Below, piece after piece: positions 1 to 64,000 of a DNA stretch of 64,000 nt. Positions within the stretch are counted from its first letter, which is position 1. Every line of letters begins with the position of its first letter. A model generated the notes under the pieces. The model ran no database searches. It was not told the DNA's origin and saw only the letters and a program-made list of their open reading frames with translations. Origin of the DNA: Octopus sinensis (Eukaryota); NCBI RefSeq assembly GCF_006345805.1, contig NC_043010.1, positions 27,218,001 through 27,282,000 of the forward strand, read 5' to 3'. Both the position numbers and the translations under genes were made by a program.

Positions 1-124
1 ATAAATATAAAAGTACATACGCACACATATATGTACACACACATCCACATATAAATGCACACACACACATATATGTACACACACATAAATGTATACACAC
101 ACCCACATATATATGTACACACAC

Positions 125-162
<38 letters not shown>

Positions 163-869
163 AGACAGAGGTAGAAAGGTAGAGGCGGTAGAGTGAAAAA
201 ATATATAGATGCAATACAATACACAGTGCGGACATTGAGTATTTTAATCTTTTCAAACATAAAACATTGAGTGCGCGCGGGCGGTTAGGCTAACACAATC
301 GAAGCCTGAACAGTTTTATGTATTTCAATGAACGCTGGCGATTCTGTATTTACTTTAATTAACACTGTCACCGTGTCAACAAACACTGTCGCCGTGTCAA
401 CAAACACGTCTTCGACAGACTGATGGCCGTTGGTGTGAAGAGATATAGCTTTGTGAAAGATCCTTCGCTTCTTTTGGAGAAATATTGCTTTTTTTCTTCA
501 TATATTTTAATTTATTTTCGAAAATACCGTTTTCTAGTCAAAAACTGGTAAAACCAGTCGATCTGTAACTGACCACCACGCCTCTGGATTTTTTTATTTC
601 CATTCCTCCAACCATTGTACCCATCTCGTTGTTGTCCTCTGCTACATTTCCAAGGGACCAGAGTGCACCGTCTGTATTTCACATCCTGAGATATTTCGTG
701 ACTAATGTATACAAGTTATTGCCTGTAGTTATGAAATACTGTATGTAGTGTGAAGACATTCAATGGCAATTTTTGATTCTGTTAGTATGGTGGTTGTGTT
801 CGGTTGTACTGGCTATTATTTGAAGGTGATTTATCTAATGTATGAGATTTTAGTTTAAAACGCGGAAGA

Positions 870-2200
870 CTGACATATGATAGCTATGAGAAAAATCTTA
901 TAATGAAAGAATGGATGTGAAAATAGGACATATTGCTTACAGTGAAAAGTTTTGTCTTAAATTCACAGAATTTTTCTGAAAAGAACAACAGCTGTGTTCC
1001 TCCAGGAAATTTAGTGTTGTTTTATTATAAAGAAAGACCCAAGCCCATCGGCAGAAAATGCCAAGCAGAAGACAATATCTTTGGATAAAGCAGACTCAGT
1101 ATCTGGAAAAACAAATGGAAGAATGGGTAGAAAATAAGAGAAAAAAAATGGATATATTTTTAGCAACATTGCATGTAAAATTCCAAGTAAAGGAAATGTC
1201 AAAAGACCAGAAATATACAAGTAGACAATCTTTTTCAAATTTTGAAATGGGTGGCGCCAGAGATTTTTCAGAAGGCATTCTTTAGCTGTATGTCAGAAAA
1301 TAAAAAGTTTCACAGAAATTCTTCATTGATTTGGTGATAAGTTTATAAAGTTTCGTAGTTTTATAATAAAAAGTTGTGTAATTTTGAACTGAGTCAAACT
1401 GGGAACATGGATGAAATGTAACAACCATGTTTTCTTTTTTGACATGTCAGTAAATAAAACTCTGGATATAATATGTAGAACTATGTTAGAACAAGACATG
1501 GGGAAGAAAAAAACACACTTTACTGCAGTTTTGTGTTGTCCTATTGTTATTTTTAAAAGAAAGACTATTTCAAAGAAAGCAAACAATTTCTCTACGCAAT
1601 TATTGTTCACTGCAACCTGAATGGGAAGGCAGACATAGGCTTATGACTGAGAGAATTATGGGATCAATGATCTGGCTTTAAGGAAGCCTGCAATATTGCT
1701 GTGGGCTCAGTTTAGGGTTTACCTTACGAAGAAAATGAAATACTTATTGAAAAATAAAAACTCATCAAGCTGCAATTCTATGTAGTTTGGCAAATATCCT
1801 TCAGTCCATCGATCGTGTTTTGAAGAGACCTCTTACAGATGAAGTTATGAAGTAGAAGATATCATGCCTGCTGTCATCTGATAACGACGAAGTGGAAGAG
1901 ACAGCAATAAATAATTTTAAAAAGCTTGGCTTCATTACAGTTTCCACTTGGGTTAAAGTGACTTGGAAAGCTTTACTTATTACATATAGTTTCCAAGAAC
2001 ATTTTAAAGACTAGCATCAATAGTAAATTGGATGAAACTGAAGATAACCTCTTTGTGGAATAATCGAGATGCAAGTATAGACACCACTACAAATTTAAAT
2101 TAAGAAAAAGATGATGAAATAATGTGAAAGGACTTTGATGGAAGTGATAAACTCAATTTATGAAAAATGACCAGCTTCCGCGACAGCCATCGCTCCATCA
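870..2200 (+). pseudogene. Decayed pogo/Tigger-type (CENP-B HTH + DDE_1) transposase
   Basis: Frameshifted pieces in the expected order: LEKQMEEWVENKR (HTH), GNMDE (~1401), FDMSVNKTLD, KTHFTAVLCC, PIVIFKRK, LQSID (LQPLD-like, ~1800). Many stops and indels. Confidence 0.8.
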
Positions 2201-2449
2201 TTAAAAAAAACCTTATTGAGCAGAAATAAGAACCTGGCCAGTTTTAATGTTTGTGTTTTAGCTTTTTGGTTTTTCGCATTTCAAGTTTTATAATTGGCAG
2301 CGATATAACTTTGGCTTGTTAAAACAAAATCATACGAATCTATGGCAGTTTTCGTGCGGTTTCGTTTTATTCGAGATCGTATAAATACGATCGAGTAAAA
2401 ACGGTAAATGTGTTTGGTCAGAACAGCAGTATAAAGCATACATACATTA

Positions 2450-2595
2450 AGGCGGTGAGCTGGCAAAATCGTTAGCACGCCGGACAAAACGCCTAAAGAC
2501 ATTTCGTCCGTTTTTACGTTCTGAGTTAAAATTCTACCATTTGTCCTCTCGGGGACAATAAAATAAGCACCAGGCCTTGTGCTAAAATTCGAAAC
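2450..2595 (+). mobile_element. SINE family A, internally deleted
   Basis: Head GGCGGTGAGCTGGCAAAATCGTTAGCACGCCGG and B-box-like GAGTTAAAATTC match other copies in the window. Confidence 0.75.
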
Positions 2596-2687
2596 CAATA
2601 TAAAGCATATTTTGGATAACTTAGTCCTAACACACATTGTCTAAATATGAGACGGGATAGTTTTTATTTATAGGCCTTCTCTATTAA

Positions 2688-2911
2688 CCCATTTAGTGCC
2701 ACTTTCCTATAAATAGGACACTAAATGAGAACATTAAACGAGCTATAATCACTTTGTTATATCAGTGTCCTATTTATAGGACACCGAGTAATTCCATTTC
2801 TACTTCAAGTAAAGGAGTTTTGATAATTATTTTTTTTTAACCTATTTTCAATCATCTGTAAAACTTTAAAAGTAATATTCAGAAATTTAAGTCCTCTGGA
2901 ACTTTATTGGG
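2688..2911. mobile_element. piggyBac-type MITE
   Basis: TTAA|CCCA...TGGG|TTAA termini (TTAA at 2684-2687 and 2912-2915) and an internal inverted repeat TCCTATAAATAGGACACT/AGTGTCCTATTTATAGGA. Confidence 0.55.
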
Positions 2912-3061
2912 TTAAGGCTAACTCGGGTTCAATAACAAAAAGCAAAATACATAAGGTGAATGTTGTGTTCGATCCATTATCTCTGAAAAAAAAAACAGAT
3001 AGAGTTGGATCGTCTGTGATCACATGCCAGCTGAATCAGAGATGGGGATAAGAAGAACACA

Positions 3062-3385
3062 ACTGGCATTCCATAGGTTGCAACGACGAGGGTTCCAGTT
3101 GATCTGAGAAACGGAACAGCCTGCTCGTGAAATCAACGTTGAAGTGGGTGAGCACTCCACAGACAAACGTATCCTTAATTTTGATCTTGAGGAGAGTCAG
3201 CGTGAGTCAGAATGTGATAAGGCTGGCCCTTTGAAATACGGATACGATTCATTTTTGGAAGCTGAGTGAACTGGAGCAACGTGAAATGAAGTGTTTTTCT
3301 TAAAGCAAAAAGTACTGCCGAAAATTGAAGTTATGTTCTTATGATCGTAAGCCGAATACTGAGACTACTAAGCCTCGATCATTCA
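3062..3385 (-). mobile_element. SINE family C (tRNA head, CORE-like body), diverged
   Basis: Collinear with 58930-59250; the minus strand starts GGCTTAGTAGT...ATTCGGCTTACGATC. Confidence 0.7.
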
Positions 3386-3561
3386 CAAGAAAAACAACAG
3401 ACTAAGCTTCTACATAATCACTCTACTTGATGCAAATGGCTGACACATCTCTTTCATTATTAATCAGTTCTAGTATTTTCCTATTTTCGTAAGCATAGGA
3501 GACAACGCTTGACATGCTTCGCTCTTATTCTGACGTCATCAGTGAGGCATAGCTCCTATTA

Positions 3562-3629
<68 letters not shown>

Positions 3630-4689
3630 TATATACATCTGCTATTCTTTCGGAATTGATAAAATAAGTACAAGTTGAGCGGTAGGGTCGATATAATCGA
3701 CTTACCTCCTCCGTCGAAATTGCTGGCCTTGTGCCAAACTTTAAAGCTAATATCACTGAAAATGTTAAGTAAGGGGAGTGGGGGACAACTTGGGGGTGAG
3801 ACCAATAGAATGTTGAAAAATATTTTGGTGGAATGTTGGGAGAAGCGAGATCTTAAAACGAAAAATATGAAGGCGAAGCAAGATATGTTGAAGAACATGA
3901 AAAAAAAACAACAGAACATAAAGAAGGAGAATATGAAGGAGATGGAGGGGGAGGAGAGGGAGAAAGGAAGTAAAATAATGAGGAAGTTGCATGAGCTCAA
4001 CGTGAGAAAGTATTAAAAGAAAGAAAAGTAAAATTGAGGGCAAATATTAGGGCGGAAGGTAAGAGTGGATCTTACTATTTCTCCCACTTTTCAAAACTTT
4101 TAGTAACATATCTAACTCCGTTTCTGCCGTTCGCGTCTTTGAACTTTCTTCCCGATAGAAGATTATAGATTAACGGTAAAACGTTGAGAGAAAAGGAAAT
4201 AGGCAGAATAAGGGAGAAAGAGAGAACTAGAAGATGGGAGAGAAAGCGACAAAGAGTAAGGACTATGGAAATATAAACATATGTGTGTGTGTGTATTTGG
4301 AGAGAGAAAGCGCGCGTGAGTGAGATAGAGAGAGAGAGAGAGAGAGCGGAGCAGACAGACAGACATAAAAAAATACCAGAGAAGGAAAGAGAGGAATGTT
4401 GAAAAGTGAGAAAGCACAAAAAGGGACTGGTAGAAAGAAAAGAGGAGGATAAAGTTAGGGAACAGTGGCAAAGAATCGAATGAGAAATCGAAAAGAATAA
4501 TACAAGAAGGAAATGTATAAAGAAAGATGAAAAAATGACATTCGTTTTGTCAAATGAAAGAATGACTGAGGCGATGATCCTTTTGCATCGTTTTGTCAGA
4601 TGAAATCGAAAAGAATAATAACCGAAGGAAACGATTAAACAAATAAAGGTTAGAGAAAGAAAGATACTGTAAAGGAATGACATGAAAAA

Positions 4690-5065
4690 TAACGAATAAT
4701 GAGTGACGGAGAGGATAGTATAATGAAAAAATGAGTAATGAGTAGGATGGTATAATGATGAACGAAGGGAAGGGTATTATAATGAAAAATGAGTGAAGGG
4801 AAGGATAATATAGTGATGAGCGAAGAGAAGTATATCATAATGATGAGCGAAGGGAAGGATAGCATAATGATGAGCGAAGGGAAGGATAGTATAATGATGA
4901 GCGAAGGGAAGGGTATTATAATGAAAAATGAATGAAAGGAAGGATAGTATAATGATGAATGAAGGGAAGGATAGTATAATGATGAGCGAAGGAAAGGGTA
5001 ATATTATGAAAAATGAGGCGAAGGGAAGGATAGTATAATGAAAAGATGAGTGATGGGAATGATAA
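4690..5065 (+). repeat. 27/31-bp purine-rich minisatellite within a GA-rich low-complexity tract (about 4.1-5.7 kb)
   Basis: Unit GAAGGGAAGGATAGTATAATGATGAGC alternates with variant GAAGGGAAGGGTATTATAATGAAAAATGAAT. Confidence 0.85.
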
Positions 5066-6024
5066 TACAATCAAGAAATGAGTGAAAAAACAGAATAATA
5101 GAAAGTGAGAAATGAAGAAGTGAAGATGAAAATTAATGACCAAAGAACGAGCGTAAGTGTTCAAAGGAAAGAAAAAATGGCGGAAACTATAAATAAATAG
5201 AATGATTTAATTGCTAAGATGTTGAGCGTAAAGTGATATTAGACACTGGAAGTGGCACAGGACGAAATGGAGAGAAAGCAAAAATAGAAAGGAAGGAAAA
5301 ACGGAAGAAAGAATAAAAGAAAATATTCAGAAAGAAGAAAGAGTACAAAAAAAAAATTAAATGGAAGAAAAATAAATCAATGAAACAAAAATAATGAAAA
5401 GAAAGAGGACGGAACGGAGAAGGAATAAATAAATAAATAAATAAAAAGAGCAAGAAATAGAGGTCAAGGAATGAATATTAAATAAATAAAACGGAAGAAA
5501 TACGGAAGAAAAGAAATGAAGTGAAATAAATAAATAAATAAAACAAAAAGGATTAAAGAAGGGGAAAAAGAGCGAGAACATGGATATGAATAAATAAAAC
5601 AAATAAAAAAGAATAACAAAAAATGATCAAAGGAAATGTAAAAAAATTAGAATTATGAACAAAGAAAGGAAGGAAGAAAAACAACTAAGCAATCAATTAT
5701 TTTCGAAGTTAGCAGCTTTTAAGGTGAAGTAAGTAATGATCAATTGTTAAATGTCTTTTAAATCCTGAAATGGCGGAGGAACCATCGACAGGAAAAGTGC
5801 TTTAAGTCGGTTTAATTTTCGGTTCCATGGCTTGAAGCGGATGGTAATAATTAATAATCCCATGGATAGACCGTCAGTCTACCGCAAGTGACGAGACAGC
5901 ATTCACTACCTCTAAAAGCCACTCAACAGCACGTTACTTGTATGAAGTCACTTGATCAGACACTCTACTTGTTTATCCACTGCCATGAGATCGTCTTCGT
6001 CCTTTTTCTTAACATTACAATGGC

Positions 6025-6229
6025 GTGAGGCTGAAAAGTTCCTGGCTTTGGATAAAAGAAATACAGGAGGATCAGTAAATTACTTTATTCAAAATATTCC
6101 CCCCTCAGATTCACACCCTGCAGCGGTTCTTCAGTTTATCTAAGCCCTGTAAAAGAACCCGGAGGTTAGGCCTCCAGCCAGGCCTTTCGTGATTCCCTTA
6201 AAGCCAGCAACTTTTGAGCACCCCTCATA
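6025..6229 (-). mobile_element. Mariner-derived MITE
   Basis: TIRs GCTGAAAAGTTCCTGGCTTT...AAAGCCAGCAACTTTTGAGC; an inverted sister copy lies at 53343-53570. Confidence 0.8.
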
Positions 6230-6327
6230 TTTTTACTCTTGTTCTTACACTAGCCTTTGATCCTCGATGTAAGATGGTCTTGTGCTATCTCGACTCAAGA
6301 ACTCCTGATTCGCTCATCAATCCACCA

Positions 6328-6985
6328 CCTATTTCTTTCTTCCTTCCTTCCTTCCTTTCTTCCTTCCTTTCTTTCTTCCTTTCTCTCTTCCTTTCTTTCT
6401 TCCTTCCTTTCTTTCTTCCTTCCCTTCTTTCTTTCTTCCTTCCTTTCTCTCTTCCTTTCTTTCTTTCTTCCTTCCTTTCTTTCTTTCTTCCTTTCTTCCT
6501 TCCCTTCTTTCTTTCGTTTTTCTTCCTTCCCTTCTTTCTTTCTCCTTTCTTCCTTCCCTTCTTTCTTCTTCCTTTCTTCCTTCCTTCTTCTTTCTTCTTT
6601 CTTCCTTCCTTCTTCTTTCTTCCTTCCTTCTTCCTTCCTTCTTCCTTCCTTCTTCCTTCCCTCTTCCTTCCTTCTTCCTTCCCTTCTTTTTTCTTTCTTT
6701 CTTTCTTTCTTTTCTTTCTTCTTTCTTCTTTCTTCTTTCTTTCTTCTTTTTTCTTTCTTTCTTCTTTCTTCTTCTTTCTTTCTTTTCTTTCTCTTTCTTC
6801 TTTCTTTTCTTTCTTTCTTTCTTTCTTTCTTCTTTTTCTTTCTTCTTCCTCCTTCCTTCTTCCTTCCTTCCTTCCTTCTTCCTTCCTTCTTCCTTCTTCC
6901 TTCCTTCCTCCTTCCTTCCTTCTTCCTTCCTTCCTTCCTTCCTTCCTTCCTTCCTTCCTTCCTTCCTTCCTTCCTTCCTTCCTTC

Positions 6986-7030
<45 letters not shown>

Positions 7031-7035
7031 TTTCC
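6328..7035 (+). repeat. ~700-bp almost pure polypyrimidine tract (CTT/CCTT/CTTT)
   Basis: Direct reading; accounts for the F/L/S/P-only ORFs. Confidence 0.95.
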
Positions 7036-7335
7036 GTCTTTACATTAGAATCTATTCATCGGTATTGTCTCATACTACTTATACTCGACACTTACTACTG
7101 TCGTGATCTTTACATAGAGTCAGACAAGTGCGAAACGTGAATGAAAAAGCGTAGAAATAGAAAGCAAAGAAGGAACAATGGCAGAAGTGTACAATGGAAG
7201 AAACAGAAAGGAACCTAATGCTTTGGGTGAGACCATTTATCAGAGAAAAGAAAAGCATACGACAGGCAAGAGAAAATCATACACTAATGAATTTACGTTT
7301 GTCTACATGGTGGACCTAGTGTGTAACATACATAC

Positions 7336-7392
<57 letters not shown>

Positions 7393-7481
7393 GTATGTAT
7401 GTTACATACGTCACCAGGAGGGCTGACGCCATCACGGCTTCCTCTAGCCTGCAAAGGGAGATCATTCCCCGAAGAAGCGGA

Positions 7482-7534
7482 TGCCACATACGAACCTAGG
7501 TTTCAAGGTGTTTGCCTATTATCAACGTATGGCA
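7482..7534 (-). ncRNA. Type I hammerhead ribozyme motif, U3:A8 core variant, GUU site
   Basis: Minus strand: TGCCATACG-TTGATAA-TAGGcaaacaCCTT-GAAA-CCTAGG-TT-CGTATGTGGCA. Confidence 0.65.
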
Positions 7535-7795
7535 GGCACCGCTACTCGACGAACGACTCTCTGTGCAGGCTATATATAAAGATTTTCACAGTAAATACAC
7601 TTACTGATGTAGAAAATCTGCCCTAGCCACATTCAGATGGCTAACGTCCCTTATGTTATGGAGCAGTTACTGTCTATATCTCGTTTAGAGAATTATTATT
7701 GCTGTCGAACAGATTTTCTACATCAGTAAATGTATTTACTGTGAAAATCTTTATATATAGCCTGCACAGAGAGTCGTTCGTCGAGTAGCGGTGCC

Positions 7796-7848
7796 TGCCA
7801 TACGTTGATAATAGGCAAACACCTTGAAACCTAGGTCCGTATATGGCA
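7796..7848 (+). ncRNA. Type I hammerhead ribozyme motif, U3:A8 core variant, GUC site (predicted cut after 7837)
   Basis: TGCCATACG-TTGATAA-TAGGcaaacaCCTT-GAAA-CCTAGG-TC-CGTATATGGCA; stem I pairs and helix III is the palindrome CCTAGG. Confidence 0.75.
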
Positions 7849-8106
7849 TCCGCTTCTTCGGGGAATGATCTCCCTTTGCAGGCTAGAGGACGCCGTGATG
7901 GCGTCAGCCCTCCTGGTGACGTTGATGATCGCCTGGGGCTAAATGCATCAGTAACACCCCCACCGCCCTGCCCTGTCCCTAGCCACATTCATATATAGCC
8001 TGCACAGAGAGTCGTTCGTCGAGTAGCGGTGCCTGCCATACGTTGATAATAGGCAAACACCTTGAAACACCTTATGTTATATATATATATATATATAATA
8101 TATATA

Positions 8107-8157
<51 letters not shown>

Positions 8158-8446
8158 GAGAGAGAGAGAGAGGAAGAAAGAGAGAGAGAGATTGATAGGC
8201 ATAACCTAGTAATAATAAAATTAGGTCTTCCTAAACTTTGTAAATTTTGACAGAGAAAATTGACAACAAAGCAAGCAAATAATCTGAGAAGCAAATGAAA
8301 ATAAATTCGCCAGTGGAAGAAGCAGAAAAGAATTAACTTTACGGGTGAGACCCTTTCTTAGGGAAGAAAAAAGAATAAGAGGGGCAAGAGAAAAGCAAAA
8401 GTTATACGCTGTCACTTATACGATGTCTGTTACGTGGCAGGCCAAG

Positions 8447-8518
<72 letters not shown>

Positions 8519-9324
8519 CAAGTAATAGTCACTGCTGAAAAATATAATCTTCCTAAACTTAGAAGATTTGATAGAAAAGGAAGGACAACAAAGCAAGCAG
8601 TTTGTGAAATAAAATAACGTGACCACAAAAAAGAAAAATTCAACAACAATCATGTCCCCCAGAAAAGTGTCTGGTTTCTAAATGGTTTCTTTATTGGGTA
8701 TGTTAGATTTAGAGAACCAAATGTGATGCCGAAGGATTAACCTAAAATTTAGTTCGCCCAAAGTAACGAAATTATCTGTTACACGTGTATAAAACACCTT
8801 TTATTGTTTTCGATATGGTCTAATTATCTGATTATCCATGTAACATGAAGTTTAATTAAAACAGTTTCCAAGCAAGGAATGGTATAATTAATTCGAATGC
8901 TTCATCAGTTTCAGACTGATGAATATTTCAGATCCAAGATATTTCAGATTTAAAATGACCAAATTGATAATTAATTATATTTTTCGGGAATTTTTGTTTT
9001 ATTTTTAACCAAAAAATAATTGCAGATCCATTTTTATCCAGTTATTAATCACTATTTACTGAATTCTTCTGTTCTGGTCAATATTGTGTTCCTTTTCTTT
9101 CAGGAGTCAATAAAATAATACTTACCACACAGTCCACCCTGCGTATATATATATATACACGCGCGAGAAAATAAACAATAGCAACGTGATTTGAAAGAGA
9201 ATTGTCTCTGTTTTCTTGAAGTTCGATGTTTGCATCACATTGCTGGTAGAATTTTAAACTAATTGGTGAAACCGATTGGTTAAATCGATTTCTGTGAAGT
9301 TAACTGCTTAGCTGAAACGCACAT

Positions 9325-9440
9325 TCTTTTCTACTCTAGAAAATTTTGGGGAGAGGGTCAGTCGATTTGATCTACCCAAGTACGCAACTGGTACTTAATT
9401 TATCGATCCCGAAAGGATGAAAGGTAAAGTCGATATTGAG
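9325..9440 (-). mobile_element. SINE family A 3' fragment
   Basis: CTGGTACTTAATTTATCGATCCCGAAAGGATGAAAGG is the reverse of the family body. Confidence 0.75.
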
Positions 9441-9878
9441 ACACTAAATGCCTACACTAGATTCGAACTTAAAACTCCTTGATCTAGAGGCCCCATTATC
9501 AGACCCATTCAGGACATTTTACTACTTCAATCTCAAGAGGTTTTATACACCAATTCACCGATTTAATTCATTTCAGGTCACGGAATAATAGGACAACAAA
9601 AACATCGAGAATCTTACATTATTTGCAGTGTCTTCTGCTAAATATACATAATTATATCAATACTTATTTTGTCCCAGTTAGCAGTTAACGGATTATAATA
9701 AGGAAAATAGAGATTACACTAGATTAGATTAAATTAGATTTATTAACTTCTTGTCTGTCGCAATTATCTGCTGAACAAGATGCTTAACACTTCTCTGTCG
9801 TGATGAATTCCTCGTGTTTCGATTGATGAAAGTTAATATTAAAACAACACTAAAAATTATTTATTATTAATCATCTTT

Positions 9879-10086
9879 CGGTAGCGAACTGGCAGAATCG
9901 TTAGCCGGAAAAATGATTAGCGGCATTTCGTCCGTCTTTACGTTCACTGTTCAGATTCCGCTGAGTTCGACTTTACCTTGTCATTTTTTCGGATTCGATA
10001 AAATTAGTACCAGTGAAACACTGGGATCGATGTAATCGGCTCATCCCCTCACTCAAAATTGCTGCCCTTGTGGTCAAATTTGAAAC

Positions 10087-10087
<1 letters not shown>
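9879..10087 (+). mobile_element. SINE family A
   Basis: Head, body and tail match other copies; ends at (ATT)n. Confidence 0.8.
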
Positions 10088-10135
<48 letters not shown>

Positions 10136-10136
<1 letters not shown>

Positions 10137-11160
10137 CTTCGTAACACAGTGTAGGTAAAAATGCACTGGAGTCTTTATTCATCTGTCAAGTCACAACAAG
10201 GACCTCAGACAAATAATACTTCCCTTAAGATGTGAGCTGTCCCCAATAAGACTGAAGACATCAATCTTGCATGGGATTTCCAGTCGCATTAAGAAGTCTT
10301 GAAGTTTCAATGGGATTGAGCCCAATGCTCCGATCACCAATGGTATCACTTTTACATTATCCTCTCGCATTCCATACAGTCTTGCTATTTCCACTTTCAA
10401 TTCGGAGTACTTGGTGATTTTTCAACCTCTTTACTCACAACATTCATGTCATTTGGTATGGCTACATCAACGGTCTGATAACATTTGTCTCTTATTCAAT
10501 ATGACAATATCAGGTCGATGGTGTTCGACTACACGATCCGTCTGAAAATTATAGTCCCAGAATATCATTACTTTTCCATCCACCTGCATAACTTTACTTG
10601 GTACATACTTATACCAGTTCTCTGTTACTTCATATTTGTATTTACGGCGTAAGAGCCAATGAAGATACACACACACTTTATCATGGCGGCGCTTGTATTC
10701 TTTTTGTGCAAGGCTCTCACATCCACTTTCCAAGTGGGTCACATTTTCCACACCCTTTCCACTGAGTCTATATTTCACTGATTTGGTAGCGAGTGCCTGG
10801 TCTTGTGCCACAATGATCAGTCTTTCGGTGGTTCGTTTCAAATCACCTCACTCAAGCCATGCCCACGATGCTGTATTATCCTTAACATCTTGTGTATTTC
10901 CTTTCAAACTGTCCATGCATTCTCATTTCAAGAAGGTATTTTCTCCTCTTTGGTTAAACGCTTCCTTGCCCATCATTTCATCTGCATTTACATCCATATC
11001 TTTCGCGGCATATTGCAGCAGGTCTTCATCACTATTTATCAATTACTCGGCAAGCGTTCTGCTTTCACTCCTTATACAATGGTCTATACTAATTAGTCCT
11101 CTGTCATCATTCTTTCGTTTCATATACAGTCTGTTTACGTTTGCTTTAGGGTGTAGCGCT
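10136..11160 (-). mobile_element. 5'-truncated Dong/R4-clade non-LTR retrotransposon (RLE endonuclease), pseudogenised
   Basis: ALHPKANVNRLYMKRK..RGL; IVAQDQALATK; ENVTHLESGCESLAQKEYKRRHD (zinc-knuckle region); RPDIVIL; VIPLVIGALG; 3' end runs into (AAT)n. Confidence 0.9.
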
Positions 11161-11175
11161 ATTCTTCTTCTTCTT

Positions 11176-11206
<31 letters not shown>

Positions 11207-11263
11207 TTATTATTATTATTATTATTCTCCTTCGTCTTACTATTATTATTATTACTATTATTA

Positions 11264-11302
<39 letters not shown>

Positions 11303-11321
11303 TATTATTATTATTATTATT

Positions 11322-11786
11322 GAGTGAGAGAGCAGTGCATGCCATCAAAGTGACACTGGGGTAAAATATACGAAGCCCAGCATACCCATCATGACTACCC
11401 GTCTGATAAGGGTACACCAGGCACATGCATCACAACCATATGTGCACGACATGGTGATCTCATATCAAGATAAACAGTACATGACCTTGCAGGTGGGGCC
11501 CTGTTAGAATTTTCTTCAGGTCGAGTAGCCCATCCTGCTCAAAAGGTCCCTGAATAAGGGTTGCTTTAGGATGTTGAACGAAACACCTATGTTTCCAGAG
11601 GTGAATTATTCAAACTCCAAAGAATCCCTCTCAACACATGGCTATGATGCTCCCCCACTACTTCTGCTCGTGATCAGAGATGCACGTATTGTCAGCCACT
11701 AAGGGACATGCTCAACTGGTTAAGGTCAAACAATTGACAAGTAAATCTGTGATATTGAGCAGAATATTTGCTGTAGCCCATCTTTT
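11322..11786. mobile_element. Unclassified ~465-bp insert embedded in (ATT)n, possibly the 3' end of a non-LTR element
   Basis: Complex, more GC-rich block flanked by (ATT)n on both sides; no motif confidently recognised. Confidence 0.4.
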
Positions 11787-11855
11787 ATTATTATTATTAT
11801 TATTATTATTAATATTATTATTATTATTATTATTATATTATTATTATTATTATTC

Positions 11856-11900
<45 letters not shown>

Positions 11901-11904
11901 TTAC

Positions 11905-12065
11905 ATGCCGGGCGAAATGCTTAGCGATATTTCGTCTGCCGCTTCGTTTTGGGTTCAAATTCCGCCGAGGCCGACTTTTGTCTTTAATCCTTTCGGGGTC
12001 GATAAATTAAGTACCAATGAAACACTTGGGTCGATGTAATCGACTAATCCCCTTCCCCCAAACTT
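11905..12065 (+). mobile_element. SINE family A, 5'-truncated
   Basis: GCCGGGCGAAATGCTTAGCG...GGTTCAAATTCCGCCGAGG...GTCGATAAATTAAGTACC. Confidence 0.8.
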
Positions 12066-12638
12066 TTATCATTTATTTATCTATTTATTTCGGATAAACT
12101 AAATGGCCATTTCTTATGATTGTCGAGATAAAACGATCACTTTAGACAGGGCTTACGTAAAGAAAAGTGTGTGTGTGTGGGGAGAACAGATAAACAAACG
12201 CAAACTAAAAATGCTGAAAATAACAATTACATCAGCATCAGTATCTTGTTTGAATAATGATGTTTTATATAATATATATATGTGTGTGTGTGTGTGTGTG
12301 TATGTGAAAAGAGTAGTAAACCAGATGTCGTCACTTGTCAGAACGATGTTGTCCTCCCACCGGTCTCATCATCCGAAAATAGAACACAGTACGGAGTTAG
12401 CGCCATGAATCTCTATAAAGCATCTTTCAGAATGATGACAGCTCTCGAAACAACAGCAACAACAACAACAACTACTACTACTACGAGGAGAAGAAGCAAC
12501 AACAATAACAACAACAACAAGCAAAAATAGAAACTATCGCTGTCATTTCGTTACTTGAATGTATCGTGACAAGATTGGAAATGAAAAATATTACCAGATT
12601 TGTACAACACATAAATACAGACAGATAGATAGGTATAT

Positions 12639-12760
<122 letters not shown>

Positions 12761-12825
12761 CAGACAGATAGATAAACAGATAGATAGACAGATAGACAGA
12801 CAGATAGATAGATGGTTAGATAGAT

Positions 12826-13305
12826 ATGTTTCTTTATTACCCACACAGGGCTGCACACAGACAGGACAAAATTACAAGGTAGAGCTTTTCTTTTGGGGGT
12901 AAGAGAAGGGGGTTTGGTTTTCGATCAAAAGGGATCGTAAATGGAAAGAAAGAGGACAAAAAAAGGGGGGATAAAATAAAATTTAAAAAAAAAGAGGGGG
13001 GGGAAGAGAAAGGAAAAAATTTGATCAATAGGGATCGTTATCACAGAAATGTCAATATGAAGTGTAAAGGGGAGGACAGGTGAGGTTTACCCGTGGAAAG
13101 AAAAGCCTACGGAAAAGACCACGGTAACCTCGGTCAATGAAGTCACATGTTATATTTCTTTTTTTTTTTTTTGCAAATAAGCAACTCTCTGTATTAATTT
13201 TTACGGTTCATAGAATCATAGTCAAGGTGGCTTCGTCATTCATACGTGCCATCCTTGCTACATTTACCCATCTTTTTTTAAAACATTCACTAGACAAAAC
13301 TTGCC

Positions 13306-13306
<1 letters not shown>
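12826..13306 (-). mobile_element. 3' end of a LINE (Tx1/L1-like) inserted in (GATA)n
   Basis: Short ORF end [19 protein letters not shown]...*, then a UTR ending GGGTAATAAAGAAA; GATA arrays on both sides; tail matches the SINE A tail. Confidence 0.55.
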
Positions 13307-13365
<59 letters not shown>

Positions 13366-13416
13366 GAGATAGATAGATAGATAGATGAATAGATAGATAG
13401 CCAGACAGATAGACAA

Positions 13417-13470
<54 letters not shown>

Positions 13471-13500
13471 GAATAGATAGATAGCCAGACAGATAGACAA

Positions 13501-13533
<33 letters not shown>

Positions 13534-13542
13534 CAGACATAT

Positions 13543-13594
<52 letters not shown>

Positions 13595-14084
13595 AGATAG
13601 ATAGATAGATAGATAGATAGACAGACAGATAGATAGATAGATGGCTGGATAGATGGATAGATCTGTAGTGTGTGTGTGTGTGAGATTAATTTTGAAAAGC
13701 GCCAGACAAGATGCTCTGCATGTTGGTATTTAGTGTTAGAATACTCGTCCCTTTACGTTCTGTGGTCAAATACCGCTGGAAGGTCAATAAAATTAAGTCG
13801 CTGTCATTTACTGAAGCTGTTTTAATTGACATCCTTACCTGCCTCCTAAATATACCCCATCATCACCAGCACCGCATCATCATAAATAAATAAATAATTT
13901 TGCCTTTTGTCCAAATTTGCAAATGGTGAACCGGTAGAGCATTTAGAAGAAATGTTTTGCGCTGTTTCTTATGGCTTTTTATATCCCGAGTTAAATTAGT
14001 ACCAGTCGATTAGCATATCTAATTAATATTTTTAATCACTTGTTCCTACTCCATTAAATGTGTGACCTTGAGCTAAATTTCGAA

Positions 14085-14130
<46 letters not shown>

Positions 14131-14133
<3 letters not shown>

Positions 14134-14487
14134 TATGTTTGACTTTTGCTTTATATCTGTACAAGTTGGCTCCAAGTCTCACCCAGAGACCTCAAGAGAC
14201 AACAGGCTGGAAGTTCACGTTGTTGTTATGCCTAGTGTGCCATATATTTGGGTTTTTTTGGTGTTGTACTAGTGAATGTCTAATAAATAAATAAATAAAT
14301 AAATAAATGAAAGAAGAAATAAATAAATAAAATTTTAAAAAAAATTGTTTGTTTTAAACCTTGAGATTACATAGAAAGTATTTTGCGTAGGATATGAGCA
14401 GTTCCCATAGCACTATCTTTTGAATTTCTGCCATTTTGGGGTTTCCTGGTATCTGAGTTAGGTAGCAATCGGCTCCTTTCGCTATCA

Positions 14488-14490
<3 letters not shown>
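14131..14490 (-). mobile_element. Dong/R4-type 3' fragment in (ATT)n
   Basis: C-terminus IPGNPKMAEIQKIVL/GTAHILRKILSM* (one frameshift) plus 3' UTR; (ATT)n on both sides. Confidence 0.8.
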
Positions 14491-14534
<44 letters not shown>

Positions 14535-14545
14535 AAATGGGTGAG

Positions 14546-14748
14546 ACGGCGAGCTGACAGCATCGTTAACACGTCGGACAAAACACTTAACGCCATTTCG
14601 TCCGGCTTTACATTTTGAGTTCAAACTGCCTTTCACCCTTTCGAGGTTGATAAAATAAGTACCAGTTGCGCACTGGGGTCGAAATAATTGGTTTATTCTC
14701 CCCACCACCACCACCAATTCAGGTCTTGTACTTGTAATAGAAAGGATT
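14546..14748 (+). mobile_element. SINE family A
   Basis: GACGGCGAGCTGACAG head, body and tail. Confidence 0.75.
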
Positions 14749-15039
14749 GTTACTTAATTGGCTGAATAAGAACGTTGGTAAAGAACTGCACAAAATTTAT
14801 CCTGCGGTTTTTGGTCAACTCACTTTCCGTTTCTGACTCCTAATTTCGTCGATTCCCGATTTTGTCGTCTTTCCAAAGTCGAGGTGGGGCTGTCGATAAA
14901 AAAGCATCGATGGCTCGACTCGATCTACAGAACCCTTTTTCCAAATATTTATAAACTTGTGTATGAAATTTAAAAGGTAATCTCTATTATTTTGTCTGTT
15001 GAGACATGTATTTGGGTGTCACACTTTAAAAGACATTCA

Positions 15040-15462
15040 CTCTCTTTTTATTCCTTTACTTGTTTCAGTCATTTGACTGCGGCCATGCTGGAACACCGCT
15101 TTTAGTTGAGCGAATCGACCCCAGGACTTATTCTTTGTAAGCCTAGTACTTATTCTATCGGTAAGCCTAGTACTTATTCTAACTGCTAAGTTACGGGGAC
15201 GTAAACACACCAGCATCGGTTGTCAAGCAATGTTGGGGGGACAAACACAGACACACAAACAAACACACACACGCATATATATATACATATGCATATATAC
15301 GACGGACTTCTTTCAGTTTCCGTCTACCAAATCCACTCACAAGGCTTTGGTCGGCCTGAGGCTATAGTAGAAGACACTTGCCCAAGGTGCCACGCAGTGG
15401 GACTGAACCCGGAACCATGTGGCTGGTAAGCAAGCTACTTACCACACAGTCACTCCCGTGCC
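15040..15462 (-). mobile_element. SINE family B (tRNA-derived, CORE-like CCTTGGGCAAGT, internal microsatellite)
   Basis: Reverse complement of 39303-39822; internal duplication of GTAAGCCTAGTACTTATTCT. Confidence 0.9.
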
Positions 15463-17282
15463 TATGGAAGAAAATTAAATATGACCGGAACGCTTTAATA
15501 AAATCTGAATGCTTCGCTTTCAAAAGTCTTAGCCACACAACGATACCGAAGATATAAGATCTAACACGCGAAAGCAATTTCGTGTTAGGCTTCAAACAAT
15601 GTTAACTATGCAGCAAAATATCGAGTTACACTTTTTTTAAACAGCCTTAACGATATCAGAAAGGCTGTACACTAAAATAGAAATGTCCTCAAGTCACGTA
15701 AGTATGGCCATACAAGTATGGCGGATGGCAACATCGGGAGCGCGCCGATACGAAATGCCTGACAGCACTGAGCTCTGTCGCTTTATATTCTTCTCCTTTC
15801 TGTCTTTAGCCCGCTTTGTTTTATGTCCATCGTACTGAAGCCATGATACTAACACGTTTTTACAGGTGGACACATGTGAATACATCACATGTCTTACACG
15901 TATCAACTAACTGTACGGCGCATTTTCAAGCATTGTTAGCAACCAAATCTCGGTAACTAATTAATTTTTGGAAGTGATTAAGAGTATGCCAATCTATTTC
16001 GCGTCCCCAATCATCTGAATAATCGATAGCGTGAAACTCAGGTTTAAAATTTATGAATTATTTATCTATAATCCCCCCCCCCTATTATATCTTGTTTGTG
16101 CAGATAAATGTACGAATGCTAACCTTGTCTTTAGAGCACCACGTAGATTATCGTATTCCAGTACAGTGGTTAAGTAACCAGAATACCAGGTGGTTTTACG
16201 AGTCATAAAACACGGATCAAATATAGGAGCGGTTAAAATAAACACTATATAATTAGTTCCTACGTACATTTCGACAGTGTGGTTGCTTGGAAACCTGCAT
16301 TTCATAAATACAGTTGTATTTATAAAATGCCTCACTGTTCTACCCAACTCTTGACATTAGTTCCTGTATCTAAATGCAATAAAGCGTTCCCTACTGATCC
16401 GTTCTGGCTAAGCATCCATATGCATTTGGACCACAAGGTTCCAAGCACCCACTACGTTGAAACGTAAGTAGGAATTAATAATATTATGTTTATCTTCATT
16501 TCTTACATAGTGCCATCAAACTAATTGCATAGCGAAAACAGTTATGAGATACGAAGTTTGTACATAATATTCAACATTGAATTCGCAACGTAAATGCGAT
16601 AAACCATTTTACACAAGAGGATAGCTCGATTTTAAATAAATTATATCACCAGAAGCCATACGTATCTACAGTAAACTAATAAGATTATTACCCCCCCCAC
16701 ACACACAAGCACTCACATACAAGTAAAACGAAGCCATTATGTCTTCAGTTCGTTGAAAACCAAACAACTACATGAATTAAATACATTTACACACTCATAC
16801 ATGTATATATACACAACAAAACACACATATACAAGCATATACAGAAAGCCTATATAGTACACATAAACAGAATAATTCCCTATGTTGATAAACTTCAGCA
16901 CTTTCGGCGGTTCCAAGCGAGAATTAGAGCCTCGTCAGTGATCGCCTTCCTCGCCTTGTTTATCCACTGGCGACCATAAACAGACTTCTATTAAATATAT
17001 TGTACATGAATTCAATATTCTTGTTTATCCATGACCACGCTACACTGCTAATATAGTTATTAATCTACGACGGTCAACCTTTTACCATTTAGTAAATCTA
17101 ATTTTTCTGGTAGTTATGCTGGTTACGTTACACACTAGAAGAAAATATATTGCTCTTGTAGCTTGGATTACGAGTAATAGAAAAAAAAAGGTATTTAAAA
17201 AACAAAACAAAACAAGCAAATAAAAAATGTTTTTTCCTCTTTGGTAAAGAGAGAAAATATTTGAAAATGAAATTCAATAATC

Positions 17283-17487
17283 TTTTTTACTATAGGCACA
17301 AAGGCTGGACTTTTGGAGTTGGGGGCCAGTCAGTTACATCGACTCCAGTGCTTGACGGGTACTTATTTGATCGACACTGAAAGGATGACAGGCAAAGTCG
17401 ACCTCGGCGGAATGGGCTAAAAATGTAAAAATAGATGAAATGCCGCTAAGCGTTTTGTGCGCTGATGGTTCTGCCGATTCCTCGTCT
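17283..17487 (-). mobile_element. SINE family A
   Basis: GAAAGGATGACAGGCAAAGTCGACCTCGGCGGAAT. Confidence 0.8.
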
Positions 17488-17591
17488 TTAAAATGGGAGG
17501 TAATAATAAAAATAAGCTGAAGAGGTTTGAAACGCATGAATGATGAGGCTTAAATTGTACTGGAAACAAGAAAGTTCGATTGTCCCTATTA

Positions 17592-17639
<48 letters not shown>

Positions 17640-18179
17640 TAATGTTGGAGCTTAATATCATCAAGGCCTTCGATTGAATACTCGACAGTTTGTAAAATTT
17701 CATAAGAACAGCCTTAGGCCTGAAAAAAATGTGTGTATGTGTGCGAACTGTTGTATCGAATATCTAAATCGTATTTAGCTAATGAGTTACATCCCTTTTG
17801 GCTAAATATATTCATTCGGTTATTGGAACATGAAATATGTGTCCAGAATAATAACTGACGCAGATATAATCAATTAAAACCTTTGAATGTGAAAATACTG
17901 CAAGGTGACCGTCTAACAACGAATCGTTGTCAAAATGAATAAAACATTTTCAGAAATCCAAATTATAGACGTTCACTAGATGTATTCATAAAGGCAATTT
18001 TATCCTATTCAAATGAAAAAGAAAAGGTACACACAACAGACTAAGAACACTACAAATCACTACTTTCTTCCCTTCTCAATTAAAAAGCTCCTACAGCTAA
18101 CATTATTACACTATACAAATAGAAACGACACAATAAGCATACCAGCATCTTCATCTAAATACATAATCACCACTACTAA

Positions 18180-18478
18180 ATTGTGAGGTTCTGAGTTCGA
18201 ATACCGGACCGGGCTGCGTGTTGTGTTCTTGAGGAAGACACTTTATTTCACGTTGTTCCAGTTCACTCAGCTGTAGAAATGATTTGCGACGTCACAGGTG
18301 CCAAGCTGTATCGACCCTTTTGCCTTTCCCTTGGATAACACTGGTGGCGTGGAGAGGGGAGGCCAGTATGCATGGGCGACTGCTGGTCTACCACAAACAA
18401 CTTTACCCGGACTTGTACCTAGGTGGGTAACTTTCTAGGTGCAATTCCAGAGTCAGTCATGACCGAAGGAGGTCTCCG
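18180..18478 (+). mobile_element. tRNA/CORE-like SINE related to family C, with a different 3' half
   Basis: B box GAGTTCGAATACC followed by TTGAGGAAGACACTTTATTTCACGTTG, shared with family C. Confidence 0.7.
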
Positions 18479-19012
18479 ACTATTAGATACTTTACCAGTC
18501 TACTTAGACATCCCTACCACGACATCACACGCTCTAATAAATTTAAATATAAGTAAAATTTCAACACAAATACATAATACATACTTCAAAAATATTTCTT
18601 TTATTAAGAATTCTTTAAATACAGTAAAAAGTACCAATCAGTGCAGAGCAAATTACGTTTCAAATAGCACAGAGTTACCGCCCCTTCCAAACAAGATGTA
18701 ACTGAAGGAAGTTTGAATATTAGAGGAAGTAGAGACAAGAGCTTGGGCTGAACTCACCCTCACATCTGTCTCTTAACATGAAACTTGAGATGTTGTACAC
18801 CGGTCCGTAAGATACCTTATAAAACGTGTGTTTGTGCGTGGGACACTACAGGACCGAAGCTGGAAGGGGGTTTCCCTCGCAGGCTGCTGTACCTAGATCT
18901 ACCTATACCATATTGGCTTCGTTAATTCCCAGTGAGTCAGCAATCGACATCGACACCCTTCTCCATAATCAAAGGAAAGCCATGATTTCGAGCGCGCGCG
19001 CAAATTCATAAA

Positions 19013-19713
<701 letters not shown>

Positions 19714-20011
19714 TTAGACAAATATTTAACTTGTTATAACCAGTTTCCCTGTCGCAGATTACTCAACGATGGTGTGAATGTATAATATGAAAAAAGAGGG
19801 AAGGCGAGAGAGAGGGAGCAGAGCTTTGTAATGACCAAATTCGCGGAGTGGGGTTAATCAAAATGGATTCTGTGGTAGGAAAGTTGCTGCACAAATCTAC
19901 AGGGAAGGAGGAGGGAGCATTAATTAGGGAAACGTTGCACTTAAAACAAATAAAGGTAGGAGATAATTGCCGATGGGTGAGTTAATTGGTTGGTGTTGAT
20001 TAATTAATTAA

Positions 20012-20231
20012 TTCTTTCTAATTTTGGCACTGAGCAAGCAGTTTATGTGGGGAGGGAGGAGTCGATTATATCGACCCCAGTATTTGACTTGTACTGTATT
20101 TTATCGAATCTGAAAAGTATGAAAAGAAAAGGCGACCACTGAGGAATTTGAACTCAGAAGGTGGTGAAGAGCAGGTAAAGTGCCACCATGTGTTTTGTAC
20201 AGTGTGCTACCGATTCTGCTAGCTCGCCGCC
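20012..20231 (-). mobile_element. SINE family A, diverged
   Basis: Ends GCTAGCTCGCCGCC (reverse head); body GAATTTGAACTCAGAA. Confidence 0.75.
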
Positions 20232-20599
20232 TTTAGTTAGCAAATTAATTAATAGATGGTTAATTTTGTCAACGCTAGCTAATGAGTTCCTTACGTAAGG
20301 TCTGATTGCAATAAAATTAATTTGAAATTTGAAATAACTAGTTTAAATATCAGTTAAGAATCAAGCCATATTAAATGCTTTTTCTTTTATTTTCAGTTTA
20401 TTTATATCATATGAACATGTATTTTTTTAGAACATTGTCATTGTATAAGATTTCGCTGGCAAATTTTTTAATTAACATAAACATTTATTTAAATAAAAGA
20501 AAATTATCAAAGAACTTTCATGTAATTCTTCCAAATCTCTCTGTTAAAACTGTATTGAAACCATTGTGAGGAATTTTTTTTTATCACAGCAACTGTTCG

Positions 20600-20822
20600 C
20601 ACACCACAAGGTTTAACGGAACCAACTGAAGCAAGCCAGCATGCTCACAGCATTACCACGGGTGATGGCGAGGCTAAGGCGTTGGGAAAGCCAAGCACCA
20701 TCACGGGCATCACCTGACACCTCGGTGAGGCGAGCTGCAAATGTTGACAAGAACTTCGCGGTTAGTGGCCCAGTCCCTCTGAACGTTTCAAACGCCACAG
20801 GCTGGAAGAGATAGTTCACTGT
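20600..20822 (-). mobile_element. CRE-like RLE non-LTR retrotransposon C-terminal fragment
   Basis: YLFQPVAFETF.G.GP..AKFL....RLTEVSGDARDGAWLSQRLSLAITRGNA matches the QRLSxAxxRGNA terminus of CRE-type elements. Confidence 0.8.
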
Positions 20823-20827
20823 TAAAA

Positions 20828-21242
20828 GGCGGCGAGCTGGCAGAAACGTTAGTATCCCGGGCGAAAGGCTTAGCGGTATTTCGTCGGCCGTTACGTTCTG
20901 AGTTCAAATTCCGCCGAGGTCAACTTTGCCTTTCATCCTTTCGGGATCGATAAATTAAGTACCAGTTACGCACTGGGGTCGATGTAATCAAACTTAATCC
21001 GTTTGTCTGTCCTTGTTTGTCCCCTCTGTGTTTAGCCCCTTGTGGGTAGTAAAGAAACAGGTATTTCGACTGCCGCTACGTTCTGAGTTCAAATTCCGCC
21101 GAGGTCAACTTTGCCTTTCATCCTTTCGGGGTCGATAAATTAAGTACCAGTTACGCACTGGGATCGATATAATCGACTTAATCCGTTTGTCTGTCTTTGT
21201 TTGTCCTCTCTGTGTTTAGCCCCTTGTGAGTAGTAAAGAAAT
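20828..21242 (+). mobile_element. SINE family A dimer with TSD
   Basis: Head+body+tail, then body+tail; TSD AGATAGTTCACTGTYAAA at 20809-20826 and 21243-21260. Confidence 0.92.
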
Positions 21243-21743
21243 AGATAGTTCACTGTCAAATTAAATGTTGATTTTGAAAATTGAAGTTGGAGTTCGATGA
21301 CAATTTCAGACAATGAGTAGAGTCTTCAATTGTTCAATCAAATACACTACCGGCTCTTTGAATAAGTGTATAAGTAACTGAGTATTGCACGGACATAAGC
21401 TCTAGTAATGTCATTCTGAGGTAGAGTCAGTGACAATGTTTGTGACAAGGCCCTACAATCCAGCCGAAGAGTTTTGGCACAATTTCCGGTTACCCTGTTT
21501 CCAAACCAGCTTATGGGTCGACCCGAGGCGATAGTAAACGACACTTACCCAAGATGCCACGCAGCGATAATCGTGTTAGTTTGAACAATTTGCTAAGGAC
21601 CACACACACAGACACACACACACCAACACCCATACTCCCACCCACAATATTTCCATAATCGCACACCGTTACACACATGCATTCACACACACACAGTATT
21701 CGTATATTATGCCCATATCCAAATACGGATACACTCCTATACG

Positions 21744-21786
<43 letters not shown>

Positions 21787-22113
21787 ATCCCGTCTTTTCC
21801 ACACTCCTAGAAACACTTTCATGCGTTTCCCTAACTGATTTCTATACATTTCTTCCAGTGAACGGCTAGCATCCGTAACGTTAACATCCTTTCCCACCTT
21901 TTTTATAAGACTTAAACTAATACAATATTTGCTAAAACTTCTGTTCTGTTTTTTGTTCATTGCATTCATAATATTATACGGAAATCGTTTATGGAAATGA
22001 CAAGATGAGAGATCACAAGAAAATGTCTGCACAGAATTGCCTTATCATACCAGTTTATGTAAACAGTTCTAAAACGCTGGAAAAATGAATATTTGTAAAA
22101 TTTAGTTAAAAAC

Positions 22114-22161
<48 letters not shown>

Positions 22162-22166
<5 letters not shown>

Positions 22167-22560
22167 TAATCCAAACAAGAAAACACAAAAAAAAAACACA
22201 CCAACACGAGGACGTGGAACAAATAAAGTATTATTGGACGCTCAGGAAAGAAGGGAAGAAGGAGGGTTTAACGTTTAGAGCGGAGCTCTTCGTCGGAAAC
22301 ATAGGAGAAGGAAAGATCGGCAGCGGTACTCACGAGGTCACATATTGAAAGACCGAGAATAAAACAAAAGACGAAAACGAGTGTGTAAACAACAAACAGG
22401 CGTATTAGTTTAACGCTCGGGAAGTTAGAAAGTCTTTTACGTTTCGAGCTTGCGCTCTTCGACAGAAAGGAACACAGAAATAAACAGGGAGAGAAAATAG
22501 AAAAAGGTTTAGTGGCTAGCAATCTATCATGGCGAATGCCGGACAGAGAAGTCACACAGG
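22162..22560 (-). mobile_element. Penelope-like pseudo-LTR remnant with two minimal hammerhead-like motifs
   Basis: Motifs at 22266-22300 and 22434-22469; homologous to 37085-37350; adjoins (TA)n. Confidence 0.6.
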
Positions 22561-23329
22561 AGAGTTAGGAAGAAAGGGAGATAAAAGACAAGAGGTGGGT
22601 GGAGAAGAAAAAATATAAACAAGGAGAGAAAGGAGGAAGAAGGAAGAAAAAAAGAGAAAGGGGAAGAAAGGAAGAAGAGAAGACAGAAGGGAAAAAGAAA
22701 GGGAGGGTGAGAGAGACTACTGAATGCTGAAATGGACTAAAAGTTATCTAATATAGTGTGGCTATACGTATTATGAAGAGCTAATCTTATATAAAATATA
22801 TTGTTATATAATATGATATGATATAAAGTGTATATATAAACTTTATATAACAATAGTCGATATAATGTTGAGTGGTTGATTTTCTAGCCACGGTTTACAT
22901 CGGACAGAGAGAGTGGTAGAAAGTAAAGCAGAGATATTGATAGATTTAACGTAAGAGGTAAAGGATGAGTGCACATACTAGGCTTGGGGGCAGTCAATGA
23001 ATAAAAGAACGCTACACACGGGGGAAAGAATAATAAAGACAGAGGATAATTAAAAGAAGTAAATGATAAAGGAGTTATGAGAGGATCTACACAAATGAGA
23101 AACTTGGTTTAATTAATGATAATATTTTAATTAATAATATTCTAAGGTAGTAAACATTTATCTTTCGAAAATTAGTCTTCTTTTCATCCTTTTTGTATAA
23201 GCACAAAGAAATTTAATAAAAGATAAATTATAATTATTGTATGAAATGCCATATTTCCTGCTCTCACCCACAGCAGCAAATTCAAAAGTCCAAAGTTACC
23301 GGTCACATGACAGATAACACTAGTATTAT

Positions 23330-23517
23330 CCTTTCAACTATAGGCACAAGGCCTGAAATTTTGGGATGAGAGTTCATCGATTACGTCCACCCCAGTACTC
23401 AACTGGTATTTATATTATCGACCCTGGAAGGATGAAAGACAAAGACGACCTCGGCACAATTTGAATTCCGAACGAAAAGACCGACGAAACGTCGCTAACG
23501 ATTCTGCCACTTCACCG
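23330..23517 (-). mobile_element. SINE family A, diverged
   Basis: TAGGCACAAGGCCTGAAATTTTGG...GAAGGATGAAAGACAAAG. Confidence 0.75.
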
Positions 23518-23589
23518 ATTTTGTAACACTTTTGTCTAATAAAAATTATATAAAATATAAAGTGTCCGTAGGAGTGCAATGTTCATAAA

Positions 23590-23990
23590 GTTGTTGGCAT
23601 CCTTTTGTCTCAGGAGACAATGGAGTTGCGCATAAACTTATCCAGTCTGGTCTTTACATTTCATGCCCTCCAGTTTCCTCTCCAGTTTTGCGCAGGCCTG
23701 GGTAGCCCAATCGTCAGGATTCCTTTCGCGACATTGCTGACATAGTCCAAAGGAGTGCAGAGCGTTACTTTTGGCACCAGCTTGGTTGCAGGAGCTGCCG
23801 GAAGAGTGTCGAGTCGAACACTAAACCGCCTACGGGGCTCCACTCCGGATTTCTTTGAAGGTTGTCTCCTTTCTGTAACCCTGGATAGGGGCCCATACCG
23901 GGTACTGTTAGCCGGAGCCAACCGAGCCCGGGATTCGTGTCTGGCAAGGTCGTCACTCCCTGTAGCAGTGAAGAAAATTGCTACTCGCTA
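23590..23990 (-). mobile_element. GC-rich element resembling RTE-clade 5'-region derivatives
   Basis: Shares AAATCCGGAGTGGAGCCCC and TTCCGG blocks with 48880-49460; family assignment from recollection only. Confidence 0.4.
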
Positions 23991-24578
23991 CCTATAAAGT
24001 TCATGAAGTAGAGTCCACCTAAAGAGTACTATTGACATGAAGAAGGAAATGAGTGATATTCCAAATTAGTCTCACACAGACTATAATATAAGGACCCCAC
24101 AACGTGTTCTGTATTTACAACTGAGTTAATACTTAACTGTTGCGGTCCTACTATCTATTTTCAGAGGGACTAATATAGATTAAGGAGCTTATAGTAACGT
24201 GTGTGTCCAGAAGAGATATGTCTTTGAAATAATGTCTGCAAAACCATTCTAGCATAGGAAGGATCAGTGTGATAACCTTGCATCCTGACAGAGATACACC
24301 ATCTGTTTAGATAAATTTCACTTCAAATTGGAGAAACTTTGCCCCGGTAAAATCTGAAAAAATCAGAAACGGAAGATCGAATGACCTTTGTATCAATGTA
24401 ACTCTTAAAATACTCTTTACCAAATATCCTGTTCCTAAGAATTCAAAGAGAATAGCTAATTGTTCTTATAAAATTTTAAAATCATGCAATCTATTGATTC
24501 TGTATGCAAATCATAAACGCTACATGTAAATAAATAAATGAAATATGTTATTGTAAAGTCAATATTTAACTAAACTAA

Positions 24579-24784
24579 GGCAGCAAGCTGGCAGAATTGT
24601 TAGCTTGCTGGGCAAATTGCTTAACGGCATTTCGCCCGACGCTCTGAGTTCAAATTCTGCTGAGGTCGACTTTGCCGTTCATCTTATCGGAGTCGATAAA
24701 ATAAGTACCAATCAGACACTAGGGTCGATGTAATCGACCAGTCCCCTCCCCCGAACTTGCTGGCCTTGTACCAAAATTTGAAAG
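24579..24784 (+). mobile_element. SINE family A with TSD
   Basis: TSD CAATATTTAACTAAAYTAAG at 24560-24579 and 24785-24804. Confidence 0.9.
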
Positions 24785-25175
24785 CAATATTTAACTAAAT
24801 TAAGTTCTGCGAGGTAGCTCTGCCTGATAATGAACTTAGTAGAGAAAGTATTTACAAGAATTCACAGGGCCATCGTGGTTGGTTTGGTACTGAGGAAATG
24901 GTCAAAGAGAAGATTCTATATTAGTTTGGTCTGAAGTAGTGCTTGTGTGAGAATCAGGTCATATTGCAGTTGCTTGCAATACACTTGGCGCCCCTATCGA
25001 CCGCGATTCTTAACCAGTTTCAGTCACGCCAACTTCGAGCCAGTTGATTAGATAAACCCGCGTACTTACTTGAGTGGTAAATTTTATCAGCGTCTAAAGG
25101 GTGAAAATGGCAAGTTGACTTTGGAAGGATTTAAACATATCACACGAAGAAGCAACAACAACAACAACAACAACA

Positions 25176-25209
<34 letters not shown>

Positions 25210-25900
25210 TATAATTAGTAGGTGTAATTGAATGGTTTTTAACATGTGTAGGATTAACTGTCAACATACAGAATGGAGACTGACTGAACGCTTTGTAAAT
25301 TTTAGAGTATTTTAAAAATTGCAGTAATACTACGATCCCTCGATTTTCTGACTTAAATCCAAATGTAGCCTCCAGCTATAATTCAGGTGAAATGTGACGT
25401 TGCTGGGTTGCGGAATAAATGCCTATATTGGTAGTATGTACTCTTGAGAAATTAGAAGTAAGTCCGATATACAACTTGGTGAAATCAACAGAATTTACAT
25501 GATATTGATGCCATATCTTTTATTATATCATTAGAAATAAAGAGTAAAACTTTTGGAATGGTGCAATAGCAGCTATTAGAAATAGTGACCCCTCCGTGTC
25601 TGGTTTAACTCAGGCAGATTAGAAACGATACTTTAATAGTTTAAGTTAACTTATTTAATACCTGGTTCAATGCAGTTGCCTTTATCCTTAAAATAACATC
25701 TATGCACGTTCGTACAACAGTGAGAAAAATCATTAAAAGTGTGTTCATAAGCAGAAATAATGGATAATTTAAATGAGATATTTCGAAATATGATGTTAAT
25801 AATAATTCTGAGTTGGTTAAATTTCTTATATATATATATTTCTATATCTATCTATCTATCTATCTATATATATATATATATATACACATACACATACGTA

Positions 25901-26202
25901 TGTTGTAGGGAAAATGGTACTACCCTTCCCACGTGACAAAGTGGTATGACAGCCACTATAAAGTCAGACAGTCAGTCATTGTAGGGGTCAGTAGTAGTAG
26001 AGTCGTTGTACGAGTTCTCAGTTGAAGTCAGTGTAATATATACGCGTTCGAGTTACCGTCAGGTAGACGTTTCAAAGTCGTTATCTTGCGGAGTTCTCAG
26101 CGATAGCACGATAGACGAGTCAAAGATAAAAAGATGCGGAATACTGCCACAATTACCGTGTGGACAACAACATACAAGTGGACGTGGATCCCCATTATAA
26201 CA
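25901..26202 (+). mobile_element. Possible solo LTR
   Basis: TGTTGTAG...TTATAACA termini and a TATA-like CTATAAAG; no clear TSD. Confidence 0.3.
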
Positions 26203-26219
26203 CTATATATAGTTACGGG

Positions 26220-26880
26220 TTTCCTTGGGTCTGCAGAATGAGAGGTGAAGGCTATTCATGAGACTGATAGATACTCATAGGAGGCTAACCATATTCTCAA
26301 AGTGATTTGGAAGTTACAGTCCTTTTGTGAAATTAGTCCATCGTTCCAGTAAAGACGCCTCCAATATAAGGGAATCGGTACTTAAGTTGAAGAAGAGAAA
26401 TACACCAATACAGTTAGTAACTTCAACCGAGTCACTATTCCTCATAGCAACATTAAATGGAGTTCGGAATGATTCTTCTTCTAGAAAAAGGGACAAGTCG
26501 TAGTATATGAGATTTTTTTCTTGCTTGTAAGAACATTTTTATTTCATTGTCGAATATAGATATGTTGAGTGAAATATAGGTCGGGAGGGAATATAGATGT
26601 AATAAGTTTATCGGAATTAAGAAAAAATACAAATTAGAGATCTTCAATAGATAGCATTCAGGGGCAAAAGTATGGAGGCAGTGAGCTTATGTACAGCATA
26701 AACGTTTGATCACTAAACAAATCATATATGCAAGAAATTGCGGAATCGTTTTTTCTCGAACTCGGGAGACTACCTGCAACAGAACACGGGGTGCCGGAAG
26801 AAATTGAGAATGAATAAATATGTTCATAGATTGGGATCCATGAGGGAGAGCCGTGGACCACTGAATCATAGCTAGTGTAT
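26220..26880 (-). pseudogene. Highly decayed Penelope-like RT/linker region
   Basis: Ordered remnants: VVHGSP (GVAMGSP-like), EKND...FL, AVHKLT (VYRKPT-like), FCP, YRFPYIG (LRLPYIG-like). Confidence 0.4.
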
Positions 26881-27384
26881 ATGTCTATTAGTTTAAGAGG
26901 GGTAACCCCTTAACCATAGGCAGAGATTTATCTAGAACTTTTCTTACTAATTCTACCCGTGTCAATATGGTACGATTAATGAGTCTAGTGAAAGGGTTGT
27001 TACAAAATTAAAGTTTACGATGCATATGTTTATAATGAGGCTGCGCGTTGTCCTGGTGTATTAGAAAGATCGAGAAGAGGAGTTAAGAAATAGAGAGGTC
27101 TCTCACTGGCCATTGACTCTAATGGATTCACTCGCTCTTCAACGGGTTTTGTTTTTCATCCCCCAGGGTGTCCAGCGAAAACCACCTTCCTTAACAAGTA
27201 AACATAATTGGGTTGTCGCCGGTTTAATGACATACATATACATAAATATGTATGTATGTATGTATGTATGTATATACATATATATATAAATATATATATA
27301 TATACCATAAACATGTGTATTCTTATATAAGCTTATATACATATGATGTTGATGATGATGATGATGATGATTATATATATATGA

Positions 27385-27642
27385 TCTTTTACTTGTTTCA
27401 ATCATTTACTGCCATGCTGGGGCACCACCTTGAAATTTAATCGACTCCAGTACTTATGTTTTTAGAGCATGGTACTTATTCTTTCATATCTCTTTTAATG
27501 AACCGCTAAGTCACGAGGACGTAAACACACCAACACCTTTTGTCGAGCGGTGGTGGGAGACAGACACAAAGACAAGCACACAGATATACACACACAAATA
27601 TATATACCAACACACATATGTGTGTGTATATGTATATATATA

Positions 27643-27673
<31 letters not shown>

Positions 27674-27680
27674 GTGTGTA

Positions 27681-27762
<82 letters not shown>

Positions 27763-27809
27763 TATATATATATATATATATGTACATACATACTACATAC
27801 ATACATACA

Positions 27810-27841
<32 letters not shown>

Positions 27842-27987
27842 AACATACATACATACAATGAACTTCTTTTAGTTTCTGTCTACCAAATCCACTCACAAGG
27901 CTTTGGTTGCCCAAGGTGCTACGCAGGGGGAACTGAACCCAGCACCATATAGTTGAGAAGCAAGCTTCTTACCACACAGCCACGCCC
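27385..27987 (-). mobile_element. SINE family B with expanded internal (TA)/(CATA) repeat
   Basis: Both halves match the family. Confidence 0.85.
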
Positions 27988-28435
27988 TTTGTGCGCATGC
28001 GTGTTTATTTGGACGAAGAGATTGTGTGAAATGCGGTTTTGGCAACAGGAAACAAAAAGAAGCATTCAACATAAAAAAAAAAAATTACTGAAACAACTAT
28101 TTACTTTTACAACGACATAATATATACACGTCTCTCTACCTTACATATACACACTCGCACACGCGTATTTATTCATATAAGTATTTTGCCACACATTGAT
28201 ATACACACGTGTGTATATCAGTGTGTTTGTTTGCATAATAACAAGCACGTTTATAGAGCTACACCGAAAAGTTGGTGTTTCCTTTTTAAGAGGCAGCAGG
28301 GTAAGCAAAAGCTCAGCTTGATTTCCATTGTTTATTCTGCCCTTACCATTTTATGGAACTAAAAGGCGTACATATTTACCAATTGATTATCGGTTATCAA
28401 ATGTAAAGTGTGCATTCGTGACTTTACATACGCTA

Positions 28436-28482
<47 letters not shown>

Positions 28483-28647
28483 GTGAGTGAGTGAGTGAGT
28501 GTGTGAGTGTGTGTGTGAGTGAGTGAGTGTGTGAGTGTGTGAGTAAGTGAGTGTGTGAGTATGTGTGTGTGTGTTTTCTTATCAATATTCATGCGGGATA
28601 TTTTGATTATTTATTTATGCGGTTGGAGTTTAACTACATTGTTATAC

Positions 28648-29040
28648 AGGCGCATGCGTGACTTTGTGGTTAGGAAACTCGCATTGCATCCGAATGGTAT
28701 CGAAGTCAGTTCCACAGCTCGGAACCTCAGCCCAGTGTCTTCTACTTTAGCCTCGGACCGACCACTGAGTGAATTTAGTGGACGGAAACTGTACGGAAGC
28801 CCGTCACGCGTGCGTGCGTATGTGTACATGCTGAGTGTATGTATGTTCTTGTCTCTGTGCTTGTCCCTTCTATCACTGCTACTCGACAACCGGCGTTTGT
28901 TTGTTTACGTCTCCATAACTTAGTGGTTCGGCAAAAGTATCAGGCTTAAGAAAGAGATAAGTCCTGGGGTCGATCCGTTCGACTAAAATTCAAGGCGGTG
29001 CCCCAGTATGGCCGCAGTCTAATGACGAACGAATAAAACG
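28648..29040 (+). mobile_element. SINE family B, diverged
   Basis: GTGTCTTCTACTTTAGCCTCGG...GGCGGTGCCCCAGTATGGCCGCAG. Confidence 0.8.
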
Positions 29041-29044
29041 ATAA

Positions 29045-29090
<46 letters not shown>

Positions 29091-29699
29091 ATATATATAT
29101 ATATTAGTTTCAAATAGCAATCTGTACATAATACTTAAAGTAAATATATCATTGAATGCCTTCTCAACGATGGCATTCGTTCTGATATAACATCTATTAT
29201 AAAGGCGTAGTGTTAAAAAACAAAAATATATCACCAGATGACGAAAATCGCCCCGCGGCGGTAGTTGCATTGCTAAATGCGCCCTTACGCCTCTTGAGGA
29301 TTTACAGTGGTAAGTATTCAATGACAACCGCGTGTGAAGGAAGAATTTCTGTTACTGATGTAGTAAAACAGTGACTGAAATTTCAATGACTTCGCAATTA
29401 CCCGGCAGGCAGCATAAAATTTCATAATGTATGACAGAAGCAGAATTAGTTTAAGAAAAACATTCTATGTATCATACTTAAAGCAGATACATACCCTTGC
29501 GTCATGAGATAAAATCATTTAACAAATATTATCTTAGGATGAATATCGCAGTTGAGTTGGCTTACATTGATGTCTGCTTTAAGTATGATTCACAAATTGC
29601 CATTTTAAACTACTGTTGCACGTAACGAATTTTTATTCAGCTTGCGAGCTAATTGAGGATCAACACTATTAACCACGAAAAGAAATGGCTCCTCGAGTT

Positions 29700-29910
29700 A
29701 ATAAAGAGACTTCTACACAGTCGTTCGACCTGTTAGAAATAGCCGCCAAATCTTACCTAAATCACACCCTGCCACATCAGAGGGGGACAAAAAAGACAAT
29801 TGTTAATGTGGTCTTGGGAACTCTGCACATAGGGAAAAGGCGGAAGAGTCACGATTGGAATACTTTTAACTATGGTGTTGCTCGATGAAATATGACCTGG
29901 AAATAGATGA
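29700..29910 (+). repeat. Dispersed repeat family E, unclassified (other pieces near 42320-42510, 43775-43870, 52735-52905, 56140-56320)
   Basis: Shared TCGACCTGYTAGAAATAGCAGCCAAATCT...AAATCACACC block; several copies end in CAA-rich tails. Confidence 0.6.
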
Positions 29911-30512
29911 CAAGAAAACGAATGACCCCTTCGAAAGAGTTCCTCTCATTTACCGTTTCAACCGAATTCCCTGCGCAAATATTTGATCGCAGTTAGCTTA
30001 TGGTACAAGACTTTTACCCAAGGTGATATCAGGCAGTAGAATAGAACCTGAAACCAGGCAGTTACGAAGAAAACTTCGTATTTATACAGCCATGTTTGCA
30101 CTCATACCGTATCCCCTGGGACAATCAAATGTTCAAATTAAAAGCGAGGCAGCGACAACTACCACTGCTCGTCTAGCAGCTTTTTTAGCTTTTGTCGCCA
30201 TCCTTCTGGTCTTATCTGGCTTGTGAAAAACTAATGTAACTAGAGACTAATGTATAACAAAAATAATTGAACCAACACTCCCAAAAAAACCACCACCACA
30301 ACTATCAACACCATCACCAAAATATCCCATGCCAATATAATGTGGAACGGTGTGTTGAATGACGTGACTTACAGAACAAGACATCCCATCACCACGATAC
30401 AACATGCTGCACCAATAACCATGTTTACATAACAAGATTTCCACGACTGGCTATTTACACGAAACCCACTTAACAATTGCATTTACCTCAGTGCAAATAG
30501 CGATTGTTCACT

Positions 30513-30544
<32 letters not shown>

Positions 30545-30557
30545 AGCTATATATATA

Positions 30558-30596
<39 letters not shown>

Positions 30597-30641
30597 CTAT
30601 ATATATATATAAGCTATATATATAATATATATATATATAAG

Positions 30642-30675
<34 letters not shown>

Positions 30676-30869
30676 TGTGTGTGTTTTATGTGTTTTCACC
30701 GTAAAAATAGCTCTCCTCCTCTGAAGAGCAAACATAACGTAACATGTTCCAATTTATAACTACACCATGTCGAAATTTCTAGAACAAAGGAAAAAATTAA
30801 TCAATAATGTTCATGACAATCGACTGGTAGACAGCTTCGTAGCATAATTTAAGCACCAAAATGATGATG

Positions 30870-30900
<31 letters not shown>

Positions 30901-31303
30901 GTACAAAACAAAAAAAAGAATCATAAATAAAAAGAACACACCTCAATAATATCAATTCTTTAAAAACCAAAATGAAAACAATAGATAAAAAAACTAAACA
31001 AAATAATTACGTAATCCTGCATATAAAACATATATTGGTGAAAACTAAACGTATTCCACTTGCTAAAATAAAAATAAAATACAAAAGGACATTTTTTTTA
31101 CAAAAAATACCTCGAAAGGGAATAATTCATGCGTTAATGCTAAATTATAGAATGGGTTTTTTATAAAGCTGTCTGAACTGACGCCCAATGTCCACCTCGC
31201 TACCGAACCTGTTTGCATTTCAGCGAGGGAGTGAGGGATGGTGCTGTATCCACCTGTTTGTAGGGTTCGACTTTAATTCGGGTATTTTGTTGTGAATTTA
31301 AGC

Positions 31304-32250
31304 TAGGGGTCTCTCAGCTGCGGGTCCCGGGGCTGTGTGCGGCCCTCAGCTATTCTTCCTCCGGCCATCGACGGCCTTCCCACTATTTTATGTCTTTTAT
31401 CTCTTTTGTTTGTTTCAGTTATTTCGCTGCGGCCATGCTGGGGCACCGCCTTGAGGAATTTCTAGTTGAATGAATCGACCCCGGTACTTATTTTTGTTTT
31501 AAGCTTGATACTTATGCTATCGATTCTCTTTTGTTGAGCCGCTAAGCTACGGGGACGCAAACACACCAACATCGGTTGTCAAACGGTGATGGGAAAACAA
31601 GCACACGCATAAAGATACGCACACATACACACAAATATATATACATATATTACGGAGATGTACTTGCATAGCCAGTGACCTGATCTGAGATCGTGTGTTG
31701 GAACGAAAATAATTGCAGCAAATTAAATTTAAACGTTGAAGTGAATCTAACGGTTTTTGTGTGTGGCTTATAAACACCTTCCACGATGCAATTGCTTATA
31801 TATATATATATATATATATAAATCTGATTTCATGGACGAAAAGCATCAGCTTTATAAAGCTGGTCATATATAGATATATATATATATATATATGTAAAAA
31901 ATACAAACTGGGACAAGAACGCAAAACATTTAGAAGACGATACAAAAAACATGGACGGGACATTCGAGGCCTTCAGTCTTCAGTCAAGAACCGGATCATA
32001 TATATATATATACGACGGGCTACTTTCAGTTTTCGTCTACCAAATCCACCCTCAAGGCTTCAATCGACTCGGGGCTATAGTAGAAGACTATTTCCCAAGG
32101 TGCCACGCAGTGGGACTGAACCCGGAACCATGTGGTTGGGTATCAAGCTTCTTACGACTAACTTGTGTTTTACTGTTTTTGGTGCGGCTCCCAAAAAAGT
32201 ATCCATGTTCTGGATATGGTCTGGATATTAAAAAAGTTGAGAGCCACTGA
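31304..32250. mobile_element. hAT-type MITE hosting a nested SINE B (31393-32160, minus), itself interrupted by TA-flanked inserts
   Basis: Left end TAGGGGTCTCTCAGCTGCGGGTCCCGGGGC...GCGGCCC; right end AAAAAGTTGAGAGCCACTG; SINE halves lie between. Confidence 0.65.
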
Positions 32251-33441
32251 TTTAGGCAGTTGTATTAAATTCTACTCGTCAATGGATGGCAAACTTAAAC
32301 CGTTTACTTGATTTAAAAGAGATCTTCTGGCTGGCCCTTGGGTCTCCTTTAGCAAAGTTCGCTCTGGAATAAAATATTTGAGTTAAGTTTTGGGTTTGGG
32401 GTCGATAACCTCTTACATGTAACCTGCCATCACGGGGACCCTTGAAAATATATTCACGCAGCTCATCTTTGTTTGACTGAGAATTAAAAAAAGAAAGAAA
32501 TATTCTTGCAGTGATACCGAAAAGGTATAACAAGAGTGAATGATAATGACTTGATCTTCCAGAAATAGCAGCCAAGTTTTTTCAAATCGAAACATACCGT
32601 CTTAGAATAGGAAAATGCGTTCGACAATTTTGTTCTTTGTATATAAAAAGACGTGATGGGTACAGCTAGAAAGCCTTTAATTATAGGTTTTGTTCGATCA
32701 TGGTTTATTTTGGGGTTAAGCAACAACAACATAACACTACAGTAAATGTGGTTTCTAATTTAGGCCCAAAGCCAACAGTTTTGAAGGGAAGTGATTAGTC
32801 GGTACTATTCCCCTCCCGAGTACTTGACAGGTCCTTCGGTGGGAAGAGAGACAAAGTTGATCGCAGCGAGATTTGAACTCAAAACGTAAAGAGCTGGAAG
32901 GCACATCGCAAAGTACTTTTTCTGATCAATGATCGTTCTGACATAAGTGCAAAACCTGAAATCGTGGCGATGGGTGATGGATAGGTGATTAAATTCGCTC
33001 GCACTACTAGCATAGGAACTCGTTTTATCAAACTTTTTTTGTTTGGAAGGGCCCCTGAAAATACCTGCCTGTCAAACATCTCAAATCCTGGAAGTGTTTT
33101 AACACTTTCAGATGACGCTGCCCCAAAATTCCATACAATTATGATTGTGACAAATAGCCTCACAAATGTAAAGGTCGTATTTATTGTCTTCGTCTATCGT
33201 TTCAAATTACAATTTGTTTACTTTTGTACGTCCACCTTGTATTGGTTTGTTTGATCGAGCCCTAACTCTACGCAAATCTTGCTGGTGCCACCGATATATG
33301 AGTTTCTCAGTCTTATCGTTAAAGGCACGAAACTGAGTATTAGTATTTTTGGTGAATAACTGATGAAGAATTAATGTTCTTCTGTGTGTGTCCTACGTGT
33401 ACGTTTTGTAGTATTTAATGCATTTTTCATTTATATATAAA

Positions 33442-33943
33442 CAGAATGACCCCACCCCGAAAAAAAACAGAACCCATAAAAATGTTATTAAAACCTACAA
33501 AGGTCTTAAACTTTGGTCTGTGTACAATCATTCCCTTTGCATAAAAGTCATGTTCTTTTCAAAATATGCTCCAATTGGCATACGCCGTGAAAAATTGCCA
33601 ATTATTCGGACACATTCGTCTTTGGGGATTTCCCTGATTTCTGCTGTGATTGCTGCCTTCAGTTCACCAATCAGTTGAGGGTTGTTCTGGTAAACATTAT
33701 CCTTGAGATACCTCCAGAGATAAACAAACCTGGCGGGTTCAAGTCTGGTGAATGCGGTGCCCACTCAACGTCACACTTCCTGCTGATCAGTCTCTCCTGA
33801 AATCGCTCTCTCAGTCAGGCCCAGGAGTTATTTGATGCGTCAGGGGTGGCCCCGTCCTGCTGGAACCACTGTTCATCTTGATCTATCCCTGTGCATCGTT
33901 TTATTTAAAGATTTGTGGGTTCTGTTTGGGGGGAGGGTCACTG
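33442..33943 (-). mobile_element. Internally deleted Tc1/mariner element, DD41D (rosa-type)
   Basis: WFQQDGATP...WAPHSPDLNPP[G], with 41 residues between the 2nd and 3rd catalytic positions; then YLWRYLKDNVY; TIRs CAGAATGACCC...CAGAACCCA / TGGGTTCTG...GGGTCACTG|TA. Confidence 0.9.
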
Positions 33944-33971
33944 TATATACATACATACATATATATATATA

Positions 33972-34170
33972 TATAGTATAGTATAGTATAGTATAGTATA
34001 TTATAGTATAGTATAGGGCAATCAGTAAGTTGTCATAATAGAACCCAGAATTTCAAATGCCGGAGCTAAGGGCTTCGCGGTATTTTCATCTAGCTTTTAG
34101 CTCCGGCATTTGAAACTGAGTTCTCTTATGGCAACTTACTGAGTGTATAATACTATACTATACTATACTG
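33972..34170. mobile_element. Fold-back hairpin element with mirrored (TATAG)n/(CTATA)n ends
   Basis: Arms 34022-34069 and 34097-34142 are near-perfect reverse complements. Confidence 0.8.
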
Positions 34171-34180
34171 TATATATATA

Positions 34181-34260
<80 letters not shown>

Positions 34261-34272
34261 ATATATATATAT

Positions 34273-34753
34273 ATATTTTTACATACAAAATTTAAAGGAC
34301 TGACCACTAAAGTGGACGGTCAACATGCTAGATATAGACGTCAAAATCGCTATTTTCCACAAAGAATCTCAGCGCGATCTCAGCGCGCCAAAGTGAAAGA
34401 TACACATAAATATAATTGGTTGGACTCTATGCATGCGAGACTCCGGTCAAACGTTTTTGTATCTAGTCCTGCAAATTGTATTTCTATATGACAGACTATG
34501 CTGTTGAGATTGCAGATTTCCATGTATCCATATGCGTGGATATTAACAATCGAAACTGATCGGTACATAGGTAATCATTTTTATTACGTATATTTTCATT
34601 TGTCTTGCTTATTTTTAATGCTTTGGTTTGTGCTGAGTTTTTTTTATTTGAGAACACATTCTTTGTGGAAAATAGTGATTTTGACGTCTATATCCAGCAT
34701 GTTGACCGTCCAATGTTAGTGGTCAGTCCTTCAAATTTTGTATGTAAAAATAT
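34273..34753. mobile_element. Element with ~95-bp inverted arms enclosing a hammerhead-like motif
   Basis: Arms at 34273-34367 and 34658-34753 with few mismatches; sits in (TA)n. Confidence 0.8.
34496..34570 (+). ncRNA. Type I hammerhead-like motif, A6U core variant, GUA site
   Basis: CTATG-CTGTTGA-GATTG[34 nt]CAATC-GAAA-CTGATCGG-TA-CATAG; stems I, II and III all pair. Confidence 0.65.
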
Positions 34754-34829
34754 TAATCTTCAGATTTTTTTAATATGCTAGGCCACTGGTTTTAATTGAT
34801 TAATATCAATTTCTACCCTTATTAAATTT

Positions 34830-34876
<47 letters not shown>

Positions 34877-34947
34877 AATTCCTCTATTTACATGATATCG
34901 AGGTCTCATTCTTTTGTTGTCATTTTATTTTTTATTAATATATATAT

Positions 34948-34978
<31 letters not shown>

Positions 34979-35112
34979 GAAAGAAAGAGAGGGGAAGAAA
35001 CAGAAAGAGAGACACAGAAAGACGATGGTAGTATTTGAAACTGCTTATTCAACAAGGACAGTTTGTGTCTTCAAAGTCCAATGCTCCTCAGACTCTGACA
35101 ATATAATCACAT

Positions 35113-35317
35113 ATTTTGGCTCAAGGCCAGCAGTTTCAAGGCAGGGCATAAGTCGATTATGTCGGCCCTAGCACTCAACTGGTACTTATTTCATCAACCT
35201 TGAAAAGGATGAAAGGTGAAGTCCACCTCCCCGGAGTTTAGACTCTGGACGTAAAGATGGACGAAATGACGCTACGTATTTCGTTCGGCGTCATAACGGT
35301 TCTACCAGCTCGCTTCC
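35113..35317 (-). mobile_element. SINE family A, diverged
   Basis: Reverse body and head; lies head-to-head with the next copy. Confidence 0.75.
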
Positions 35318-35353
35318 TTAATATATATGGTCATTGATACTGCTGATTTTTAA

Positions 35354-35752
35354 GGCGGTGAGCTGGCCGGATCGTTAGCACGCCGGGCGAAATGCTTAGC
35401 GGTATTTCGTCTGCCACTACGTTCTGAGTTCAAATTCCGCTGAGATCGACTTTGCCTTTCATCCTTTCTGGGTCGATAAAATAAGTACCAGTTACCCATT
35501 GGGGTCGATATAATCGACTTAATCCATTTGTCTGTCCTTGTTTGTCCTCTCTGTGTTTAGCTCCTTGTGGGTAGTAAAGAAATATGCATTGCGTCTGCCG
35601 CTACGTTCTGAGTTCAAATTCCGCCGAGGTCGACTTTGACTTTCATCCTTTCGGGGCCGATAAATCAAGTACCAGTTGCGTACTGCGGTCAATCTAATCG
35701 ACTGGCTCCCTATCCCAAAATTTCGGGCCCTGTGCCTAGAGTAGAAAAGAAT
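35354..35752 (+). mobile_element. SINE family A dimer (tail type 1, then tail type 2)
   Basis: Two copies of the GTTCTGAGTTCAAATTCCGC body. Confidence 0.9.
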
Positions 35753-36029
35753 ATTGCTTGTGTTTAACTACAGTTTAGAATCTGTTTTCTATGATGTAGC
35801 CTTCATTTTTTTGCTTTTGTTTTTCGTTTTTTTCTTTGTTTTTAGGCGAAATCTCGCTGAATGAGCATCCAGCCCTTGAAAAATTGCGTACAATATGCTT
35901 TTGGAAGTCTGTTTGTTTACATAACACCATTTATAAAGAATTTATATTCAGGAGGACAAGAGAAAAACTAAAATTAACATGAAATGTATTCGTTATGACA
36001 TCAAACATATGGTTGTCACTTTTATGCAA

Positions 36030-36452
36030 CGTGTGTGTGCGTATGTGTGTGTGTGTGTATATATACGAGTGTGTGTGCGTGTGTGTGTGTGTGCGTGTAT
36101 GTGTGTGCGTGTATGTAAATGTGTATATGTGCGTGCGTGCGTGTGCATATGTATGTGTGTGCGTGCGTATGTGCGTATTTGTATGTATGCGTGTATGAAC
36201 GAGTGTGCGCGTGTGTGCGTATATGTGTATGCGGGTGCGTGTATGTGTGTGTGCGTATGCGTCTGTATGTGTGTGTGCGTGTATGTGCACGTGTGTGTGC
36301 GTGTATGTGTGCGTGTGTGTGTGCGTGTATGTGTGCATGTGTGTGCGTGTGTGCGTGTGTGCATGTGTGCGTGCGTGCGTGCGTGTGTGCATGTGTGTGC
36401 GTATGTGCGTGTGTGTATGTGCGCGAGCATGTGTGTGTGTGTGTATGCGTGA
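36030..36452 (+). repeat. Alternating purine-pyrimidine (GT/GC/AT) tract
   Basis: Direct reading. Confidence 0.95.
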
Positions 36453-36849
36453 GTCGCATTGCCAAAAGTTTAAAAAGGTCGGGTTCAATTCCACTGCGAA
36501 GCACCTTAAGCAGCTGCATCTTGTGCGAAAACGTTTTGCTGAGCTAAGCCTTCTGAGTAAAGTTGAGTAAACGGAAACTGTGGGGAAGACCATCGGATGC
36601 ACTGTAAACGTAATTCAAAGGGCTCAGCCTTGACGCCTGCAGTCTCTGTGGAACACTCGGCCACTTACACCGCATTTACGTTCAGTTGGTTGTTGTGGTG
36701 AATTCTAACCAAAAGTTATACAGCCTTGTACGCATATGTGTGTGTGTGTGCGTGTGTACGCTTGTGTATACCTGTGAGCGCATGCGCACTTGTTTGCACT
36801 AGGAAATATTAAAGCCTAGACTATTATCAAATGCCATAAAAATTATGCA

Positions 36850-37383
36850 TTTTATTCTTTTACTTGTTTCAGTCATTTGATTGCGGCCATGCTGGAGCAA
36901 TGCCTTTAGTCGAACAAATCAACTCCAGGACTTATTCTTTGTAAGCCTAGTGCTCATTCTATCGGTCACTTTGGCTGAACCGCTAAGTTACGGGGACATA
37001 AACACACCAACATCGGTTGCCAAGGTATGGGGGAACACAGACACACAAACATATTTATATATATATATATATATATATAGTAAGTCCCAAAAAAGAACAA
37101 ACAAGAAAAAACAACAACGGGAGGACGTGGTACAAGTACTGTATTATCAGACGCTCAGGAAAGGAAGGAAAGAGGATTTAACGTTTCGAGCGAAGCTCTT
37201 CTTCAGAAATAGAGGATAGTCCAAAAGGAAGTGAAGATAGAGGAAGAAAATCGCCAACGATACACACGTGGTTACATTTTGAAATGACCGGAAGGGAATG
37301 GGTGAAAGAAAAGTTATTTCTAAGACAGGAGAGTGCAAGAGGAGATATGTGTGTGCATGTGTGGGTACGTGCATGCGCGCAGA

Positions 37384-37449
<66 letters not shown>

Positions 37450-37692
37450 TTTTGTGTAATAATAGCATCTGTATGTGCGTATGTGTGTGTGTGTGTGTGT
37501 GTGGTTTTGGCTGTTTATAAATGTGTGTGAGACAGGCTTCTTTCAGTTTCCGTCTACTAAATTCACTCACAGGGCTTTGGTCGGCTCGAAGCAATAGTAG
37601 AAGACACTCGCCCAAGGTGCAACGCAGTGGGGCTGAACCCGGAACCACGTGGTTGGGAAGCAAGCTTCTTACCACAGAGATATGCTTGCGCC
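36850..37692 (-). mobile_element. SINE family B interrupted in its microsatellite by a Penelope-like remnant (37085-37350)
   Basis: 3' half at 36850-37050, 5' half at 37530-37692; the insert matches 22162-22320. Confidence 0.8.
37176..37210 (-). ncRNA. Minimal type I hammerhead motif (Penelope type)
   Basis: Minus strand ATTT-CTGAAGA-A-GAGCttcGCTC-GAAA-CGTT-AAAT. Confidence 0.65.
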
Positions 37693-38357
37693 TATTAAAC
37701 CAGTTCATGAACAAATTCCTGGCATATGACACACCGTGCAGCTCTACAGGTATTGTCGATTTGATGAAGGGTGTGAGCTAATGTGCAACGCTCGCATTTG
37801 AACGCAATAAACACATCATTTATAGAGGTTGTTGAGCAAGAAATTCTAGATTCGTCTTTCTTGGTCTTGAGGGAATACATACAACAATACAAACTGGGGG
37901 TGCCAGAACGAATTGAGATTCTGTGTGCACAGCCGGAATCATTATCTGCTCGGCAGACATCAGCAAGTAATTTGTTTGTGGATTTTTATAAACAAAGGTT
38001 TGTGCACATGTCAGCCTGTCAGATTCATTGCTCCGGCGGGTTAGCTTTGACCAAGAAGACACACAATGAGGTCGAAATACCACGATGCATCAAAGTTCTC
38101 TTACACCGGTAAATCGTTTGTGTTGTGAACACACATCGTCAAGAAAGAGATGATGCTCTCCGATGGCAAAAAAGAACAGTGATCAGCATATTCACGTTCA
38201 AATCTACCAGAACGCATTAAGATTGAATAGATACGTTACTATAACACACACACACACGCACACAACACACACACACACACACACACATACACGCATCCAT
38301 ACACACACGCACATCTAGACGTGTGTATATAAATTAACTGGTTATCTTAAGGAATAT

Positions 38358-38963
38358 CTTTTATCTTTCACTTGTTTCAGTCATTAGACTGTGGCCATGC
38401 TGGGGCACAACCTTGAAGAATTTTTAGTCGAATAAATCGACCCCAGGAATCATTTTATTTTAATATCTGGTACTTATTCTGCTAAGTTTCGGGGACGTAA
38501 ACACACTAGCACCGGTTGTCAAGTGGTAGTGGGGGACAAAGACACATACATATATGACGGACTTCTTTCAGTTTCCTTATTTCTTTACTACCTACAAGGG
38601 GCTAAGCATAGAGGGGACAAACAAGGACAGACAAACGGATTAAGTCGATTACATCGACCCCAGTGCGTAACTGGTACTTATTTTATCGACACCGAAAGGA
38701 TGAAAGGCAAAGTCGACCTCGGCGGAATTTCAACTCAGAACGTAACAGCAGACGAAATACCGCTAAGCATTTCGCCCGGCGTGCTAACGTTTCTGCCAGC
38801 TCGCCGCCTTCTTTAAGTTTCCGTCTACCAAATCCACTCACAAGGTTTTGGTCGGTTCGAGGCTATCGGAGAAGATATTTGCAGAAAATAGCACACAGTC
38901 GGACTGAACCCGGAACCATGAGATAGGAAAGCAAGCTTCTTACCACACAGCCACGCCTGCGCC
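38358..38963 (-). mobile_element. SINE B with nested full-length SINE A (38577-38808, minus)
   Basis: TSD TTCTTTMAGTTTCC at 38563-38576 and 38809-38822. Confidence 0.9.
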
Positions 38964-39302
38964 TATGCGAAGCTTACGCAAACTATAATAAGCAAATGTG
39001 ACGTTGCTGGATGAAAGGGTTTCCTAATATGGTAGAAAACCTATTTTTACAGGCAAACGATTTGTTCTGTATTCAATCCCATAGTTCAGAACGAATCAGC
39101 AACAAAACATTTAGAAAATTAAAAACAAATACAATCATGAAGATTGTGCGTGAGGATAAAAGAATCCAGATTCCTGGAGAAATACGTAAATATCAAGTTT
39201 TTGTCATTGAAGTAAGAAATTCAAGGTTGTTCGATAAAATATTTCGAGTTTGATGGAGAATTGTGAACCTTCGCGGGTAGATGATAAAAAAAAAATCAAC
39301 AC

Positions 39303-39471
39303 AGGCGCAGGAGTGGCTGTGTGGTTAGTAGCTTGCTTACGAACCACATGGCTCCGGGTTCAGTCCCACTGCGTGGCACCTTCGGCAAGTGTCTTCTACT
39401 ATAGCCCCACCCCGACCAAAGCCTTGTGAATGAATTGGTAGACGGAAACTGAAAGAAGCCTATGATATATA

Positions 39472-39502
<31 letters not shown>

Positions 39503-39517
39503 CTATATATATATGTA

Positions 39518-39548
<31 letters not shown>

Positions 39549-39822
39549 ATGTATATATGTATATATATATGATATAAGTATATATATATATGTGTGTGGG
39601 TGTGTATTGTGTGCCTGTGTTTGTCCCCTCAACATCAGTTGACAACCGATGGCAGTGTGTTTACGTTCCTGTAACTTAGCGGTTCGGAAAGAGAAATCGA
39701 TAGAATAAGTACTAGGCTTACAAAGAATAAGTCCTGGGTCAATTTGCTCGACTAAAGGCGGTGCTCCAGCATGGCCACAGTCAAATGACTGAAACAAGTA
39801 AAAGAGAGTAAGAGTTAAAGAG
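39303..39822 (+). mobile_element. SINE family B, full length
   Basis: A box GGCTGTGTGGT, B box GGTTCAGTCCC, CORE-like CCTTCGGCAAGT, tail AAACAAGTAAAAGAG. Confidence 0.92.
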
Positions 39823-40585
39823 TACATGCTTCTACTAGAGTACTCATACGGTATGTGTATGTTTGTATACATACATATGTGTGTGTGTGTGTGTAGACGG
39901 ACAGACAGACGTGATGGATAGATAAAAGGATAGAGAGAAAGAAAAAGATGGCCAGACGGATACATAGACAGACAGACAGCTAGATAGATCGTTAGACAAA
40001 AACAGATTTTCAAACTTCTTATCTTAGGTCTGGAAAACATGACAAATGTTGCTTAACAAATTTTCTATTTTAACCATCAGACAAATTGCATAGCTTCTCT
40101 ATCATTCACTCAAAGTATATCAACACGAAATTTGAGCAACAGAACATTAGATTGGGGATTATACATAAATACGTATGCATGTATAGTATACATACACACG
40201 CACGTATGTAGATACATATGTATATACGAGTATGTTTATATATTTACACACGAGTGTATATGTGTGTGTGTGTGCATGTGAATATATATGTATACAGATA
40301 TACGTGTATATATACATATATGCATGTACATGCTTATACATGTATATAGACACACACACACACATATATATATATAAGACGGACGCATTTGTAAATATGT
40401 ATATACAATTAAATGTATACATATACAAATATATGTGTGTATATTGATATACACTCACAAATATACATACACACATACATAAACACAGATACTACACACA
40501 CAAACACACAAACACACACGCACCGCAATAAAGTTTCAAAAAGTTTTCAAGCAGGAAAGTCTTAACGGAAATTTGATAAATTACA

Positions 40586-40685
40586 NNNNNNNNNNNNNNN
40601 NNNNNNNNNNNNNNNNNNNNNNNNNNNNNNNNNNNNNNNNNNNNNNNNNNNNNNNNNNNNNNNNNNNNNNNNNNNNNNNNNNNNN
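40586..40685. other. Assembly gap (100 N)
   Basis: Run of n. Confidence 1.
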
Positions 40686-41523
40686 CAAATTACATTTTGA
40701 ACATTTTCTAACACAATCCGCTCCATTTTACAGTTTTTGTTTTTATTAATCAGGCAACCCTCCCAGCTCTTGTTATTGTTGTTGTTATTGTTATTGTTGT
40801 TGAACCCCCTCTCCCAACTCAGTATTAGTTGAGCTGATCTCAAATATAAGACGTGCCGGCCAAGACCATCCTGCCTTTTTTAGTTTCTAGAAAGTATTTA
40901 TCTAATGTTACATACATTCCCTTTATCAAAATGATAGCTTTGAGGTTATTATTTCTAGCAAATTGATCGACCACCTACGTGCATGTACCCTCACCACGGT
41001 TACTGCAGTCATAATTGCTATTGTTGCTGCTGTTGTTGTGAGAGTCTTGGGGGTGGGGATCAGTAACAGCTGAACTATAATTGTCAGCTACAACTGCTTT
41101 TTGACACCAATTATTTCAGAAGAGGACATTACGGTTTCAAATGACGTGTTCTCTCCCTCATAGTTCAGCAGAAGAGCACTCTACCCCTGTTCATTTGCCT
41201 TGGTATTTACATTGACACTTAAACAAATAACTTTATATGTATGTATGCATGCATGTATGTGTGTATGTATGTATGTATGTGTGTATGTATGTATGTATGT
41301 ATGTATGGTATGTATATATGTATGTATGTGCGTGCATGTATGTATGTATGTGCGTGCATGTGTGTATGTGCGTTCATGTGTGTATGTATGTATGTATGTG
41401 TATATGTATGTGTATATATACGTATGTGTTTATATGTTTGTCTGTATGTATGATTGTTAAAAGGATATATACACAAGTGTGTATATATATACATTTATAT
41501 GTATATATATATACATTTATATG

Positions 41524-41583
<60 letters not shown>

Positions 41584-41848
41584 CTATATATATATATATA
41601 TATATATATAGTAATATATGTATTAATATGTGTGTGTGTATGTACGCATGTATGTATGTATGTATACATATGTGTACATACATTCAACTACACGTGTATA
41701 TATTTTCGCATGCGTATTCTTCTGAAAATGCCAGCGTGGACTGAACAGTATTACTAAAATTACGCCATTTTGTATATACAAGTGTGTGTATATTATCCTA
41801 TATTCATATATGTAATCCTATATTCAATGTATATCCATCTATATCTAT

Positions 41849-41898
<50 letters not shown>

Positions 41899-42524
41899 GT
41901 ATATAGGATTACACGATCACAGCTGACCATACAGCTAACTGATTAACTAAACCCAGGATAATAAAAGAGATAAATGGCAACAAGGCAGCTGTCTACATTA
42001 ACCGCCAGATAGATAGGAATATCAAATTTCTGACAGTTGTCTGTGCGTCCATATTGACATCAGGTCATACAGCTATTACGCAGCCGCAACGCCGCTGCTA
42101 TAGCTGACCTCAAAATACGACTCAACTGTTTGTTATCTGCTTTTTGTTGTTGTTGTTGTTGTATTGTTTTTGAAAGGAATGATATTATTAGAGAATTAAT
42201 GTAATTCTTGATATATTATTATGTAAAGTTAACTGAGAAGGTCATGGCTGGAACGGCAATGATCATAGATCTCAATAACATGTTCAGCTGCGCATGTCAC
42301 ACAGCCAAAGGAAGCAGCCTCTACGAAATATTACTCGACGTGCTAAGATTAGCAGCAGACCTCCTTTAAATCACTCTCTGCCGTTTTTTTAGACAGGAGC
42401 ACGTTGGAGATTTTTGTCTTGGGTTCCTAGCATTTAAGACAGAGACGGCCGGAAATATTTTTTTTTCATACAAGTTATCGATCAAGCTTAACCTAGGAAA
42501 CAGCAACAACAGTAGCAGCAATTT

Positions 42525-42669
42525 CTGTCGTAAGAAGTTTGCTTCCCAACCACATGGTTCTTGGTTCAGATCTCACTACCTGGCACCTTTGGGTGTCTTC
42601 TGCTATAGTCTCGGTCCGAACAAAGACTTGTGAGTGGATTTGGTAGATAGAAACTGAAAGAATCACATC

Positions 42670-42713
<44 letters not shown>

Positions 42714-42893
42714 GTCTGTGTTTGTCCCCCCAACATCGCTTGACAACCGATGGTGGTGTGTTTACGTTCCTGTAACTTAGCGGTTCGGCAAAAGAGACCG
42801 ATAGAATAATTCCTGGGTTCGATTTGCTCGACTAAAACCGGTGCTCCAGCATGGCCGCAGTCAAATGACTGAAAATAGTAAAAGAGTAAAGAG
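42525..42893 (+). mobile_element. SINE family B
   Basis: Matches family. Confidence 0.85.
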
Positions 42894-42939
42894 TATATAT
42901 AAACGCTGTTTGACGCTGATACTGCTGAATATATATATT

Positions 42940-43138
42940 CTTTTTTTTTGTCTCGGTCATTTGACTGAGGCCATGCAGGAGCACCGCCTTTTAGTCGAAT
43001 TAATCAACCCCAGGACTTATTCTTTGTGAGCCTAGTACCTATTCTATCGGTCTCTTTTGCCGAACTGCTTAGTTACAGGGACGTAAACACACCAACATCG
43101 GTTTTCAAGCGATGGTGGGGGACAACACAAACACACAA

Positions 43139-43186
<48 letters not shown>

Positions 43187-43350
43187 GTATACATATACGA
43201 CGGGCTTCTTTCAGTTTCTGTCTACCAAATCCACTCACAAGGCTTTGGTCGGCCCGAGGCTATAGCAGAAGACACTTGCCCAAAGTGTCACACAGTGGGA
43301 CTGAACGCGGAACCATGTAGTTGAGAAGCAAGCCTCTTACCACACACCAG
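42940..43350 (-). mobile_element. SINE family B
   Basis: Matches family; tail-to-tail with the previous copy. Confidence 0.88.
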
Positions 43351-43352
43351 GC

Positions 43353-43385
<33 letters not shown>

Positions 43386-43524
43386 ATATACGCGTGTGTG
43401 TCTTTGTGTGGCCCCCACCACTGCTTGACGCTTGACAATGGTGTTGGCATGTCTAATGACTGAAATAAGTGAAAGATAAAAGGCGAAAGAGTTCGCTTTA
43501 GAAAAGACAACATTCGAAAATACT

Positions 43525-43734
43525 GGTTTCAAATTTTGGCACAAGGCCAGCAATTTCGGAGGTGGTGAAGAGGGGGGTGTCGATTACATCGATCCCAGTG
43601 TTCAATTTGTACCTATTTTATCGACTCCGAATGGATGAAAGGCAAAGACGAAATTTGGACTCAAAACGTAAACACGGACGAAATGTCGCTTAACTTTTCT
43701 TCCGGCATACTAACCATTCTGGCAGCTCGCCGCC
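43525..43734 (-). mobile_element. SINE family A
   Basis: Ends GGCAGCTCGCCGCC. Confidence 0.8.
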
Positions 43735-44533
43735 CTCAAGAAAATGTAATATTGTCGTGAGTTTCTTGTTTATTGGATAAAGACGGGATGGTCAAGATTG
43801 TTTGAGACATCTATGATCAGAGGACTGGTCGATCAGTGCTGACCCGGGGTTAAATAACACCACCAACAACAGTAACAAAACGGAAGCTTGAATCACAAGT
43901 CTCAATTGTATTACATTGTTAATGATTTCAAAATATTATTACACGCGCCACCAACGACTCGTCTTCAACACCAAACACCATACAGTAAATTGTCTCTCAA
44001 CATGTAAACCCTATATAATATGTAATATATAAAAAGTAACGGGTCTAAAAATCTGCACATTCTCGAATAGTATGATATAAATCTCTCTCTGTTGTTCTTT
44101 CTGTTACCCCAGCCCCTCAATTTTTAAACGTTATTTTTATACGACATGAACGCACAAAAATATATAATACCCATAGCTGTTAACATGGTGGTCATGTAAC
44201 ACCATTTTTCCTTTGTCGAAGCAGACGTGTTTATTCTGACCATATATGAACCACTTCAAGACTTGGTTCCAAATAAATAGACTTGAGTGAAAAATCTATC
44301 AAATTCGTCTTGCCCGTCCGTTCTTAACAACAGATACTAGACAACATCTGCTACAAGCAAACGACACACTCAGCAACATATAAAATCTCTCTTTCCCTCT
44401 CTTACATACACACATACCATACAGACGATCATACAAACATCACACATCAGACAAACAGACATTTGATAGACACACAAACATGTCAGACAAACAAACATAT
44501 CAGATGAACACACACACACACACACACACACAC

Positions 44534-44570
<37 letters not shown>

Positions 44571-44672
44571 ACACACAAACACACGCACGCACAGACAAAA
44601 TCATATACAAACACATATATTAAGCAAACACATACATACAAACATCACACAAATACATAAGACACGCGCACG

Positions 44673-44719
<47 letters not shown>

Positions 44720-45051
44720 GGCAAAAATATTAAAAATTACACGCAACAATTCTGCAATATTCACAGCAGACATAGGAAAGACAAAAGAAGAGAAAAGGAA
44801 AAAAAAGCAAGAAAAATGGAGAGCAAACACGTGAAGAGCCTTGTAGGCGTCATATTTGACCAGCACAAGGAAACAACAACAAGCATGGCAACAACAAAGG
44901 CAGCAACAAGCACAACAACGAGCGCTACAAGAAGCACGACACAACAAGTACAATAGTAAGCACAAAAGTAACAACAAGCAGACGAACAATAACAATGGAC
45001 ACTTCGGTGAGAAAATGGCAGCGACTTCAGAGCTCTGGTGGGCGACGGAAA

Positions 45052-45162
45052 ATTTATATGAGTCCTGGGTATAAAAAGGGAGTTGGAGATTTATATGAGT
45101 CGTGGGTATAAAAAGGGAGTTGGAGATTAATATGAGTCGTGGGTATAAAAAGGGAGTTGGAG
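45052..45162 (+). repeat. 37-bp tandem repeat x3
   Basis: ATTTATATGAGTCSTGGGTATAAAAAGGGAGTTGGAG at 45052, 45089 and 45126. Confidence 0.95.
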
Positions 45163-45867
45163 ATGCATCTGTAATGTTATTTGATTGTCTTTATAGACTT
45201 TGACTCCTAATTAAATATTAACTTCCAAAATATTATTTTTAAATGTAATATTGTAATAAAATGCCTGGCGTGCAAACCATTCTGCCTGTTCGTCGCCTTA
45301 CTCTGGCCTAAAATTAAGTTTGCGAACATTAATATTAAGTTTGGGAACATTAAATATTAAAGAAAAGTGGGTGGCAGTTAAAAAACTTTGAGGAGCAATG
45401 CAGTGTATTTGTTTCTGCTGAGACTGCTCTGAGCTCAAATCTCACCGAGGCCAACTTTTCTGTCGCCCTTTCGGAGTTAACAAAAAATATGTTCAGGGCA
45501 GTGAATTGGCGGACAAGTTTAGTTGGTGGTGCAGCAGATGTGTGTAGTAGTTTGACGAGCAAAGTATCCCTGTTTGTCGTGTCGGATGAAAGTTTGTCAG
45601 AGACTAAAGTTAACACTCTCTCTCTTTCACACACAAAAAATATACACTTCCACCACCAACAACAACATTTACGTCGTCATCTCTACCTCTACCGCTGTCA
45701 AGACCTGCTAAAACAACAAACAGGAATACCACCTCCACGACCACCAACACCACATCCTCCAAGCCACTCCTACAACTGCCATCGATAGCAACGCAGACAA
45801 CAAGATCACCACTCCAAACACCATATGCACACTACATTACCCACACATAACCCCAACAGCAGCACCA

Positions 45868-46065
45868 GTGGAGGCGCAATGGCCGAGTGGTTATGGCAGC
45901 GGACTCGCGGTCGTAAGAACGCGGTTTCGATTCCCAGACCGGGCATTGCGAGTGTTTATTGAGCAAAAACACCTAAGCTCCACGAAACTCCGACGGGGGG
46001 TTGGGAGTGAACACCGCTGTACTCTTTCACTACAACTTTCTCTCACTCTTTCTTCCTACTTCTGC
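45868..46065 (+). mobile_element. SINE family D (tRNA-derived), 3'-truncated
   Basis: A box TGGCCGAGTGG, B box GGTTTCGATTCCC; homologous to 57100-57403. Confidence 0.85.
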
Positions 46066-47736
46066 CACAAAGCAGAGGAACCCACTATGGTGTGGTAAAA
46101 CTTTCAGACCCTACTCTAGATTGCGAAACCTCTGTACCCCAGGATGGTTCAGCTCTCCACCCGTTAAAAGCCACCGTGTACGGAATGAGGATAACAACGT
46201 AGCTTTCGCGCCCGAGCAAGCGCCAGTCTATCACGTGTGGTGGGTGGATCTTCAAGTTGTCACACGCATTCTTAGTAGCTTAGAGTAGGCTCGAATTAGA
46301 GATGATTCTTTGTGGCTAATGGCGTGAGTCCTGATTGGAAGAAGAAGACAGCAGCTTCACCACATCCACCACACCACCACCACCACCACCACCACCACCA
46401 CCACCACCACCAACACCACCACCAACAACAACAACAACAACAACAACAACAGCAACAACGTAAACAGCAATACCAACACCGCCACACAGCACGCACTTCA
46501 TCACCCGCGTCGACAACACCAGCATCACCGCTAGCCACGCCGCCAACGTCGTGTGCCATTGGTAGAAAGAAGTGAGTGTCGCCATTCATAAAAATAACTG
46601 ACAAAAGACTAAACATGAAGCAACATTTGGAAGAAGGTCTTGAAGAATTCCCGTGACAGAATCTTACGTATTTTGTCACTGTTCACCATTATTATCTTTC
46701 CCACCATTATTTGCCGCGGTTAATTTTCTTTATTCTCCCACACAGTCTTTTGTATTGTTCTTCGTCGCCTTCTCTTTCTCCTGCTCTGACTAGTTATTTG
46801 TCTTTTTTCTTTCCCTTACCATTAATAATATACTCTACGCTCTACTATATTTTTTTATTTCTTTTATCCTCGTTTTCTTCTTTATTTCCTTCTGAACTCA
46901 CAAGCTCTAGCATAGCTATTCCCGCCATTTATCATACTCGACAACAAACCAGGGAGAGAGAGAGGGGGGGAGAGGGGGGAGAAAGAGAGAGGAAGCAAAA
47001 CCGACAGAGGCAGAAGAAGAGGAAGAAATGGAGAGGGCAAGATAGAAATGGAGAGAGAGAGAGAGAGGGAGGGGAACGGAGAAAGAGAGGGGAAGAAAGG
47101 GAAGAGAGAAAGAGGGAGACGGAGAAGGTGAGAGACGGCAATAGTCTTGGGAATTAAACTTTTAAAAAACATTCATTTTACAAAGAAATATCAAACCAGA
47201 GTAAAGAAAGCAAACCACCCGAGGAATCCACAAGGATCACCAATAAACATGTACTGACTTCTGGGCCACACAAACAAAAACGGTCCAGAAATCATCAATT
47301 AATGTTGGTTATGCAACATAGCGCAACTCACAATTGTAAACTACAGACAAAACAATAGCGCTTCGTATCGTAACAAACAATATTTTCAAGCTATTCTTTA
47401 TAGCTTCCTCTGCTTCGAGTTTCACGTTCTCTCGAAGTTTCTAAATTCTTATGACGTCAGCAACATATAATTCTCGCTGGTAAGATTAAAATTTCTAAAT
47501 TGTATGGAAAAATTCGGAAGAACGTTTTGGCCCTATCGTAGAACGTCTACCCTGTATACACAAGACGTAGGGCAACCTTCGACATCTTTCTGTTCAAAGG
47601 AATTTTTTTGCATGCTAACGTTTATAGCTTTATCTACTTCGAATTTCACCGCTCCATAAAAGAAACTATATGCAGTTAATTTCTACAGCAAAACAACTGA
47701 AAGACGAAAAACCACCAGGATATGTAAGTAACACAG

Positions 47737-48141
47737 ATTCTTTTCTACTCTAGGCACAAGGCCCGAAATTTTGGGGGAGGGGGAGCCAGTCGATTATATC
47801 GACCCCAGTAGGCAACTAGTACTTAATTTATCGACCCCGAAAAGATTACAGGCAAAGTTGACCCCGGCGGAATTTGAACTCAGAACGTAAAGACAGACAA
47901 AATACATATTTCTTTACTACCCACAAGGGGCTAAACACAGAGAGGACAAACAAGGATAGACAAACGGATTAAGTTGATTATATCGACCCCAGTACGTAAC
48001 TGGTACTTATTTAATAGATCCCGAAAGGATGAAAGGCAAAGTCGACCTGGGCGGAATTTGAACTCAGATACGTAACGGAAGACGAAACACCGCTAAACAT
48101 TTCGCCCGGCGTGCCAACGTTTCTGCCAGCTCACAGCCGCC
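47737..48141 (-). mobile_element. SINE family A dimer
   Basis: Two GGCGGAATTTGAACTCAGA bodies; tail 1 internal, tail 2 terminal. Confidence 0.9.
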
Positions 48142-48879
48142 TTGCAAGGAAAACAGATTCCAGCTACTGCAGACTTCCAATCCATCTATTCTATTACAAG
48201 TATTTCTCTATTACAAGTATTTTTACATGATAATCCATTTACAACAAATCTCCAAATATAATTACCATATAGCATTACCCACAATGCTATTCATTATGGT
48301 TTCCTCTTTCATTCCGAACAAACACGACTAAAGACTTTGTAAATATGAATTGCTTTTGCGCTTATAATGAAGCATAAATGCTTACGTATTTGAATTTTTA
48401 TCACACATGCGCGCGCATTCACCTACACACGCACACACATACACACACACATAAGAGCGCATTTATTCAAACACTCACACAAACACACACACATTCACCC
48501 AAACACACGCATACATTTACCCAAAACTCAAACACATACATACACATTCACCCAAACACACACATACACATTTACCCAAACACACGCACACACATTTAAC
48601 TAAACACTCAAACACACATACATTTACCCAAACACTCACACACACACGCACACACACACACACGCACACACACATTGGCGCGCGCACGCGGATTATATAG
48701 TGTGCAGTGCAACACGTATTACAAAGTCTAAAATAAATTTTATGTGAACTATAGTTTTCTTTTTAAATTACGCAGTCAGAACACCTACGCGCGCATACAC
48801 ACACACACACACACACACACGTGTTGCTGTATGTGTGTGCGTATGTATGTGTGTCCGTGTTCTGGGTGTGACTTTAAAT

Positions 48880-49460
48880 TACATTCGGTAGTGGGGAACT
48901 GGTTCGAAAGATCCAGGACCTCAAGCAGTTTAAAATAACCTCTCAGCCACTACAGTTCCTGACGCTGCTGATCCGAGTTAGAAGCACCTGCGAAGGCCCC
49001 CAGCTATATGTTAACTAGAATGTCATGGAAGAAACTCCAAACACGAACCTCCACTGCCTTGCGAGTGCCTTGAGGAAGGAAAAAGTTAGAAGAATCAACC
49101 CCAACAGCAAATCAAGGAGTTGAGTCCCTTAGATGGTCTGGTGCCCTCTTCGACCCCTTCCGGAAATTCCAGGAGCTATCCAGTCATGCAAAGTAATTCA
49201 TCGAGGAGAAGGCAAATCCATTGTAAAACCTACAACTAACCGGAGACCACAGCCATCTTAGCTAACTTAGGCCTTTTAGTCAGATGTCCAACTCCAGAGA
49301 GTTGGACTGGACTACTTTGATTGACTCACTTTAGAACCACTAAGTGCATACCGGAAGGAAACCGTTCGTGCAATAAGGATCAGTTTACAACAACCACTTG
49401 AGGGCGCGCCGGTCTTTCTTGTGATCTGCGGACACGGAAAAACTGACATCATCATCATCA
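48880..49460 (+). mobile_element. RTE-5'-like interspersed element ending in (CAT)n
   Basis: AACCTCCACTGCCTTGCG...AAATCAAGGAGTTGAGTCCC is related to 23590-23990. Confidence 0.4.
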
Positions 49461-49914
49461 TACACACATAGACATATACTCAAACACTTTGTTTCTCTCT
49501 GTGTCATCTGTTACATGTGTGGGAAATTCTGTCTGTGAATGTGTTTGTGGAATTGTTAGCTAACTCCTCCTACACCGTTTGTTCGATTTTGATGAAATTT
49601 GATACGTGAGTAGAACTCATGTCTGGAAATCTCATGGCATACTCAGATTGTTGAAAAAAAAAATCGAAGATAGGGCCCCTGGAAGGGATCCTTATACATG
49701 TCTAATATATTTTATTTTAAAGACCAAGGGAAATAACCCATTCACCCCTGTAAGAAATCCTTATTTACAGTCAAGAAAAGTTATTTACTTTCAATTATCA
49801 CATATCTGATTAGCCTGTTATTACGTAACATGCTTCACGATTTTATTATACATACCTTATTAGTATTTCCTCTTATGTTCTATATACTATGGGAACACAT
49901 TAAAGCCCTTTAAA

Positions 49915-50038
49915 GGAGTTTTCAGTCGAAAAACTTGATCCCCAGGACTTATTATTTGTAGGTAGTTTCTTTTGCCGAACCCAAACCACTAGGTTACGGG
50001 GACATAAACACAGATACACGCACAAACGCACACACATA

Positions 50039-50069
<31 letters not shown>

Positions 50070-50280
50070 ATATATATTATATATATATATATATACATAT
50101 ATATGTATGCATATACATGACGATCTACTTTCAGTTTCCGTCTACCAAATCCACTCACAAGTCTTTGGTCGACCCGAGGCTATAGTAGAGGACACTTGCT
50201 CAAGTTTCCACGTAGTGGGACTGAACCCGGAATCATATGGTTAGGAAGCAAGCCTCTTACCACATAGGCACGACCGCTCC
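49915..50280 (-). mobile_element. SINE family B, partly deleted
   Basis: TTTCAGTTTCCGTCTACCAAATCCACTCACAA...GGGACTGAACCCGG. Confidence 0.85.
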
Positions 50281-50321
50281 CATACACACACACACGCACG
50301 CACGCAAACGCTCATAAACAC

Positions 50322-51428
50322 ACAGAGGTTGCTGTGAATATATTGTTGTCTAAATTATGCAAAAATGAAATAACACTGACATCTCATTTTAACAGATCTA
50401 TTTACCAAAATTACATAAAAAAATATCTTGAAATACTAAAGAGTAAACATATTCAATAAAATCACCATTGGTTTCAACCACAGCTTCCAGACGACTTTGG
50501 AATCTTCTGCAACTCTTCTGGATGGTCTCCTTGTTTAAGTTGGTGAATACTGCCATAATCCCTGCCTTCAGTTCATCTTTGGTGTTGCAAAGAGTTTTGT
50601 TGGTCTCTCGCTCAACTGCGCTCCAAACATAATCAAGGGGCTTGCAGTGTGGGAAGTTAGGTGGTCAGATGTTAGGGGTGATGTGGTCGCAAAAATTCTC
50701 TGACAACCATAACTGGGTTCTCCTGCTTGTGTGGCATGGTGCAAAGTCCTGTTGCCAGACACAGGGCCTTCCAACAGCCACCCTCTTGACTCAGGGCAGC
50801 CCTACCTCCTCCAGGAATGTGATGTTGGCCTCCGTGTTAACTCTGAGGTCGTGTGGGAAGATGAATGGAAGCATAACGTTCCCATCACTAGTGATCACTC
50901 CAAACATCATGATGTTGACTGGATGTTTGATTTTTATTTCTCTCGGAACATGTCTCAGTGTGTTTACTATCTGGTCCTGATAGAAATATTTCTTGTCTGA
51001 GAAAAACCAAAGCATGTTCGGTTGGATGGGATGCTGGAGTTTGTTTAAAAACTTCGTAGAGAGATCTTTTCTCTTGTCCTTGATGGCTTGGGATAAAATT
51101 TGGCCCTTTCTCATCTTGGATGAGGAATACCAAATGTCTTCATGCACCTCTTCTGCCTGATAAGAAACTCAGACACTCCCATGTCCCTGACAATAGACCT
51201 GATTGACTTCGAGGGATCGTTGTCAATCATAGCCTAGATCTCACCAACAAATTCAGGAGTTCCTTTCTTATCAGAACGATCAGAGTGTGTTTTCCGAGCT
51301 GCCGTACCTTCGTAATCACTTATCTAACTCTTTCCGAATCCTCTGCACTGTCCTCAGATTGACACTCAAACACTCTGAAATGTCCATATTGGAGCTTCCG
51401 GTGCGAATACCAAGTAGTACAGCATCTC
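50322..51428 (-). pseudogene. Decayed DD37D (maT-type) Tc1/mariner transposase
   Basis: HTH DISECLSVNLRTVQRIRKE; WFFSD; VWQQDFAPCH-...-PLDY with 37 residues between the Ds; several stops and frameshifts. Confidence 0.92.
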
Positions 51429-51599
51429 TATAATCCCCACCAGCGAAGGATGGAAGAAATAACAACCAAACGTTTAATGAGTGAAACCAGTAAGAAGCTG
51501 AACTTGTAACCGAAAGGTTGCAAAGCACACTTCTTACCACTCGGCCACGGTTGCACCTTATAAGGTCAGATTTATACTTAAAGTTTAATTTTCCTCTGA

Positions 51600-52660
51600 A
51601 AGGAAAATAAGTGAATTTTATTAAAGCAAAGGTCGTCCTTTGAGACCTCTTCAGCGACTCTCCATGCCACGTGTCTCCTGTTCTGTTTAGTCCATGAAGG
51701 ATTTCAGACGTCCTATGAAAGTTTGTTTCAAAACATTTTCTTATCAATTGCAATTTGAAATGCAAAGAATTTTACCAATTTCTATATTTTTCGCCACTCA
51801 AAGAAAAGACAGAAATATATGACAATGACAAGCATATCTACTGTCATCATTTGGAATAATTACAAAACAATTTCTCCGAATGATTTGAAGATATTTTTGC
51901 TGATTCCAAATAGGATTTTAGACTTATTTTCAAGAAATGAAGAAAGTAAAGTAATTACAAAAATTGGTTGAGTTAAAAACTAAAAAAAAAACATGAAGAG
52001 TTGAAGATCAAATTTAAGAACAGGCACCATCATTTCTGGTTGCAGTACCAAATTACAAACTTTCAATCCGAGATGATGGATTGTTGTGAAAAAGTTCCTA
52101 ATTGCGTTTCCAGGGTCATATTCGGTTGGACCTAAGCTCAGTGTTGCTATGGAGCTTTGAAAATAAGAACATAACTCATCCAAACATTTAAATAAAATTA
52201 TTTCAGAATTTTGTTTGGAAATATCGAATCAAATATGGAAAAATTAGTGACGTCAGATCAGAACCATTTTTAACAGGAATAAATCTGTAATTTTAGATAT
52301 TTTTATACAATTTATATTTTGGTTATACCATAAATGCTTAAACCTTTTACTGTAGAAACCAGATATATGCACTCAAAATTTCCTTAGCCAGCAGTTTTAT
52401 ATAACAATCTTTCTTTTGCTGAGGAATGTCTTGTTTGAAACTATTTTGTTGTGAAGCATTAAGTTTATTGAGGTAACGTGACGTGCAGCAAATGTAAATT
52501 CTATGGCTTTGCAGATATTCAACATTAATACTGGAATAAATATAATAGAAGAAATATTTAAATTTAATTTTCAGGGGTTTCATTTGTGACCTGCTTTACA
52601 GGGGTCGCTGATGATATATTTTCTATAAAAGCTAAGCCGAAATAGTTTGAAAAACACTGT
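51600..52660 (+). pseudogene. Decayed hAT (Buster/Charlie-like) transposase C-terminus and right end
   Basis: EELKIKFKN...FWLQ...WIVVKKFLIAFPGSY...NIESNMEKLV resembles the hAT dimerisation region; terminus TTTGAAAAACACTG at ~52646-52659. Confidence 0.7.
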
Positions 52661-53342
52661 AGAGAAACAGCAAATATCTTGCTCAAACTGAGTTCACCAT
52701 GACCGCCATCTATATAATCCTCACCAACGAAGGATTTTCTATACAGCTGTTCGACCTACTAGAAATATCAGTCAAATCTCCCTCAAATTATACCCTAACA
52801 TCTCATTTAAGGACAGGTTACGATATATAATATAACTCCACTTAGCTTAACATTATATGTATGCTCGATTGGAGATAACACGGCCCTAAACAACAGCAAC
52901 AGCAACAGTGTCACATATGCACGAACGAATCAGATGTTTGAGGGAACTGAGCGATTGGCTTCAAGCTGGTGCCATGGTATATCTGACCAAATGCGTTTGT
53001 GGGCCACTCTTTGTCTTTTGACCGACAAAAAGCTTTGAAAGCCAAAGATTTCGTTCGAATGAGGAAGTTGAATTGATTCTAAAAGACCACAACGAGAGCA
53101 AAGACGGGTGTTTAACATGAACAGACTGAGCAGCGGTCGTAAAAGAAAGATGATGATGCAACATACCCCACCACCACATACGTTAAACAACTGCAGGAGG
53201 ACAGAAGCAGACTGGACAATTGTCATATTAGAATGGAAATAACACAACATATTGACCATATTATATTCCCCATACACTAATCCACTGCAGATGAGAATGT
53301 TCAATATGGTCGTCTACAAGATGGATGTACAGAACACATATA

Positions 53343-53570
53343 CACGAGGTGGTGGGGTGGGGTGCTGAAAAGTTCCTGGCTTTAAGGGTGTCATGAAAGG
53401 CATGGATGGAGGCCCAACCATCCAAGTTCTTTTACAGGGCTTAGAAAAACTGAAGGACGGCTGCAATAAGTGTGTGAATTTGAAAGGGAAATATGTTGAA
53501 TAAAATCATAACTGATCCTCCTGTATTTTCTTTTTTCCAAAGCCAGGACCTTTTCAGCATTCACTCATAT
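53343..53570 (+). mobile_element. Mariner-derived MITE retaining the transposase C-terminus
   Basis: TIRs as at 6025-6229; encodes LQGLEKLKDGCNKCVNLKGKYVE*. Confidence 0.85.
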
Positions 53571-53787
53571 AGCAGTGCTGTCAAAGCCATTCACCTGACG
53601 ACGTGCGAGTACACAACTATTGCTGGATCATATTTATATAATAATATGTATGTGTGAAACACTCAGCAACTAACAGCTGATACACAGAAACAATTGTTGT
53701 GATTTGGATTAAAGCCTGTTCATCCTGTCCTTTTGTATTGTGTGTGTGTGTGTGTGTGCGTGCGTGCGCGCGCATATATATATTAAA

Positions 53788-53992
53788 GGCGGCGAGCTGG
53801 CAGGAAGGTTAGCATATGCTTAGCGGTATTTCGTCCGTCTTTACGTTCTTTAAGTTCAAATTCCGCCGAGGTTGACTTTGCCTTTTATCCTTTAGGGGTC
53901 TATAAATTAAGTACCAGTTGCCTTCTGGGGTCGATCTAATCGACTGGGCCCCCTCCCACAAAATTTCGGTCCTTGTGCCCAGAGCAGAAAAA
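53788..53992 (+). mobile_element. SINE family A
   Basis: GGCGGCGAGCTGGCAG head, body, tail 2. Confidence 0.88.
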
Positions 53993-54163
53993 ATTATATA
54001 TATATATATATCTATAAATATATATGTGTGTGTGTGTGTGTGCGTGCGACGTGTGCGATGTGTACGTGTACGGATCGATGAATCTGCAGATCATGCTCAA
54101 TCGACCACTTTACAATCCTCGTAGCATTGATCTGTTAGATCAAATGTTCATCAACATAACAAG

Positions 54164-54234
<71 letters not shown>

Positions 54235-54409
54235 GCTCTCTCTGTCGTCGTTTTTCTCTTTATATTATCATTTATCAAAAATACCACAATCACTGTGATA
54301 CAAATCTGTCCCCGCTCAGTTATTCATTCCTAGATACACATAGTCGTACGACTCAGGTGATCAGCGATGCTTGTGAAACTCAGAAGAGGGGACAGGGAAT
54401 AATCGAAAG

Positions 54410-54806
54410 GTATTTTTTGGTTATCTCACCGCCATTAAAAACTTGGGTCATCTCCACCCAGCCACCCCGTTTTACGAGAAATATCGGTACTTCTGGTCAT
54501 CTCCTCCAACTATAAAAATTGTTTAACCCTCAATAAAACAAGAAAAAAAATTTTTTTTAATTATTGAAGATGAAAATGGAAAAAAATTAAACATCTTACT
54601 GAATCTCCTTTACTCTCTTTTATTCTTTTACTTGTTTCAGTCATTTAACTGTGGCCATGCTGGAGCACCGCCTTTAGTCGAGCAAATCGACCCCAGGACT
54701 TATTCTTTGTAAGTCTAGTACTTATTCTATCGGTCTCTTTTGCCGAACCGCTAAGTTACGGGTACGTAAACACACCAGCATCGGTTGTCAAGCGATGTTG
54801 GCGGGA

Positions 54807-54841
<35 letters not shown>

Positions 54842-55210
54842 CACACACACACACACATATATATATATGACGGGCTTCTTTCAGTTTCCGTCTCCCAAAT
54901 CCACTCACAAGGCTTTGGTCGACCCGAGGCTATAGTAGAAGACACTTGCCCAAGGTGTCACACAGTGGGACTGAATCTGGAACCATGTGGTTGGTAAGCA
55001 AGCTACTTACCACACAGCCACTCTTAATAACATTTTTATAACAAATCCTACCATTCCTCTCGACGAGGCCAAACGTCAACAATGTGTTGAAGTATTGAAT
55101 CAAAAGGATCCAACTCTCTTGTCGTCATATTATCTCGATTTTTAAGTGAGGAGGTGACCCGATTTTTTAATGGCAATTTTTTAATGGGGGTGAGATAACC
55201 AAAAATGTTC
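54410..55210. mobile_element. TIR element (MITE) interrupted by SINE B (54607-55023, minus)
   Basis: TTTTTGGTTATCTCACCGCCATTAAAAA...GGGTCATCTCC is inverted to GGAGGTGACCC...TTAATGGGGGTGAGATAACCAAAAA. Confidence 0.75.
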
Positions 55211-55547
55211 CTAATCGAAATACTACAGTAAATAATTGCACTCGACTTTTAATATTGAGTTCACTCCATCTTGCTCGCAAATTCAAACGCGTGCGCGCGC
55301 ACGCACACACAACCACTCATTCACACTTTCACACATAACTCACTCACTTATCCTTCCACCTATCCACTTTTTCGTTCACGCGCACTTATACTCAACGCGC
55401 ACTCACAGTTTCTCTCTCTCTCTCTCTCTCTCTCTTTGTCTCTTTGTCTCTTTCACATACACTCACAGATACTCACTCACGCACACAGAAACAGTTACTC
55501 ACTTATGCACACACACGTTTACTCACATTCTCACATACACTCACAAT

Positions 55548-55578
<31 letters not shown>

Positions 55579-55619
55579 GCTCTTACTCATTCACTTATAC
55601 ACACACACACATACACATC

Positions 55620-55653
<34 letters not shown>

Positions 55654-56653
55654 CTTACACATTCACTTAAACACACACGTTCTTACACATTCACTTAAAC
55701 ACACACGTTCTTACACATTCACTTACACACACACACACACATATTCACTCGCACCAACCCCTGTTCACCAATCCCCTTGTATAGACAAAACATTCCCTCC
55801 TTCCCCGCCGCTGAAACTTACAGACTCCACCACCACCACCACCACCACCACCACCACCACCAAACTCCCCCACTCCCCTCTCACTTTCCACATTCCTTCC
55901 GATCTATCCCATAGTTGCTCCCGCAAACACCACCACTACCAATACCACGACAGCTACTACAACTATCACTTATACCACTTCAATCCTTAATAGCAAAACA
56001 TTGTCACCACCACAGCCACTACTCATAAGGCTTTGGTCGGCCCGAGGCTATAGTAGAAGATACTTACCCAAGGTGCCACGCAGTGGGACTGAACCCGGAA
56101 CCATGTGGTTCGTAAGCAAACTATTTACCACACACTCCTGCTCTCTCGATCTCCTAGAAGTACCAGCTAAATCTCAGTCAAATCTCCTCAGATTTACAAA
56201 TGATTGACTCAAAAAAAAAAAAAAAAAGACGGGATGGTCCCGGCTGAAATACTCTTGCGTTGCAAGTTTTATGTGATCAGGGATGACTCAGAGCTAAAAA
56301 AAAAACAATAACAATAACAACAACAGCTACTAACAGTTCTTCAATCACCACCACCACCACCACACATACAACTATTGCCATCATCAACCTAAAACGAACG
56401 GCCCAGAAATCTACAAAATATACAGAATATGGCATTCGAGGGCGACATCATATCCTTGTCTTTTCGTCTTTCCTTGTTGCCATTTCCCCGACACTAATCT
56501 GCATCTACTTCAGCCCCGCTGCGTCAATCACTTTCGAAAACCTGGCTCCAGACTTAAAATAGCTACAAATCCACCGCCTTCGCTTCTTACCGACAACGTC
56601 AGACGACATCAAAACATAACCAGACATCGCACTCAACAACAATGATAAACATG

Positions 56654-56701
<48 letters not shown>

Positions 56702-56728
56702 ACACACATACACACGCACACATGCACG

Positions 56729-56775
<47 letters not shown>

Positions 56776-57099
56776 CACAGACTGAAAGGAGAGAGAGAGG
56801 AGGAGAGAGAAGACGAAAGTACTAGGAATTACAAACAATATCTTTACCACAAACATTACAGACACACACACACAGACACACACACACGCACACACATACA
56901 GAGGACAGAAATACTATAAGTTTTAAAGAATATCTTTTCCACAAACATTCAAAACATACATACATACAGGCAGATAAACATATTTGTGTAGAAGACGTAA
57001 ATGTATGTATGTATGTATGTAGTATGTATGTATGTATGTATGCATGTATGTGTTGTGTGTGTGTGTGTGTGTGTGTGTATGTATGATGCATCCAGAAGG

Positions 57100-57403
57100 T
57101 GGAGACACAATGGCCCAGTCGTTAGGGCAGCGGACTTGCGGTCGGAGGACCGAGGTTTCGATTCCCAGACCGGGTGTTGTGCGTGTTTATTGAGCGAAAA
57201 CACCTAAAAGCTCCCCGAGGCTCGGGCAGGGGTGGTGGCGACCCCTCTTGTACTATTTCGCCACAACTTTCTTTCACTCTCTCTTTCTGTTTCTTGAGTA
57301 ACGCTGCGATGGACTGGCGTCCCGTCCAGCTGGGGGAACACATACACCACAGAAACCGGGCCCATGAGCCTGGCTAGGCTTGAAAAGGGCGACGTTTATC
57401 GTT
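57100..57403 (+). mobile_element. SINE family D, full length with TSD
   Basis: TSD ATGCATCCAGAAGG at 57086-57099 and 57404-57417; A and B boxes present. Confidence 0.92.
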
Positions 57404-58142
57404 ATGCATCCAGAAGGCGTCAAAATGAGCAAAATTACACAAAACCATACTCAGAATAAATAAGTCCGACATTTTGTCGACAAAATTCAACAGCAACAAT
57501 GAAGGACAGACGGCATATGAGATCGGTCAAGGATTGTGTCAGTCGTATTAAGGCCTTCAATCTCTCCACAACAAACTACATCAAACAAGAGACTACAAAT
57601 AACCTGTAACGATGCCCTAGATATCATAACAGAGTGTACGATGACCACTAAGCCATTGAGAGAAATTTGGGTGGACAAGGTCGCTTTCGAAGCCCCGAGC
57701 GGAAAGTGATCTCTCAAAATTTAAAGAGGTTGTGAGTTTTATTGTTTTCCTTTTTTTCTTTAGTGAGGGGTTCACCAAGTAGGTACGGACCTGTTCTTGA
57801 CTCCCCAATGCCTGGACAGGTGAAATGAGTGAAACAAGCTCGGCAGACCATATGCACAGGCCATTTACACAAAGAAAGAAAATTATTACTAAACAAAGGG
57901 AAAACATGAGAACCTTGACATGCATTGGGTACAATTTGTTGTCACAAAAAACCTCAACCTCACATTTCAGTCTCTATGTTTAGATGGAAAACAACTTCCA
58001 ATTATCTAGACTCGCCCAACAACCCCAACAACTCATAGTACTACCACAAAATAAATGCGGGAACAAAATTTGCTTCGTGGGTGCAAACCCAGGTTCGAAA
58101 TTTTTAACAAACAAGGTTGATTTTTTTCAATCTTAAAATCAA

Positions 58143-58373
58143 AACAAACACAGATATAAGAATGGCCTCAAATTTTGGCACAACGCCAGAAGTTTATGAG
58201 GTGGGCGTGAGTCGATTACATCGATCCCAGTACTCAACTGGTTCTCCTTTTATTGGTTCCAAAAGGATCAAACCAAAGTCGATCTCGGCAGAATTTGAAT
58301 TCAGAACGTAAAGACAGACGAAATGTCGTTAAGCATTTCTCCGGCGTGCTTACGATTCTGACAGCTGGCCGCC
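58143..58373 (-). mobile_element. SINE family A (with a plus-strand 3' fragment at 58407-58525)
   Basis: Reverse body and head. Confidence 0.8.
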
Positions 58374-58929
58374 TTAAACACATCTATAATAATGGTTATT
58401 ATTATATTTGCCTTTCATCCTTTTAGGGGTTGATGAAATAAGTACCAGTTTCGCACTGGGGTCAATGTAATTGAGTTATCCCTCCCCCCAAAATTTCAGG
58501 CCTTGTGCCTATAGTTGAAAGGGTTATTATTACAGCAATCAAATATGGCAAATCCAGTAATGGAAAAGTAGTGCTTCAAATCAGTTCAAAAATGTTGCTA
58601 CGCTCATTCGTATTGGCGAAGAAGTTTTCCAGGAGGATGTTCAAAGAGTTTTCATTGCAATTTTAAGAGTCGCGCTTGCACCACCTACACCTGTTCCCGA
58701 GCATATACTGCTACAACACCCAACATTTCCTACTCAACCAAGGAGAAACATAAAACATATCTACGCAAACAGAAATTAGTTATAATGTTAATGGCGTTAC
58801 TGGTTCCAAACAACGTGCCAGGATGCACAGGGCCAACAAGTGCAGAAGGACAACAATTATTACATTCTAACCAGAGTCATTGGGGCGGCACCACTGAGGC
58901 CTCCGCCAGAATCTACAGACATGGATAAA

Positions 58930-59250
58930 GACTGGCACTTCGTGAGTGACGACGACAAGGGTTCTAGTTGATTCGATCAACAGAACACCGTACTCATGAA
59001 ATTAACGTGCAAGTGGCTAAGCACTCCACAGACACGTGTACCCTTATCGTAGTTCTCAGGGAGAGTCAGCGTGTCACAGAATTTGACAAGGCTGGGTATT
59101 TGGAATACAGGTACGACTAATATTTATCTAGCCGAGTGGACTGGGATGCGTGAAATAAAGTGTCTTGCTCAAGGACACTGTATGCTGCCAGGAATCGAAC
59201 TCACGACCTTACGATTTTGAGTCGAATTCGCAAACCACTAAGCTACGCGC
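58930..59250 (-). mobile_element. SINE family C
   Basis: Minus strand GTAGCTTAGTGG (A box), GAGTTCGATTCC (B box), CCTTGAGCAAGACACTTTATTTCAC. Confidence 0.85.
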
Positions 59251-59956
59251 ATTCCCTAGAGAAGGAAGGACTAGAAAGTGAAGAGCGTTGGAGGCAGAGA
59301 GTCGTGTGTCCAAAGTGTTATTCAGTACGAGTTATCATGAATTCCTGTATGTTAAGTAAGAGTGGAGAGTAAGGTGTTGAGGAAAAGGAAAGAAGAGGCA
59401 ACATGTCTGAATCAGGACGATTGATCTGCCTCATTCAACATCGCTGTTCGTGCGTTTAGCATTGTTACTACCGTTGAAATAGCTGGATCAGAGATGGACT
59501 GGGACTGCATAATATCATCAATGGTAACATGATCATCATCATCATCATCAACATCATCCTCGTTGCCATCGTCAATAGCAACCACGACGACGACGACGAC
59601 CACCACCACGCCACCACCACCACCAACACCAACACCACCACCACCACCGTCGCCCACGTTTTCACACATTCCCCAACAGCTCATCCCTTTAGGTTCAGAA
59701 TATTTTCAAAAATATCTAAACACTTCCCACTTTTTCTCTCACTTTCCATTTTATGTTCCTCAACATCGCCGCCACCGCCAGTACCGCCATCGTCGCAACC
59801 ATTTTTAACTCATTATAATCACACTTCGCCATATTTACTCTTCGTAATGTCACGATTTTCTCCCCTCCACCCATCCCTCTCTCACACATACCTATCCTTC
59901 TTTAAGTTTATATTTAGATTCAGTTACATCCTTCGGTGTCAGTGTGTGTGTGTGTG

Positions 59957-59995
<39 letters not shown>

Positions 59996-60279
59996 GTGTG
60001 TGTGTGCGTGTGTGTGCGCGCGCGTGTGTGAACGTGTGCTGCTTTGTACAAGTGTATATGAGTATATATACATACACTTATTTTGTAGATATACACACGC
60101 ACATAATACTTATACATGCATATATACACACATTTAGAAAACGCACGCATACATATACACACACATACATGTACGCATATGCATACATACAAAACACACA
60201 CACATATACACACGCGTATACATATAAGCATATATATACATAGATATGAATACAAACATACATATATCTATTAGATAGG

Positions 60280-60361
<82 letters not shown>

Positions 60362-60898
60362 CGTATGCACGATGGTAGATGAACAGGTAGACAGATAGAC
60401 AAACACACACACACACAAATATATGTGTGTACTTCTATAAGTATAAACACATAGATGCAAATATATATACAAACATTCACAAACGAATATGTATACGCAC
60501 ACAACAAATGTGTAGTGGTGTGTGGTGTCTGTGTGTATGTTTGTGTATGTGCGCATGTGTGTAGAGATACAATGAGTACAGAGATTTTGTTCCTTCTCAA
60601 TACAATTCTATGAGAGCCTATACATAATGCAATCACTTTTTTAGATCATTTTCCAACCGAATCTATTTGTGGCTATTAGTGAAATTTAATATTCGTTCAC
60701 TTAAAATCACAGCGGAAATTTATTATTTTTTTTTTTTGCTTTTTTTCTTGTTTTCTAAAGTTTGTCAGAGTAGACAGCAGAGCGTTTTTGATTCTGGTGT
60801 GTTCAGAATTGGGAGGCTGCTCTGGTTGATGAGCGATGCATGTTGGCATTTTATAACGAAGTAGAATTTATAAGAATTCTTGTTAAAGAATAAACCTG

Positions 60899-60943
<45 letters not shown>

Positions 60944-61987
60944 CATACATACATCATACATATATAATATATATATATATAATATACATATATTATGTAT
61001 ATATATATATATTGTATGCATCTACATGTAAGCACGCATGCATGTGTGTATACATACATATGCGTATATAGGTATATGTATGCATATATATACATGTACA
61101 TGTATGTATGACACATGCACACATACATATAGATGCATAGAGTGTGTGTGTGTTTGAGATATATGTTTATATAGGTACACATATACGTGTGTATATATTA
61201 TATATATGAATATATATGTATGTATGTGTGTATATTTGTATATATATGTTTGTCAGTGCGTGTGTGGATATACATATATATATAGATAGATATGCATACA
61301 TACATACATACACATCCGAGAAAATGAGAAAATGAAAGAATGCAAAGAGAGAGAGAGAGACAGAGAGAGAGAGTGTGTGTGTGTGTGTGTGATCTCAAGA
61401 ACAATACTACAAAATTTCAGTAAAAATAAGAAATTATATTCAAACAATTATGCTGTCACGCATGCCATACAAAAAAGACACAAAGTGACGCAAGCACCCC
61501 AATTGCCGCAGGTTGTGCATGCAAGCTTTATGCAGTCTAATTTGTATAGGGTTCTCATATCATTAATCAGACAGATGACTGCATTTCATGTTATTATAAT
61601 GAACGTCGTATTATGGGAAAGTGAATGTTCTTTTAAGGGAGGATACGCGAGGTAAACCGGAGTCAACTGTTAACCGTTTTTTTTTTATTACATTGAAACA
61701 GCGAATTGTTGATTACTTTTACTAAGAGTGATGTTTCTGTTTATTAAAGGTATATAAACATTACGCATTCAGTTTCTCTGTGTGTGTGTGTGTGTGTGTG
61801 TACGTTACAGGCAAACATTAGCATACATATGCACGCATATATATGTTGAGGTATCTTACATATATACACACACATACGTGTATACAATATATCATAAGTA
61901 CGTCTGCATGTATGTATATAATATGCATACATACACACACATTATGTATATAATATATACATATGTGTATATATATATATATATATA

Positions 61988-62053
<66 letters not shown>

Positions 62054-62067
62054 GTATATATATATAT

Positions 62068-62144
<77 letters not shown>

Positions 62145-62175
62145 TATATGTATATATATATATAGAGAGAGAGAG

Positions 62176-62223
<48 letters not shown>

Positions 62224-62559
62224 CCTGTACACAAACTCGCATAGCGTGTGTGTGAGTCTAACAAATCCACGATTAGTGAAGCATCGAAACTTTGTCACCT
62301 CTATATTATAGTTTCGTCTCCCAAACCCTTTCATATCTTTTGCAAGTTTCGTTTTGTATCTTTCCGTCACCTACTCTGTTCACTCATTTGTTCTTGTATC
62401 TATGCTTTTAGTGCTATATATGCGCCCGTCTATACCGTTACGACTCTAATATGTTAGTGGACTTTTCGAATGGACAATATTGTCTTGGGTAACAAAATTG
62501 TAATGATTTCTGATCGGCAACTTTTGAGGAGATTAGGCTTCTCCATGTCCATTTTAATG

Positions 62560-63150
62560 TGAAATAGTTGAAAAGAAAATAAGATGTAATAGTTTTGGGG
62601 GAGTAGTAATGAGAAGAGCCATTTGCAGTCTTGTCTATATTTTTATAAGCGGATATCTGCTACTATTTTTCGACTTCTTGCAAGTAGAGTAAACGAATCT
62701 TGAAGTGTCGTAACATGAGTACAGAAATACTACTACTTTCTCCCGATACGTATGGAACCTGAAAGAATATGACATAATTTTAAGATCACGGAAACGATAC
62801 CTTCATTAAATATCACCTGTGCATACCAGAAAAATACAATATGCTGAGACAGCGGTTTCATTTTCTTTCAGCTATAATTTGGAATTAATTGCTTCTGATT
62901 CTTACTAAAAGGATTTCTTGCCAACAATTTGCTTTGCCTACCAATTAAATTACACAATACCATGTAATTCTTCACCGACCTTTTTACACGCAGTTTTTCG
63001 TTGTTATATGAAATGTTTGTGGGAATAACACTGCAAATCTCCCACAGAAACGTTTATGTCTAGCTCTACTGTCCATGACAACACCCGTTAATAAAACTAT
63101 GTGGGAAAAAGTCCTAAATGTAGACCAATCATATTATATACATTCATTTT
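62560..63150 (+). pseudogene. Possible very old piggyBac transposase remnant
   Basis: Faint ordered echoes of the KPxKYGI, DxFFT, V.LxSTxH and VDQ motifs across broken frames. Confidence 0.3.
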
Positions 63151-63477
63151 GTGATATTTTCTAAGATTTGTGCCCCTGACCTTCCTCGGCCATCTGAGAC
63201 CAGTGAAGCTGACAGCGTCAAACGTTCCGCTTCAACTGCTGCACCTTTCATTAGTTTCAACTTACGGCCTGTCCCACCGTCACTGTTCTGAACCCGATTA
63301 TTCAATACTATTTTTCTATCTTTCTTTCTAAATAAACTCCTTTACCATTCCCTTGACAATATTTTGTAATCCGATACACACACACATATATAAACACACA
63401 TACACACACAGTCATCTATTTCTATGCCCCTATTATTCTCATGCTTTTTTATTCCTCCCTTCATCATCTTACTTTAA

Positions 63478-63692
63478 CCCTTAACCAATTAGATTACTTT
63501 ATCAAATGCATGCCTTCTTGCTCACATTAGTTCAAGTTAATCATGCATTATCATGTAATTGAGATTATTTTGATGATGTGATTGTTTTTGTAATGACATT
63601 GTAAAGTAGGTCTGAGAGGTCAGATCTGATCAGTTTGAAGATAAAAAGGTTGACAATTTGGGTCGGATATGGCCTGTTTAAATGCTAAACGG
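63478..63692. mobile_element. piggyBac-type MITE
   Basis: TTAA|CCCTT...AACGG|TTAA termini (TTAA at 63474-63477 and 63693-63696). Confidence 0.65.
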
Positions 63693-63939
63693 TTAATTCT
63701 CTTCTCTTGATTAATCCTTCAGCCATTCAATCAACCAGATTCGTCAGAGTGCTTTTGTTACCACTCACGACAAACCCTTGCTACTGCGGTTCTGTTTCAG
63801 ACAGACAAAGAGTAGCAAGAGTATGGCCTATGGCCTTAATCACGATCCGATCGATCAATCAATTAATGAAACAGTCGATAAATTAATTGAATGAATAGTT
63901 AAATATTTACTATGCTTAGGAAAAACTCTTTATCAAATA

Positions 63940-64000
63940 GTCGTGGTAAGAAGTCTGTTTCGCAACCACATGGTTCCAGGTTCAGTCTCACTGCGTGACA
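63940..64000 (+). mobile_element. SINE family B head, runs off the window
   Basis: GTGGTAAGAAG...CAACCACATGGTTCCAGGTTCAGTCTCACTGCGTG. Confidence 0.8.

What the first reader, a model, noticed from the sequence alone, without database searches (positions are those of the whole stretch)
7408..8080. Inverted-plus-tandem architecture suggests a ~356-nt circularly permuted monomer (retrozyme or Penelope pseudo-LTR)
Seen: a 213-bp inverted repeat with an 89-bp spacer. CCCTAGCCACATTC recurs at 7621 and 7977 (356-nt period). A third copy restarts at 7991, breaks just after GAAAC and joins CTTATGTTAT, which also occurs in the spacer. Extra hairpins lie at 7711-7750 and GACGCC-gtgat-GGCGTC. There is no credible protein, and (TA)n flanks both sides. 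Inference: a non-autonomous structured RNA was reverse-transcribed with template jumps. Transcription either way yields a ribozyme and ~200 bp of dsRNA.
Basis: partly seen in the sequence, partly recalled or inferred. Interest (0 to 1): 0.75.

Follow-up and report, generated by a model that had tools for sequence, protein, structure and literature searches.

The report
Penelope-pasted hammerhead retrozyme, scrambled copy
This is one scrambled copy of a small, protein-less jumping repeat with hundreds of relatives in the genome and a predicted self-cutting RNA fold; its back-to-back insertions almost always end at two different fixed sites, which likely records a borrowed Penelope-type enzyme priming both DNA strands on one RNA.

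Summary
7621-7976 is one full turn of a young, dispersed, non-coding 356-nt tandem unit (166 exact ribozyme sites for this subfamily, 1,156 for the wider family; controls 0 and 3). It carries a type I hammerhead with a U3-A8 core swap and a palindromic helix III, with covariation across sister families. Insertions land in (AT)n, have ragged 5' ends and two fixed 3' ends 44-46 nt apart: the Penelope 'tail'. In head-to-head insertions with two canonical ends, 61 of 63 have one short and one long end, and both arms share rare alleles. This points to double priming on one RNA by a Penelope-type enzyme. No autonomous partner was found, and circular RNA and cleavage are untested. This copy is atypical: three private template jumps, one intact ribozyme per strand, both predicted masked by the 213-bp duplex, so it cannot release a circle. 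A Tx1-like LINE inserts site-specifically into sister subfamilies (27 of 30 copies). The scan's unchecked notes report the same family, end rule and LINE elsewhere in this genome.

The parts
7337..7388 (.). (TA)n target, left side
   Evidence: 169 of 227 canonical ends in the family are followed by ATATAT within 12 nt
7391..7406 (+). 16-nt inverted copy of host flank 7322-7337; likely fold-back synthesis from the nicked (TA)n before the jump onto the RNA
   Evidence: sequence; mechanism inferred
7408..7620 (-). Left arm, monomer positions m90-m302; outer end non-canonical (m302, ACGT microhomology with the flank)
7485..7531 (-). Hammerhead copy in the left arm, cut triplet GUU (private change)
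7621..7976 (+). One full 356-nt monomer (m1-m356)
   Evidence: 45 listed matches of 336 nt or more at 95-100% (the window's own included) among 40 scored of 1,607 candidates
7660..7703 (+). 44-nt optional tail between the short end (m39 = 7659) and the long end (m83 = 7703)
7711..7750 (+). Predicted hairpin; a hairpin of different sequence can be read at the same place in sister families B and C
   Evidence: centroid; alignment read by eye
7757..7883 (+). Predicted rod with the hammerhead at its tip (z = -5.9, 0 of 200 shuffles)
7799..7845 (+). Type I hammerhead: helix I, core UUGAUAA (U3-A8), short helix II, GAAAC, palindromic CUAG loop, GUC with predicted cut after 7837
7889..7905 (+). GACGCC hairpin
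7977..7990 (+). Start of the second turn (m1-m14)
7991..8068 (+). Out-of-register piece m133-m210 replacing m15-m28; a half hammerhead without its cut site
   Evidence: the 3' joint is unique in the genome
8070..8080 (+). Canonical short 3' end (m29-m39), where reverse transcription likely began
   Evidence: sequence; same end in 14 of 44 family segments
8078..8154 (.). (TA)n target, right side

Best explanation
The element is one rearranged insertion of a non-coding, hammerhead-bearing 356-nt tandem retroelement (non-LTR retrozyme type) that is likely pasted into (AT)n by a borrowed Penelope-like RT-endonuclease, which likely primes both cut DNA strands on one multimeric or circular RNA at two fixed sites 44 nt apart. 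SHOWN: fixed-period dispersed family; hammerhead with covariation; two fixed 3' ends; ragged 5' ends; head-to-head arms with one short and one long end; arms that share alleles; (AT)n targets; occasional 9-15-nt target duplications; no linked ORF. INFERRED: (1) staggered nicks about 10-13 nt apart give two 3'-OH primers; (2) one starts at m39 and the other at m83 of the same RNA; (3) both cDNAs run back past the ribozyme site, often for more than one unit, and are joined 5'-to-5', which makes the inverted repeat; (4) the template is uncleaved multimer or a circle made by dimeric hammerhead cleavage and ligation (I put the circle at about 0.55). In this copy the right cDNA likely began at m39, jumped after 11 nt to m210, jumped back to about m14 and then ran a full turn. 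The left strand likely folded back on the flank first and entered the RNA at m302 instead of m83.
For: Family and period: (periods mostly 347-362 nt). Hammerhead pattern: 1,156 sites vs 3 in the control; subfamily pattern 166 vs 0. Named hammerhead pairs on 17 diverged copies: 91.6% of cells paired, 24 cells changed on both sides, 0 of 500 shuffles, including C3-G8 / U3-G8 / U3-A8 and the loop III palindrome (related sequences can beat this control, but the slid controls fall to 16-52%). End rule: 20 of 20 in the window's family (54 loci); 61 of 63 over 173 loci; 13 of 13 in 40 loci picked only by the ribozyme pattern. The two arms of a locus differ at 40 of 1,358 polymorphic-site comparisons (2.9%) vs 30% between loci; successive turns differ at 41 of 1,581. 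5' ends within 5 nt of the cut site: 1 of 69. TSD-like repeats in 14 of 173 loci vs 0.6% of mismatched pairs. A young autonomous RT + GIY-YIG family in the same genome has a similar small hammerhead, (AT)n targets and two 3' ends 45 nt apart. Papers: tail = interval between two RT start sites, both strands nicked and extended, dimer predicted (PMC11167929); tail often at one end only (PMC8557442, PMC3846280); U3-A8 variant and dimeric palindromic helix III (PMC4209133).
Against: No autonomous element sharing sequence with the unit was found, so the enzyme is inferred from insertion signatures only. In the autonomous family, two inverted insertions fit the short/long rule (L134, L139) but two look long/long (L135, L136) and one is non-canonical (L137). 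31 of 94 two-armed loci have at least one non-canonical end, this copy included. Frangieh et al. saw no strand difference in start site in vitro, and hammerhead cleavage was not needed for insertion. The catalytic helix II has predicted probability 0.003 in the circular monomer, and 8 of 9 Xenopus retrozymes tested by Li et al. did not cleave. The 5'-end test is biased: main arms were chosen as full-length matches. Queries for families B and C contained the tail.
Confidence: 0.8

Rival explanations
1. Same Penelope-dependent element, but with no circle: linear read-through transcripts of tandem copies are the template, and the hammerhead is a weak passenger, as in many PLE pLTRs.
For: PAc inserts from unprocessed RNA (PMC11167929). 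PLE hammerheads cleave poorly in vitro (PMC4209133). The active fold is not the predicted ground state. Every genomic signature here fits a linear multimer equally well.
Against: Core, helix I with its extension and the palindrome are kept with compensatory changes across families about 60% identical. Arrays of more than 3 turns persist although every insertion is 5'-truncated (longest arm 1,152 nt), so multimers must be regenerated somehow.
Confidence: 0.4
2. The inverted arm comes from self-priming or fold-back on one strand and the tail from endonuclease resolution of the intermediate, not from two priming events.
For: Proposed in PMC3846280 (self-priming on an antisense template) and PMC8557442 (EN-mediated resolution); passages read. 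Shared alleles between arms fit this too. The window's left end shows fold-back on the flank.
Against: The arms are usually not mirror images from a common apex: they have different 5' truncation points, and the second arm often extends beyond what the first contains. Both outer ends fall on fixed RNA positions that correspond to RT start sites in vitro (PMC11167929).
Confidence: 0.2
3. These are truncated ends (solo pLTRs) of an autonomous PLE, not a self-propagating family.
For: The scan's notes reached this verdict for look-alikes in other genomes (unchecked). PLE fragments lie next to four loci (L020, L026, L068, L267).
Against: The same seamless join and period recur in every multi-turn arm. 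No PLE ORF was attached in 160 loci. The neighbours read at base level (L020, L068, L267) are separated by (AT)n, and the neighbouring PLE families have their own, different ends.
Confidence: 0.06
4. The palindrome and the third piece are assembly artefacts.
For: The private junctions are not seen in 4 public runs. The 3' joint is unique in the assembly.
Against: The arms differ at 4 sites, each a singleton allele in the family. 94 of 173 loci have the same head-to-head class, with rule-bound ends. The junctions have microhomologies.
Confidence: 0.05

Closest known systems
Metazoan non-LTR retrozymes (PMC7229834: passages, part 2 of 6 and Discussion read; bioRxiv 10.64898/2026.07.22.740005: parts 1-3 of 5 read)
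   Same: Non-coding tandem units of 150-450 bp with a type I hammerhead. Weak helix III capped by a palindromic tetraloop (as HHR_Amex1) and a U-U at the base of helix II (as HHR_Amex2). Co-occurrence with PLEs, which both papers propose as the mobiliser.
   Different: U3-A8 / U3-G8 core. Short dispersed arrays of 1-3 turns, more than half as head-to-head pairs. The full PLE tail signature with paired ends is not described for retrozymes in what I read. Cleavage and circles are not tested here, and no pLTR parent was found.
EN+ Penelope-like element insertions: pLTR, partial tandem, inverted 5'-truncated copy, optional tail (PMC8557442 and PMC3846280 passages; PMC11167929 parts 1-2 of 4; PMC4209133 passages)
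   Same: Two fixed 3' ends, inverted arm, AT-rich or (TA)n targets, TSDs near 9-13 nt, palindromic-loop hammerhead including the U3-A8 variant.
   Different: No ORF. The tail is 44-46 nt rather than 30-40. The papers say the tail is often at one end only; here it is 61 of 63.
Non-autonomous Chlamys PLEs such as MRC1 (PMC8557442, passage)
   Same: Non-autonomous PLE derivatives with multicopy head-to-tail insertions.
   Different: Those generally resemble an autonomous family at the 3' end; no such match was found here.
Transposon-targeting Tx1-clade LINEs: Tx1 in Tx1D, Tx1-Mar in Mariner-N4 (PMC4494074, passages); for the side finding
   Same: APE-RT LINE with strong preference for one site in another mobile element, with tandem insertion at the target.
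   Different: The target is a hammerhead retrozyme, 5-25 nt upstream of the core. Tx1 membership was not tested by a tree.

Membership tests
Non-LTR retrozyme | Tandem non-coding unit of a few hundred nt | tested here: met
Non-LTR retrozyme | Type I hammerhead in each unit | tested here: met
   Rfam found no hammerhead model at either threshold
Non-LTR retrozyme | Two consecutive complete hammerheads in one array (criterion of Li et al.) | tested here: inconclusive
   Met by other copies (three sites 356-358 nt apart near C2:1525000; L020); not met by the window copy
Non-LTR retrozyme | Loop II - helix I tertiary contact of canonical motifs | not tested
   An extended helix I with a 3-nt bulge and a 6-7-nt loop II are present; the contact itself was not modelled
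Non-LTR retrozyme | Self-cleavage and circular RNA in vivo | not testable with these tools
   Only assembled contigs of runs of uncertain type were available
EN+ PLE insertion signature | Optional 3' tail between two fixed ends | tested here: met
EN+ PLE insertion signature | Tandem plus inverted 5'-truncated copies | tested here: met
   94 of 173 loci are two-armed
EN+ PLE insertion signature | AT-rich or (TA)n target, short TSD | tested here: met
   169 of 227 ends; 14 of 173 TSD-like repeats
Autonomous PLE | RT + GIY-YIG ORF between pLTRs | tested here: not met
Non-autonomous derivative of an identified PLE | Sequence similarity to the pLTR of an autonomous family | tested here: inconclusive
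   None in 102 PLE loci, but only 150 of 5,029 GIY-YIG candidates were scored
MITE / foldback DNA transposon | Constant terminal inverted repeats | tested here: not met
   Arm lengths and inversion points differ at every locus

The most novel reading that the evidence does not exclude
A dimeric Penelope RT-endonuclease docks on one circular retrozyme RNA and primes the two target strands from two obligately different sites 44-46 nt apart, rolling round the circle; this would explain the PLE tail, the inverted pLTR and retrozyme spread in one step. The retrozyme in turn hosts a Tx1-like LINE that inserts just upstream of the hammerhead, rides along in retrozyme insertions and may use the ribozyme to end its own RNA. 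The window's subfamily, changed at that site, would be an escape variant.
Probability: 0.3. Interest if true: 0.78.

Novelty: new member of a known kind. Interest (0 to 1): 0.52.

Why it matters
How animal retrozymes are mobilised, and how PLEs make tails and inverted ends, are stated open questions in the papers read (PMC7229834, PMC8557442, PMC11167929, the 2026 preprint). This small, young family gives countable genomic footprints (61 of 63 paired ends; arms from one template) and a 356-nt substrate for a direct in vitro test. The window copy itself is a dead-end insertion; its value is as a record of template jumping. The retrozyme-targeting LINE would add a ribozyme element to the known targets of sequence-specific LINEs.

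Tried and rejected
Rfam: no match at gathering scores; below threshold only hairpin and (TA)n noise, no hammerhead family. Partner hunt: GIY-YIG family search, full-length loci, a third PLE family, and a profile search of 102 PLE loci found only nested independent insertions and weak hits. The apparent link at L068 dissolved: tandem units of that PLE lack the element. Sequencing runs: no RNA holder listed. Contigs of four runs guessed to be RNA hold the 7976-to-7621 join, and one 390-nt contig of a sister variant closes on itself (30-nt end overlap); tandem DNA gives the same, so this is not used as evidence for a circle. Three A>G differences listed there (7787, 7833, 7843) are not taken as editing: 7833 and 7843 are genomic alleles in the family, and no DNA run of the same individual was available. 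Four other runs did not cover the private junctions; a hole proves nothing. One search gave 9 short/long pairs because the short-end position of one reference was mis-set; one search corrected it (13). Its 5'-end tally (1 of 63) cannot test run-off at the cut site, as loci were chosen for an intact ribozyme. RNAalifold on 17 copies found the helix I rod but not the catalytic fold. No tRNA gene in the window. Eight overlapping or duplicate loci were dropped before the 173-locus count. No earlier scan note matched by sequence.

Full report
Observation. No open frame of 120 aa overlaps it. Below, m1-m356 means 7621-7976.

Family. A search of the window's own 2.7-Gb genome with the monomer gave 1,607 candidates, of which 40 were scored; 45 listed matches span 336 nt or more at 95-100%, the window's own included. 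In the 30 fetched loci, m356 joins m1 without a scar wherever an arm crosses it. An exact 33-nt ribozyme pattern of this subfamily occurs 166 times, control 0. A looser pattern occurs 1,156 times, control 3; these are sites, not insertions. Sister families B (357 nt) and C (352 nt) are about 60% identical to it from the ribozyme to the long end.

Ribozyme. 7799-7845 reads as a type I hammerhead: helix I, core UUGAUAA, 3-bp helix II with a U-U at its base, GAAAC, palindromic CUAG loop, GUC. On 17 copies less than 92% alike, chosen from 70 complete segments, the named pairs hold in 91.6% of cells, with 24 two-sided changes; 0 of 500 shuffles reach this, and slid controls give 16-52%. The 3-8 pair runs C-G (13), U-G (1), U-A (2), unpaired (1). 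Pair 1.1-2.1 is broken in 6 of 17, mostly old copies. The U3-A8 swap and the dimer model for palindromic helix III are in PMC4209133 (passages). Rfam does not detect the motif. In the circular monomer helix I is predicted to form (0.76-0.90 for five pairs) but helix II is not (0.003), in keeping with a ribozyme that needs a partner or is weak.

Insertion signature. 3' ends pile at m39 (14 of 44 segments) and m83 (17 of 44), while 5' ends are scattered. Across 173 loci of all subfamilies (8 overlaps dropped), 79 are one-armed (43 long, 32 short, 4 other) and 94 are head-to-head. Of these, 63 have two canonical ends: 61 short/long, 2 long/long, 0 short/short; 31 have a non-canonical end. In the window's family, whose query did not favour an end, it is 20 of 20. 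In 40 loci picked by the ribozyme pattern alone it is 13 of 13. 169 of 227 canonical ends abut ATATAT, and 14 of 173 loci show a non-(AT)n direct repeat of 9-19 nt, against 0.6% of mismatched pairs. The two arms of a locus differ at 2.9% of polymorphic-site comparisons vs 30% between loci, like successive turns of one arm (2.6%); 1 of 69 arms starts near the cut site (biased by selection for long arms). This is the PLE signature. The tail is described as often at one end only (PMC8557442; PMC3846280; passages). For the anole PLE in vitro, it is the interval between two RT start sites, both strands are nicked and extended, and a dimer is predicted (PMC11167929, parts 1-2 of 4). I did not find the paired-end count or its link to retrozymes in what I read; searches were and cover open-licence papers only.

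Partner. The genome holds young RT + GIY-YIG families. One has its own small hammerhead, (AT)n targets and two ends 45 nt apart; another has a U3-A8 core. None shares sequence with the unit, and no PLE ORF was attached in 160 family loci. In the 45-nt-tail family the end rule held in L134 and L139 but apparently not in L135 and L136. The enzyme is therefore inferred, not identified. Li et al. (bioRxiv, parts 1-3 of 5) and Cervera and de la Pena (PMC7229834) propose PLEs as retrozyme mobilisers.

This copy. Read in the direction of synthesis, the right arm starts at the canonical short end (8080), copies 11 nt, jumps to m210, copies to about m133, jumps back to about m14 over a 7-nt imperfect match, then runs a full turn to m1. 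The first joint is unique in the genome. The left end has a 16-nt inverted copy of its own flank, then enters at m302 through ACGT. All three pieces carry the rare m166 T allele, so one template is likely. The four arm differences are singletons, which argues for real arms that aged in place. Raw data did not cover these joints. A transcript over both arms is predicted to bury both ribozymes in the duplex (probability 0.0), and each strand has one cut site at most, so this locus is not a source of monomers.

Side finding. A 5.3-kb LINE (zf-CCHC ORF1; APE, RT, zf-RVT) lies inside sister-family copies with a duplication of up to 20 nt. With only the LINE's 3' end as query, 27 of 30 fetched copies run straight into the retrozyme just upstream of the core; one more runs into the target plus another LINE, and two into unrelated DNA (two pairs may be segmental duplicates). 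Twelve of 22 loci examined have in-phase retrozyme directly upstream. Four 5'-truncated LINEs lack it but end at a canonical retrozyme end plus (AT)n, which suggests co-mobilisation. No LINE was found in 50 loci of the window's family, which differs at that site. Tx1-clade elements that target other transposons are known (PMC4494074, passages); a ribozyme target did not appear, of which I saw listings only apart from that paper.

Earlier scan notes. Notes on other genomes raised the 'PLE stub' rival, which my calls reject here. Notes on other pieces of this genome, seen after my analysis, report the same family type, end rule and LINE. They are unchecked AI notes, not independent support. Their label of the host as an octopus was not tested.

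Verdict. Real, and a new member of a known kind: a PLE-dependent non-LTR retrozyme with unusually clear mechanistic footprints. Confidence is 0.8 for that, about 0.65 for paired double priming and about 0.55 for a circular template. Interest 0.52.

Noticed in passing
L284:4730-8437, L285:2226-8425, L290-L337: Tx1-like LINE inserted site-specifically just upstream of the hammerhead in sister subfamilies (27 of 30 copies), some apparently carried along by retrozyme insertions; not seen in the window's subfamily.
   Followed up: yes
L068 minus strand near 1743; L103-L142: Young two-ORF PLE family (4.27-kb tandems) whose hammerhead core reads CCGAAGA (U4 to C), invariant in the copies scanned; 45-nt tail.
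   Followed up: partly
L062, L066, L067, L071: Other PLE loci in this genome carry U3-A8 hammerhead cores; the 781-aa family has a long upstream second ORF.
   Followed up: partly
L182, L206: Ends at m59, midway between the two canonical sites, at an internal TATAT; L182 has it on both arms.
   Followed up: no
L005: Flanks of this copy appear as loose ends in contigs of four runs from three coded organism labels: an insertion shared across samples.
   Followed up: no
window 7192-7386 / 8311-8514 and 8116-8277 / 8448-8599: Old degenerate direct repeats (about 69-71%) around the insertion; it landed in a decayed tandem repeat.
   Followed up: partly
window 10467-11429 (minus) and 50791-51168 (minus): Frames that look like a decayed R2/R4-type retrotransposon end and a mariner-type transposase piece (recalled resemblance; Pfam found nothing for the two frames tested).
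   Followed up: partly
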